Positions 1-63,291 are shown, counted from the whole stretch's first letter. The stretch is DNA of 63,291 bases, filler included, from Pelomyxa schiedti (GCA_020536535.1; 6 parts of 6 records of this genome joined end to end with filler, not necessarily neighbours in it); one strand, 5' to 3'. Notes: generated by a model not told the origin, from the letters alone. Translations and numbers: made by a program.

Positions 1-590
1 GTTGTAACTGGATCAAGTGGCATGCGGCTGAGCAGCTTTGTCAAGGCCGTGTCCGTGGGGTGCACTTGGATGTCGAATATGATCCTATCTACCGGCTGCA
101 GACAGCACAGCGCCCTCCTTATTCTGAACGCAACAAAGTCATACTGTGGAACACCACTGGACTTCGGGTGTGCAGGCCTCTCAGGGAGCTGCACTTGGTA
201 GTACTCTGCCTCATTGTAAATGGCATCAACGTTGATGCACGGTGGGACGATGAGCTTGCCTGTCCTCATGAAATCAAGGATGGGTGCAAACAAATCCCCG
301 TTCCTGTCAATGAAGTACGCTCCCGTTTCGTCCCTTCCACAAGTTTATGTTATGTTATGTATTCGCCGCAGGAAGTAATTTTTTTGGGGGTGTTTCCAAA
401 TGAACAAACGACGTGACACTTACAAAGTACTTGGGATCCTCCCAGAGAGGAGGACAGTGAAGAATGATGACCCGCCGTTTGGGCCAGCGCCCATCGCCAG
501 TGTTGTCCTTGTTGTGCAGAACACCTTCCCGCCAACATTCAGCCGAACCAGTTCATTCGGTGTCGTCGAACCGTTGCTTCCACTATTCAT
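1..590 (-). CDS. BTB/POZ (KCTD-like) protein, 3'-truncated at window start; one intron
   Basis: Spliced translation MNSGSNGSTTPNELVRLNVGGKVFCTTRTTL...|RDETGAYFIDRNGDLFAPILDFMRTGKL has the KCTD-type BTB motifs (LNVGG, YFIDR, ILDFxRTG). Confidence 0.9.
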
Positions 591-643
591 CAGAAAAAAA
601 TAAATGTTGATAAGAATGTTTTTTTTGTTGTTACTTTCATGTG

Positions 644-1927
644 TTAGAGGCTATTTACAATAAAGGTCGGTTCTGAGTAACACTCGCTCAGCGTGCAAAC
701 ATGGCAGTCATGGGAGTCTGTTATATCAATGGTATTTGTCTCAGGTGCTTTGTGTTGGTGAAAGATGAACCCTGAATGAGCAACAAATTGAAGAGGGAGG
801 GAGTTCGGTCCAGGTTGAAGAGTCCTCAGTGGTGCGGAGGTGTTGTTGCAGTCCCACACTTCTATGCTTCCATCACTCCTTGAGGTGCAAAAAAGAGAGG
901 AGCTCAGCTGTGACAGCTTCAGTACCTCTGGGGAAATTATTCTACAACTCCCAGTGCCCTCTGTGACTTCATAAAGGCATCGGTTCTCACTGTCATGCAG
1001 CAGCAGAACACGTTTACAAGCTGGAGGATGTAACCTCATTACAAGGGCACGCGTTGAGGCAAAATAAAGAATGTCGGGTGACAGCCACCTTGTGGTACTC
1101 AGCACCACAGTTGTGTTGGTTATGTAGGTAGACTTCACATCAATAAGGACCAGCAGTAGCTCAGCAGTGGCCAGGCTATCAAACACCAGGAGAGCCTCAT
1201 CAGGGATACTGTTGTTGAAAGAAACATGACTACATTCCAGTTGCTTCCATTCAGAGTACTCTGAATCAGAGTGTCCCTCGTATGGAGGACACACAACAGT
1301 CAGAACACCATGTTGTTGTGGTTGTTGCTCATCAGCCTGGTGGAACACATTACTCTGATCACTCAAGTCAGCAACAATTAATGAGGGCACACCACTCAGA
1401 TTCCGAAAATGATACAGCCACCACTTGTTGTTGGCATTGTGTCCATAGGAGAAACCAGGCCCCTGAAACAAAACACGTGACGATGACGTCATATATGTTG
1501 CACTTTTCACCAATGAATTCACAACGCAGAATTTGCTAATGGTGCCGGAACTTATCGACCCCTGTACCACCAATTGGTCGGGACCAATTGGGTGCGGGGT
1601 TCTCCACATATCGTCGTATTTCTTTTTAATTCCTGTCAGATGTTCCAAGTTGGCGTCTCTCAGCCTGAACGTGCTCCTCGTCACGCCCATCAGCGCCGTG
1701 GAGATTCCGAGAATGACGTAGTGCATGACGTTGTAGATGCCGAAAAAGATTGACACGCCAAAAACAATCTCAGAGTCGTGGAGGCACCAGTCCCAAAAGG
1801 GCGCAGTTGCGAGGGGCGGTAGAGACACGAAGTGGCGCGCGGGGCTCGCTGCACCACACCGATTGTGGGACGCCATCACCATTGCTCGAAGTTGGTCCCG
1901 GGCGTTGAGCCGCACCACGTTGGTCAT
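644..1927 (-). CDS. Lineage-specific family protein (N-terminal 'ARDQ...SHNRCGAASPAR' motif, beta-rich C-terminus)
   Basis: Long intronless ORF; N-terminal ~60 aa nearly identical to ORF 7994-9154; first ATG at 1927. Confidence 0.75.
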   Translation of the reverse strand: MTNVVRLNARDQLRAMVMASHNRCGAASPARHFVSLPPLATAPFWDWCLHDSEIVFGVSIFFGIYNVMHYVILGISTALMGVTRSTFRLRDANLEHLTGIKKKYDDMWRTPHPIGPDQLVVQGSISSGTISKFCVVNSLVKSATYMTSSSRVLFQGPGFSYGHNANNKWWLYHFRNLSGVPSLIVADLSDQSNVFHQADEQQPQQHGVLTVVCPPYEGHSDSEYSEWKQLECSHVSFNNSIPDEALLVFDSLATAELLLVLIDVKSTYITNTTVVLSTTRWLSPDILYFASTRALVMRLHPPACKRVLLLHDSENRCLYEVTEGTGSCRIISPEVLKLSQLSSSLFCTSRSDGSIEVWDCNNTSAPLRTLQPGPNSLPLQFVAHSGFIFHQHKAPETNTIDITDSHDCHVCTLSECYSEPTFIVNSL

Positions 1928-2151
1928 TAATTTTTTTGTTCCGTTGATTCTTGCCCTTAGAAATTTAGATTTTTTTGTCTTTCTTTTCAATTTTCAATTT
2001 TTACAGCTGGCTTGTTTGATGTTTGTGCTGGATTTTGCTTTTGCTTGTGGTGTTTGGACTTGGGAAATTCCTGTCGCTTGTTTAGTGTTGCGGACTTTTC
2101 GTTTGGTATGTTGGTTTGGCTGGCCTGGTGGCTGTGTCTAAATGACTGTGG

Positions 2152-5100
2152 TTATGACTTGTGGGAGTGCTGTGGCATTTGGGGTGGTTGGTTGTTGTGA
2201 TTGTGGGAATGTGCAATTGGCTGAAGAGGGAGGATTGCCGGGTTTGTTGATGTTGTCGCGGCTGTTGTTGATGAGGACGAGGAGGAACTGCCGCCGCTGC
2301 TGCCGCCTGTGAGGGCTTGTGATGATGTAGAAGCCGGCGGCGCGAGGGTGATTATGGGAATGGGTGATGCTGAGCGCGATGAGCGTTTGTGTGGACTGAG
2401 TGCCTGTTCGAGACCAAGGTGCTTAATAATACTCATTTCTGCGGAAAAGGATTAGAATTCATGTTGGGATAAGCAAAAGAAACAAAATAAAGAAGATGGT
2501 GGGATAAGAGCAAAAAGAAATTAGAGAAAGAAGAAGATTGCGTTACCGTCATTTGTGAAATTGAATAGTGCCGGCATTGGAGTTCCAGAACTGTCATAAA
2601 CGTAGTTTCCATTCCGCAATTCGTCAAAGAACGTGTGCGCACAAATTTCAAATGCAAGTGGCCGTTTTGCTGGAGTGTAAGTTAAAATCCGCGCAAGTAG
2701 ATCAATAGCTTCCGGTGTTCCGTTTTTAAATACCTGCAAATTGGTTAAAATTGAATTGACAATGAATGAGCGGGATATCGTCTACCAACTTCCACGGATG
2801 TGGCTTTAAATCGGGGAAGTTATAGGAAGGATAGCTTTTGTTCATGGATTGTATTTGCTCACAGGTTGGTGTTCCAAGAACCTACAGAGAAAGATGTTGG
2901 AACTTACATGTTTAAGGGTACGGAAAAGAAATACCTTGATAATTTCAACAAGTTGGTCAACACTGGTCTCACCCGGAAATAAAGGTTGCCCAATGATCAA
3001 CTCCGCCATAACACACCTGACATGATGTAATTAGCCATTATCATAAATATGATTGGAACATACCCCATTGACCAAACGTCTTGTGAGATATGGGAAAATT
3101 TTTGGATCAGAAAACAGATCATTAAATTGGGAAAAATTACCAACTGCAGTTGAGTAGTTCGAAGCTCCAAATATCAGTTCAGGAGCCCGATAATAGCGAG
3201 AACATATGTATGAAACATTGGTCTCTCCTTTTTGCAAGACCTGTGGGAGCAGGTTGGTGAAACAAGGTACTTATGGAGCTAAAAGCGGTCTTGTACCTTT
3301 GCACTGCCAAAATCGATTAACTTTAAAATACCAGTGCTTGGGTCAACAAGCTAGAGGCAATCAGAGCGAGTAATAGGGGCGGAAATCTACCAAATTTTGA
3401 GGTTTAATATCCCTGTGGCACACGTTAAAAGCGTGAATGTAGCCCAAGGCCCTTGCCAGCTGGTACATATACAGCTGTATGTAGTGTTTTGGTTTATGAA
3501 GTCTTCACAAACGACAAAAAAATACCTTTACGAGAGGAATGGGAAATTGTTGCTTTCGTTTAACATAATCTCGGGAACACTTGTACAGGGTCTCAGGCAC
3601 ATATTCAAGAACCAAATTAAGGTATACATCATCCCCCTTGGTGAAGGTGTGAACTCAACCAGGGAAAAAAAAAGTAGGAAGAGACCTTGGGCCCTTGAAT
3701 GTAAAAGCTATTTTTCAGGTCCACGATATTTGGGTGGTGAAGGGCTCTCATAATTTGTAGCTCTCTATTCTAAAAATATGTTACGACACTCTGGGATTTC
3801 CTTGTCAAGATACCTTGTAGCGTTTATCCTGCAAAACTCTCTTGATTGCTACTAGTTCTCCTCCAACTTCACAATGGCCCAATAGTACAATGCCAAATGA
3901 GCCATTACCAACAACTTTATCAACACTATAGACAACGCCATTTGCTCGTATAGTGTGGGGAAGTGGTTCTAACCAACTCATTAACGAATTTTGCCCGCTG
4001 TCTGCTGGATTTTGTGGCCTATGGTGGGAGAAGGAGTGGAGAACAGAGGCAAATTAAGAAAAAAAAAAAACCAGGACATATACACTCAACCTCGTATCAT
4101 GTGCTCTGGTGTCTCTGCTGTGTCCTACAATTTTGTTGTCAATTATCCGCATTGAAGCTGATGAAAAACAAAAGAGGAGGCAATAACTTACTGGCTGGTA
4201 GAGCTCTTGGATCCCTTGTATCCTTAGTGGGACCTCCCAAGGGTAGCGTCGAAGAGGGTTGAAGGGGGGCAGTACTGGTAGCCTGCTGTAGAGGAGGCAA
4301 AGTAACTCCAGATACCGCCGGAGTTCCACTAGAAAACACATTCCTTCCCAGCCCACCACTGTACGACTTGCCCTTGTTAGTCAGAGCCTGTATTGCCCCT
4401 CCGCAAGTATTCGCCCCAGACGCCGCCAAAGCTGCCGTATTAGCAGTGCCGCTCGCAGTTGCAATGGAATTAGTAGACACAGGTCCCGAACTGCTCGTAG
4501 ACCCGTTAATAGCTCCCATCGAAGATGACCCAGAAATTCCACCGCCGCTTCCCAGCCCCGACGGAGCCGAGCTACTCGGAACCAGCGCGCCGCGGTGCTG
4601 ATGGTGGTGGTTGCTCTGGCTCATGCCCATGTTCGGGTTCAGGTTCTGGCTTGTAGATAGCACGCTCGGCGAAGCCGCCCTGTTGACAGTGCTGAGGCTC
4701 CCGCTGCTCGCGCTGTGCTGCATCACAACATCAGGAGACGCCGAGGATGACACAGAGGAGGCAGAGGACGACGCCGGGAGCGACATCGACGGCGACGGGA
4801 CCACGGTGTTGGGAGTGGGAGCGGGAGTAGGAGTCACTCCGGACATCAGCGAGACGGACGAGGAGGAGTTGGACAGCGAGGGGGGCGGCGGGCTGGGGGC
4901 GGAGAGGTACAGGGGGTCCAGTGTCATCATCATGGACCGGCCCCCGGTCGTCGTTACTGACGAGGAAGCTGGGATTGAGGGTGGTGATGACGATGTCAGT
5001 TTGCTACTCCCGCTGCCGCCGCCACGGTCGCGGTCAGATGGGTGGTATTGCTGCGGCGACTGCTGCTGGTTATTATTATTGTGGGAGTGGTGTGATGATG

Positions 5101-5374
5101 ACGGTAGTGGTTGGAGTGTGTCTGGTGACATTGGCTGGGCCGAGTTTTCGTCTATTTCGGCTGATTCTTGTTTGATTAATGCGTGCCTCGAGTGGTGTTG
5201 CTGTTGTTGGTGGGTGAAACTACCATTGTTGCTGGTAGTAGTGACACCACCGCCGTGGTTGCTTAGGCTCATTGTGGGAGTGAATACAGCACGGCCTCTT
5301 GATTTGTTTGTGAGTGCGACGAAATTTGTGAGAGGGAGGGTGTGGTTAAATGGTGAGGTCCCACGCGTGCCCAA
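2152..5374 (-). CDS. GSK3: Glycogen synthase kinase 3 (shaggy)-like Ser/Thr kinase with long low-complexity N-terminus; multi-exon
   Basis: Exons translate to [78 protein letters not shown]; GT-AG introns checked around 3240-3390. Confidence 0.93.
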
Positions 5375-5711
5375 AACCAGCGTTATGGGTGGTTGGCAAG
5401 GTGTGGTTTAATTTACGCTAAAGGCGTCGTTTCGGCCCGCAACCGGTTTGTTTGGGCGGTACTGTTGTTGTTAATAATACTGACCTAGAGAGTGGTCGCA
5501 CTGCCACGAGTAAATTTGATTTGGTTTTTTCTGGTTTTTTGTTTGCTTTTTTGATGAGGCCGGTGGTTTCGTTGTGTTTAGCGGAAAGTGGGTATTGTGT
5601 ATGTTGGTAGTACAAACCAACAAATGAGGGGGTGTGAAAATGGGTGTACAATGATGATGATGAGGGTGTGAGTGAGGTTGTTGGTTTGTTTGCTTGTTTG
5701 TGTGTGGATGA

Positions 5712-7843
5712 CTACATGTCAGATACGCTCCACTTGTAGGCTTCTTCTTGAATGGCGACGGCGTGAGCTTTGGCTTCGAACAGTGTCTTCTCAAAGCCGT
5801 TGCTGCGGTCGACGCCATCCCATAAGTAATCCGGCTCGATGTTGAAGCGGTTGGGCTGCGGAGGTGGACCGCTGCGTGGGGGTAAAGGTAAGTCTAGGTG
5901 TAGGCTTTTGTTTTTTAGGGAAGGATCACTTGCCTGTATTTTGGTCTCATTGATTCGACTTTCTTTTTGGGTACGTGCTGCAGCATGGGATCGCCCCATC
6001 TGTCTTTCTCGCGCCGTTGCATATCCAGCGGAACATCGGTGAGGTATTGGGCAAAGGGTTTAGACTTCTCTTCAACTAGGCGCTGTGACATATCCATCTG
6101 AATACAGTTAGCGCCACCTGTTATTGGATGAATATTTGTTACCTGCTCTTGCTCCTGTACTTCGCCTTTACCCCATTTCTCGTTGTCTTCTTCTTTTTGT
6201 TTCATTTTGGCTTCCTGCCTTTGGAGTTCCTCTAAATATTCCAGCTTGCGTCCTATACTTCTTAGTATATAACTTAACTATTGTGAGGATAGGCACCATG
6301 TTTGTCTCTGAATACTGGCTCGTTTCCTTTTCCCAGTAGCGAGGGATCAACGTTGTTGAATTTGGATTCTTCTTCACGCTTCCTTTGGTCGTCCATAGCT
6401 CGAGCACTATTCTGAAATGAGTTGTAATTCAATGACTGATGCAGAGTCATACTCTTTGGAGGAAGTTAAACCGGCAGTAAAACCGCAGACAAGTTTAGCT
6501 TTTTGTTGAACAAGTGACGCGGAAGCAAACGCGGAAGCAGCTTTTTTTTGCATCAATTAGTTCACTTCATCAACAGGGAAGGAAATAGTAACCTGCAGAT
6601 GGGATTGGCATTTGGTCAGTTTTGGGTTCTGTTGCCGGAACATCCGGTTCTGCACCGATTTCAGGGGAGTCAAGTCTTGCCCCTCTTGGTGAGTCTTCAT
6701 CGCTTTCACTCTCAGCCGGCTCTGTATGTGGTTTCTTGCTCCTTGGTTCCTCCGTGGTGTGAGATTGAGAGACATCATTATTTCTCTTTCGGGGTAACTC
6801 AAGGTCATCTTCCCTCTTGGATGGGCGAGCTACATCAAGGTCGGTATCTCGTTGGCCGTGACGGGGTATGTCAAGGTCATCATCATCTCTTGGAATGGTC
6901 TTACTAGGGCGAGGCACATCAGAATCTTCAGTTCCACTGCGGTTCGAAGTACGGGGTATGTCAAGGTCGTCATCATCTCTTGGAATGATTTTACGAGGGC
7001 GAGGCACATCAATATCTTCGTCTTCTCTTTTAACTTTGGTATCACTTGAGTCAACAGAAACCCAACGTGAAGGAGTGTGGGCAGTAACTTTGCTTCGGTG
7101 AGTCTGAACTGCAATTGCTCTTTTGTCCTCGACAATCTGCGGCCGTTCGTCTGAGGAATGTGTTAAATGAAAAGGCAGAGATATGAGAAAAAAACATAAA
7201 ACACACCCTCAGGCTCACAGTCATCCAGTAACTCAATGGTTGTGGTGGCTGGTTTTTGTTTTGGAGTTGCCTTCACTTTTACATCCTCGTCAACAATGAC
7301 AAATTTCTGCTTCAAGTCAAACTTTCCTCTTCAAAGAACAAATAAAAAGAGAGTGTGGGATGTGAGATGTGAGAGGAAGAGCGTCCTGAACATAATTTGA
7401 GTGTGAAGAAATTTATTGTTGTTGGAGCAGGTGTTTTATTATAAACAAAATACTCATAAAATCTTAAAACATTAAGCAAAAAAGTTTGTTGCATAAAATT
7501 GTAAAACGAGAAACAAAAAAAAAAAAAAGAGTGAAGGTTTCTCATTACACACATTTGCGGTGCCAGATCCAGAGACATTCTTTTTCTTCTTTGTTTTTGC
7601 GTCGTGGGCCCTCGGCGCAGCCATGAAAGACGCCGACGACGTAGCGGACATGTACTTCTTCATCAAGTAGTCTCTGTTAGATGCTGCCGCCGCGGAAGAA
7701 GTTGGCGACGCCAGCGGTCGTTTTGCTGTTATGGGTTGTTTTTGGTGTTGCTGCTCCGACGTCGTGGGTTTCGATGTCCCATGAGTGGGTTTCGCTGGAG
7801 GTGCTCCTCGCGCAGACGACGGTAGACCCCGAGCGGCGTCCAT
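5712..7843 (-). CDS. BUD13: BUD13/CWC26 pre-mRNA retention and splicing (RES) complex subunit; multi-exon
   Basis: C-terminus PNRFNIEPDYLWDGVDRSNGFEK...AYKWSVSDM; N-terminal DYLMKKYMS; central DxDxPR repeats; WGDPM motif. Start could be 7882. Confidence 0.88.
6860..7025. repeat. Two ~90-nt-period tandem units inside BUD13 encoding DVPRPxKxIPRDDDDLDIPR
   Basis: cggggtatgtcaaggtc(a/g)tcatcatctcttggaatg...gggcgaggcacatc occurs twice. Confidence 0.85.
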
Positions 7844-7993
7844 CACTTCACAAAGATCTACAGTTGTAATGAAATTTTCCAAACGATGAAGGTGCCTGCT
7901 GAAGGTGATCCAAATGGCCTTTGAGCAGGCTGTTGTGGCTCACATGCCTACCCAGAACTATGTCCCTCGGGAGAAGCAAATCACAAGTTTTTG

Positions 7994-9154
7994 ATGAAAA
8001 TGCGGCGTTGTGACCAGGGCTTCGGGGCAGAAACGCCGCAGGCACGAAAACAACTTCTGGCGTTGATGATGGCATCCCACAATCGGTGTGGCGCTGCGAG
8101 CCCCGCGCGCCACTTCGTGTCCCTGCCCCAGCTCGCGACCGCGCCATTGTGGGACTGGTGCCTCCACGACTCCGAGATCGTTCTCGGCGCGGCCGTTGTC
8201 CTGCCCAATTCGGTCGGTTACTTCACGTTTGGAATCTCTTCGGCCTTGGGCAGTGTCAGCCGGGGAATCAGGTCATACAGCACGTGGAGAATTTCGCAGG
8301 TGCGCGGTTGCTCCGTCCTGACGTCATTCCTGCCCCATTGCTTGGTCGTGACGGAAGTGGGCAACACGCGAAGTCTGATGTCACTGAACCTGGCCACAAG
8401 ACAGCGCCGTTTGTTGGCCACAGAGGACAAATACAGGAAGAAAATCACTGGCTCTGCTGGGAATCACAAGTGGTGGCTGCGCTGCAACGGCGACGGCGTG
8501 TTGACTGTGGTGAGAATGACTGGTGTTGACGTCAGTAATGTGCACTGTGGCGGAATCTTCTGTCCTGATGATGGTACCCAGTGCGTTTTTATTTGCTTCA
8601 ACAAGTCACTTCCTGATGAAGCTGCCATTCTGGTTGTTCCTCCTTATGGAAGAAACAGCCCAGTAATCCTGGTTATCGATGTCAACCAGACATACAGCAG
8701 CAAGAACCTGACAGTATTGAGCAGCACAACTCTCATGTGTAACACTGTGCAGGCTTCCAGCATCACATCAGGCATCTCCATGATGAAATTCAATGGCCAG
8801 CGTGTTTTCTTTGTGGAGGCGGGGTTTTCAGACAAGGGCAAATATGTTCATGAAATCAATGAGTCTGGTACAATACAAAGGATTTCCCAAAACACCAAGG
8901 AACTGGCGCAGCTGAGTTACTCCCTCTTCTGCATCTCAAAGGGTGATGATCCCACCATTGAAATCTGGGACTGCAACAACACTGCTGCACCAATGAGGGT
9001 TCTCCCAGAATCGCACTTTGTGATTGCTGAATCGGGCTTCTTGTTCCACAACCACTGTAAGATCATTGATGTTACTGACTCCACTGGTTTTCGTGTTGCC
9101 ACTCTGACCTTTGCACGCGATGTGTCCGCTATTTTTGCCAATGCAATACTATGA
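7994..9154 (+). CDS. Lineage-specific family protein (paralog of 644-1927)
   Basis: Intronless 387-aa ORF sharing MASHNRCGAASPARHFVSLPxLATAPxWDWCLHDSEIV, NxKWW, PDEA and IEIWDCNNT motifs with 644-1927. Confidence 0.8.
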   Translation: MKMRRCDQGFGAETPQARKQLLALMMASHNRCGAASPARHFVSLPQLATAPLWDWCLHDSEIVLGAAVVLPNSVGYFTFGISSALGSVSRGIRSYSTWRISQVRGCSVLTSFLPHCLVVTEVGNTRSLMSLNLATRQRRLLATEDKYRKKITGSAGNHKWWLRCNGDGVLTVVRMTGVDVSNVHCGGIFCPDDGTQCVFICFNKSLPDEAAILVVPPYGRNSPVILVIDVNQTYSSKNLTVLSSTTLMCNTVQASSITSGISMMKFNGQRVFFVEAGFSDKGKYVHEINESGTIQRISQNTKELAQLSYSLFCISKGDDPTIEIWDCNNTAAPMRVLPESHFVIAESGFLFHNHCKIIDVTDSTGFRVATLTFARDVSAIFANAIL

Positions 9155-9235
9155 CTGAACTTCTTCCTTTTGGATTTATTTGAGAATAATCTACCACACA
9201 AAAACGAAGGCCAGCTTGGTCAGATGAAAAAGTGA

Positions 9236-9325
9236 TGCTCCGGGTGGGGAGCGAACCCACGACCTCAGCATGACTCAATACTGTTCTTATAAGTACCGCG
9301 CTCTAACCAACTGAGCTACCAGAGC
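9236..9325 (-). tRNA. tRNA-Ile(UAU) with 16-nt intron (9272-9287)
   Basis: GCTCTGG...CCGGAGC acceptor stem; CGGTA-CTTATA|intron|A-TGCTG anticodon arm; T-loop reads TTCGCTC. Confidence 0.9.
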
Positions 9326-9531
9326 ACTTGTTGAGGAGTTAAGCCCACACGTCGGGGCATTTATTACGAACTTTTTATACTGGGAACGACAGAGGGGGTT
9401 GTGGGGGATTGGTGGTGTTGGTGTCTGCTACGGTGTTGCGTTGGGTTATTTTTGGTTTGCGCGATGCTTTGTTTGTTTTGTTGTTGTTTATACTGGTTTA
9501 ATTGAAGGTGGGTCTGTGGTTACACTTTTGT

Positions 9532-10480
9532 TCAAGGTGGGTCATACTGCTGGTATCTCGGCTGGACGACGGCTGCTTTTTGGATAACGGCCTGGGTTGA
9601 CAACCCCAGAGCCGAGCGGACCTCCACTCGCGCAAGCTCTTGCGGGAGTGTCGAGGTGTGGAAGTTGTAGAGTCCAACGAGGGTTTTTGCTGCTGTCTTA
9701 GCAGAGTCCGGCGAGTTGGGGATTACGTTCAGGATCTTGTGAGGGTTTGCGTTTAGCTCGCACCAGAGGTCGGAGTTATGTCCGCATCTGTTTAGGATGT
9801 GCTTCATCGTTTCCGGAGAGTCACATCCATAGTGGCAAGTTGGGGCCACATCACAAAGATGTTGGTGGCTACTTGGAGGGCTTGATTGCGGATTGATGGT
9901 GGGATCCCAGGGGTGTTGAGGTTCTTGACTAAGTTGAGCCAGTTGGTTTCAGTTGGTGGAGTGTTCATGGCAGTGTGAAGTTTGTGGTGAAGGGGTTTGG
10001 TGGGTCGTTCTTGCATGATACTCCTGTAGATGTCAGTGGGAGTGCTCATGTGGGCTGGAATATGCTTATTGAGGAGGGCAATCTCCCAAATTGGGCTGGT
10101 GCCATCTTTGTTTGTGGGGTTGTGATAGGCTGAAACTGCTGTTGCAACGTTCCACCACATCATATCCACATCCTTGGACATGTTGGAATTGTGTGCTTTT
10201 ATGTGTAACAAGAATTTAATAATGATAATGTTTTGGTTTATTTCGTGTAGTGTTGGTGTGTTCTTATTGCTTTACTTTGTGTGTGTTGTCAGGTGGATTT
10301 GAGCCTGGCTTAAAAGGACACGCTTGTTCTAGAAGGTTCCAACAGCCACGTGGTCCAGAGTATTGGGGGGACCACTTTTCAACGCAGCCGAGCCAACGGC
10401 TTGAGGATTATCAACGGCAGCTGCTTGTGCTAGCCCCACCATGTGATATTTACTCTCGGCCTCCATTTCCAGTAACCATC
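9532..10480 (-). mobile_element. Degenerate non-LTR retrotransposon, 3' part (post-RT region plus CCHC zinc knuckle), frameshifted
   Basis: Overlapping ORFs 9804-10211 and 9532-9849 give GIPPSIRNQALQVATN...PTCHYGCDSPETMKHILNRC, typical of the L1/Tx1-like ORF2 C-terminus; upper boundary approximate. Confidence 0.7.
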
Positions 10481-10499
10481 ACGAATCTGCAAGTCAAGA

Positions 10500-10950
10500 T
10501 CAGATCTCTCACCCCCGAGATGATCAGATTCCTCCGACTCAGTGAGTTCATGTACTTTATGGAAGTACACAGAATGCCCCAGTCTTGGACTAACGATATT
10601 ACACACCTTATGCAAGACACTGAAGTGTACCTACCCTCTGGCATCCACTTCCCACTGAGGAGGGGAGTGCAGCAAGGCTGTCCACTCTCCCCTCTAATTT
10701 TCAATGTGGTAATAGACACACTCCTCATGAACCTACAATGCTCCCCAGCCAAACCCAAAGTGTCAGCTTATGCAGATGATATCTGCACTGCCTGGAGGAA
10801 CCTCAAGGACCTCAATACAGGAGCTCCAACCTTTGATCTTTATTGCCAGGCTACAGGAGCATCCTTGAACTTCCGCAAGACGGAAGTGCTGGCTGTGTCT
10901 CCCCCGTTAGCCAAGGACAAAACATCGACAGCCTGGCTGTGCCCAAAAAT
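10500..10950 (+). mobile_element. Non-LTR retrotransposon reverse transcriptase fragment
   Basis: RRGVQQGCPLSPLIFNVVID, YADD and ATGASLNFRKT RT motifs in ORF 10250-11053; boundaries approximate. Confidence 0.88.
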
Positions 10951-11030
10951 AAAGAAAATAACTATGGCTTCTGTTTTTTCTTTTTTGCAGACAAGACAGG
11001 AGATTGCCAATTCACCCAGAACAATTTTGA

Positions 11031-11112
11031 GCAGGTATGGCCGAGAGGTCTAAGGCGGAGGATTTAAGCTCATCTATCGTGAGATGCGTGGGTTCAAACC
11101 CCACTGCCTGCA
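11031..11112 (+). tRNA. tRNA-Leu(UAA)
   Basis: GCAGGTA/TGCCTGC acceptor stem, GCC-D loop-GGC, TTTAAGC anticodon loop, long variable arm, GTGGG-TTCAAAC-CCCAC; one G.A mismatch in the anticodon stem; T-run downstream. Confidence 0.82.
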
Positions 11113-12247
11113 GAAAATCAAATCTTTTTTCCTGCCCAGAGACTTCGTGGAAATGAGATGAGCTTCATCCTGAACCGAGACGGAGACCACAACGTTGTTA
11201 TTTGACGACAACATGAGAACCAAAATTACTGGCATGTGCGATATGGGAGGGGCAGCCCACTGCACTGGTAGCACGTGACGCCGTTGTGTTGTTTGGTGTT
11301 GTGTACTTCCACAAAGTACACAAACTTGGCCTTTCTAATGATGCTCTGAAGTCTGGCACACTTTAGTGGGATTGGAGAGACTGAGGACTGAGCCGAATCT
11401 GGACTATGACCAGAATGAGACAGTGAAGGTAATGATCAGCACACAGCGCAGCTGGGCGCACAAATACAGCAACAACAATGTGGCAGGTGGTTTTGATTAC
11501 ATGCACACTTGTCTGAGAATCCATTTGAACATCACAGCCTTTTAACCCAATCACACAACCACTCTGAAAGATTTTACACACTCCCTTTACACAACAACAA
11601 CAAGAACAAACAAGAGAACCCTTTATTCTCTTCACTCTCACTCGTTTTCTTCCTCTGTGGGGCTTATTCTTGAGCCCACAGAAGCTAACAGTGTCTAGTG
11701 GCTGATTCTAGGTGTGACTGGGGCCGTTGCCCAGGAATTGTGGGACTGCACCACTGAGTAGGTAAAAGAGTGAGAGTGACAGAGGCAGTTTGTGCACATC
11801 ATCAGCAACAACCAATGGCAAGAAAAACACAAAGTACTTGAGCCTCAGCACCCCTGGTCAAAAATCACTTTTTTGAAAAGTTGACCCTCTCACACGCAGC
11901 AAGGCACACCCTCAAGCACACTGCAAAGTTGAGGAGTGACAAGTTCTGGGAGCAGAAAGGCAGTGATTATGTACATCAATGAGGGAGGTACAAGTTGGTC
12001 AGGGGGGGTGACACCACTGCATGAGGGCTGCTGTGGATGATGTCACCACCATTGCAAGGGGGTGCAGCAGTGAGCAATACCAATGGGTTGGTGACAGTGT
12101 CCCTGGATGGGGTCTCTGCACATCGACATCACTTATTGTGTGAAGATCTGGGGTTTAAAAAGGTTGGAGCAGGGAAGTAGTGTGGAAAGAGTGATGTAAG
12201 TGTACACGCACCACAATCAAGGGGGTTTGCCCAAAGAAAAAAAGAGA

Positions 12248-12337
12248 TGCTCCGGGTGGGGATCGAACCGACGACCTCAGCATGACTCAATACTGTTCTT
12301 ATAAGTACCGCGCTCTAACCAACTGAGCTACCAGAGC
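12248..12337 (-). tRNA. tRNA-Ile(UAU) with the identical 16-nt intron (second copy)
   Basis: Near-identical to 9236-9325; canonical T-loop TTCGATC but a C.C mismatch in the T stem. Confidence 0.88.
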
Positions 12338-12438
12338 ACTGATGCCAGTTTCCCAAGAATAAAGAAAATAATGACGGCCCCAGTAAGCGTTTTTCTTTTG
12401 CAAACGATACGGGATGCTCCCCCAAACAACAATTGTGA

Positions 12439-12516
12439 GCAGGTATGAGCGGTCTACGGCGGATGATGTAAGCTCAACTATCGTGAGATGCGTTGGTTCG
12501 AACCCCACTGCCTGCA
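12439..12516 (+). pseudogene. tRNA-Leu(UAA) pseudogene
   Basis: Copy of 11031-11112 with a 4-nt D-arm deletion, U33->G and an anticodon-stem mismatch. Confidence 0.8.
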
Positions 12517-12624
12517 GCAAATCTTTTGCAACAATTTTTGCGACAATTTTTTTGTGTTTGTTACCCTTTTGCTAAAGGAGAGTGCTTGGTAAGGAAGTGG
12601 AAAGAGTGTTTCATTAAATGTCAA

Positions 12625-12696
12625 TCCGATGTGGTGTAGTTGGCAACATCTCTGACTTTCACTCAGTGGCCCCGGGTTCGATTCCCGGCATCGGAA
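12625..12696 (+). tRNA. tRNA-Glu(UUC)
   Basis: TCCGATG/CATCGGA acceptor stem, CTGA-CTTTCAC-TCAG anticodon arm, CCGGG-TTCGATT-CCCGG T arm. Confidence 0.92.
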
Positions 12697-12799
12697 CTTC
12701 GTTTTGTTTTTCCTCTGCTACGGTGCAGGGAAGCGATTGGACAAACGCTCTCCTCCAAACTTCACCTCACCCATTGAACATCTCCAGTTTGTGATTTTT

Positions 12800-13691
12800 T
12801 TAAGGTTTGCAGAGATACACACGAGCCTCAGCTTTTTCACCATTGAAATCATTTTCCTTTGTCCTTCTTGTCCAGTTGACCACTCTCCACCCACTGTGCT
12901 CTGAAATGTATGTAACAACTTTGCACAGAGAGTACCTCTCCCTGATGGGCATGTCACTGACCAGCTGTGCCAATGCATTGTCATCAGGCCTGCATGTGAG
13001 TGACACCTGTGGGTTGCTGCCATAACTCTCATTGCCCCACCTTGGATAGCAGATCTTGAATGCCATGAAATCGTACACTGTAGCGTTTGACTGATGCTGT
13101 TGTGGAGGTGCAGGCCTCTCAGGGAGCTGCACTTGGTAGTACTCTGCCTCGTTGTAAATGGCATCAACGTGGATGCACGGTGGGACGATGAGCTTGCCTG
13201 TCCTCATGAAATCAAGGATGGGTGCAAACAAATCCCCATTCCTGTCAATGAAGTACGCTCCTGTTTCATCCCTATGGGCATAGTTGATGTGTTTTTCTTG
13301 TTTTAAGGGAAGAACAAGAACACACTCACAAAGTGCTTGGGATCCTCCCAGAGAGGAGGACAGTGAAGAATGACGACCCACCGTTTGGCCCAGCGGCCAT
13401 CGCCAGTGTTGTCCTTGTTGTGCAGAACACCTTCCCACCAACATTCAGCCGAACCAACTCATTCACTCCTCCTCCTCGTCCACCAGTTGTTGTTGTGTTT
13501 GTTGTCGATGCTGTTGATGTTGCTGCAACACTACTATTGCTGTTGATGGTTGTGTTGGCACCCCCGTCGTTGTCATTAGAAGAAGTAGTAGTAGTGGTAG
13601 CAGACATTGCAATGTTTTCACTGGTGTTGTTGTTGTTGTTGTTGTTGTTCATCAACAACTCGAGAAGCGCCAACGTGGTGTCGTCCACCAT
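12800..13691 (-). CDS. BTB/POZ (KCTD-like) protein with N/T-rich N-terminus; one intron
   Basis: NELVRLNVGGKVFCTTRTTL...|RDETGAYFIDRNGDLFAPILDFMRTGKL; true paralog of 1-590 (flanks and C-terminus differ). Confidence 0.9.
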
Positions 13692-13769
13692 CAAGCTGAC
13701 TCTTCGAAAGGCGAAAAAAGGATTTCGGGTTCGATGATAATGTGAAAAGGAAGATGATAAAGCGGCGAG

Positions 13770-14046
13770 TTGGGGGCATGCGCGTCGTCGAGTCGGTCTG
13801 CCGCAGACCAGTTCGTGGCGTTGGCCTGTGGGTCCCTCCCTCGGGCTTTGTCCGTCAACAAGGCGCGAGAGACCCTCCTCTACCGGCGAGACCCCCGCGG
13901 GCCCGCCCCCCCCTTGTTGGCGGCACGAGGTGGTAGTTCCCTATTATCGTCACTCTGGCCAAAGTCGAACCGTGCTGAACAGGCCGCTGCTGTGTTGGGG
14001 TCTGTTGCAACTAGCAGGGCTGATACTGCCAGTAATAATGAGAGCA
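13770..14046 (+). CDS. Fragment of 'AADQFVAL' family gene, cut by a gap; start uncertain
   Basis: SAADQFVALACGS matches the family N-terminal motif; no clear in-frame ATG. Confidence 0.4.
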
Positions 14047-14146
14047 NNNNNNNNNNNNNNNNNNNNNNNNNNNNNNNNNNNNNNNNNNNNNNNNNNNNNN
14101 NNNNNNNNNNNNNNNNNNNNNNNNNNNNNNNNNNNNNNNNNNNNNN

Positions 14147-14653
14147 GTTGTAACTGGATCAAGTGGCATGCGGCTGAGCAGCTTTGTCAAGGCCGTGTCC
14201 GTGGGGTGCACTTGGATGTCGAATATGATCCTATCTACCGGCTGCAGACAGCACAGCGCCCTCCTTACTCTGCCTCATTGTAAATGGCATCAACGTGGAT
14301 GCACGGTGGGACGATGAGCTTGCCTGTCCTCATGAAATCCAGGATGGGTGTAAACAAATCCCCGTTCCTGTCAATGAAGTACGCTCCCGTTTCGTCCCTT
14401 CCACAGGTTTATGTTATGTTATGTATGCGCCGCATGAAGTAATTTTGTGGGGGTGTTTCCAAATGAACAAACGACATGACACTTACAAAGTGCTTGGGAT
14501 CCTCCCAGAGAGCAGGACAGTGAAGAATGACGACCCGCCGTTTGGGCCAGCGCCCATCGCCAGCGTTGTCCTTGTTGTGCATAACACCTTCCCGCCAACA
14601 TTCAGCCGAACAAACTCATTCGGTGTCGTCGAACCGTTGCTTCCACTATTCAT
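14147..14653 (-). pseudogene. Alternative allele of BTB gene 1-590 carrying an 82-bp frameshifting deletion
   Basis: Identical to 1-121 and 633-753 at its two ends (121 nt each); bases 121-202 of the other copy are missing at 14266/14267. Confidence 0.75.
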
Positions 14654-14833
14654 CAGAAAAAAATAAAATTGTTGATGGTGATCACAATCCTGGTTTTTTT
14701 TTTTGTTACTCCACTTTCATGTGTTAGAGGCTATTTACAATAAAGGTCGGTTCTGAGTAACACTCGCTCAGCGTGCAAACATGGCAGTCATGGGAGTCTG
14801 TTATATCAATGGTATTTGTCTCAGGTGCTTTGT

Positions 14834-14933
14834 NNNNNNNNNNNNNNNNNNNNNNNNNNNNNNNNNNNNNNNNNNNNTTAATTAATTAANNNNNNNNNNN
14901 NNNNNNNNNNNNNNNNNNNNNNNNNNNNNNNNN
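14834..14933. other. Artificial contig linker N-TTAATTAATTAA-N (also at 33683, 44944, 46114, 61111)
   Basis: Six-frame stop 12-mer embedded in N runs. Confidence 0.97.
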
Positions 14934-15168
14934 TGCTGAGAACCATAAGCACGAGGGGCAGCAGCACGCCGAGGACCATGATCGCGCACCCCACCGCGTA
15001 CGACTTGCCGGTCATCCCCGCAACAGCCCCTCGTGCCACTGCAATCGCCCCCCGTAGATCTCCAACACCACCCGACGTAGTGACGTTGTCCACAACCGCT
15101 GTCGCAACAGGGACACCACCACCGACTGCGGCGGTTACGTTCCGGACCACCCCCACCCCCTCCGTCAT
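14934..15168 (-). CDS. Small Gly/Ala/Val-rich protein with C-terminal TM helix, allele A (3' end at 21068)
   Basis: MTEGVGVVRNVTAAVGG...AVGCAIMVLGVLLPLVLMVLS; the frame is preserved in allele B despite a 6-nt indel. Confidence 0.45.
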
Positions 15169-15378
15169 CCCCTGCGTTTGATTTCTGTTTGTTCGCCCCT
15201 GCCGATCTCGTTGACATCTCAGCAGGGGATTGGGGCAAACTGATGGCACCAAAAAAAAATCAAAGCATCAATTAAAAAAAAAAAGGCGAACGCGAAGAGG
15301 GGAGCAGTACCGAACGTGGGGGAGTTACGACAAGGAAAGAGAAAGACAAAGTAAAAAGGGAGAGATCCAACAGCTACA

Positions 15379-15804
15379 ATGTCGGCCACAACCGAACCGG
15401 AGAAAGCGCCCGATTTTGCGATCCCTGGTGTGAACCAACCACTGGACAAGACAAAACCACGACACATGGTACTTTAAATATGTTATATTGAAACCGACAT
15501 TTCTTTTAACTGGGGCCAATTTTATGTTGTGATTTGTTGGTGCAATAGGTCACAACGATTGTGCATGTATCATTCAAACTCGTACCTCTGATTTTGTACT
15601 TGTTCTTGTACCTTTTTGTCGACAACTTCATCATGGTATTTATCATTGTAACTATTCTCGTTGCCATGGACTTCTGGGCTACTAAGAATGTCACTGGGAG
15701 GCATGCGTCCTTGCATTTCAATTTGTTTGCTCATGAATTGTCAGGTTAATGGTCGGGCTGCGTTGGTGGAATGAAGTCAAAGCTGATGGGACAAGCGAGT
15801 GGAG
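15379..15804 (+). CDS. TVP23: Golgi membrane protein TVP23/FAM18, 5' part, allele A
   Basis: HVSFKLVPLILYLF...DFWATKNVTGR|LMVGLRWWNEVKADGTSEW matches TVP23. Confidence 0.88.
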
Positions 15805-15904
15805 NNNNNNNNNNNNNNNNNNNNNNNNNNNNNNNNNNNNNNNNNNNNNNNNNNNNNNNNNNNNNNNNNNNNNNNNNNNNNNNNNNNNNNNNNNNNNNNN
15901 NNNN

Positions 15905-18616
15905 GGTGTAATGGTGGTGATGTGGGTGGCGGTGGCGGTGGCGGTGGGTTGCAGGGGGCAGTGGCGAGTGGAGGGGGAGGGGCCGGCGCAGGGAGGGCCG
16001 TGGTGCTGCCGTGTGGCCATGACGTGTGTATGGGTTGCTGGAGGGCCATGCTGGCTGTAGCCAAGCTGCAGAACCTCCGCATGTTCACTGTACTTACTTG
16101 TTCTTTTTTTTTTTCCTTCTTCTTCTTCTTTTCTTTTTTTCGCTTTTTCTCCATTTACTGGTTTGTTTCCTTTGTTAAATTCGTTCTACACAGTACGGAG
16201 AGAGATATATCATGGGAAACCAAAGTTTGAATGTGAGGTGCAAGTGTGGGACAAAGATAACAGTACCACGTATTGTCCCTCCTCTGTTCATTTCCTTGCC
16301 TTGTTCTAACACTTTTTCCACTGACAGAGGGGCACAAAAGCTTAGTGAAAAAGAATCGCCATGTAAATGCTCTTGTAGATGCTCAAGTGCCGAATCAGGT
16401 ACTGTAAAAATGATTGATGGTGAATACTTACCAAAAGTAAAAGATGTATTGCATGCTACGATGGGATTGCGTTTCATCTCCTGCATTTGCTGAAAAACGG
16501 TGTCTTACCTGTCATGGAATGCTATTTTGTAACCACTGCTACGAGACACGGCACTCACCAGAGCGTCCTACACATCAGGTAAGACTGTGGTGTGCGTTTG
16601 TTTTTCCACAATAGTGAAGGAGGCTTTGCCTGTTGATGGCAGATCTGTTTGGCATATGATCAACACGTATTGCGTAATTCATCAATTACCAGAGACAGTA
16701 TTTTGCCAAAAATGTCGCATGTCAATATGTCCCCTGTGTGTTGGGGAAGATACTCACTCAAGACATCCTGTCAAGCCTCTTTCTGCAATGACAAATTCAT
16801 CTGGTACTTTATTTCTCTGATAAGTAACATCTCAACTATATTAAGATTCAGAATCCTTTCAAGGAAAACTTCAGAGTGTCGTGAATACTGAGGATTTTGT
16901 ATTGAGGGATGTACAGAACTCCCTACAGAAGGTTTGTAAATCGGCAGTGTTGGCGAATCTAATACTCTGAAATGCAACAGTTCCAAAATGTTGAAAAATT
17001 GAAGGAACTAATCAAAACCGAAAAATCTTCCTTGGAGGCACTTCATAGTCTGCATTTATTTGCAAAAACTTAATTTGACGTTTCTTAGAAATTCTAATGT
17101 GCCTGGTCAACCCAATGAAGTACAGAGAGCGTGTCAAAGTGTCTTTACCTTTGGAATCTGGAGTAAATCCAAAACCGTCTGTGCCGGCAAGACCAATTGA
17201 AATCTCCATTAGAAACATACCCCCTGAGCTGTAAGCTAACTTCTATCACCACGTTCCCTCATTTTTATAGAAATTTGAATTTAGACTCCAATCTCTCCCC
17301 AAAACATTACCTTTGGACCCTGGAGTTCCGGATATACGTATGAGTGGTGTTTCCCACACACTTTTTAATTTGGAATTTTCAATAGGGCTAAAGTTATTGC
17401 ATCTCAGCAGTAAATGGAGCCATCCCTATGGAATTGCTGTCCTAAGAAGTGGAGAAATTGTAGTTTCCAATTTTGGGAATAATGTGCTGTCTACTGTGAG
17501 TGTGTACCCTCCCCAATACGTCTGGGAACGCAACTCAAAGTGGTAGGGCGTCAAAATGCTGAAACTGCTGAATATGACTTGGGCATTGGCAATCTATTCA
17601 ATCGGCCCTTTGGGATTGCTCTACTTTCTGATGACACTTTGATTATATCTGATCAACGGAATCACTGCCTTAGATCTTATACGCAAGGTAGATTGAGTCA
17701 GGAGACTACATTTTCTTCCTCTAATGAAAAAGCAGGGGAGCCTGTGATTGTTCTCGCTGGAAGGCCAGGAACCGCCGGTTTTGCAGATGGATCAGGATAC
17801 AAGGCATTATTCAACTTCCCGATGGGAATATGTGTCTTTGAAGATAGCATTTTCGTTGCAGACATGTACAATCACCGTATTCGTAAAGTAACCCGCACAG
17901 GTGACGTCATCAGCACAATAGCCTTTTTTTCATTCTGTACAGGAATTGTATCCACAGTTGCCGGGTCCCCGTTACCAGGCAGCAAAGATGGACCATATGC
18001 GGAAGCTCGATTTTGTGAGCCTACTTGTATATGTGCCGGCGGTTCACCTGGCTCATTCTTCGTTGGGCAGAGCGGCAGTGTAAGAAAGCTCGGTAGACCA
18101 TACATTTATTGCTATTTCACCGCGCACTCATTGCTAATAGAAGACAATAGCGTGAGCACTCTTGCACTGTTTGACCGCAAGGCCACCAGTACTTTGCTAG
18201 CTATGCCCAGTTTTATTCCCTCTCTATGCTACGAACCACAAACCCGAACTCTGGTTGTTTCCGACAGGGACAACCACCAAGTGTGGAAGCTTTCCTTATC
18301 AGGTACACTTACACACTTTCCCATTCCGCACACACCCCGGCAAAATCCGCTCGCCGTTCACCCAAACCCAAACATAAAACAAACAACACTACACACCAAC
18401 CAACACGCCGCCACTGCGTCGGTTACAGTTGACATATTGATATTTACCTCCACAACAACAAACAAAACAGAGAGAATGAAAATGACCAAGCAAGTGGGGA
18501 TTCTTCCAGAGAATACATTCCGGCCGGGTGCCGTTGCACTCCACGGCACCTCCCTCCTCATCACCTCTGTCGACTCCCACAGCCTCCTCGAGTTCCCCAA
18601 CTGGAACCAGCCCTAG
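15905..18616 (+). CDS. TRIM-like protein: RING (5'-truncated), B-box, B-box, NHL repeats; multi-exon
   Basis: VVLPCGHDVCMGCW...VRCKCG...KNRHVNALVD (RING); KRCLTCHGMLFCNHCYETRH (B-box 1); YCVIHQLPETVFCQKCRMSICPLCVGEDTHSRHPV (B-box 2); FNRPFGIAL, FNFPMGICV..VADMYNHRIRKV (NHL). Confidence 0.8.
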
Positions 18617-18706
18617 AACAGTTTTTGTGCCACAAAAACTTTCTCAGAAAAAAAAAAACACAAAAATCGTCCGACGTTTGAACCGAAACACACTGTGTGT
18701 TGAACA

Positions 18707-20860
18707 ATGGACGACGAGTCCACGGACCCAGCACCTCCCTCCTCATCAATCCCATTATCAGCAGCATCGACATCCACTCCAACCACGACCACAACGACCA
18801 CCACGTCCACTACTACAACCACATCCTCCGCCCCTGCCTCGTCGTCATCGGCGTCGACAGCACACGGGGGGCACCACCACGACCACCACCACGTGGGACA
18901 TGGGCACGGGCACGGGCACGGGCACGGGCACGAGGTGCCTGTGTTCACGGTGTCGCTGGACGACCCGCCGTCGACGCGGTGGCGGCACGTGTGGGCGGCG
19001 TACCGCGACATGGTGCCGGCGGTGCTGGCCAACGTGCGGGGGATGCTTGGCGAGACCGCCACCACCTCCGCAGCCGAGTCATTCCTAGCTGTGTGTACCG
19101 TCCCTTACTAGTCCGTGGAGTGCCAATAAAACTATGTTGTGGGACGGGAGTAAATGTGCCCGGGGGTTGGTGTCTTTGGCTCTGGCTACTAGCTACTAGT
19201 TATTGTAGTAGGACTGTGGCTTTGGTTAGTTATTTTATTATGAATGTTTAATGTGGGGCAGTGGGCTACAAACAAGGAGCTTGGAATGTACTCTGAAGAG
19301 CTCAAATCACTTTCGGATGAGTTGAATATACCTCTAGGCCTGGTTGTCATGCTGCAATTGGCTTATGAGGTAACAATAAGCATTTGGTGACTTACAACCT
19401 GACCGTTTTCAGGCATTCGCCTTCTGCACTTCTATTGTAACAAATGAGAATTTGCCTGGTCTGTACTCAGGAATTTGCAAAAGTAATTCTCAGCACACAT
19501 TGAATATGTTACGGTAACATTGATAATAGATTGTGGCCGCCAGTTTGACCTCCTGCCAGAGGGAAAGGAAGTGACAGGGGGTTGTGCACACACTGGGCAG
19601 TGGCACGACACATTCGGTGCTTGCTCCAAACTGGGGTGCGCTATTGGTTTGGGTATCTCCAGAATTGGGAGGTGCCACTGGTCTTGCTGTTTTTCAACTG
19701 ATCCGGAGAGTATGTCATAAATGTATTATGTATTTCCTCATTTACTTACAGGACGCGGTCCATGTTCAAAAAGTGGGTCTCATGTAGCAACATATCCCCC
19801 CGACGCACTTCCATTACATATAAGAACCATGGTGAGTAAATAAAATTTCGTCCATCAACTATTAACGAGGTACAGGATTGGGATATGCCTATTTTAAAGC
19901 AAATTACCATCGGTATCCTACCACTGAGTTACCAATTCCACTAAATGCCTCAAAGATGTAATCTTCACCAAGAGATCACTTCCATGTTTCCGCACAACCA
20001 CTTGGGCTGGTTACATAGGCGCTCTTGTAGGGTTTTTTATTCCCTTCATTTAACAATTAACCTCAACAAACCAGACCGGAATGAAGCCGAATTTATTCAG
20101 CATTTCCATCAACTACAGGAGGACTGGAACACCAAAGGACCTTCTCTGGAATGTATGGAAGTTGGTCAACTACTCTTGGCCCATTGGTTACCTTGTCAGA
20201 GAAGTGCTAGCCAATGACTCCTCTTTCGAGGAAGCTGTTGAAAACCTGGCCGAAAGGTTTACTTTAATATTAAGACTAAACCATAAAAGTCATAAGTTAA
20301 TATCAGTATTTATCCCGTTTAATAAATGTTCTAAAACCAAAACCAACCAAAACCCGCTCATATTTTGGAATAGTAAACTGGTCAGCCCTGTGTATATTAC
20401 GGTAGCAGGTGCCTTACCAGGACAAGGAATATTACTGACCAGGGACAGAGCAGGTACCTTTCCACACATAGAAATGGGAGTAGTTCACTGTGTATAGGGG
20501 AGAAGCGGCGCTGGGATATCCGTTGTCATGGCCCAATAACTCAAACGGTGTGCATATAGAATAATGAACCCAAAGCGAATAAACAATGAACAGAATATGG
20601 ACCATTGGCACAATGACGGAACAGGAGAATTTGAAGACATATGTTATTCCGTTGACAGAGTTACAACAGCAATAGCAACACTAAAGTCAGCAACCACAGT
20701 AAGCCCGCTAGGTTTCAAACTGTAGCTGAACACTTTCAAACAGATGGACAAGGAATTCCTGTGGGAATTTGTTAGTCATCATCCCATACGTTGGAGTGAA
20801 ACTATATACACAACCATGATGTCGGCCGCCAAGAACGAGTACACGACAGTCTCCTGGTGA
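18707..20860 (+). CDS. Acid ceramidase / N-acylethanolamine acid amidase (Ntn hydrolase); multi-exon
   Basis: VPVFTVSLDDPPSTRW, EELKSLS...QLAYE|AFAFCTSIV (nucleophile Cys), HIRTMDW, WPIGYLVREVL, SPVYITVAG, LTRDR, TIYTTMMSA. Confidence 0.9.
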
Positions 20861-21067
20861 TTTGTTGTTTTAGGTGCACGAGGTTTTTTTTTTTTTTAAA
20901 AAAAAAAACACCGTAACAAAACAAGCACAACGTCCCGCATTTATTTAGTTTATGTGAAGAGGTAATATTAAATACAAATAAAAAACAATAGCGATAACAA
21001 TAACACGGCAATCCTTAGACATACTAATACACATTCCGCGAGCGGCCTTCGGATCCCCGAGGGCGGG

Positions 21068-21229
21068 TCAGTGGCGAGAGTGCCTCCTCAACGGAGTGAC
21101 TTTTCTGTTGCTGAGAACCATAAGCACGAGGGGCAGCAGCACGCCGAGGACCATGATCGCGCACCCCACCGCGTACGACTTGCCGGTCATCCCCGCAACA
21201 GCCCCTCGTGCCACTGCAATCGCCCCCCG
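21068..21229 (-). CDS. 3' end of the small TM protein gene at its scaffolded locus
   Basis: ...VLGVLLPLVLMVLSNRKVTPLRRHSRH*; identical to the allele fragments. Confidence 0.45.
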   Translation of the reverse strand, partial: RGAIAVARGAVAGMTGKSYAVGCAIMVLGVLLPLVLMVLSNRKVTPLRRHSRH

Positions 21230-21329
21230 NNNNNNNNNNNNNNNNNNNNNNNNNNNNNNNNNNNNNNNNNNNNNNNNNNNNNNNNNNNNNNNNNNNNNNN
21301 NNNNNNNNNNNNNNNNNNNNNNNNNNNNN

Positions 21330-21846
21330 AAGAATGTCACTGGGAGGCATGCGTCCTTGCATTTCAATTTGTTTGCTCATGAATTGTCAGGTTAATGGTC
21401 GGGCTGCGTTGGTGGAATGAAGTCAAAGCTGATGGGACAAGCGAGTGGAGATTTGAATCACAGGTACTTACCATCCGGCTCTAATTAATTCAACTAAACT
21501 CCTTTTATTTTTGCAGGATCCAGGTCTCCGGAATACCAATCACATTGAGATGCTAGCATTCTGGTCATGCATTATTCTTACACCACTTTTGTGGCTCGGC
21601 TTCGGCATCCTTGCACTTATCAAGATCAACTGGGACTGGCTTGTACTTGTGTGCATAGCATTCGTTCTTACCGGGGCCAACGTTGTTGGCTATGTCAAGT
21701 GTGCCAAAGGTTTGCGAGCGAATTTACCCAAAGTAGCACTAACGGTTTTACTAGACCAAAGAACCGGCATTAAGAAAGCCGCACTGTCATATGCAACACA
21801 ACAAATAATCACACAAGGTGTAAACCAAATGACACAACAAGTATAA
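21330..21846 (+). CDS. TVP23: TVP23 3' part at its scaffolded locus
   Basis: KNVTGR|LMVGLRWW...FWSCIILTPLLW...ANVVGYVKCAK. Confidence 0.88.
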
Positions 21847-21968
21847 GCAGCACACCACATTTATCACATTACCAAAATGTTCAAAACAAAAGCAATTAAT
21901 TGTTAAGCTTTTCAGTTACCTTAGTATTTCCGTTTGCGAATGGTTTTGTTCACTTTGTTGTTTGCAGT

Positions 21969-23194
21969 TCAACTGCCCCAAGGAAAGTCCGTATTTCTTT
22001 CTTCTTTGGACTCTCCATGGCTGGTTATTTTGAAGACGAGCTGACGTGTTCCTGTTGAGGCATCTATGATGGTCAACTCCCACTGTTGGATTGTGTTGCT
22101 TGTGGAATTATTGGTGCAGATACCAATTAAGTTGTCGTCGAGTGTTATCAACTGGCTTGTGGGTGGCATGTTGTCGAGGGTGAAGCATGGCTTGTTGAGG
22201 TTGTTTGGGTGGAAGAACTGTGTGGTGAATGTCTTGGAATTCTCTGCGATCAGAAGGGTATGGCTGAGTGCCTGGAGTTTCCAATTGGGTGGGAACGTGA
22301 GCTCACGTCGTTGCGTTGCTGTGTTGAAGAGGATGTCATGTGGAACACTGTGGATGCTGTAGACTGGGTCACAAGTAAGGTAATCCATGCAGTATGAGAA
22401 CGGAACGCGGAAGGACTTGGTGGTCACGAGAAGCTGCTCGGGATATCCACGTACCATACAGTTTTGCTTTTTTTGGTTTGGCTGAATGCGAGAAGGATGT
22501 CTGGGTTAGCTGAGGAAAGCAGAAACATTGAAAAGCGAGTAACGAAAGGGATAAACGCTTCAGGGTGAACGGGCTCGCCATTCACCACCCTCCACACATG
22601 CATCCCCATCATATCGCCGGAAGAAGCAACGATCCAGTGGGTGTTGCCGAGGTGCTCGAAGATGTCATTCCGCGAATGTGAATACAGAGGCCTCCGGACA
22701 GCAACCGAGCCTCTGCTCGCTCCAGAAGAGGGTTCCATGAGCTTCTTCTGGGTGCAGCACCCGCTCGGGTACCTGCACTCCACAACATGCAAGTCCCAGA
22801 GGTCCTGGATAGCACCTTGGATCCCAGTGAGAGCCAAGAACCTCCCGTTTCCCAGGGGCCCGCACAGCGCGAACCACGGCCACTCGGGGCTGGGGCTCCT
22901 CGCCCCCACGAGCTTCACCACCCCCTGCGTGTGCGACATCACGGCGAACAGGCACATGGAGGGCATGGAGTGCAGGCCGTAGCGGTACAGCGCCTCCTGG
23001 TACTCTTCGGGCCAGTCCCTAACCACCCCGGAGCCGAACACGCAGGTATCCAGTTGCAGAGCAACCTCCGTGTGCCTGGACACCACCCAATCCCGCCCGA
23101 ACTGCGCCAACACATTATGGGGCAGCACCCCAACCCAGCAGCAACCACCACCACGACGACGAGGGGGATGAGGACAATTGGGCCGCTGTGATGT

Positions 23195-23229
<35 letters not shown>

Positions 23230-23608
23230 GCCGTTGTTGTTTTTGTGGCGGTGGTGGTTGCGGGTGCTGGGGCCCCGCCTTGTCCTTGCTGTTGTTGCTG
23301 CTGCCTGGGGGTTGTGGCGGTGTTGGTGGGGAGGCATTTGCTCCTGTTGTTGCAGCCGGAGTGGTGGTCGCAGCGGCGGGGCGGCGCCCGCGCCCACGCC
23401 CACCACGCGGCCGGCGGCGTCGCCGGTGTTGTTGTTTCTCCTCCCCTGTGAGTATGGCCCCGTGCTGCTGCTGCTGCGGTTGCGGTTGCGGTTGCGGTGG
23501 GGGGTGCAGGAGGAAGGAGCCGCCGGCGGCGAGGGCGAGGAACTGGTCGGCGGCCCATAGGCCCCACTCCAGCGTAACCGACACGCCACCCTCCCTGACC
23601 GTGTCCAT
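21969..23608 (-). CDS. 'AADQFLAL' family protein with polyQ; apparent 1-nt frameshift near 22425 (possible pseudogene)
   Basis: ORF 22424-23608 (WAADQFLALAAG, QFGRDWVV, GNTHWIV) overlaps ORF 21969-22457 in another frame with no obvious intron. Confidence 0.6.
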
Positions 23609-24055
23609 CGTCGCCTCTGATCGACTTGCGGTGATCAGAACGGGTCAGATTTGAACGAGCTTGTTTACACAGATTTCTTCAGTTTTAGTTGTTGTATCTC
23701 TGCGATACACAATGCAGACAAGTACCTCCTTAAGAATGCCAAGTTTCACACAGCCCCAAGTGCGAAGAAGATCCACTGGTTTCGACAACTAACCTAAGTT
23801 TCTTCGCCTAACACCCATTTGAGACTTTGATTGCGGCCCTGTGCGTGCGGTACGGTCACATCCCATAACCGCGTTATTGCGCGTTGGCTCACATGCCCCG
23901 TTGTTGCTGCCACACGATCGACACGCCCCCACGGTGTTTTTGCTTTAATAACCAAACACCAATTATACAGTAGCACCAGGGTGTATCATCATTTCCTGTA
24001 CCTGCTCACTAGTATTCAGTGTTGGGATTGGTGATACACTTGGTAGGCGTGATCA

Positions 24056-27000
24056 ATGAGGAGACTTGTAGTTTCGTGTGGCGACGGTGGTGATTTCACG
24101 TCACTGTCTGATGCCGTAGCAAAGGCCCCCCCTGATTCCACTATCATTGTATGCCCTTGGTTTATATTAGCCACTACTATATACAAAACACACCATGGTT
24201 CGGTCTTATGTTTTGTAGAACTCGTGTTTGTGGAAGTATTACTGTAATACTAAATGAAACAATTAGGTGATGGCTGGAACATATGAGGAGAAGAATACAC
24301 CCATCCTTATCAACAAGCCCCTCACGATTTGTTTGTCCTCAATATCACAGATGTCCACCTCCTCTGCGACGTCACAAGCAACTTCTGACCCAACTGCATC
24401 CAATGCTGTGATCACTCCTTTTGTGGTTAAACCGTATGATCCTATAAGTTGCGATTGGCCTGAGGTTAATATACACAGACAATTTCCTTTGTTGAAGGAG
24501 AGTAGACCATCCACAAGAGATCTACGTTCTGGTGCACTACGACCTTCATCTTCTCAGCCTTCTTCTCTCGGAGGGAAGATGACTGACTTGGAGCCAACAG
24601 ATTCTGTGCTGGTGTCAGTGTCGGAGTTCCCAATTCAAGTATGTTTTGACTTAGCATTTGTAACTAACTATAAGACGCTGATTATATTGTTGCAGCTCCC
24701 AGTGGAAAAGTTTAAATTCAAATTGGAAGATAACGAATTGCCACCAATAGACAGAGTTTTGCAGGAGACCTGGATAGTTTCCAACACCTCGTCTACCAAA
24801 CAGAAAGTTCTTTTCGTCAATGACTGCAATGATAAATACGACCTGAGATTCACCCCCGAATCGAGAACTATCCTTCAGGTTTTTTGGTCCTTTGTTTGAT
24901 AACTTCTGGTCTAAATTCCTGCAAGGGACAAAGAGCGGCTGTAACAGTAACTCTTAACATCAAGTGCACAACATTGATCCGTAGGAACATTCCGGTTATT
25001 GTGAAAGGTATGACAAAAACTGCTGGTGAGCACTACTTTTAACCCTTCCTTGCAGGGGAGGATAACCAATATCGTCACATCTATGTCTCACTCTGCTTGA
25101 ATTCTCAAATAAGTACAAAAGTGGATTTTGATGAAGTTGCTCTCAATCAGCCACCAATTGAGGAGGATGACCTCGCTGCTGCTTACAGTGCAAGATGGAG
25201 GTCTTTGCAGGTAAATACTGTAACTGATATTTGGAGATGATATGAACATAAACCAGGTCTCTGTTAAGAAAATGAAACTTCAAGATCCTGACCAAATTCA
25301 ATTGCGTGAGTTAATGCGCACAGTTGAACTCCTGGAACAGCTTCAATTTACTTCAATACAAAGTTTTCTCTTGTTTACTATCCAAAACAGTCATTGATAT
25401 ATTCAAGAGTTCCTTGGAGCGTCTCTAGTCCCAGGCAGTATTGCTCTCCTCTTTGAGCACACTGGCCAGGGTTCTTTGGAATCAATAATGAAGTCTAAGA
25501 ACATCCCTTCCACTTTCAAGATGAGAGTTGTTTGTGATATCGCCTATGGTAAACCTTCCTAGTAACTTTCTTTTCTCCTCACTTTGTCCAGGAATGGAGT
25601 TTCTGCACAAACACGGTGTTGTGCATCACAAACTATCACCAAGTGCTGTTCTTATTATGTCTACTGACCCCTTTGCCTCGTCAGTTGCTAAGCTGAGGTT
25701 TTACCTCTCCAATATCACCAATGTAACTAAAATCCCCTGAGTGATTTTGGATTCCCCCGCCGAGATAATGATGAACAGCCGGGATATGCTGTTGATGGTA
25801 TCCTTCTTTCCTGTTTCTCCCTCACTTACTTTTTGCAGTTCGGACAATATCCAATTTCCTTCTTGATTCAAACTCTCTTTTGTTGCCTTAACTTGTTGTT
25901 TTATAAGTCTACACAGCCCCCGAGCTTTTTAGTGACAGATCACATTTTGAGTTTCCATCTGATGTTTATAGGTAGGTCAAAAGAAACATGGTTCTTCACT
26001 CTCACATATTCCCAGCTTTGCTATGGTACTTTATTTCCTATATAAAGGGAAACACCCCTTTGACACACCGGAATTTGACTCTGAAACTGGTATTAAAAGT
26101 TGGAAATAGAACTCTACTTTACTAACTTCTGGAGCGGTGGAGCAATTCTTGAAAGCAGGCAAGGTTTGTCTCCTTTAGTCTTGGGACAACTACCCTGATG
26201 TTTTTCGCAGAGACTGCCTATCGATTTTGAATGCAAGCCAGTTATCAGGGATTTGATTACAACATGTTGGGCTAATAATCCAACTGGCAGACCAGGTACC
26301 ATTGAAACTACATAAAAGGAGAAATGAATAAACAGCACAAAGATTTTCCAACGATTGTGAACAAACTTCAAGACGAGGTGTCAACATTGGGTGTCTCATA
26401 TACCCAATCAACAACACGGCGTGATAACAAAGTCCTTGTGGTATCCAACTGCAATGTGACGATAAAAGGTTATTTAGCCGTAATTTTCTGGCTTATGAAT
26501 ATAATTCCAGGATTGGAGTTCAGAGCACCTGTGGCTGTCTCTGATGGGGGATCACTATCGATGGACCAATGCTCACTGCCCTCGGTTTCTGCTTCCGGGA
26601 AAGGTTCCTCACTATCTCTCTTCCAGTGTGAGATCGACCCCACGAAATATGGTATGGATGCCCCTTATCCGGTTTGCTTACAACTTTCAAGGAGGAAAGT
26701 CTGAAATATCATCTGTGCGATTTGTTGATTACTCCAAAGGATCTCTTGAACTCTGCAGTATTTACCCAGAACGCGGAGGTCTTATCGGGTTTTAACAATT
26801 TATAGATATCTCAGCCAGTAGTGCATCTGGAACTGGAGTGGAAGTTGGTGGTTTTGCAGAACCCGTCCTTCGATCATGTTCAATCAGATATGGGCAAGTT
26901 GGTTTATCTTTTTGGAAGAATGGTGGAGGCATGTATGTTTTGGTCTGTCTCTATTAACAGGCAATAACATTGAATCAGAATCGATCAATGCTTTATCAGT

Positions 27001-30000
27001 GATTGTGGTCTGGCGGGAGTGGAAGTCGCCTGTGGAAGTAATCCAACACTTAAATCTTCTTGTATCAGTGGTTCTCGGGGGGTGGGCATCCTGGCACACA
27101 CCAATGCTGTAGTTTCAGTGGAATCTTGCAACTTGTTTGACAACGCTTATGAAGGGATAGAGGTTTTTCATCCACAAGTTGACTTTTTCTCATTGGGGAA
27201 AGGTGAAAGGCTCCAGCACAGCAGTTCTCAAGTGTTCCTATATTCACCATAATACTCGATCTGGCATTTGTCTACGATCCTCAAAAGCTGACATTTCAGA
27301 CACCCATATTTATGAGGTTGCTGCTCCTTTGGACAGCACTTTTTCCCTAAATCTCTCAAGAACGAAATTGCAGGGATCAGAAGTTTGAATTCCACCTTCA
27401 GTGCCAAGAACTGCTGTATACAGAAGAACAAGTACCCAGGCTTAGTTATAATGCGGGAATCTGTGTGCAATGTCTCCAACTGTTTAATTCGTGATGGAAA
27501 CCAAGCAGGGTATGCCTTTTTTGTAGATCTTCTCTTATGTATATACTCAGAATTTTCTTTTGCCAAAACGGTCATGGTACAATTGAAAATAGCACAGTAC
27601 AGAATAATTCTCTTGCTGGGATTGAGATATCCATGGAATCTGACCCTGAGCTTAAAAACTGCATTATTGAAGCAAACCGCTATGGCCTCCATTATAGGGA
27701 AAAGGGTGCGTGTAAGTGTGAGCCTTTCAAATATTAACTTCACCTAGGAAATGGACGTGTGGAATGGTGCACCATACAAAACAGTGTATCATCCAATATA
27801 AGAGTAATTGAAGATAGTGAACCAACAGTTAGGCACTGCAGAATTCTTAGGGCTGGTGGAGTTGGAGTGAGAGTGGCTGGGTGCGGCTCAGGATTTTTAC
27901 TGGAGCAGTGTGACATTGCCGCAAGTGGTGGCTGTAATGTAGATGTTTATGGTGAGTGCTCCCCCACTTTGAGGGGGTGCCATCTCAGAGGTGGTGGCGA
28001 GAGCGGAGTGAGATTTGATAAAAATGCGAGTGGTATTGTCGAGTTGTGCTCGATATATGGAAATGCACTTGAAGGCATTTGTGTACGCAGTGAATCAAGT
28101 CCAATCATTCGGAGGTGCAACATATCCAAGGGGATGCAGGTGTGCAACTCACTCTTACCCAATCTTATACTCCACAGAGTGGTATTTTGCTCAATTCATG
28201 TGGGCCTTCAACTGTAATTGACAACTGTGATATATTTTCTAACACAACGACTGGTATTGAGTTGACCAACACGAGGTAGGCAACGACCATTATTTTTTTC
28301 CCAACTGAACTCTTCTGCAGTGCGCCCATAATTCGTGGGTGTACTATTCATGCATGCCAGTATTCTGGCATTCAGTACCTTGACATGTCTGGTGGCTCTC
28401 TGTTGGAATGCAAGATCCATTCCAATGGGACAAACATTGGGCCAAGACCGGGTTTTTAAATCTTCTTCCTTGGGTTTTATCTAAGTCTTTCCTAGCCATT
28501 GAGTACTCCAGCAAAGTGGGCCCCACGATCAAGAACTGCATTATTGATGGGGAACCAGTGACTTCCACAACACCAAAGCATCCATCGGATGATGAGGACA
28601 GTGTTACTGGCACAAGGTCGAAATATGGTATTGCAACGCAAGTTGTCTTCACCACAGAAGAAATTGCCGCTGCAACAGACAACTTTAACGATTCACAAGT
28701 CCTGGGCTCAGGTTGATCCAAAACAGTTGTACTCGGGGAAAACTAACACTACCAAGGCTCGTATGGATCGGTCTACAGAGGGGTCATTAATGGCACCCCC
28801 GTTGCAGTCAAAGTGATGCACCAGACTCTAAAAGCAGGAGTGAGGAAAGGTTTTGAATATGAAGTGGAGCTTCTGAGAACTTTCAGGTAACTCCCTGCAA
28901 CACTGAGAGAGTCCAATTCACTCCCACGCAGGCACCGGAACCTTGTGCCACTACTTGGGTGCTGTATGGATCCTCTTGCTCTTGTTTATGATCTCTTAGA
29001 GGGGGGCACTCTGAAATCACTGATAAAACAAGCCCGAAGAGCGTGGGAACGTGGTTAGTCCTCACTTTTTTCCGCTTTCCCAGCTCACACACTGCAGAAA
29101 AAGCGGATATTTTCCCCTGGAAACAACGCCTCAATATAGCCATAGGATGTGCCAGAGGGCTCCTCTTCTTACACGCCACCAGCAAGCCTCCTGGTACTCG
29201 TTCTTTCAAAGTGCAAAATTTAACATTCACACCATTTTGACAGTGATTCACAGAGACTTCAAGGTATAAATTCTCTATTTCACAATTCTACTCTTAACCC
29301 TACATTTCAGAGCGATAATGTAAGGGCGATTCTCGATTTGAGATTAGTTACTTTTAAACGATGGTAATGAGATTGCAGGTATTACTAGATAGATATCGTG
29401 AACCTAAAATTGGAGATTTTGGTAACATCATCTGCAAAGTCAGGATTCTATTAACTTTGAACAGGGCTTGCGAGATTACTTCCCAAAGATATCAATACTG
29501 GTTCTTCAGCTGGCACACCAGGCTATGTGCGTAATTCAAATTGTCACTGCCATTTCATTTCTCACCACATCATTAGATTTGTCCGGAATATGATACCAAC
29601 GGCACATTGACCACCAAGGTCCCTCATATTTCCCCTTATGTCTTCCTTTTCAAACCTTTTACAAGGTTGATGTGTACAGTTTCGGTGTTGTGTTACTCGA
29701 GCTTCTTACCGGTATCCCAAAAACCACAACCAAAGCCCTTGTACTCACCACCGCGGCCTAGGAATGCCAGCCATAATACGCGTTACAGTGTCTTCGGAGG
29801 ATGAAGATTCCACAGACACAAGAAGTAAAAAGCATAAGCGGCACAAGCACAAAGAGGTGCTACTCGGAGAGTGGGTATCAGAAAGAATCCGAATATCCCC
29901 GCATAGGTTCCAACAATAACAATAACAACTATCCACTGACTGCACTCCACCAAAGGTCATCGGACCACCCCCTGCAAGACATTGTCCACCCAACCTGGCC

Positions 30001-30285
30001 TCCTGAGGTATCTTCCTTAAATCCCTATAAAAACCGCACCAGGACAACACACAACCCACAACAACGACCCATAATCGCCACCACGCCGCCGCCGCCGCTC
30101 ATAAACCATACTTACTACTGTGCACTCAGATCGCGATCAACGTGTGTAACATTGCGGGGCAGTGCATCGTGGAGGAGCAGGCCAAGAGGCTCGCAATGAA
30201 CGACGTGCTGGCCCAGCTCGAGGCCGTCGAGGTCGTCGGCAACGACGTGGGTACCCTCGATCCCAGTGGAAACGGTGACGACTGA
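24056..30285 (+). CDS. Multidomain protein: beta-helix N-cap, Ig-like domain, pseudokinase, right-handed beta-helix repeats, RLK/Pelle(IRAK)-like kinase; many introns
   Basis: SLSDAVAKAPPDSTII|VMAGTYEE..INKPLTI; KVDFDEVAL...SVKK...VVHHKLSPSAVLI...SDFG; parallel beta-helix repeats (NIYGNALEGICVRSESSPIIRRCNI-type); VFTTEEIAAATDNFNDSQVLGSGSYGSVYRG, VAVK, HRDFKSDN, IGDFGLAR, GTPGY, DVYSFGVVLLELLTG. The single-gene join is inferred. Confidence 0.72.
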
Positions 30286-30400
30286 GTACTTGTGGCCAGT
30301 GCCTTTTCAAGAGCTAAAGCACTACTGGGAGTGCTAAACAATAGATGCCCGTAACCAAATTCCATGCAATTGCTTCCACAACACCAAGTTGGGGAGGGCG

Positions 30401-32587
30401 ATGACACATTTTTCACCGAAAATCAGGACGATGGTCATCGTGTTGAGCCGTGGAGCCGTGCCCGTAGTAATAATATTTCTGATGGTACCCGCGGCGTGCC
30501 GCAGCAGTAGTAGTAGTGCGCAGGCAGGGGCGGACGTGGTGCGGCTGGAGGTGGAGGCGCTGTGTGACATATACAGATACAACGCCCCGTCGTCGTGGCT
30601 CCTCCTGCTCACTTCCACCTCGCTATCGTCTTCATTGTCTGAATCCAGTTCGCACTCGTCCTCTCAATCATCTTCTTGTTCGGGTTCAGCGTCCTCTTCC
30701 CACTCACCTTCGGTTTCAGCGTCCTATTCCCGCTCAACTTCGGATTCAATATCGATGTACTCCTCATATTTGCCTCCATTTTTTCCAGCACCCCGAGCAG
30801 ATTCGTCCGTCTCCGCTTTGTTGTCACTGTCGTCATCGTCGGCATCCAGTAGTTCAGATTCGTCATCGTCTCAATCCAGTTCGGATTCGTCATCGTCTCA
30901 ATCATCTTCTTATTCAGGTTCAGCATCCTCTTCCCACTCACGTTCGGTTTCATCGTCAGTGTCGATCCCGTTTCTTCCGAGCAGCTCTGATGAAAGTTCA
31001 CTGTATGTTGTACAAATCATTAATTACCCTTACACAGTGACTTCATTCAAGGCCAAACCCATGTTCTGAAGAAGCAAAAGGGGTGAACAGTTCTTGTGTA
31101 CTGAACCTCCCTGGGGTGACATGTGGACAAGTGGATGGTGTTGAGAGAATCACTGAATTGTGAGTACCTGACCTTATTATTAGCACCCTAATGCCTGATT
31201 AGATCCCTCCCGAACAACAACATGCATGGGCACTTGCACACATCCATTGGAAACATGGACAAGATTACCTATCTGTGTGTTATTATTTATGAATAATCAA
31301 ATTCCCACAACACTCACTCAGCACATAACTATAAATGTGTAGTGACCTGAGCAATAACAATCTTGACGGGACACTTCCACCACAAATGGAGGATATGACC
31401 TTGAAATACATGTTTCCACTCTTCTTCTCCCTTCAATACAATCCCAACCAACAGCTCACAGAGATTTATCAAGCAATCAGTTCACAAGTACTGTTTATTC
31501 GATCAGAAATCTGGGAGGTACCAATTTTATGTATGTGAAATTATGTTCCATTTCCAGTTCTTTCTTTCATAGGGAGATTCTGATATTTTTTGTTTAGTGA
31601 TTTGTCAAGTAACTACTTTTATGGCCCAACTGGCACTTTTCTTGATTTCAAATCCCCATGGTACACACCACTCAAGCCAAACAACTGTCCTTGGTTTCAT
31701 TATTACCAAGTGATATCTCTGAAACGTGCCTTGTGTGCCAGCAATGTGGGGTATGCGTCACTTCACCCAAGAAAAGTGACAGAAAGTGCAATTGTGTGAA
31801 TAATAAGGACTGCTTTATTGATAATGAGTGTGTGGATCATGGAACACGCCCATCTTGGAATGAATGCCTGGTATGCATTCACTGTCAGTGTTTGGGATAG
31901 TTACACATGTTAGCAATGCGTTTCTCCAGTGAATCCCACAAACTGGACTGCCTTGACAGTGGGATGTGATGATGGAGACTTGTGCACCCGATCCGATCAA
32001 TGTGACTCAAATGGAAATTGCATTGGACACCCTTTTCATTGCACAAATTCCTCTTGTTCCAGTAATACTATGCATCTTTATTCTTTTTTTTAACATTGTC
32101 CCCAGTATCACAGTGTGATGGGATGAAGTGTGCCTATGATGTCACCATGGGCTATTGTTCAATTCACAATACATGTTTTGTGGATGGGCAAGTTAACCCA
32201 AGCAATCCCTGTCAAACCTGCAATGCTTCCATAGCTCAAAAAAAGTGGATTGACATTTGCTCATCTTCACTTAGTTCGTCATCTTTTTCAGAATCTCTCA
32301 CAGAATCCTCGTCAGCCACATCAGTATTTTAAATCAATACATGGTTCTCTCCCTTCACATGCCACAGGTGGTTTCCACATCTTATGGTGGTGACAGTGCC
32401 AGTCTCATAAGAATCTTAATTCCTATTTCCATTTGTGCAATCTCTTTTATTGTCTTTTCTCTTGTACTTGGTGTCAAGTAAGTAAAAACTAATCCTTTGA
32501 AATGAAGAGTAACCTCCACACAGGATGTGGAGAGACCACCAACAAGGAAATTACTCCCTTTTGAGTGTTAATGCCACTGCCCCATAG
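30401..32587 (+). CDS. LRR receptor-like protein: signal peptide, split LRRNT with Ser-rich insert, 4 plant-type LRRs, Cys-rich repeats, Ser-rich stalk, TM, ~21-aa tail
   Basis: EVEALCDIY...LPGVTCGQ; LSLPNNNMHGHLHTSIGNMDKITYL, DLSNNNLDGTLPPQM; CSIHNTCFVDGQVNPSNPCQTC; LIRILIPISICAISFIVFSLVLGV; tail KMWRDHQQGNYSLLSVNATAP*. Confidence 0.8.
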
Positions 32588-32729
32588 AACAGTGCCCAGA
32601 AAAGGCTCCATCCAGTAACATGATTAAAANNNNNNNNNNNNNNNNNNNNNNNNNNNNNNNNNNNNNNNNNNNNNNNNNNNNNNNNNNNNNNNNNNNNNNN
32701 NNNNNNNNNNNNNNNNNNNNNNNNNNNNN

Positions 32730-32970
32730 TGCTGAGAACCATAAGCACGAGGGGCAGCAGCACGCCGAGGACCATGATCGCGCACCCCACCGCGTACGAC
32801 TTGCCGGTCATCCCCGCAACAGCCCCTCGTGCCACTGCAATCGCCCCCCGCAGATCTCCAACACCAGCACCCGCCGTCGTAGTGGCGTTGTCCACAACCG
32901 CTGTTGCAACAGCGACACCACCACCGACTGCGGCGGTTACGTTCCGGACCACCCCCACCCCCTCTGTCAT
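32730..32970 (-). CDS. Small TM protein, allele B
   Basis: Same sequence as 14934-15168 with SNPs and a 6-nt in-frame indel. Confidence 0.45.
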
Positions 32971-33198
32971 CCCCTTTGTTTGCTTGTCTGTTTGTTCGCA
33001 AGAATGAAACACGCCCCTGCCGATCTGGTTGACATCTCAGCAGGGGATTGGGGCAAACTGATGCCATCAAAAAAACCCGAGCATCAAACAAAATAAAAAA
33101 AAAGGCGAACGCGAAGAGGGGAGTAGTACCGCACGTGCGGGGAGTTACGACAAGGAAAGAGAAAGACAAAGTAAAAAGGGAGAGATCCAACAACTAAA

Positions 33199-33638
33199 AT
33201 GTCGGCCACAACCGAACCGGAGAAAGCGCCCGATTTTGCGATCCCTGGTGTGAACCAACCACTGGACAAGACAAAACCACGACACATGGTACTTTTATTT
33301 TAAATGAATATGTATGTTATATTTTGCTTTATATACCGACATTTCTTTTAACTGGGGCCAATTTTATGTTTGGGTGCAATAGGTCACAACGATTGTGCAT
33401 GTATCATTCAAACTCGTTCCTCTGATTTTGTACTTGTTCTTGTACCTTTTTGTCGACAACTTCATCATGGTATTTATCATTGTAACTATTCTCGTTGCCA
33501 TGGACTTCTGGGCTACAAAGAATGTCACTGGGAGGCATGCGTCCTTGCATTTCAATTTGTTTGCTCATGAATTGTCAGGTTAATGGTCGGGCTGCGTTGG
33601 TGGAATGAAGTCAAAGCTGATGGGACAAGCGAGTGGAG
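33199..33638 (+). CDS. TVP23: TVP23 5' part, allele B
   Basis: Near-identical exons to 15379-15804; intron 1 differs by indels. Confidence 0.85.
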
Positions 33639-33738
33639 NNNNNNNNNNNNNNNNNNNNNNNNNNNNNNNNNNNNNNNNNNNNTTAATTAATTAANNNNNN
33701 NNNNNNNNNNNNNNNNNNNNNNNNNNNNNNNNNNNNNN

Positions 33739-34230
33739 CGGCCACAATCATCCACTTTCTGTTGGTAAAACTAGTCACGCTCCGTAGGCCAGTCTGCAAG
33801 ACAATTGTGGGACGGCCATCCATCTGTCTAGCAGTCACAACGGAGGCAGCACCAACCCCCAGGTACTCGGTCTTCATCACGACGCGCTGTGTGAGCCACT
33901 TGAGGGATCCTGTATTCGTGCACGTTACGGTGCTGTTGAGCACGCTGTGGAGCAGTGCGACACGGTTATGGGAACCGACCACCACGAACTCGGCGGCGCT
34001 AAGTACTGCCCAAACACCGCGACGAAGCGCGTCGCCGTGGCCACCACCAAGTCGCGGCACATGGAGTGCATTATGGGACTCACGCAGCAGATGAGGCGTG
34101 CCGGGCTGTGTGCACTACAACGAGCGTGGGACGACGACAAAAGGGCAACAAACTGGCTCACAGCCGTCGTGGTGCCAGTTGCCATCACCACCGTAGGGAC
34201 GTCGTTCGTCGTTTGTTGATTGTTGGACAT
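33739..34230 (-). CDS. 'SQFVAL..SHARC...SPAR' family gene, 3'-truncated and apparently frameshifted
   Basis: AVSQFVALLSSSHARCSAHSPAR...CRDLVV in one frame; the continuation to NRKWMIV is in another frame. Confidence 0.55.
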
Positions 34231-35235
34231 GTGTAATTACGGTCGACGCGTAGGGGTATTCCTTGAAATCTACAGATCCGCTACGATTCCCATAACGCAG
34301 CGCCTCCCGCGGTGCTGGAGGTGTCTTGGCTTGTGTGCGGCAAGGGGAAGGAGGGTATGCAATACCAGCTCAAGTATACAACAGTGGGGGTTACATTGTG
34401 CAGTAGAGAGGGTGTCACAGTTGTGAGGGCATGATGTGGAAAGAATAACGTGTGTTATCAGCAATGCAATTGGTATAGTGATCATAGTACACATTCCAAC
34501 AACTTGCTAATAAATCTTGGCATTAACTGCTAACTCATGTATGCCAGTGTTTGAAGTTCCATAGCAAATCTGTCACTGAAGGCTGTTTGGGTATGGTGGT
34601 GTTCTATGTAATAGTAGTGGCAGCTTCGGAGCTCCAATGGCCACCCAGGAAGGACACTGCCAACAGCTCCTGCAGCTCACTGGGTCGACCAGAACTGCTG
34701 CTGCACACTCAACTGAGAACCTGCTTGATTGGTAAACATGGTTGTGTTACAATGTGGGAAATTTTGCTACAAAGTGCATGTACATCCTTATCTAATTTTG
34801 GTGCATGGTGTGCAATTGAGACTAACCGAGGTGGACCTTGTGAGGGATAAAGAGTAAAAATCCTGTGGTGCAGCTTCTCATGTTTTCAAGCCAAATAAGG
34901 TCAAGAGTCATTGAGACACTGATTGAAAGCCAAAGATGTGGTCTTACATCATTTCAATGCAATGTTCATTGCAACCTATTTGGGGGTGTTACCAGTAATG
35001 ATTCAGTCTGGCAATCAAAAGTACAACATTTTTTTTGGGTGATTGTACTTGTGGGATGTTGTTTGGATGTGGACATGGATCCAACTCCTCACGTGGTAAC
35101 ACAGAGAAAAACACAACATGTTGATGGGTAGTGTGGCGTAGTGCGTGGTGTGTAAGTCAGCCCCACCATTCCCCTACTTTCATTCCTTTAAACGCCTTTT
35201 TCCCCAGGTGTATCAACACTAATTTCATTGTTACG

Positions 35236-37707
35236 ATGAGAACAGACACTACACATTCGGCCGTCGCGACTGGTTGCACGACGGCCTTGCCTGCGCCAAC
35301 TGAGACGACAACAACAACTGCGACGACCCATAATCGCCGACGCAGCGCCGCCGCGGTGCTCGAGGTGTCCCGTCTCGTGTGGGACACGGTAGTGTCGGGT
35401 GGTTGGATCGATAATAATAACTGCAGCAATTGTTGTTGTGCTGCTGTGTGGCACTGTTCAGGGTGGCCGAGGCCATGTTCCCGCTCGTGGCACTCGTGTC
35501 CAAGAGGGTGCTCAGAAACATCGCCGCTGCCAACAGCATCACCATCAGAGGAGACGTGGAACCGGAGGGCATCAACGCCCCCCTGCGTGTGTGTTTCTCG
35601 TCGTATGACGCGCTGGTCGACGCTGCCAGAGCACCGGCCACGTCGTGCATACAGTGGATGCTGAGCTACATCCATGACAACGGCAGCAGCATCGGAAGCA
35701 GGGGCGCCGCGATCAGCAGTAGGAAATCCGCGGCGTCATATGCTGAAGCGTGGCAGACAGGGCGCGCTGTGAAGGAGGTTGTTGCTGTGTTGCACGGGCT
35801 GTGCACTGGTGGCCACGTCGATTTGGCGAGAAGGTTCATTGGCGATGGTGAATCGCGCTGTTCTGGAACTTTCCCGATGTTGTGGGATGGCAGGTGTGTC
35901 AAGGGGTGGACAAGGGCATGCAATTCTAACAGCAACAGCAACAGCAACAGCAGTCAGAGCACAGGAAGCGACGGTGGTGATCATTGTGCAGAGGAGATGA
36001 GTGTTGGTGATGGTGGCGTAGGTGCACTGAGGAAGAGGGTTTTGGAGTACGTGAGGGCAGGGTGTGGGAAGTATAACTTGATTCAGGGTGTGTGTGCTCT
36101 GGGAAACTTGGAGGCTCTCAAGTGGCTGATTGGTGTTCTGGGAATTGGGAACGACGACTGGTGGATGTTGTACGGGCCAATGTGCAGTGCCGCAGCAAAT
36201 GGAAAGATGCAAGTCTTGGAGTGGATTCATGGTGAGTGCCATTTCGAAACTCTTGATCTTGTTGTGGAGTGTGCCAGTGGCACAGTTCCTGGCTGCACCA
36301 AGTGGGTTCTTGACAGCTTCCATGTCGAGCTTGACCATAACATTATTTATCACTTGTTGAGAAATAAAGACTGCAAAGTTGAAGATTGCCAGTGGGCGGT
36401 GGACGCCTTGGAGGAGGAAACAAGAAGGAACTGGATTCCGCCCTATGGAGAAATCAAGAACGCAGAAGTGTTCAAGTTGGCAACAAGGGTGTTCCCATTT
36501 GACCACAGGGATGAAAGAAGCATCAACAACCTCTTGAAATACCATGGTGATGTCGCTCTCGCTGAGTGGCTCGTCACTGAGGAGTCATTTGCACCATCAC
36601 CTGACACATTTGCTGCAGCATGTTCCACATCCCCCAAAAACGGTTCCTCCTTGGCAAAGTGGCTGTCAACAAGGGTGACACTCTCTCAGTCTGATGCACT
36701 TCGTTCTCTGAAGGAGGCACTCCTCTGGAACAACACAGAAGTTGCTGACTGGCTTGAGGAGTCATTCCATGTGATTGATGGAATACAATCCAACCCTGAG
36801 GTTGCACGCATCACATTGGCTGAAACCTGCATTGGTGCCTATGGTGCGGGTGATGGAGTTGCTGGTTTGAAGTGGCTCATCGAGCACCTCTCACATCCCG
36901 TCATGGACAGCTCATCACATGACATGTTTGTGGTTGATACCATTTTGGGTGCTCTCGGTTCTGGCCATCTGCAAGCTGTTGTTGTTCTTTTGGATTATTT
37001 CACTGGGTTTGAACCACAGCGACATCCAGTTCTTGTTGAGAAATTGGTGATGGAGTTCATCTATTCAGGAGATGCAATGACCCTGCAGCACATTTTGAAC
37101 AGGTGTTGTGCTGGCACTCCATCCACTTCCACCACTGCCACAAGGGAATTGATTGTGAAATGCCTCACTTCTGGTCCATTCCCACTGCCACACTCAAGCA
37201 AGATCGTGAAGTGGCTGATCAGTGAGTATCACCTCGAGTATGAACACATCAGAAGGTGCTCGCATTTGATCTTGTTCAAGCTCCTTTCGAGGAGGAAGAA
37301 CAGGTGCGCACAGTGGCTCATTGAGTCCTTTTCCATCCCTCCCTCTGATGTGTGTACCATCCTTTTTTTTCCCTCTCACTCCAACAACCCCCACATCTTT
37401 ACAGATTTTGGACATGGCCAAAAAGTGGTGCAAACCAAACAACAACATTGACCTTTCATCGTTGCAGATGCTTGTCAACAAGTTCCCCAGCATCACCAAG
37501 TTGATCAGACAGAAAACCATGATGATGATGCTTGTGATACAGTCGCCACATTCCGTGCTGCACGCCATCAGTCATTGTGGGATCACACTGGATGAGGTTC
37601 GAGACTACTGTGGGCCTCGGAAAATCAACAGGAACACACTGACACATGAGATGAAGATGTGGCTGGGTCTGTGGCACCCTTCACTGATGAAAGATACATC
37701 AACATAA
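35236..37707 (+). CDS. Degenerate ankyrin-like helical-repeat protein, copy A; frameshift near 35430; intron 37350-37404
   Basis: Repeats such as ACxxGNLEALKWL, AAANGKMQVLEWI, ALLWNNTEVADWL; the N-terminus (EVSRLVWD) is out of frame with the main ORF, whereas it is in frame in copy B. Confidence 0.7.
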
Positions 37708-37765
37708 CGCTTGAAAGTTTTGAACAAGCAGGTGGCACCACCAGAATCCAAATTGGGTTTAATCC

Positions 37766-39149
37766 GTGATGATTCCAGGAAAAATAAAAGAAAGGATGCA
37801 AGCGGCAATGAATGGCGGAAGAGGGAATGAGCGGGAAGAGGGAATTGTGGGATTGCAGGGGTGGCGGGATCACCTTTTGTACAGCGTGTCGTGTTGCGCC
37901 AGGGACACAACAATAAAACTATTCCCCTGCGTATGTGTCTTGTCTCTTTTTTTGTCCCCTCTCCTCTTTTATTCCTCCTTTTATTCCTCCTTTTTTTTTT
38001 CCTTTTAACTGGTGTGTGAAGGTGTATTCTGTTGTATTGTTGATAATAGTTGGTGTGGATGACTGGTTTAACAACCGCGGACATTTCTTTGATGTTACCG
38101 ACGTTGCGGTACTCATTGCCAGCTTGTTGCTGGCAACTCACTTTCAATATGCATATTGAGTTCCAGAGCAGGATTCCAAGGCATTCTGGGAGCTCCACGG
38201 GTGGTCATTCATTTGTGCATTCCTTTTGAGCCCTCGTATTGCCTTGTGAGTGTGTGGTCTTTTTTATCAAGTACTTGTATTTAACTGACTTTTAAAAAAC
38301 CTTCAACCAAATCAAAAACTCAGGTTCTTGCTTGTTCGATTTCCATCGTACCTTGCTGTGGCTTTTGCCGTGTTGGATCCAAGTTCGGCCCTTTGCTATT
38401 TGGCTTGGAGAAGCAACTATCACCGCTCCAATCCCTTCTTGACTCTCGGCCTTGTTGTTTACAACTTTCTGCTGGTCGTAACTCAGATACAGTCAAGCGG
38501 AAGGCCCACGTTTGTCATCAGGGAAGGTCCGTTGTCTATTTCGAGGCTTCCTCCGTTCATTTCGGAGCGACTCATTCTCCTGAATACTCTTGTGTGTAAC
38601 ATCTCACTCGTGTTGTTTGTGTACAACATATTTATATTCCTAGATTGATTACATGCAACTTTTGGAACGGCGAAAATCAGACCTGTCTTCAGCAAATGGA
38701 CTGCTTCGCGGTGATGCAAATTCAGTGCAAGGCATGACGTTCAACCAACTTGTATCATTGCACAACCAGATTACCCACATTGGTGCCAGTGTGGAACAAG
38801 TATGCGCGCCCCATCATCCCCGATAATCAAACGCTTACTCTATTCTCAGGCATCCAACTTGAGAGCGGGCACGGCCGCCGGGAGCACTGCGTTGAGCCCG
38901 GTTGCATCACGATCGTCGTCGATGTCATCTACAAAAGCCCAAAACAAGCAGTGCACCATTTGCCAGACAAACAAGTCCACCATCACGCTTTTACCTTGCA
39001 AACACTTGTGCATGTGCTGGACGTGCTTTAAATCACACAGCGGATGTTCCTCGGCAGTGTGCCCAGTGTGCTCAACTCCAATCAATAACAGCATCAGACA
39101 CAGTTCATTCACTTCTCAGGTACAAACCGCGCTTTTAATTTGGTATTAA
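37766..39149 (+). CDS. Membrane protein with C-terminal C3HC4 RING (putative membrane E3 ligase); multi-exon
   Basis: Hydrophobic exons (FWELHGWSFICAFLLSPRIALFLL...NPFLTLGLVVYNFLLVV) followed by CTICQTNKSTITLLPCKHLCMCWTC...CPVC. Confidence 0.65.
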
Positions 39150-39273
39150 ATTTAAATAAATTGGATTCTATATTTAAATACGATTTGAACATTTACATCC
39201 AATATGAACATGAATAAATCATTAATATTAGAAAATAATAATTCCGCACCAGCCTTACTATTACCACAAGGTT

Positions 39274-40128
39274 TCACCCGAGCTTTTCAATTTCCAGTCT
39301 GTACATAACACCCACGACGCACTTGTTGATGCCGGTCTTTGGGACCAGCACCTCGCCTCCATTCACAACATTATGTCCGATAGTGCGTCGTGATCCAAGT
39401 ACTTATAATTATTTCCGGAAATAAAAATTTTGGCAATGAATGGGTTTGGGTACTTGTCTTGTCCGGTGCTCAAAATATCGAAAATTTCATAAAGTTGTCC
39501 CGGCATTGGGCTTAATGTGATTAAGAAAGTGCAGAAAAAAAGAGATACTCTTGTGTCCCTCCGTGAAATGATTCTACATAGCGAAGCAGCATGCTGTTTT
39601 CATTTCAACATCTTTGGCGGAATGGTAAGTGGCACAGTATTAGGTGCTCCCACCAACCTGTTGTGGAGAACATGCCACACGACGTGGATATAATAGCACT
39701 GCTAAAGATCAATCTCCGGACACTGATGATCCTTTGACTCAAAATATTGCCCAACTCCATTGAATGTCTCTTTGAAGGTTGCTGGGATATATATTACAGA
39801 ATACAATTATCAAGAGTTAAACTTGCAGGAAACTCACTGTAAGCAGTATACATACAGTCTTCAAAGATATTTGATAGTGTCCTGAAGAATGCATTTATAG
39901 GGATATAAAAGTACAACCAGGCAATTGGCTTAATCAGGGGAAGGTAGGATATATTTCCTCTCAACTGGATATTAAGGACTGAGACGGCAAATGAAAAATA
40001 ATTGGCCTACAAGATTTACCAAGTGGTATCAGAGCTCCACATTGTATTATTTCTTCAATGTATGCGACCTGCAAAATGGCCTTCGAGTGAAGATGGAAAT
40101 AAACAAAATACCATAACTCAGAATCCAT
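39274..40128 (-). CDS. Hypothetical multi-exon protein; model only partly resolved
   Basis: Spliceable exons (QCGALIPL|VLNIQLRGNISYLPLIKPIAWLYFYIP; GEVLVPKTGINKCVVGVMYRLE); the last exon has a homologous remnant at ~42975-43065. Confidence 0.4.
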
Positions 40129-40304
40129 GCAATTAGCAAGTGAGCATCCTACAGACTTCAAGAATGTTTGAAAGAGTACCACTGGCAACAAGCTCGTCAA
40201 CAACGGATCCTTGGTTTGGTTGGTGTGCGTGTTTGTTTGCGAAGTAACTACAAAACGTGGGTGCGCGGAGCCGTTGGTTGCGTACCTCGTTATTGTTTTC
40301 CGGA

Positions 40305-42942
40305 ATGGCAACAACACAACCCACATCAGCGACTGAGAGCGGCACAGCAACAGCCCCAACACCACCACCACAAACCGAGACGACAACAACAACTACAACG
40401 ACCCATAATCTCCAACGCAGCGCCGCCGCGGCGGTGGGGGTGCTGGAGGTGTCTCGGCTTGTGTGGGACATGGTCGTGTGCCACGGCTGGCTCGACGCAG
40501 GCACCAACACAAACATCGACGACGACAGCTGCTGCTTCTGTGACGGTTGTTGTTTCAGCGGGTCGTCGTCATCGCAGCAGCAGCAGCAAGGGGGGAACGT
40601 GACACTGTTCAGGGTGGCCGAGGCCATGTTCCCGCTCGTGGCACTCGTGTCCAAGAGGGTGCTCAAAAACATCGCCGCTGCCAACAACGTCTGCCACAGC
40701 AGGGGCATCATCAGCAGCATTGGAGAGGTGGAACCAGCCGGCTGCGAACCCCTGCGTGTGTGCTTCTCGTCGTACGATGTACTGGTTGACGCTGCCAGAG
40801 CATCGGCAACATCGTGCATACAGTGGATACTGCGTCACATTCATGACAACTGCAGCAGCAGCAGCAGAAGCAGGAGGAGGAGGAGTGTAATCAGCGGTAC
40901 CACCACCACAACAAGGACTGCTATTGTTGAAGAGTGGGAGACAGGGCGCGCTGTGAAGGAGGTTGTTGCTGTGTTGCATGGGCTGTGCACTGGCGGCCGC
41001 GTGGACTTGGCGAGAAGGTTCATTGGTGATGGCGAATCGTGCTGTTCTGGAACTTTCCCGATGTTGTGGGATGGCAGGTGTGTCAAGGGGTGGACAAGGG
41101 CATGCAATTCTAACAGAAACAGCAACAGCAACAGCAACAGCAGCAGTAACAGCAACAGCATTCAGAGCACAGGAAGCAATGGTGGCGGTGATCATTGTGC
41201 AGAGGAGATGAGTGGTGGGGGTGCACTGAAGAAGAGGGTTCTAGAGTACGTGAGGGCAGGGTGTGGGAAGTTTAACTTGATTCAGGGTGTGTGTGCTGCG
41301 GGAAACGTGGAGGTTCTCAAGTGGTTGGTTGGGGTTCTTGGAATTGGGAATGATGACTCCAGTTGGATGATGTACGGGCCGATGTGCAGTGCTGCCGATA
41401 AGGGACAGGTGCAAGTCTTGGAGTGGCTGTGTGGGGAGTTCCATTTCGAAACCCTTCATCAACAGCTACTTCGTGATCTCGTTGTGAAGTGTGCCAGTGG
41501 CACAGTTCCTGGCAGTACCAAGTGGGTTCTTGACAGGTTTCATGTCGAGCTTGACCGTAACCTTCTTTATCACTTGTTGAGAAATAAACACAGCAAAGTT
41601 GAAGATTGCCAGTGGGTGGTGGATTCCTTGGAGGAAGAAACAAGACGGAAGTGGAATCCACCCTATGGAGAAATCAAGAACGCAGAGGTGTTCAAGTGGG
41701 CAACAAGGGTGTTCCCATTTGACCACAGGGATGAAAGAAGCATCAACAACCTCTTGCAATACCATGGCGATGTCGCCCTCGCCGAGTGGCTCGTCACTGA
41801 GGAGTCATTTGCACCATCACCTGACTCATTTGTATCAGCATGTTCCACACCCCCCAAAAACGGTTCCTCCTTGGCAAAGTGGCTGTCAACAAGGGTGACA
41901 CTCTCTCAGTCTGATGCACTTCGTTCTCTGAAGGAGGCACTCCTCTGGAACAACACAGAAGTTGCTGACTGGCTTGAGGAGTCATTCCACCTGATGGATG
42001 GAATAAATGCCGATCCTGAATTAGCTCGCATCACATTGGTTGTAACCTGCATTGCGGGTGATGGAGTTGCTGGTGTGAAGTGGCTCATCAAGCACCTCTC
42101 ACATACTGACAGGTTTGTGGTTGATGCCATTTCAGGTGCTCTCGGTCCTGACCGTCTGCAAGTTGTTGTTGCTCTTCTGGATTACTTCCCTGGGTTCGAA
42201 CCACAGAGACACCCAGTTTTGTTTGAGAAATTGGTGAAGGAGCTCCTGAATTCAGGAGATGCAGTGACCCTGCAGCGCATTTTGAGTTGTTGTGGAGGCA
42301 CTGCTTCCAGTGCAACCACTTCAGCCACAGACACAAGGGATTTGGTTGTGGATTGCCTCACTTCTGGTCCACTCCATCAGCTACGTTCAAGTAAGATCGT
42401 GAAGTGGCTGATCAGTGAGTATCACCTCGAGTATGAGCACATCAGAAGGTGCTCACACGTTATTTTGTTCAAGCTCCTTTCGAGGAGGAAGAACAGGTGC
42501 GCACAGTGGCTCATTGAATCCTTTTCCATCCCTCCCTCTGATGTGTGTACTGTGTACCCCCCATTCCTTCCTTTTTTTTTTCCCCAACACCACCCTTTGA
42601 GCTCACCAGTTTTTCTGAAAACCCACCTCTTGACAGATTATCGAAATGGCCAAAAAGTGGTGCAAACCAACCAGCAACATTGACATTTCATCATTTCAGA
42701 TGCTCCTCAGCAAGTTCCCCAGCATCACCAAGTTGATCAGGCAGAAAACCACGATGATGATGCTTGTGATACAGTCGCCACATTCCGTCATGCACGCCGT
42801 TGGTCATTGTGGGATCACACTGGATGAGGTTCGAGACTACTGTGGGCCTCGGAAAATAAACAGGAACACACTGACACATGAGACAAAGATGTGGCTGGGT
42901 GTGTGGCACCCTTCACTGATGAAAGATACATCAACAACCTGA
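40305..42942 (+). CDS. Degenerate ankyrin-like helical-repeat protein, copy B (intact)
   Basis: Long ORF plus a terminal exon after one intron; highly similar to 35236-37707. Confidence 0.8.
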
Positions 42943-43106
42943 ATATAATAATGATGTAAGTCCACTCCAATAGCCAGCCTTACTACACTACAACTTCCAG
43001 TATGTACATAACACCCACAATGCACTTGTTGATGCTGGTCTTTGTGACCAGCACCTCGCCACCCATTGTTTTACACTTACACGAAAATCAAAACTTTTGA
43101 TTTGAA

Positions 43107-44209
43107 ATGGAAATCTTTCCCGTAACAACGACAACGACGACTTCAGGAACTACAACAGCAACCCAGTCCCATAATGACTCACCCACCAAGGAAACCGCCA
43201 AGGTGGGTGGCACACCGCTCCGTGCCGTGAGTACAACAAGTTGTGACGTGGATGGCAATCAAAATGTCGAAACAAGATCACAAAAATTCGGCGCATCTAC
43301 GTTTGTACCCCATCAAAAACTGGGTGTCAATTGTGTCCTAAATCCAGCACGCAGAGCATTATTCCCTGGAAGCAAGGTATTGAGCCAAGACCTTGCCAAC
43401 AAGTTGCACAGTATGGTGGTGCAAGCGGAGAGGGAAAAAGGCCAGAAACTACAATTTCCGCACTGGAGACTGCTGTGGCGTGGAACTGATGATGGATTCG
43501 AAGCAGTCACTTTTCACCGGCTCTGTGACAACCAAGGACCTACCATATCCGTTATCAGAACCCATTCGAGAGTAGACTGTAGTTCCTTTTCACAAAACAA
43601 TGGAAATATAATGAATGCAACCCAGATTCTTACAGTGATTACAATATTCACCCTTCTGCACAGATATCTTTGGAGGCTACACACCACTTCAATTTCAAAG
43701 CACCACCTTTGGATATCGTGGGGGCTGTTCCGGTATACCAAACCATAGTACCACATTAACAGCTCGATAATATATTATTAATACACATTTAAAATATTGA
43801 TACTATATAAATTTATTAATTTAGATAATTGATAATACTCATTATATAAATATAATCTATGTTAAATAATCAAATCCACGGTGCAGGCCGCACTTTTGTG
43901 TACAGCCTTGTGAGGGCTGGTGCACCAACAGGCCTGATTCTGCGCTGCATGGACCATGAACACTGCATATTCGACTATCCCAGCCGCGGACCTGTTTATG
44001 GTGGGGGATGCTGTCTACATATTGCCGATTTGTGCAATGAATCAACAGGGAACTACTCAAACACATCAGCACCAAAGGGTCTGTACTGTGAGGCACCCCC
44101 TTTGAACCTGGATGGGGGTGATGATTCCACTGCATATCTGACTGGTGATTTTGGGGGGTGGTTGGTTGCTGAGATTGAAGTCTGGTGCAACTCCACAGAC
44201 TTACTGTGA
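43107..44209 (+). CDS. TLDc domain protein; multi-exon
   Basis: WRLLWRGTDDGFEAVTFHRLCDNQGPTISVI, IFGGY, GPVYGGG..LHIAD, VAEIEVW. Confidence 0.9.
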
Positions 44210-44999
44210 GTATATCTCATAAACTCAATAGAAAGTGGTGAGAACAATCACACCGCGATTCCTGATTGCGGACACACCAGGGGACACCCACCCTGTGTTG
44301 GCGCCACAAAAACAAAAACGAAAAACAACACGCACAACGGTGCGGCGCTCAGTGGCGCCACACAAAGCAACAACAGGAAATAGTTTGAAGCAGCGTGTCC
44401 GACAGACATACACCGGGGGCAAATGAGAAAAACAGAATTTTTTTAGTGAGCAAGGCAGCGTGAAGCGGATGTTTTGTGCGGCGGGGCGGTTGGCGCGGCG
44501 GCAGCGCGGCGTGTGTGTTCGTTGAATCGGGTCTCGCCGCGGCTGCGCGGCCTTGAACATAAATGGCATGTTTGGGTTTTGGTGATTGTTCAGTGGCTTG
44601 TGTCTTTTGATTATTGCTAGAACCACAAAAAAAATCGACGAGGGGAGGCCATGCCGCCAGTGGACAAGCAGAACCCATTGCTTTTTGTTGTCTTCTTCGC
44701 CACAACTTGTTATTATTTTATTTACCGGATAAATATTGTGTTTTGAATTTTATTATTTAACGAATTTATTTTTAAATGATTATAATGTATTAACTTCTTT
44801 ATTATTAATTAAAATTATTAATTATTAAATAATAATTAAGTTTAAAATTATTAAATAAGTATAATTACGCCTCCAGTTCTTTTTTCCATTCAACCTGTAN
44901 NNNNNNNNNNNNNNNNNNNNNNNNNNNNNNNNNNNNNNNNNNNTTAATTAATTAANNNNNNNNNNNNNNNNNNNNNNNNNNNNNNNNNNNNNNNNNNNN

Positions 45000-45854
45000 G
45001 TTTCCAAAGCACAGGCACAACACACGCAAAACCTCACTACAGCATTCGACTCTTGCAGTTTCACCAATGTGTGTTACACCATGCAACACAACAGCACCGC
45101 CCTCACCGCCGCTATCCTTCCGCCCAACAACCCCAACCCCAACCCCGCCACCACCACCACAACAACAACAGAAGCAACCATCACGATGATTCCTCTTCAA
45201 CTACTAGCACTACCACTGCCCCCACAACAGCCGTGGCTCCAAAGCAGAACCGCGAGCCTGCATCGTCGCACTCGTAGTCACCAGCACCAACAACAAACAA
45301 GATTCTCTGACTCATAGGCAACAACACCATGAATAACAGCAATGAGAACTTGTTGTAATGGTGTGGTTACTGGCCTAAAGAAATAATACTTTGATTTTCT
45401 TTTTTCGAAAAAGCGAAATCGCAATAGATCACTTTCGTGTTTTCCAGGGCATTGTAGGGTAGCTTAAAAGTGACCACTGGGAGGAGTTAGGGTAAGTTTA
45501 TGAAGAGGGTAAGGGTACCGACAGAATGGATCGTAGATTCGGTAATTAAATAACCCTTTAGCCGCAGAAGCCGATTGAATCGCGGTGCATCACGATGAAC
45601 TCTGTATTAACCGTGTGGTGAGGAATTGTGATGGATCGGTGAGTGTTCCAAGGACTCTGCTGTTCCCATTTCATTGCAAGACAACTGGGCACAACCCACA
45701 ACTTGTGATGAAATGGGAACAGCAGAGTCCTTGGAACACTCGTGATTGTTGAGGAGGTGCTGTTGTGTTGCATGGTGTAACACACATTGGTGAAACTGCA
45801 AGAGTCGAATGCTGTAGTGAGGTTTTGCGTGTGTTGTGCCTGTGCTTTGGAAAC
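45000..45854. repeat. Perfect 99-bp inverted repeat (45000-45098 / 45756-45854)
   Basis: Direct reverse-complement match; the left arm starts at the first base of the contig. Confidence 0.9.
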
Positions 45855-46169
45855 TTTAGTGGTTTTTTTCTGAGAACTGATGACTGATGGGTCTGAGGCC
45901 CTCTTCGTTTTTCCCCCCTTGTGTTGGTTTTTCTCACTCAACCCTAGTGAGGATGGAAGCGAAGTGGGAGCGGAGGTTTTTTTTTACCAAAACCTCTTAT
46001 TCGCGTTTTACTTTGTTTTGTCTTTGTCCTGTTAATTTATTTTAATTTAATTGTTTATTTCGTTTTCTTNNNNNNNNNNNNNNNNNNNNNNNNNNNNNNN
46101 NNNNNNNNNNNNNTTAATTAATTAANNNNNNNNNNNNNNNNNNNNNNNNNNNNNNNNNNNNNNNNNNNN

Positions 46170-48139
46170 CGCTTTGATGAACAAGAAACCGTCGAACTGT
46201 TTAAGGCATCTGCTAAGGCCAAGCCTGCAGGAGGTCATTGCTACAACCTCCCATAAGACTCTTCTGCACAAACTAACTTCTTTATGAGTAGGTGAAGAAT
46301 CCAAAGATGCCAGTACAAGTAAAAAGGAGAGCACTGCAGCTAAATCGAGCAAAAGTGCGAGTGCTGGAAAAGTACTGGAAGACAAACTACAACAGAATCT
46401 CAATATTATGATCACCAAGTTCAAACTGGTACGAGCTTTTTCATCTCTATTCAGATTCAGTGGGGCACACATCAATACGACTCTTGTGTTTTGCCCGATG
46501 TGACCAATTTCAAAGAAACCAGAAAATATGGTTAAGACTGCCCTTGGTGAAGGAGGAGATGGGGATTACGACCTCGAAAAATGGGAATTGCTCAGTAAAT
46601 TTACTCCTCCTCGAGAGCAGGTCGTTCAAAACAATCGTGAGCTTGATTTTCTCAGAAACCATTCAGATAGAAGCTATGCATGCCAAAATGGAGGAAGAGA
46701 AGGACTACCCAGCAAGTGGTGCAGAACTATACGTCAACTCGGTAAACTACTGCCACTTTTTTCCCCCATTCATTTGTCTAGCTTTACCCAGTGCAATTTC
46801 CCAAAGAAAAGTTTGAGGCTCATGTCTATAGGCTGGGCTTCGATGAAACGTTGTGCATGGCTATGCGTGTATGCCTGAGTCTGTCCTTTCATTGTTCAGT
46901 TGCATATTCAATTTCCTTTAGAACCTGGAAGTCTTCGCTAAGGCATCCACAGAGCTTGCTAACTGCCCTAAAATGTGGACTGTTTTGCATGTTACTTTTT
47001 CCATTCTATTTTTATTGCTAAATTGGTGTAGACGTTAAAAAATCTTGGAAATTTTATGAACAAATCATTCAATCAACCTCCAATTATTGGCTTTTCTTTG
47101 GACAATTTAGACAAGGTTTCCTCCAAGAAGAAGTCATCTCTTTCCTGAGAGAAAAAAAAAAAAAGTTAAAACTGACTCGATCCAATTCTTGGGAAGGCTA
47201 CTCACTGTACCATCACACAATCGTCACACTTGAAAAGTGCAGCCCGGAAAGCCTAAGCTTCATTGAAGAAATTCCGAATCTTCGCCCTGCATTCGATAGT
47301 GTGCCCATTTTCCATTTTAGGTGGTACAACAGCTCACCTACAATAACAGGAGATTTTAAAGACGCAGAAAAACTAGTAAATGAATTAATCGACAATGTCC
47401 TCAAATTAGAGGACGAATTGAATAGCAAGCATGCTGCTTCCACATCATTTGTCAAATTTCTCACAGTATGTGGAACAGTACATAAATACATGCTTACCAT
47501 TTCCTCAACAGGAGTTTCTAAACTACGCAAAATCCAAGTCCGGCTCACTCCTGGACACTGCAAGAACTGCAAAGTCCGATTTTGATAAGTGCATGAAATT
47601 GTATTGCTATACACCACCTGTTGGGATTGTCGACTTCTCTGGGATCATAAAGGAGTTTCTGAAAGTGATTGTAACCTTCGTCGATGATTGGAATGTGAGA
47701 TTTCAGTGATTTGTACTCTTGCGAACTCACCGTAATTTCACAGGCTTCTCTAGCCTTCCTCGCCAAAAAACGGGACGCTGACCAGAAGAAAAAGGATGAG
47801 GAAGAAAAGGCAGCCCGGAAAGCTGAAGAAAAACTCCGCAAAGAAAGAGAAAAAGCAGCCGCAGCCGGCGGGGATTCCTCCTCCTCATCAGAATCCAGCC
47901 CAGGGCTCAGGCGCCGAGTCGGAACCTCCACTATCAAGTCCTCCTCATCCGGCCTGTCATCCACACCAGCCACAGCCCGCAAATCCAAGGCGCCATCAGC
48001 AGATGACGAGGAGTCCATTGTCAGCAGTATGTTGGATTCCCTCATGCCCACGAAAAAGCCAGCTGCCGACGGGCCTCTCAAGAGCAAGAGGGTGGGAGCT
48101 CTGGTGAAAAGAACCGTTGTCAAGAAGGACAGCAGTTAG
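46170..48139 (+). CDS. Formin, FH2 domain and C-terminal tail (5'-truncated); multi-exon
   Basis: VLEDKLQQNLNIMITKFK, LGNFMNKSFNQPPIIGFSLDNLDK (GNxMN...GFxL motif), terminal helix SDFDKCMKLY followed by a charged coiled coil. Confidence 0.87.
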
Positions 48140-48268
48140 CTGCGCTGGGAGCACCACAACCAACCTAAACCTATTTCTATTTTTCTAATTGGCTTAATTC
48201 TTCGGGAATCTGCGTTTTTGCCTGTGTCACGAACGTTCGCGATTAATTTCGATAAAAATCAAAAGAAA

Positions 48269-51200
48269 ATGGGAGATGATGAACAGGCCGGGCGACAGCA
48301 CAAGAGACTCGGATCTGACCAGATCTCTCACTTTACAGGCTATTCGAGCCAGCGGCACGACGAAACAGGCAAACTGTTGCCGAAAGAGACTACGCAGCAC
48401 CCCCATCACTACAGCTCCGCATTTACGTTGTCTTCGTCAGAGTCATTATCCTCTTCTGCGCCGTCGCCGTCGTCTCCATCTTTGTTGGCCCCTCAGTCGT
48501 CTATGGCAAGCTCTACGGTCATAGTAACACCACCTCCACCTTCTTCGTCGCCGACAAGCCATAACGGCGGCACTATCGGGGTGGAGGCACCGGCGGATTC
48601 GCCGCCGAAACGTCGAATATCATTGGTGTTGTCGCAAGGCTTTCTTAAAAACAAACACCGCAGCGAAAGTGTATCTGCTGATTCTGATACGAGTTCACCA
48701 AAGTCTGCAAGTTGCGGTGCTCATGTTGGGCAAGCATTCTTAGTGAGCAAGACACTTTCCTTGTCACCAAAGCCTTCTTTATGGAGTACTAACCCTCACA
48801 CAACACGTGTATGCAACGCACCCTGCTTCACCACATCGTCTCGTTTACATTGTAATTCCACATAATTCATTTCTCTCAAGAAATACATTCACAAACTGCA
48901 CTTGATCACTCACGTGTGGGCTCCCCAAGGGCGGAAACTCTCAAGGTGGAGACACTAAGAGATTCTAAGGAGAAACCCTTATTCAAACTTTCTTCTGACC
49001 AGTTTTGTGATGACAATGCACCCCACATTATGGAACTGAACTTCTCAGGTCAGATTCTGATTCGCTGGTAACTCCTTAATAACAAGATTTTTCACAGGAT
49101 CAGTAGTTCTACCTGTCACACCAACACATGTTGCTGAGTATATTAAATCCAACAATGTAAAAAGTGTCGTTTTTTCTGGTATTATGCATGATTGAGAGTG
49201 TCTTGATAGTAAATGAGATTCCCCCTTTATTCAGGGTGTCATATCCACGAAGAATTTTTAGTTTCTTTTTTTAAGTCTATGCAATCAGACTTAACTCTTC
49301 TTGATTTATCAGGTTATTGACCTTCACTTCAGTAAGAAATTGACAAAATTAAACAGCAATTCAACTGAATAGATCGTGCCTCACCATTTTATCTGAGCAG
49401 TTGGGATGCCACAAAATTACCAATTTATCACTTGCAGGTATATACATTCTTGCTTCTCCAGGTTCTGATTTCCACAGGAAACTCTCTTGGGAATTGTGTT
49501 TGTGACGCTGTATCAATTTCCACTCTTCCTTTTCTGGAAGGTCTTGATCTGTCTGGTATATTCACCTACTCTCCAGTTTAAATTTCATTAAATGGAAAAA
49601 GAAAATGATATTACCGATGAAGGAATTGTACCTTTAATGTCTTCCCTTAACTCAAATCTTCTTGTAACATTACTTCTTCGAGGTAGAGTGTCTGTAATAT
49701 ACTCATCATTTTTAACATACAAAGGGAATCTTATAACTGACACTGGGGCTCCTATGGTAGCGTCGATGCTCTCCAGACTAAATAAATTAAACAAGCTTGA
49801 CCTGTCAGGTGAAAAAAGGACCCTCTATTTTTTTTTCTCTAATTTTCTGAGCAGCCAATAAAATTGGAGAAGGAATCCAACACATATTCAAAGCCCTTTT
49901 GGACTATGACCATTGCCTTCAGTGTCTCAATATCAATGGTTCTTGAAATGCTTACTGGTAATCTGCTCATTTTCTCAAAGGAAATCCCATCGATGAAAGA
50001 ATGGCATTAGAATTTTTCAACATGTTAGAATGCAACTCGCACCTGACTGTACTTTCAGCAAATTGTACTGGCTTTTCGCGTCACGATAAAAGACTACTGT
50101 CTATTTTGAATAAAAATATAGGTAAGTGCTTTGAAAAGACATCAACAAAACCAAACCAAACCAAACACACCAAATCAGAGATGCAGAAAAGACTTTTTGA
50201 GTGCACTGAAAAGATTAGTTTGCGCGAGTTCAAACTTTGCCTAGTGCCAGATTTCACTGCCATGAAATTCCAAACTCTACACACAATTGACCTCTCAGTC
50301 AACAGTATTGCTGAGTTTCCATACTGTTTATCTGATATGCACAACCTTCAAAATTTGAACTTAAGCAGTATGTCCCTCACAGACTTTAATACTTCTCACA
50401 AGGGGAAAAAACGTCTAGAAAACAAAATAACTTGCATTACGGAAAAGATAGCTGCCTTTACACAATATGCTAAACTTTCAACTCTCGATGTACTTGTTGT
50501 AATAATTCCTACATTTGGTTCATTATTACATGGCAGCTTTCCTCCAACTGTTTGACGTCTATTGCCTCTGAGATAGGTCTTCTTACTTGCTTAAAAATTT
50601 TGAATCTTTCACACAATAAGGTGGCTCTGCTCTCCTTTTGATTTCAATTCATTCTTTTATAGCTGGAGGATTTACCATCGGGGCTTGCTGCACTTGTGAA
50701 AGACAAAACTGCCGTTAACTACTCAAATAATGGACTTTCAGAGATCACGAAAGATGCTTCTACTCCAATGGAACTCCAACTGGAAAATGCAGTTTCAGTA
50801 CACAAGCCATATTTGTGGGTGTCTTTCCGAGTCATGCTACTGGGTGATGTAAGACTCTTCTTTTTTGCACTGTAACTGAAGCAACCAAGGATCAGGAAAA
50901 GAAATCTGCTCTTATCAGTGCTTTGTCTGCTCAACCACTTCATAATTCCGGTTGGAGCCACCGTGAAATCTTTCCCATTTAACTTACTTGAATGGTGGGC
51001 AGATTTACTTTCTGTATATACGTTGGATATTCGGCAATTTCATTTTCAGATATTCAATTTTTCACAGAGAGGTACACATTGCTTCCCCCCCCCCCCACGA
51101 CCATCTGGGCTGCACTTACATTGTATTGTTGGCAGGACGAAAGTGCACATACTTCCAATCAACATAGAATGCAAGTTNNNNNNNNNNTGCTTCCCCCCCC

Positions 51201-54200
51201 CCCCCCCCTTTTTCTCTAACTTCACAAAGCAATTTCAAGGGAAATTCCGCAATTCTTCATGACGTCACAAACAATTTTTGTTTTTCCCTTGGATGCAGAC
51301 AATCTTTCTCCCCAGTCCATTAATTATTGGAGAAGCTTAGTCACATCAACCATGAATTCTAGCAAGCCCAATGATAGGGTTCTTTTCCTGATAACCAACC
51401 CTCCAGAGGGAGATCTTGATCAAAGAGTCAACTGGAACAACGAAGATTTATTCCTGGCTGGGAATGGAAGCCCCGAGATATCTTTTCAGACGGAGATTAA
51501 GGACTACCTCTATAACAGCGCTTGTCGTATGCAGAAGGTGATCCCAGGTCTCTGGTCTGTGTTGGCAAAAACAATGAAGCAATCTTATTCTGGTGAAATC
51601 AAACTCTGGAGGGATTTCACACATCTTGCCAGACAATTGACTGCAGATCAAAATCCAACAGACCTTCTTAAAACTCTACTTCCTGCTGTAAGGTTTCTCC
51701 ATCAGGTAGGCGAGCTCTCATATTTTGCAGATATCAAGGAGTGGGATATCATCTTTCTAAACCCACTACACCTCGCCGCTGTGTTGTTTGCACCCCTCAA
51801 TGCCTCCAATAAATCATGTGTGGCAAAATTTCTCCTCGAGCGAGAATTGTGGCGTGTGTTTCATCACAGCATGCATCTTCAATTTATCAGTCTCCTTGTG
51901 CGCTTCAATGCCATCATCCCAATTGAAATTCAAGGACTTATCGACCCTGGGCCTGGGTTTCTTGTGCCAAGCAATATGTCGGAGAATGAACCACCAGAAG
52001 TAGCACGAAATATCAGTGAACTTCTCAGTACCGGTTACCAGAGATATTGCAGAGTGCTGCTTTTTGATAAAATACCGTCATCATTCGTAGCGCAAATACA
52101 GGCATCGCTGTTGCAACTGCCCAATAAAAGGACAGCTGAATATTTATGGAAAAGAGGGGCCATGGTTTTGACCAAGTCTGCAACCGCTGTAGAAGAATCT
52201 TCCTCCACAACAGAGGTGATTCACATTGCCGTGTCAAGAAAGGGCAATTCCCAAGTGGAATTGAAAATAACAGCTTACGAACCAACAAACACGCCAACAC
52301 TCCTCTGCCTGGCAATGGACGCAATGACTCAAACTCTGACCACCATGTCGCCACCTCTTTTTCCAAAACACAAAATCCTCTGTCTGACGTGCCTCCAAAA
52401 TGCAGAAAATCACCCTAGCGGCGAATTTGATAGTGGTGACATCATCACCACCTTTAGCCAAGGACAACAGCTTGTGTGTCCGAAATGTGATTCATCATTT
52501 AAACCTTCAGCATTAGCACCAGATTTGTGTGCAGGAATCGCCCGCAAAAATGAGTTAGTTTGTACAGATGTAGAGATCACAAAGATATTGGGTAGAGGAG
52601 GATATGGCACAGTTTTCAAGGCAGAATTGAAGCAAGATGCGGGACAAACAAAAACCTCTGCCATCAAGATGTGGAGAAATGCTGATATCACAGAAACTTT
52701 ATCAGAATTTCGCAAAGAAGTTGAGGTACACTAATTATATCTTCCTCCAATCTTTTACAGTAGAGTACAGGTTATGGCCCAACTGCCAGACAACCCACAC
52801 TTAGTCCCCTTGTTTGGTGTCTGTATACAGCCTGTGGTTATGATGTCCGTAAGCAGAGCTTAGAATGCACTTCTAATTTCTTTTTAGGGTAATGGAATTT
52901 GAACAATTTGGTGATTTGCGAAGCCTACTTTCCTCATCAGAGGTTATTACTGATGCTCTGGTGTATCACCTTGCTTTGGACATTGCCAAAGGTCTTCGTG
53001 CTCTGCACAGTGTCCCTCCCAAAGGGTTTATTCACAGGTAGGCAGAAGAGCAGGTGTATTAATTTTTCTAATGACTATAAGGGACCTTCGTTCGCCAAAT
53101 GTATTTCTTGTTTCAAAAGACGTTCACGACCCTGTCTGCGCTAAGGTAACAAGACAATTTGAATAACAACTAATTTCTGAAGATTGGTGATTACGGACTT
53201 GCAACAAGATCCAGACTAACCACCGCTGAAACTTTGAAAACTTGGAGGTGGCTAGCCCCTGAAGTAATATCAGAGAACGCCAATTATGGTGTTGCTTCAG
53301 GTTTTACCGTTATCCTAACAAACAAATTACTAAAATGAATGGTAGATATTTATAGTTTTGGCATGGTTTTACTTGAGCTTGTCAACCGCCCCCATGAACC
53401 ATTCTGGGAGCTAGATGAAAACCCAAAATACTCCAAATCCCGGCCAATGGTCTGGTTCAAGACAGCAACCAAGACCTACTCAGAAGGTGATGTAAAGGAT
53501 GCAACTCAAGACTGTAATTCATACAAGCCACAACTACTCCATGTTGACGAAGAGCTTGCTCAACTTAAGATCCAGATTAAGTGCGTCGGGAAGCAGCTCA
53601 GAAGTGCCTCAACTCCGGAACTGATCGAGAACAAGACCAATCTGAAAGGGAAACTCGCTGTTTTAAAGTGGAAAAGAAAGCTTCTCGCACTTATCGTATC
53701 ACACGCGGAGAACGTAATAGAGGCTACCAAAACGGCCGAGCGTATTGTCTCCCAAGAGCATGAAGCAAATGAAGGTCTTGCAAAGAAAGACATCATTGAT
53801 GGATTGCGCCCAGAGATACCAAAGAACTGTCCACTAGCCCTCAAAACCTTGATGTTGAACTGTTGGGAGCAGGAATCCCTTCGTCCTGATGCACAAGTTT
53901 TGATCCAGCTTCTTACGACAGCAAGTTGTCTCCAAAATCCAGATACTTAAAAAACCAACATTTATTAGTTCGCTACCAGGAAGAAATGGACTGCCCTACA
54001 AGTCAAATCATTGATAAATATGACTTGCAAGTGATTGTAGAATGCAACCTTGAAAGTAAAATCAAGACATTATGCTCTGCTCCTTCCAAGAAGCTAGTTG
54101 TACTAGCTTTGGAAGACGGGAAAATTCTGCGCTCACCATCATTTCCACAAGCAATTATTCCCCAGATAAACCTTCCCGACGAAGTCATGCAGGTGGCTTC

Positions 54201-55870
54201 AGGAGGCTACTTAACGACAAGCAAGAAAATATTAATTCGACCCGCAGAGAAGCTTGCAGAGATCACCACACCCCGCACCAAAACCGACAAGCTTATTTGC
54301 AGTGCCTTTGTATCAGGAAGATTTTGCATTGGAACCTCCACAGGAAAAATATATTTCCTCCCTGAAAACCAAGTCCGTGCACAGTGTGAATACCCACAAG
54401 AACTCACCATTGACCCTGATGACAATGTGACCATTGAAGGTTTTAATTCCTTCATTGTGTCCATGTGTGAGGTTAGTTTCAACAACCAGCAAGAGCTTTG
54501 GTGTTGCTGTGACTCTTCAATCATAGCTGGTATTGATGTGGTCAAAAAAGCCGTATCCAGAAGAATCTCCCTCGGACCATCTATGATGCCCGTATGCATT
54601 CTGCAATGTGGAAACCGCGTCTGGGTTGGAACTGCAAGAAATAACTTGTGTGTGATTGATATTGAAACATCTGAAGTGCGAGTTCTTTCCACTGATGGAA
54701 AGGTAAGTAGACTGGCCCAGATGGGAGGATTTATATTTGCAATCCTTCAAAAATCAACCTTCGTGCACGTGTGGGATCCCATTACTCTCAATTGGCTTTG
54801 CAAGATAGATCTCACTGGACCCACTGGCAAAGGTACACAGGGTGTGCTGAGCTCAATTTGCATAGGCTTGGACAAAGTGTGGATTGGAGACAACATGGGG
54901 GATATAATAGGATGGGATTTTTCCGCTCTTATGCTCGAGTTGTCTTCTGCCCTTACCAAAATTCCACAAAAAGAAATCTCTGAAGCTCCACTACCCACAA
55001 AGATGGACAGCTCTTCGACTTTGAAACCTGGAAGTAGACCAGAGCCACTTTTGCAGGCCACAGTAATGCCAATTCCTATTGCCTACGGTTGTATGGTACA
55101 AAAATCCCGGTCACAACAACTCCAAGCGAGTATGCGGGCTTCTTCATTGTCACAGCCCGCCTTGCAACTTCAACCATCACCAGAAACCTGTCATGGTGAT
55201 ATTCCTCTTGTTGGTGAGATTCACTTCTGGGCCGAAAGTTCCGCCCCAAAGAAGTCTGGATTTTTGTGGGCAATAACCACAAGTGGTCCAAGGATTGTGT
55301 GTTGCTTCAAACTGATCTTACAGCAGCTTGACTCTGCCCCGGCAACCTCTGCCTCTATGGAACCAATCGAGTTTATCTTTCCTCCCTCTCCAACAGAACT
55401 GCCCACAAAATCTCCAAACGCTGGGTCAGTAATATCATGGGCTATATTTGGCAGGCAATATCTGGCCAGTGGTGTGTAATTTCTTGAGGCACTTCCGCTC
55501 CCCACATACAAACAGGAAAGCTTACCCTCCCCACTGGGCCACAAGTTAAATGTAAATTAAGTCAACAAAGATTCACTGCTAAATCATCTTCTGGTTTCAA
55601 GGTAACACCCTCCATTTTCCTTTCCTTGTCTAACTCTACCAACAGGGGCTCAAAATCCCCACGACCGATTTGGTTGGCTTCCACACTTCACCCACAGCAC
55701 TCATTCTTGGTACCATTCTTCCCTCCTCAATACTTCCTATTACATCACCGATTATAGAATACAAAGACTCGGCCGGGAAACACAACGCCGAATTCAGACT
55801 CGCGACACCAGAACAAAGAACACAGTGGCAGACGGCGCTTGAAAAAGCGGGCATCCCACAGCTTCCATAG
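48269..55870 (+). CDS. Roco-family (LRRK-like) protein: LRR, degenerate ROC, COR, TKL kinase, beta-propeller, PH-like domain; many introns
   Basis: RI-type LRRs (LDLSGNDITDEG-like); FRVMLLGD...QFFMTSQTIFVF (ROC-like); AVRFLHQVGELSYF..DIIFLNP (COR); LGRGGYGTVF, HRDLRSPN, IGDYGLA, WLAPE; VWVGT/VWIGD blades; FRLATPEQRTQWQTALEK. Confidence 0.85.
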
Positions 55871-55984
55871 AGATCTAGAATCAAGGGCCAGTCACCCCAT
55901 GCAAATATTGTATTGTAACTATACAAGCAACTTTGTGTTCAACAATAAACAAAATAAATAGGTTTTTTCTTAAAACGTTTTTTC

Positions 55985-58900
55985 TTATGATATTTGGAAG
56001 CTGTCATTAATGTTGCAAACACTTAAACAAACATAGAAGCCAGCGGGTATGGCTTCCAGTAACACTCCATAGTGAATAGAGTTGATGGTGAAAGATATAG
56101 TCCCCTTGTGGAGATGTACGTTCATTTCAATTGTGTCTCCAGGTGATGTCTTTGCGAATTCCGGTCCTATGCACTCTCTCACTCCCTTAAATAATTGCCC
56201 ATGCCCTGTAGAGCTCGGATATAATCCGGCGCCGTTGCAGTGCCCAAGGTCAGTTGCTAATGCATCCTTCAGTCTGTATTTCGGAATGACGCCAATCATC
56301 CAGTTGGACTCTTCGTCCACGTTTTCAACTGGAGGATGTTAGTACAATGCCAGAAGAAAGGTAAGTGTTACCTCTTACAGTGTACGTGGAAAATGTGACT
56401 GCCGACTCGGGGCTCACTTCCCCAGAACCCACAATTACTGACTTCCATCCTTTTGTGGTATTCGTCACCACTATACGCCCATCTTGTTCGTAGCCAACAA
56501 TGTCCAGACCTTCTGCTGAAGTCTTCAAAGCTTGGGAAATATCTTTCCACTTCCCGTGCTTTAGTTGTGCCTTAATGAACCAGGGGCTGCAGTTCAATTG
56601 CGTCAGTTCGCGGTTGGCAAGATTCGAAGACTTCTCTGCGGCACGGAGTTTGATCTGAGAATCATCTAGGAGTGCCTGTAAGATGCCAAGCTTTTCACGG
56701 GGTTGGCGAAGTTTTTCTTTAGTATCCTCCAGAGAAGCCCGTAATTTCCCAATTTCTTCCTGTGCTTGATGAAGTGCCTCAGTCTTCTCTTGTAGTTCGT
56801 CCCCCTTTTCCTGCAGTTGTCTTTCGAGCTCCTTTAAAGAACTCTGAAGGGAAAGGTTATTTTCACTGAGCTCTGCTTCGCTTTCACTTTGGAGTTTGAC
56901 TGTGTAGTCTTGTTCTTGATGTAGGATTGCGTCTTGGGCAGCAAGCTGCTCAGCGATGTCATCAACAGAAGGCCCCTTTTCAATCGCACTTTCCAAACTA
57001 GGGGCGAGGGTGACATACTGCTGAACAAAGAATGACATTTGCTGTTCCGTGAGTACTATGTTATCTTGCTGTGAACTGCCCAATTGCTGGAGCCAGGTGG
57101 CTTGTGAAATCAAGGCGGAATTTTGGGAGGCCAACTTCTGGACAAAATGTAAGATAATTCTACTGATGTTTCAGAAAGAAATAACCTCCAGTGCCTCCGA
57201 ACTTTTACTAAGCTCGGAGAAGCTTCCACTGAACCGTCGAATAACTTCCTGGCTGCCTTTAAGGAACTGCTTCCGAAGTTTGGCAGTTTCCTCCTGAAGT
57301 TGGGAATCCAGTGCTTCAAAACCACCCTGCGCTATGGAACAACACAACTGGATGTGACTTTGCGCAGCTTGCCAAAGCCCCGAGAGTGTTTGTTGCATTT
57401 CTTTTATGGTACTGATTTGGTCTTGCAGAGCAGCTAAAAGATTTGGAAAGGCTCCTTTGACGGAAGTATATTCCCCGTGTTCCTTGTGGTCGCCTTCCAG
57501 TGTGCACTCACTGAGTAGTGCTAGTCAGTACTCAGCCGAAAAGAGAGGGTGGACAAAACCTGCAAACCAGTTTGTTGCATGCACATAATATTGTTGCTTC
57601 CCTGAAGTCATGCTCAGCACACAGTAAATCCTTTGCAATGGAAAGTGGGGTTGCAGTATTTTCTGGGAGACTTGGCAACGATTTGGGAGAAGGGTTCCAA
57701 CTGATCAATTGAACATGTTCCTTGAGAGCTTGCTTTATGCCCCTTATACGTACGGTACTGCTACTTGATGTAGAAGTCTGATTTTCTTCACCAGTGGTCT
57801 GGTTGGGGCTTTCATGAACCAGAGAAAGTGTGGGAGTGATCGGACTGAGTGGATAAAACAGCCCTGTCTTGGCTAATGGAAGGGGTGGTCTCAAATCCAT
57901 ACTGCTTACTTTTTGTATTGTTGCCTGTAGTGTATTGACATTGCCAACAAAGCAAGAGGAAAAAAAAATTACCATTATTTTTTTTGCTATAGAGTCATGA
58001 GCTGATAATAGGGCACAGGAACTACAATTATCCAGTGTTTTTTGGCAAAACATCTTTGAAAATGTTCCCTCACGGTAAAGATTGTCAAGGAGTCTTTTGT
58101 GCTCCTCCACTTCAGATACTGATGGGAAATCAGTTAACAGATGAGAATTGGAATCGTACAGTATAGGACTGAATTGGCTTCTATTTGCTCAGTTGTTGTT
58201 AACTGAGTACGTGCCACTACTTTAGTGAGGGACATGGACTCATTGTTGAGATCGGTTCTTTGTTTGTTTGTTGCCTGTTCACAGGGGTGAATACAAATTC
58301 AAGATGTTTGATGTACGAACGTCTTGTACTGATTCAATGCATTCCTTATGCGAAGCAATTGAGTTCTGAAGCTGGGATTAGAAGGAGATATGGCCCAAGA
58401 GGGGTGAAAACCTCCAATAACAACAACCAACATTTAAGGCTATCATTTAAGACTTTCAACTCCGACTTGTCCATTTCGGCACTGATTTCTACCGAACGCA
58501 CTTTGTGTCCCTTGGAGATGGTGACTGTCACAAAGGGTTAGCTGTTTGTAATACCATGTGGCGAGAATGTTGGCACTTCACGCAAATAATCTGTTCTCGA
58601 TGGAGTCAGTTAATAAGTGAGAATAGAAAGGAAATTGAACCTGGGAATCAACACAACAGAAGGACAAGGAAGATATTTCCTTGGGACAACCACAATTAGA
58701 ACAGTCAAACTTGGGTTCGCTCTGGGGTGGATCGTTAGTTATAAGCCAGAACGCGCTAGTCTCTTGGGCTTTTTTGTTGTACTTGATTGTAGGTGTAGTT
58801 TGTACCTCAGGTTTGAACGGCGATTGTTCAACAGGAACAACGGTGTGTGTCTTGCCCTTTGCTGTTCTGTGGAGGAATTCTCTGCAGCCGTCGCACTGAT

Positions 58901-59696
58901 GTTTGATGGCACATGACGCACAATACCACTTGGCTTTCTCTGGCAGGTCATGTGCGTCCTCTACGCCTGGTATAATAATTTATCAATGGGCAGCAGCAAG
59001 CTCCTTTTACGCACCACATGCGACCATAGGTGCCGTGGTGGAACTGGCGTCGGCTCCAAAAAGAGAAGTCGTTCGTGGGAGTCCATTATAAGTCACATTA
59101 GGGTCCTGGTTCACACAAATCTCGGCCCTGCCTCCAATTTTCAGACAAACGCAACCCACCAATCAATCAATCCATCCATCAATCAATCACACAACAGACA
59201 AACATAGTAAACAACAGGAAACAGGCGCACGAGCCATCACGGTAACCACAACAACCACAACCACCACCATCGTAACAAGCACAGCACCGTGCATGCAGGG
59301 AAGCTACCTGCACACAGGGCAACTGAACGATTTCTGCATGGGAGTAGCACTGCTCTTCGCCGTCGTAGCCGTCGTGGCGCCGCCGCCGGTGCTGCTGCAG
59401 CCAGGGCCGGTGAAGCCGCCCCCGCCGCCGCAGCCGCCCGAGGCCACCATTGAGAAGCAGTCGCGGTGCGAGACGTGTAAGCACGGAAGCAGCCTCAGCT
59501 CCCCGGCCGAGTCGCCGCCGACCGAGCATACCGCGCACGAGAAGGTGCGGTCCCACCCTTCGGTGCTGCCGCCGGGTCTCGTGGTGGTGGTGGTGGTAGC
59601 AGCCGTGGAGGCAGGGGCAGGGCGCGTTGTGCCTCGTCCAATGCTGACACTGCCGCTGCTCGGTGCTGTTGTTTGTCCAGCTGTGCAACCGGCCAT
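55985..59696 (-). CDS. TRIM-like protein: RING, B-box1, B-box2, coiled coil, B-box, coiled coil, SPRY/B30.2; multi-exon
   Basis: CAVC...LLPCLHVSHRDC...CPVCR; AKWYCASCAIKHQCDGCREFLHRTAKGKTHTVV; SFCCVDSQ|IICVKCQHSRHM|GHKV; LCAEHDFREATILCACNKLVCRFC; NWMIGV...PGDTIEMNVHLHKGTISFTINSIHYGVLLEAIPAGFYVCLSV. The join near 58100-58300 is inferred. Confidence 0.72.
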
Positions 59697-60161
59697 CCCT
59701 GGTGTGCGTTGGGATTTTTTTTCTGGTTCGTACGAAATTCCCAAGTTGTTGAGGTGGTCTGCGAATGATGATGAGGATTCGTGCTTCTGTCTTGGGACAC
59801 TGAGAGAGAGTCAACTGGTCCTTCCGTGGATGCAGGTCCAGGAGCTTCCCCAGAATGAGTGTAGGTTGTGATGGAACTCTCTTTATGGTCTGTGCTCCGA
59901 ATAGAAGGCAGCACTAATCGGAGGAAAGATCTACCCTTTTTTCCGGAACACATCACCAAAGCACGCCGACATCAACTAACACTTCCGACTGTTGTTACAT
60001 CATGTTTTTGATCACTTGAAAAAGGGAACCCCGTGTCCCTTATGGAAACACATTCCTGTAACATGACATTTTTCTTGTAGGCAAGCAAAAAAAAAAAAAC
60101 TTCCATTGACAAAGAGGTAGGCTAGGTTGGCCTAGACCAGTTCCACGCCCTTGGCACCGTC

Positions 60162-61066
60162 ATGAGAAGATCAGACGTGATAGCTGTGTGCCTTCTTGGA
60201 GCCATCATCGCTTCCATTTTTTCCGCAGTGTTGTATGCCTCGTACACTCAGTTTAAGACATACGACGCTCTGTACGACGTCGGGCTCGCCTCTTTTCTGT
60301 CAAAAACATCCAAAAGTGCCCTGATGGTGTCACTCCTATCATCACGCCACCAGAAACCTGCAGAATTGATGGCTCTCAGCTTCGCTAAATCTCTCCAGAC
60401 TCCTCGCACTCCGCCTGCCGAAGAACTGGCAAGTTATGGATGGTATAGAAACCCCAGTTGGAACCAGAGCATGTATATCACGTTCCCATCTTACGGTGGC
60501 AGTGCTGCTCACTGGGGGACTATGGTAAGAATATCTACCTCTTTCTTGTGGTCGGTAAATAATTGTTCCCAACAGAATCAGGATCTGATGTCAGAAGAGC
60601 GGATTGAGTATTATTTCTGGAGGACTGGAAGTACTGATGATCTGGCATCACAGATGATGCAGCTGTGGCCGGATATTGTGACTGTATACACTTGTCTTGC
60701 GGTTGGCTTTATAAGGTGCTATCCCTGGTACGACGTAATTGCCTACAATGTGCCCCCGTACTGGAGGGTGGAGGATCAAATCTATTATTACCCAGCAATG
60801 CCAGAGAACAATCCCGGAGGAGGGCAGGTTTGGTGTGAACCTTACCTCGACTTCTTCTCAAATGAGTGGATGGTCTCACTTCTCACTCAAGTGAGAAACG
60901 ATTCCAACGGCGAATTCCTGGGAGTCACTGGTATTGATGTACTGCTCACCAGTTTGGTGCAATTTGCCAACGCAGCCAGTTCACAATTGCCATACGACGC
61001 TTATTCAATCCTCGTCTCAAAACAAGGAGCCATTCTTGCAATTCCCCAACAAGTGAAGGCATGCCA
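60162..61066 (+). CDS. Membrane-anchored dCache-type sensor protein, 3'-truncated
   Basis: N-terminal TM, then VWCEPYLDFFSNEWMVSL...GEFLGVTGIDVLLTSL...YSILVSKQGAILA, typical of a double Cache domain. Confidence 0.8.
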
Positions 61067-61146
61067 NNNNNNNNNNNNNNNNNNNNNNNNNNNNNNNNNN
61101 NNNNNNNNNNTTAATTAATTAANNNNNNNNNNNNNNNNNNNNNNNN

Positions 61147-63256
61147 NNNNNNNNNNNNNNNNNNNNCTGTAGTATCTTTTGCGGAAGTCTCGTTGCTCCC
61201 TATTGACTGTAAGCAGGCGTAGATTAATTGAGTCGAACCTGGCCTAATAGAGGGTATAGAGCCAACAGATACATCCTTAGAAGTAGATTCACCATGCTGA
61301 ACAGGATCTGTATTGGAAGGGACATTTTTGGGGCCTGATGGGACAGGGTTTGGAAGTTCGGCAGGTGGTACTGTCTTGGGCACAATACTGCTTGGTTGGC
61401 CAAGAGGACGTTGCGGTGCACTCTCCAAAGGGGGAACAACTTGAGGTTGTTTAAGTACAAGGCTTGAGGATTCAGGTAGGATCCCTTTCTCTTTGGGAAG
61501 TACTTCGGACACTGGGGGAAAAGAAATAAGAGGAACGATAATGCTACTATTAAAACCTTTTGCTTCTGGTAGCGTTATATTCAGCAGATAAATTTCATCA
61601 AAGAGTTGGGGTGGAACTGAAAATCCCCCAAACAAAATCATGCAGTGTCCACTTCGCCCAATAGTCGCAGCAGCATGTTTGTGACGTGCTATGGGGTTCT
61701 CCCCCTCCGTAGAATTTTGATATCGTTCCCAGACCAATTTATCTTAATAGGTTAACTGGCACATTTTCGAAAAAAGATAGAATACTTAGGTTGAGTCTAA
61801 ATGGTCCATTGAAACAGAATTTCCCATCTAGACCACCATAGACCACCATGACATTATCACAAGGGACAGCAGTATGGTAAGCAATGCCAGTAATCGAGGA
61901 CGTAGGAGAAACATCGCTAGGGGGGTGGAGCACTTTATTACTTTTTGTTTCAGTGGTTGGTCTATCAGAGTTCATTGCGTGCGCTGATGGCAGAGGAGGA
62001 ATGTGCATTTGACTCCATTTCGTCTTTTCTAGACTACTGAGTTTGTAAGGGAGAAATGGTACCAACTTACCGATATCTAGTGCGTGCAGATCAGAAAAGT
62101 ATGTTCCACTGGAAGACCTTCCACCAAAAATATACAACAGCTTATTGGACAACACAGCTGAGTGGTGTGCTCGTGGCTGTGGTGCCATCCCTTCACATGT
62201 TTTACGCTCCCAAATACAAGTAGCTTTACTGTTGGGTTAATTATGACAGGAAAAATTCATGTTAAGACCTGTATGCAGTATCCATACGTCATTAACAAAA
62301 CCAGACTGCTGATAGCCACCGAACAGAAGAATCTTTCCGTCACCAATAGAGGTTGCTGTATGTGCATAACGAGGGCCAGGTGAATCAGAAGAACTGGAGG
62401 AGTTTTCAATGCAAGTCCAGGATAGCTCTCCTGGAAAAAGGGTTGAAATTGGCATTGTGTCATACAAATGCTGCACACTTGTGTTGAAACACCAACAGTC
62501 GCTAAGGCAATCTGCATTGTATCCGCCATACAAGTAGATGTTATCTCCAACTACTGTAGCACTATGTGAATACCTTCATATTTTAGTGCCTTTTTATAAA
62601 AGAAAGCACTGAACTACCTGGGTGAAGGCTGTCTGGGGCTGTTCTTTGGCAAAGACGAAGGTTCTGATGGGGAAACACAAGTCACTTTTGTCCATGCCAC
62701 TGTTTGAACCGTGATTTCCAGACAATGAACATCACTGTTGTATGTGTGACTTTAGGTTATTACCATTAAGTTGCTTTTTTTTTCTTTGTAGTGCACACCA
62801 CACCATGGGAGAACAACGTGGGTGTAAACGCCGCCTGGCGCACTTTCAAAAACATGTCCTCCAATTACATAAAGAGATTTCCCTAAAGGAGCCATTTGAG
62901 GAAATGCAAGAAAGTAAGGAAGAGGAAAAATACCTACAACACTCAAACTATGTCCCACCCTTCCACCAGGTCCCTCTGTATCTGCATTGTGAGCACACAA
63001 CTCTACAGAAAAAAAAAGAGGAATCAGTAAGTACATCCACATCCAAGAGTGCTTTCTTCTTTTCCCCAAAGTCATAGTATTCACACATACTGTGCCACTT
63101 TATCGTGACGTCACCAGAACCTCCTCCTTTTGCCTTTTCCAGTTGCTTTTCGGCGTTTTGCGGCCCCAAAACTCCACCTCCTCCCCCAGTCGCAGTCCCA
63201 CTCCCATAACCGCAGTTTCTCGGTGCCGCAGGGGCCGCCGCGCTTGTGCGAGGCAC
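61147..63256 (-). CDS. Kelch-repeat beta-propeller protein, 3'-truncated; multi-exon
   Basis: PGGRVGHSLS..LYVIGG, PGPRYAHTAT..ILLFGG, PQPRAHHSAV..LYIFGG, ARHKHAAAT..MILFGG. Confidence 0.9.
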
Positions 63257-63291
63257 TTTAGGTGGCCTGGGCTGTTGTGGTGTAGTCGCAG

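Follow-up and report, generated by a model that had tools for sequence, protein, structure and literature searches.

A putative split beta-helix joined to a pseudokinase cassette and an RLK/Pelle/IRAK-like kinase in one gene of the anaerobic amoeba Pelomyxa schiedti

The window analysed here, a stretch of 63,291 nucleotides of DNA (filler included) from Pelomyxa schiedti, an anaerobic amoeba of the Archamoebae, harbors at 24056-30285 (+) one gene of 38 exons and 37 introns that encodes a protein of 1,458 amino acids (Table 1). Its parts are a beta-helix cap, a linker, an Ig-like domain, a kinase-fold domain (K1), the body of the beta-helix and a C-terminal kinase (K2), and all strings quoted from them in the initial annotation were found at their positions. 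The gene model and the corresponding, independently derived NCBI protein P0001 differ solely in a 15-aa segment of the linker and in the 3-aa contribution of a micro-exon. The product name given to P0001, AAA family ATPase, is a misannotation: a Pfam scan at E ≤ 0.001 recognized no AAA or P-loop family.

Table 1. Features of the split-helix gene, in positions of the window.
Feature	Position	Strand	Basis
Whole coding region	24056..30285	+	Exon model (start ATG at 24056, stop codon ending at 30285); RNA joints; NCBI protein P0001, same except 15+3 aa
Beta-helix N-terminal cap/first rung, aa 1-53	24056..24332	+	Alignment of relatives, paralogs, docking prediction
Ser/Thr/Pro-rich linker, aa 54-149	24333..24620	+	Gene model
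Candidate extra 45-nt GT..AG intron in linker	24434-24478	+	Used by NCBI model; region without RNA cover
ASH/PapD-like/MSP-type Ig domain, aa 150-262	24621..25111	+	Pfam, atlas, AF2, Foldseek
K1, TKL-type pseudokinase, aa 270-536	25133..26395	+	Sequence, Pfam, paralogs, tree
K1 catalytic-loop equivalent HHKLSPSA, without Asp or Asn, for HRDxxxxN	25624..25647	+	Sequence
8-nt micro-exon	25839..25846	+	RNA contig letters between joints 25797/25906; absent from NCBI model
U12-type intron: ATATCC donor, CCTTAAC branch site, AA end	25847..25906	+	RNA joint, sequence
Beta-helix body, PbH1/CASH-type repeats, aa 540-1096	26405..28545	+	PF13229
K2, RLK/Pelle/IRAK-like kinase, aa 1128-1447, with FTTEEIAAATDNF preamble	28639..30249	+	PDB, database ranking, tree
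9-nt micro-exon coding SDN of HRDFKSDN	29311..29319	+	AGCGATAAT in RNA contigs X1 and X2, between 29263 and 29379
Last intron, GTATCTT...AA, U12-like, non-GT-AG	30008..30129	+	RNA contigs

One spliced RNA contig, 3,393 nt in length, joins K1, the beta-helix and K2; it extends from 25404 (probably ~25357) to past 30130 with 31 introns spliced out; all 13 record coordinates were matched by the gene model. The RNA thus represents one transcript, as had been presumed, across the 3' three quarters of the gene, where no separate genes were seen, while the region 24100-25356 lies outside the RNA contigs. Because the 5' end of RNA contig X1 carries a template-switch oligo at ~25404, within K1, a shorter transcript starting inside K1 may also exist. 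Both of these observations are what would be expected if two or more neighboring genes (cap, ASH domain and K1; helix and K2) had been misjoined in the annotation or in a chimeric contig. However, besides the RNA contig crossing K1, helix and K2, every domain junction lies inside a single exon of the gene model (24267-24638 for cap, linker and ASH domain, 25056-25210 for ASH-K1, 26343-26468 for K1-helix and 28496-28711 for helix-K2), a DNA contig from the source run is unbroken over 24100-29575, and a start at 25404 would fall midway through a kinase fold. Moreover, three colinear paralogs on other contigs, one of them with spliced RNA, repeat the same domain order, giving four loci on four contigs with identities of 35-67% depending on the domain. 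An annotation artefact is therefore extremely improbable, and the gene structure is more than a chance reading.

The reading frame in K1 is restored only when the 8-nt micro-exon is included, and the U12-type intron follows it directly; genes for U12 and U6atac snRNAs were found in the P. schiedti genome. Across the last intron, three RNA contigs with loose ends at 30007 resume at 30130. If the candidate linker intron is real, the protein would be 1,443 aa long.

The C-terminal kinase K2 carries its FTTEEIAAATDNF preamble at 28648-28686, followed by intact motifs (GSGSYG loop, VAVK, HRDFKSDN, DFG and PE), and the motifs of an active kinase (GxGxxG, VAIK Lys, alpha-C Glu, HRD, DFG, PE) are present in K2 of all four paralogs. 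In comparison with the PDB, BRI1, FERONIA, SYMRK and BAK1 led with 164-157 bits; altogether 27 RLK-family sequences scored 164-127 bits, followed by IRAK1 (125) and IRAK4 (119), with CTR1 as the first other TKL at 112 bits. The best 120 of 4,021 database hits were nearly all plant RLKs or RLCKs, and K2 shared 36-50% identity with plant kinases. In trees of 134 and 48 rows, which held Raf-like, LRRK/ROCO-like, oomycete and amoebal TKLs for contrast but no sequences of animal IRAK/Pelle, oomycete IRAK or Entamoeba TMK, K2 formed a clade with plant RLKs, picked by their similarity to K2, with SH-aLRT values of 99 and 100, respectively. Judged by the similarity of its kinase domain, K2 is RLK/Pelle/IRAK-like above other TKLs, which agrees with the class first proposed for it and not with a generic TKL.

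Recent acquisition of an RLK/RLCK kinase domain from a land plant, instead of an old amoebozoan lineage of the IRAK/RLK type, would account for the fact that both trees draw K2 within the sampled plant RLKs, near ALE2/PBL/PBS1 types, and that its top match in the genome outside this family is a generic TKL of the MLK/Eph type; Dictyostelium, moreover, is without IRAK orthologs (PMC1420674). This nesting is without starred support, however, and plant monophyly excluding K2 was not rejected in the AU test (p-AU 0.465). Besides the modest identity to plant kinases and the selection of the plant sample by likeness to K2, the short Pelomyxa-type introns, the micro-exon and the U12-like intron of K2 speak against such a transfer, and LECA has been inferred to possess a kinase of the IRAK4 type (bioRxiv 10.1101/2020.01.27.920793). 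Recent transfer is thus a minor possibility.

The K1 domain was likewise found to have a kinase fold, matching Roco4, RIPK1, CTR1 and MLK1 at 88-74 bits, and it lies outside the RLK clade in the tree. Its Gly-loop position is occupied by IEEDDLAAAY (25157-25186), whereas the VAIK-Lys, the DFG (25696-25754, split by an intron) and the APE are retained. The paralogs have HHKLSPVT or HRNLKPTN in place of HHKLSPSA, and the catalytic Asp is missing in all four. By its sequence, K1 is hence a pseudokinase, a kinase fold minus essential catalytic residues, as the initial annotation had it.

The Ig-like domain preceding K1 matched the HYDIN/CFA65 Ig profile of Pfam (PF22544) at 16.2 bits, under the cut-off of 25.5, and received an atlas feature score of 0.86, which serves only as a lead. 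An AF2 model from a four-row alignment (pLDDT 76.6, pTM 0.68) comprised seven strands, and Foldseek returned 32 hits for it at E ≤ 0.001, the PapD-like domain of HYDIN ranking first (E 1.6e-5), followed by the ASH domains of OCRL1 and CEP192 and the MSP domain of VAP. The predicted fold is a seven-strand beta-sandwich, as in solved ASH/MSP domains. Among 376 fetched proteins, the ASH profile recognized only P0153, P0154 and P0155, in each directly upstream of a kinase, and these three are also the nearest tree neighbors of K1. P0153 and P0155 possess a signal peptide and a TM helix, the P. schiedti locus L022 encodes a TM receptor with the same ASH-kinase cassette, and the loci L020 and L021 encode stand-alone cassettes with an intact Gly loop. 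Sequence likeness thus identifies the insert of ASH domain and TKL kinase as the cassette that transmembrane receptor kinases of amoebae carry on their cytoplasmic side, an affinity suggested earlier with respect to Entamoeba kinases and borne out here for P. schiedti P0153 and L022 and for P0155.

The third component, the beta-helix, was recognized on P0001 by PF13229 in five Beta_helix stretches with 231 bits (cut-off 25.9), next to two kinase stretches; three single exons of the body pass the cut-off alone (31-64 bits). The cap motif SLSDAVAKA...AGTYEE...KPLTI occupies aa 16-52 and is interrupted by a 118-nt intron (24149-24266), which has its counterpart at the same position in the paralogs. 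A representative library contained 1,847 relatives of the helix, and the cap is homologous to a segment located upstream of the helix in 45 relatives, mostly metagenome-derived and prokaryote-like, at a median of 53 aa as compared to the gap of 441-450 aa in Pelomyxa. Furthermore, docking of cap and body was predicted with an ipSAE of 0.70 against 0.00 for the best control, a score that is the model's own confidence and may only mirror the likeness of cap and body to ordinary contiguous beta-helices. Of 78 solved complexes, 51 attained this score, as did 2 of 108 mismatched pairs; among eukaryotes, the corresponding figures were 39 of 65 for solved pairs and 2 of 126 for unrelated ones. The predicted contacts connect cap residues 32-54 with body residues 513-544 (P0001 numbering), placing the cap precisely on the N-terminal end of the body, against the first rungs behind the insert, in a parallel, in-register, rung-on-rung interface; contact agreement between runs was at least 58% and partner pLDDT at least 83.

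Alternatively, the 53 N-terminal residues might be an unpacked vestige of fusion or rearrangement, leaving the helix not functionally split, since the packing is known from prediction and the cap is trailed by 96 residues of low complexity. Such a vestige would hardly be expected to retain 40-70% identity among paralogs, unlike the linker, whose sequence is not conserved, or its similarity to bacterial caps, and the docking result with its in-register interface also argues against it, which makes this explanation improbable. Homology to contiguous relatives and predicted docking thus support a helix whose first rung is separated from the body by an Ig-like domain and a dead kinase, in keeping with the split surmised at the outset.

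Outside Pelomyxa, the helix is most closely related to prokaryote-like single-ORF proteins, two of them named as bacterial (Nostocales and Blastocatellia) and most from metagenomes, where the same helix occurs in fusion with either an N-terminal kinase, a TIR domain or a caspase domain. On the basis of the two named clusters and the prokaryote-like metagenome proteins, the helix appears to be of bacterial type. Beta_helix families (PF13229/CASH) include numerous carbohydrate-active enzymes, and Pect-lyase_RHGA_epim and NosD were matched weakly in Pfam, which would fit an enzyme (glycan lyase, hydrolase or epimerase) that couples polysaccharide processing to phosphorylation. Most such enzymes are extracellular, though, whereas this protein is soluble and lacks a signal peptide; its nearest relatives join the helix to kinase, TIR or caspase and not to carbohydrate-binding modules, and no sequence relative was found among solved enzymes at E 0.001. 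An enzymatic role is therefore unlikely, and we favor a helix serving in recognition.

Neither a signal peptide nor a TM segment was detected in the protein, the sole hydrophobic segment being the core helix of a kinase, and for this reason a soluble, cytoplasmic protein, as initially supposed, fits the sequence. Among the search hits the full architecture was confined to Pelomyxa; it had not been recognized in the initial annotation either, and it is undescribed so far, though not revolutionary. Three sources are combined in it: the beta-helix, the ASH-TKL cassette in the loop after the first rung, and the RLK/Pelle/IRAK-type K2. With the detached first rung predicted to pack back on the body, ASH-K1 would consequently form a looped-out insert suspended from one helix end. 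We propose that the surface of the helix serves to recognize a protein or glycan ligand or as a scaffold for it, that ASH-K1 acts as a docking or allosteric module, possibly as a decoy of a receptor-kinase cytoplasmic domain, and that K2 is the phosphorylating output. Ligand binding or oligomerization along the helix might activate K2, either by gathering K2 domains or by releasing a K1-K2 contact, and the four paralogs might be diversified copies of one sensor. Taken all together, it is on balance probable that one gene encodes a soluble protein of three sources, with split helix, ASH-K1 insert and live K2, operating by such a sensor or scaffold mechanism; its function as a cytoplasmic scaffold or sensor kinase is what we infer.

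Like plant RLK/RLCK and animal IRAK/Pelle kinases, K2 is of the RD type and has the F-x-x-E-I-x-x-A-T-x-N-F preamble, its alignment with BRI1, FERONIA, BAK1, SYMRK, BIK1, IRAK1 and IRAK4 beginning at residue 3-10. The Pelomyxa protein differs from RLKs by the lack of ectodomain and TM segment, from IRAK/Pelle by the lack of a death domain, and from stand-alone RLCKs in that K2 terminates an amoebozoan helix-pseudokinase assembly of 1,100 residues. Plant tandem kinase proteins (WTK/Rpg1 type) and JAKs also unite dead and live kinase folds in one soluble polypeptide, the dead domain regulating the output or serving as decoy. In Pelomyxa, by contrast, K1 and K2 are separated by a 557-residue helix, and K1 is neither of the RLK type nor a recent duplicate of K2; the protein was accordingly not assigned to the plant tandem kinases, K1 lying outside the RLK clade. 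FERM and SH2 domains, features of JAKs, were not detected in the Pfam scan of P0001. A cytoplasmic helix of the PbH1/CASH type recognizes a protein substrate in FBXO11 (PMC8825234), and membership of that class was rejected as the same scan gave neither F-box nor UBR zinc finger. The prokaryote-like kinase-, TIR- and caspase-helix proteins share the helix subtype (31-38% identity) and the cap motif, but their cap is contiguous, their kinase N-terminal and of bacterial type and their ORFs uninterrupted, and they lack the ASH domain and the C-terminal RLK-like kinase. A few helix relatives, from bacteria, are labeled 'right-handed parallel beta-helix repeat-containing protein' and many, from metagenomes, 'F-box protein 11'. 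Finally, the amoebal TM receptor kinases (P0153, L022 and P0155) likewise have ASH directly before a TKL kinase, the nearest tree neighbor of K1. Only this cytoplasmic cassette is common to both, and assignment to the transmembrane kinases (Entamoeba TMK-like) was rejected, as signal peptide, ectodomain and TM helix are all absent from the split-helix protein; compared to the receptors, its cassette is, from its motifs, catalytically dead and resides inside a soluble beta-helix.

A single gene (24056-30285, plus strand) encodes, in this order, a beta-helix cap (residues 1-53), a linker (54-149), a putative ASH domain (150-262), a TKL-type pseudokinase (K1, 270-536), the beta-helix body (540-1096) and a C-terminal RLK/Pelle/IRAK-like kinase (K2, 1128-1447); four lines of evidence concur on its being one gene. 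The final model comprises 38 exons and 37 introns with a median intron length of 45 nt, runs from the ATG at 24056 to a stop codon ending at 30285, codes for 1,458 aa and reproduces 13 of 13 RNA record coordinates. This eukaryotic piece carries short, broken open reading frames at a GC content of about 42%. The runs in which it was present, three of single-cell RNA and one of DNA, all come from one study. A spliced RNA contig of 3,393 nt, mapped on 24100-30099, extends from 25404 to beyond 30007 and spans K1, the helix and K2; a second contig of 1,959 nt and several short ones map to the same interval. At each of the 15 listed joints, 38-115 nt with GT..AG ends are left out, and 13 further joints come besides. 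Hidden joints were found by enumeration constrained by the RNA contig's own record coordinates, as an unconstrained splice-site Viterbi called introns within exons contiguous in RNA and was discarded. The enumeration gave one unique solution for the gap at 27160-27359, and between 25592 and 26651, where the introns must total exactly 370 nt, the sole kinase-consistent set adds a 42-nt intron (26469-26510). The 5' quarter has no RNA cover; single exons bridge the cap-linker-ASH junctions (24267-24638) and the ASH-K1 junction (25056-25210). Moreover, three other loci (contigs C858, C579 and C179) are colinear with the whole model, and cap exons were found at two of these three, with the cap-splitting intron at the same position. 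The C579 paralog was found as spliced RNA in another run: a Logan contig of run SRR23919873 (locus L023) is its spliced K2-region transcript (L014 6769-8228, 99-100% identical per exon), so that at least two family members are expressed.

Bacterial or plant contamination was considered and rejected, since one RNA contig unites the exons of the helix and of K2 across introns of 38-50 nt, which are of the Pelomyxa type. Likewise, recoding of the in-frame TGA at 25395-25397 was rejected, because a canonical 45-nt intron (25363-25407) excises it. The RNA contig crossing K1, helix and K2 has a template-switch oligo at its 5' end, near 25404. The next two letters match the upstream exon across that same intron; a shorter isoform may start near this position. 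Between RNA contigs and genome, single letters differ at 27117 (A>G), 27824 (A>G) and 27869 (G>A). One or two runs show each of these differences, which may represent alleles, errors or editing. The 52.4-Mb genome of P. schiedti has 7.43 introns per gene (PMC8887013). The genome paper gives only GT-AG and GC-AG boundaries and one GT-GG, and therefore the U12-type introns compiled in the table appear to be previously unreported in Pelomyxa. The intron at 25798-25838 (GTATCCTT...AG) is probably also of the minor-spliceosome type. Furthermore, the genome contains snRNA genes for U12 (58.2 bits, cut-off 53; G000:C475:61363-61517) and U6atac (62.7 bits, cut-off 33; G000:C841:53279-53397).

Unusual splicing features of the gene (positions in the window)
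Feature	Position	Sequence or coding content	Support	NCBI model
Minor-spliceosome-type intron	25847-25906	ATATCC donor, CCTTAAC branch site, AA end	RNA-supported	
Minor-spliceosome-type intron	30008-30129	GTATCTT...AA	RNA-supported	
Micro-exon, 8 nt	25839-25846		RNA-supported	skipped
Micro-exon, 9 nt	29311-29319	codes SDN of the HRDFKSDN catalytic loop	RNA-supported	

Exhaustive search of the representative library with the longest exon (130 aa) recovered the NCBI protein of the 18,705-nt contig (P0001, 1,440 aa), which is named "AAA family ATPase [Pelomyxa schiedti]". It is identical to our model except for a missing 15-aa linker segment, where the NCBI model takes an extra 45-nt GT..AG intron (24434-24478) in a region without RNA cover, and for 3 aa encoded by the 8-nt micro-exon, which lies between non-GT-AG introns. 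Full-length searches used P0001 as reference, and the database, fold and complex results thus refer to a protein lacking these 15 and 3 residues; the joined gene model was compared by local scripts only, with loci already fetched. The C179 paralog is annotated as P0006 (KAH3765956.1) and has the same Pfam architecture. The name "AAA family ATPase" of both proteins is, as judged from their sequences, a misannotation, because the Pfam scan of P0001 revealed no AAA or P-loop domain. Upstream of the gene lies a 358-aa open reading frame with NHL repeats (58 bits), with a weak RING-like match (18 bits, under the cut-off) 1.3 kb further upstream (15799-16230 and 17540-18616, plus strand); this neighbour may encode a TRIM-NHL-like E3 ligase. 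A 394-aa open reading frame without Pfam match (22424-23608, minus strand), which runs opposite to the kinase gene and lies immediately upstream of it, occupies a GC-rich island (0.60 as compared to about 0.42 around it).

The Pfam scan of P0001 detected the beta-helix (PF13229) with 231 bits in five stretches, and a search of the representative library with the helix exon yielded 1,847 relatives at E<=0.001. The best 150 of these are, apart from P0001 and P0006, all uninterrupted open reading frames, mostly from metagenomes; their taxonomic spread among bacteria rests on two named clusters, Nostocales and Blastocatellia. The scanned matches include fusions of the same helix to an N-terminal Ser/Thr kinase, to a caspase domain or to a TIR domain. 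In 45 relatives, the segment that aligns with the Pelomyxa cap (residues 3-52) precedes the first detectable repeat by a median distance of 53 residues (range 1-127), as compared to a gap of 450 residues in P0001 and 441 in P0006, and therefore about 400 residues are, by sequence comparison, inserted after the first rung of the helix. Predicted docking of residues 1-58 on 506-1095 gave an ipSAE of 0.70 (best of three controls 0.00), a mark that 51 of 78 solved complexes and 2 of 108 mismatched pairs attained in benchmarking or, for eukaryotes, 39 of 65 solved and 2 of 126 unrelated pairs. At least 58% of contacts are shared between runs, partner pLDDT is at least 83, and the predicted interface places cap residues 32-54 in parallel register with 513-544, the first rungs past the insert. 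The model supports, short of proof, binding of the cap to the helix body. The docking pass may reflect likeness to contiguous beta-helices, which are abundant in the PDB; this likeness is precisely what a split helix calls for. A PDB sequence search at E 0.001 found no solved structure related in sequence to the helix body. A presumed bacterial NCBI protein on a 3.1-Mb contig (P0005, 2,127 aa) is arranged as kinase, beta-helix, kinase, beta-helix, in which the kinase-helix unit is duplicated in tandem. Derivation of K1 and K2 from such a protein was rejected, as both domains are eukaryotic TKL types.

Residues 150-262 matched PF22544 with 16.2 bits, under the Pfam cut-off, and scored 0.86 in Atlas features. 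Their AF2 model has seven strands (pLDDT 76.6), and its top Foldseek matches are the PapD-like domain of HYDIN, the ASH domains of OCRL1 and CEP192 and VAP MSP domains, by which the segment is modelled as an ASH/PapD-like/MSP Ig domain. The adjoining K1 has a kinase fold nearest to Roco4, RIPK1, CTR1 and MLK1, and lacks the Gly loop as well as the Asp and Asn of the catalytic loop. The catalytic-loop Asp is absent from K1 of all paralogs; P0006 retains GxGxxG and reads HRNLKPTN in the catalytic loop, and decay of K1 is thus graded. A word-indexed search with K1 alone returned one weak match. In the Pelomyxa genome itself, the ASH-kinase arrangement also occurs at contigs C730 and C1164, with intact Gly loop, and at C327, where it follows a Cys-rich ectodomain and a TM helix. 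Among 376 fetched proteins, the ASH-domain profile picked only P0153 (from P. schiedti), P0154 and P0155, in all of which the match lies directly upstream of the kinase; P0153 and P0155 possess a signal peptide and a TM helix, and the three are the nearest neighbours of K1 in both trees. These comparisons support the cytoplasmic part of transmembrane receptor kinases as the probable source of the ASH-K1 cassette. The initial annotation had likened the Ig and kinase module to Entamoeba transmembrane kinases, a resemblance borne out at least for Pelomyxa's own (P0153 and the C327 locus). The transmembrane receptor kinase of the C327 locus (L022, G000:C327:1-5634) has an ectodomain of Cys-rich/EGF-like type, a TM helix and, in its cytoplasmic part, an ASH-like domain (weak Ig_CFAP65 match) with a kinase; P0153 is laid out alike. 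The other two loci (L021, G000:C1164:9000-14835; L020, G000:C730:6000-15999, minus strand) hold stand-alone cassettes directly downstream, on the same strand, of open reading frames for a [FeFe]-hydrogenase large subunit, 4Fe-4S domains and a CysJ-like FAD-binding domain, with an assembly gap in L021 between these and the cassette. They could be hydrogenase-flavoprotein-kinase fusions or merely conserved neighbours.

An exon-by-exon Pfam/PDB search of the kinase exons gave the right profile order with a signal too weak for classification. K2 keeps every catalytic motif intact, both in this gene and in its paralogs. In the PDB, 27 distinct plant RLK/RLCK sequences match K2 best (164-127 bits), followed by IRAK1 (125), IRAK4 (119) and CTR1 (112), and the alignments begin at residues 3-10, thus including the preamble; the best 120 of 4,021 database matches are almost all land-plant RLK/RLCKs with 36-50% identity. 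Kinase-core trees group K2 of P0001 and P0006 with plant RLKs in one clade (SH-aLRT 99 with 134 rows, 100 with 48 rows). It is drawn within the plant sample, a nesting that no starred branch forces, and the AU test did not reject plant monophyly without K2 (p-AU 0.465; 48 rows). K1 and K2 are not each other's relatives, and outside the family, the genome's best match to K2 is a generic TKL of MLK/Eph type. A eukaryote-wide kinome tree placed an IRAK4-type kinase in LECA (bioRxiv 10.1101/2020.01.27.920793), and all five IRAK-class kinases of Phytophthora infestans are predicted to be inactive (PMC3019232). K2 would represent an apparently active RLK/IRAK-type kinase in Amoebozoa, in contrast to Dictyostelium, which lacks IRAK orthologs (PMC1420674), and bears on the age and spread of a kinase family used by plants and animals in innate immunity.

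Among the best 150 of the 1,847 helix relatives (E<=0.001; 1.84-billion-protein library), the architecture occurs only in Pelomyxa, and neither Archamoebae genome paper mentions proteins of this kind. The reading of the initial annotation is essentially right and the finding real: all four building blocks are known, their combination itself is undescribed, and within these searches this new architecture is confined to a four-member Pelomyxa family. It is a natural example of a beta-solenoid that carries, just past its cap, a large insertion of two domains, which informs on the insertion tolerance of solenoids, and of a receptor kinase's cytoplasmic cassette being re-usable as a pseudokinase module. 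We hold this structural and evolutionary description with high confidence.

The protein has no secretion or membrane signals. How it might act as a sensor is a more tentative matter, for which the following scheme seems possible but rather doubtful. The helix would serve as a binding surface, as does the CASH helix of FBXO11, which also fits the bacterial relatives with effector domains; ASH-K1 would hang off the helix at its cap end and function in docking, in regulation or as a decoy, and K2 would be the output. Pelomyxa is a bacterivorous amoeba that houses prokaryotic endosymbionts, and is hard to work with in practice. A further-reaching and unlikely proposal is that the family constitutes amoebozoan cytosolic immune-type receptor kinases. 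In such receptors, a helix subtype coupled in bacteria to TIR, caspase and kinase effectors would recognize patterns or ligands, the dead copy of a receptor kinase's cytoplasmic part (ASH-K1) would be an integrated decoy or regulator, and an IRAK/RLK-type kinase would provide the output. If this is true, IRAK/RLK kinases would serve non-self sensing in a third, independently assembled way, in which the proposed role of ASH-K1 resembles that of the decoy or regulatory module in plant tandem-kinase resistance proteins.
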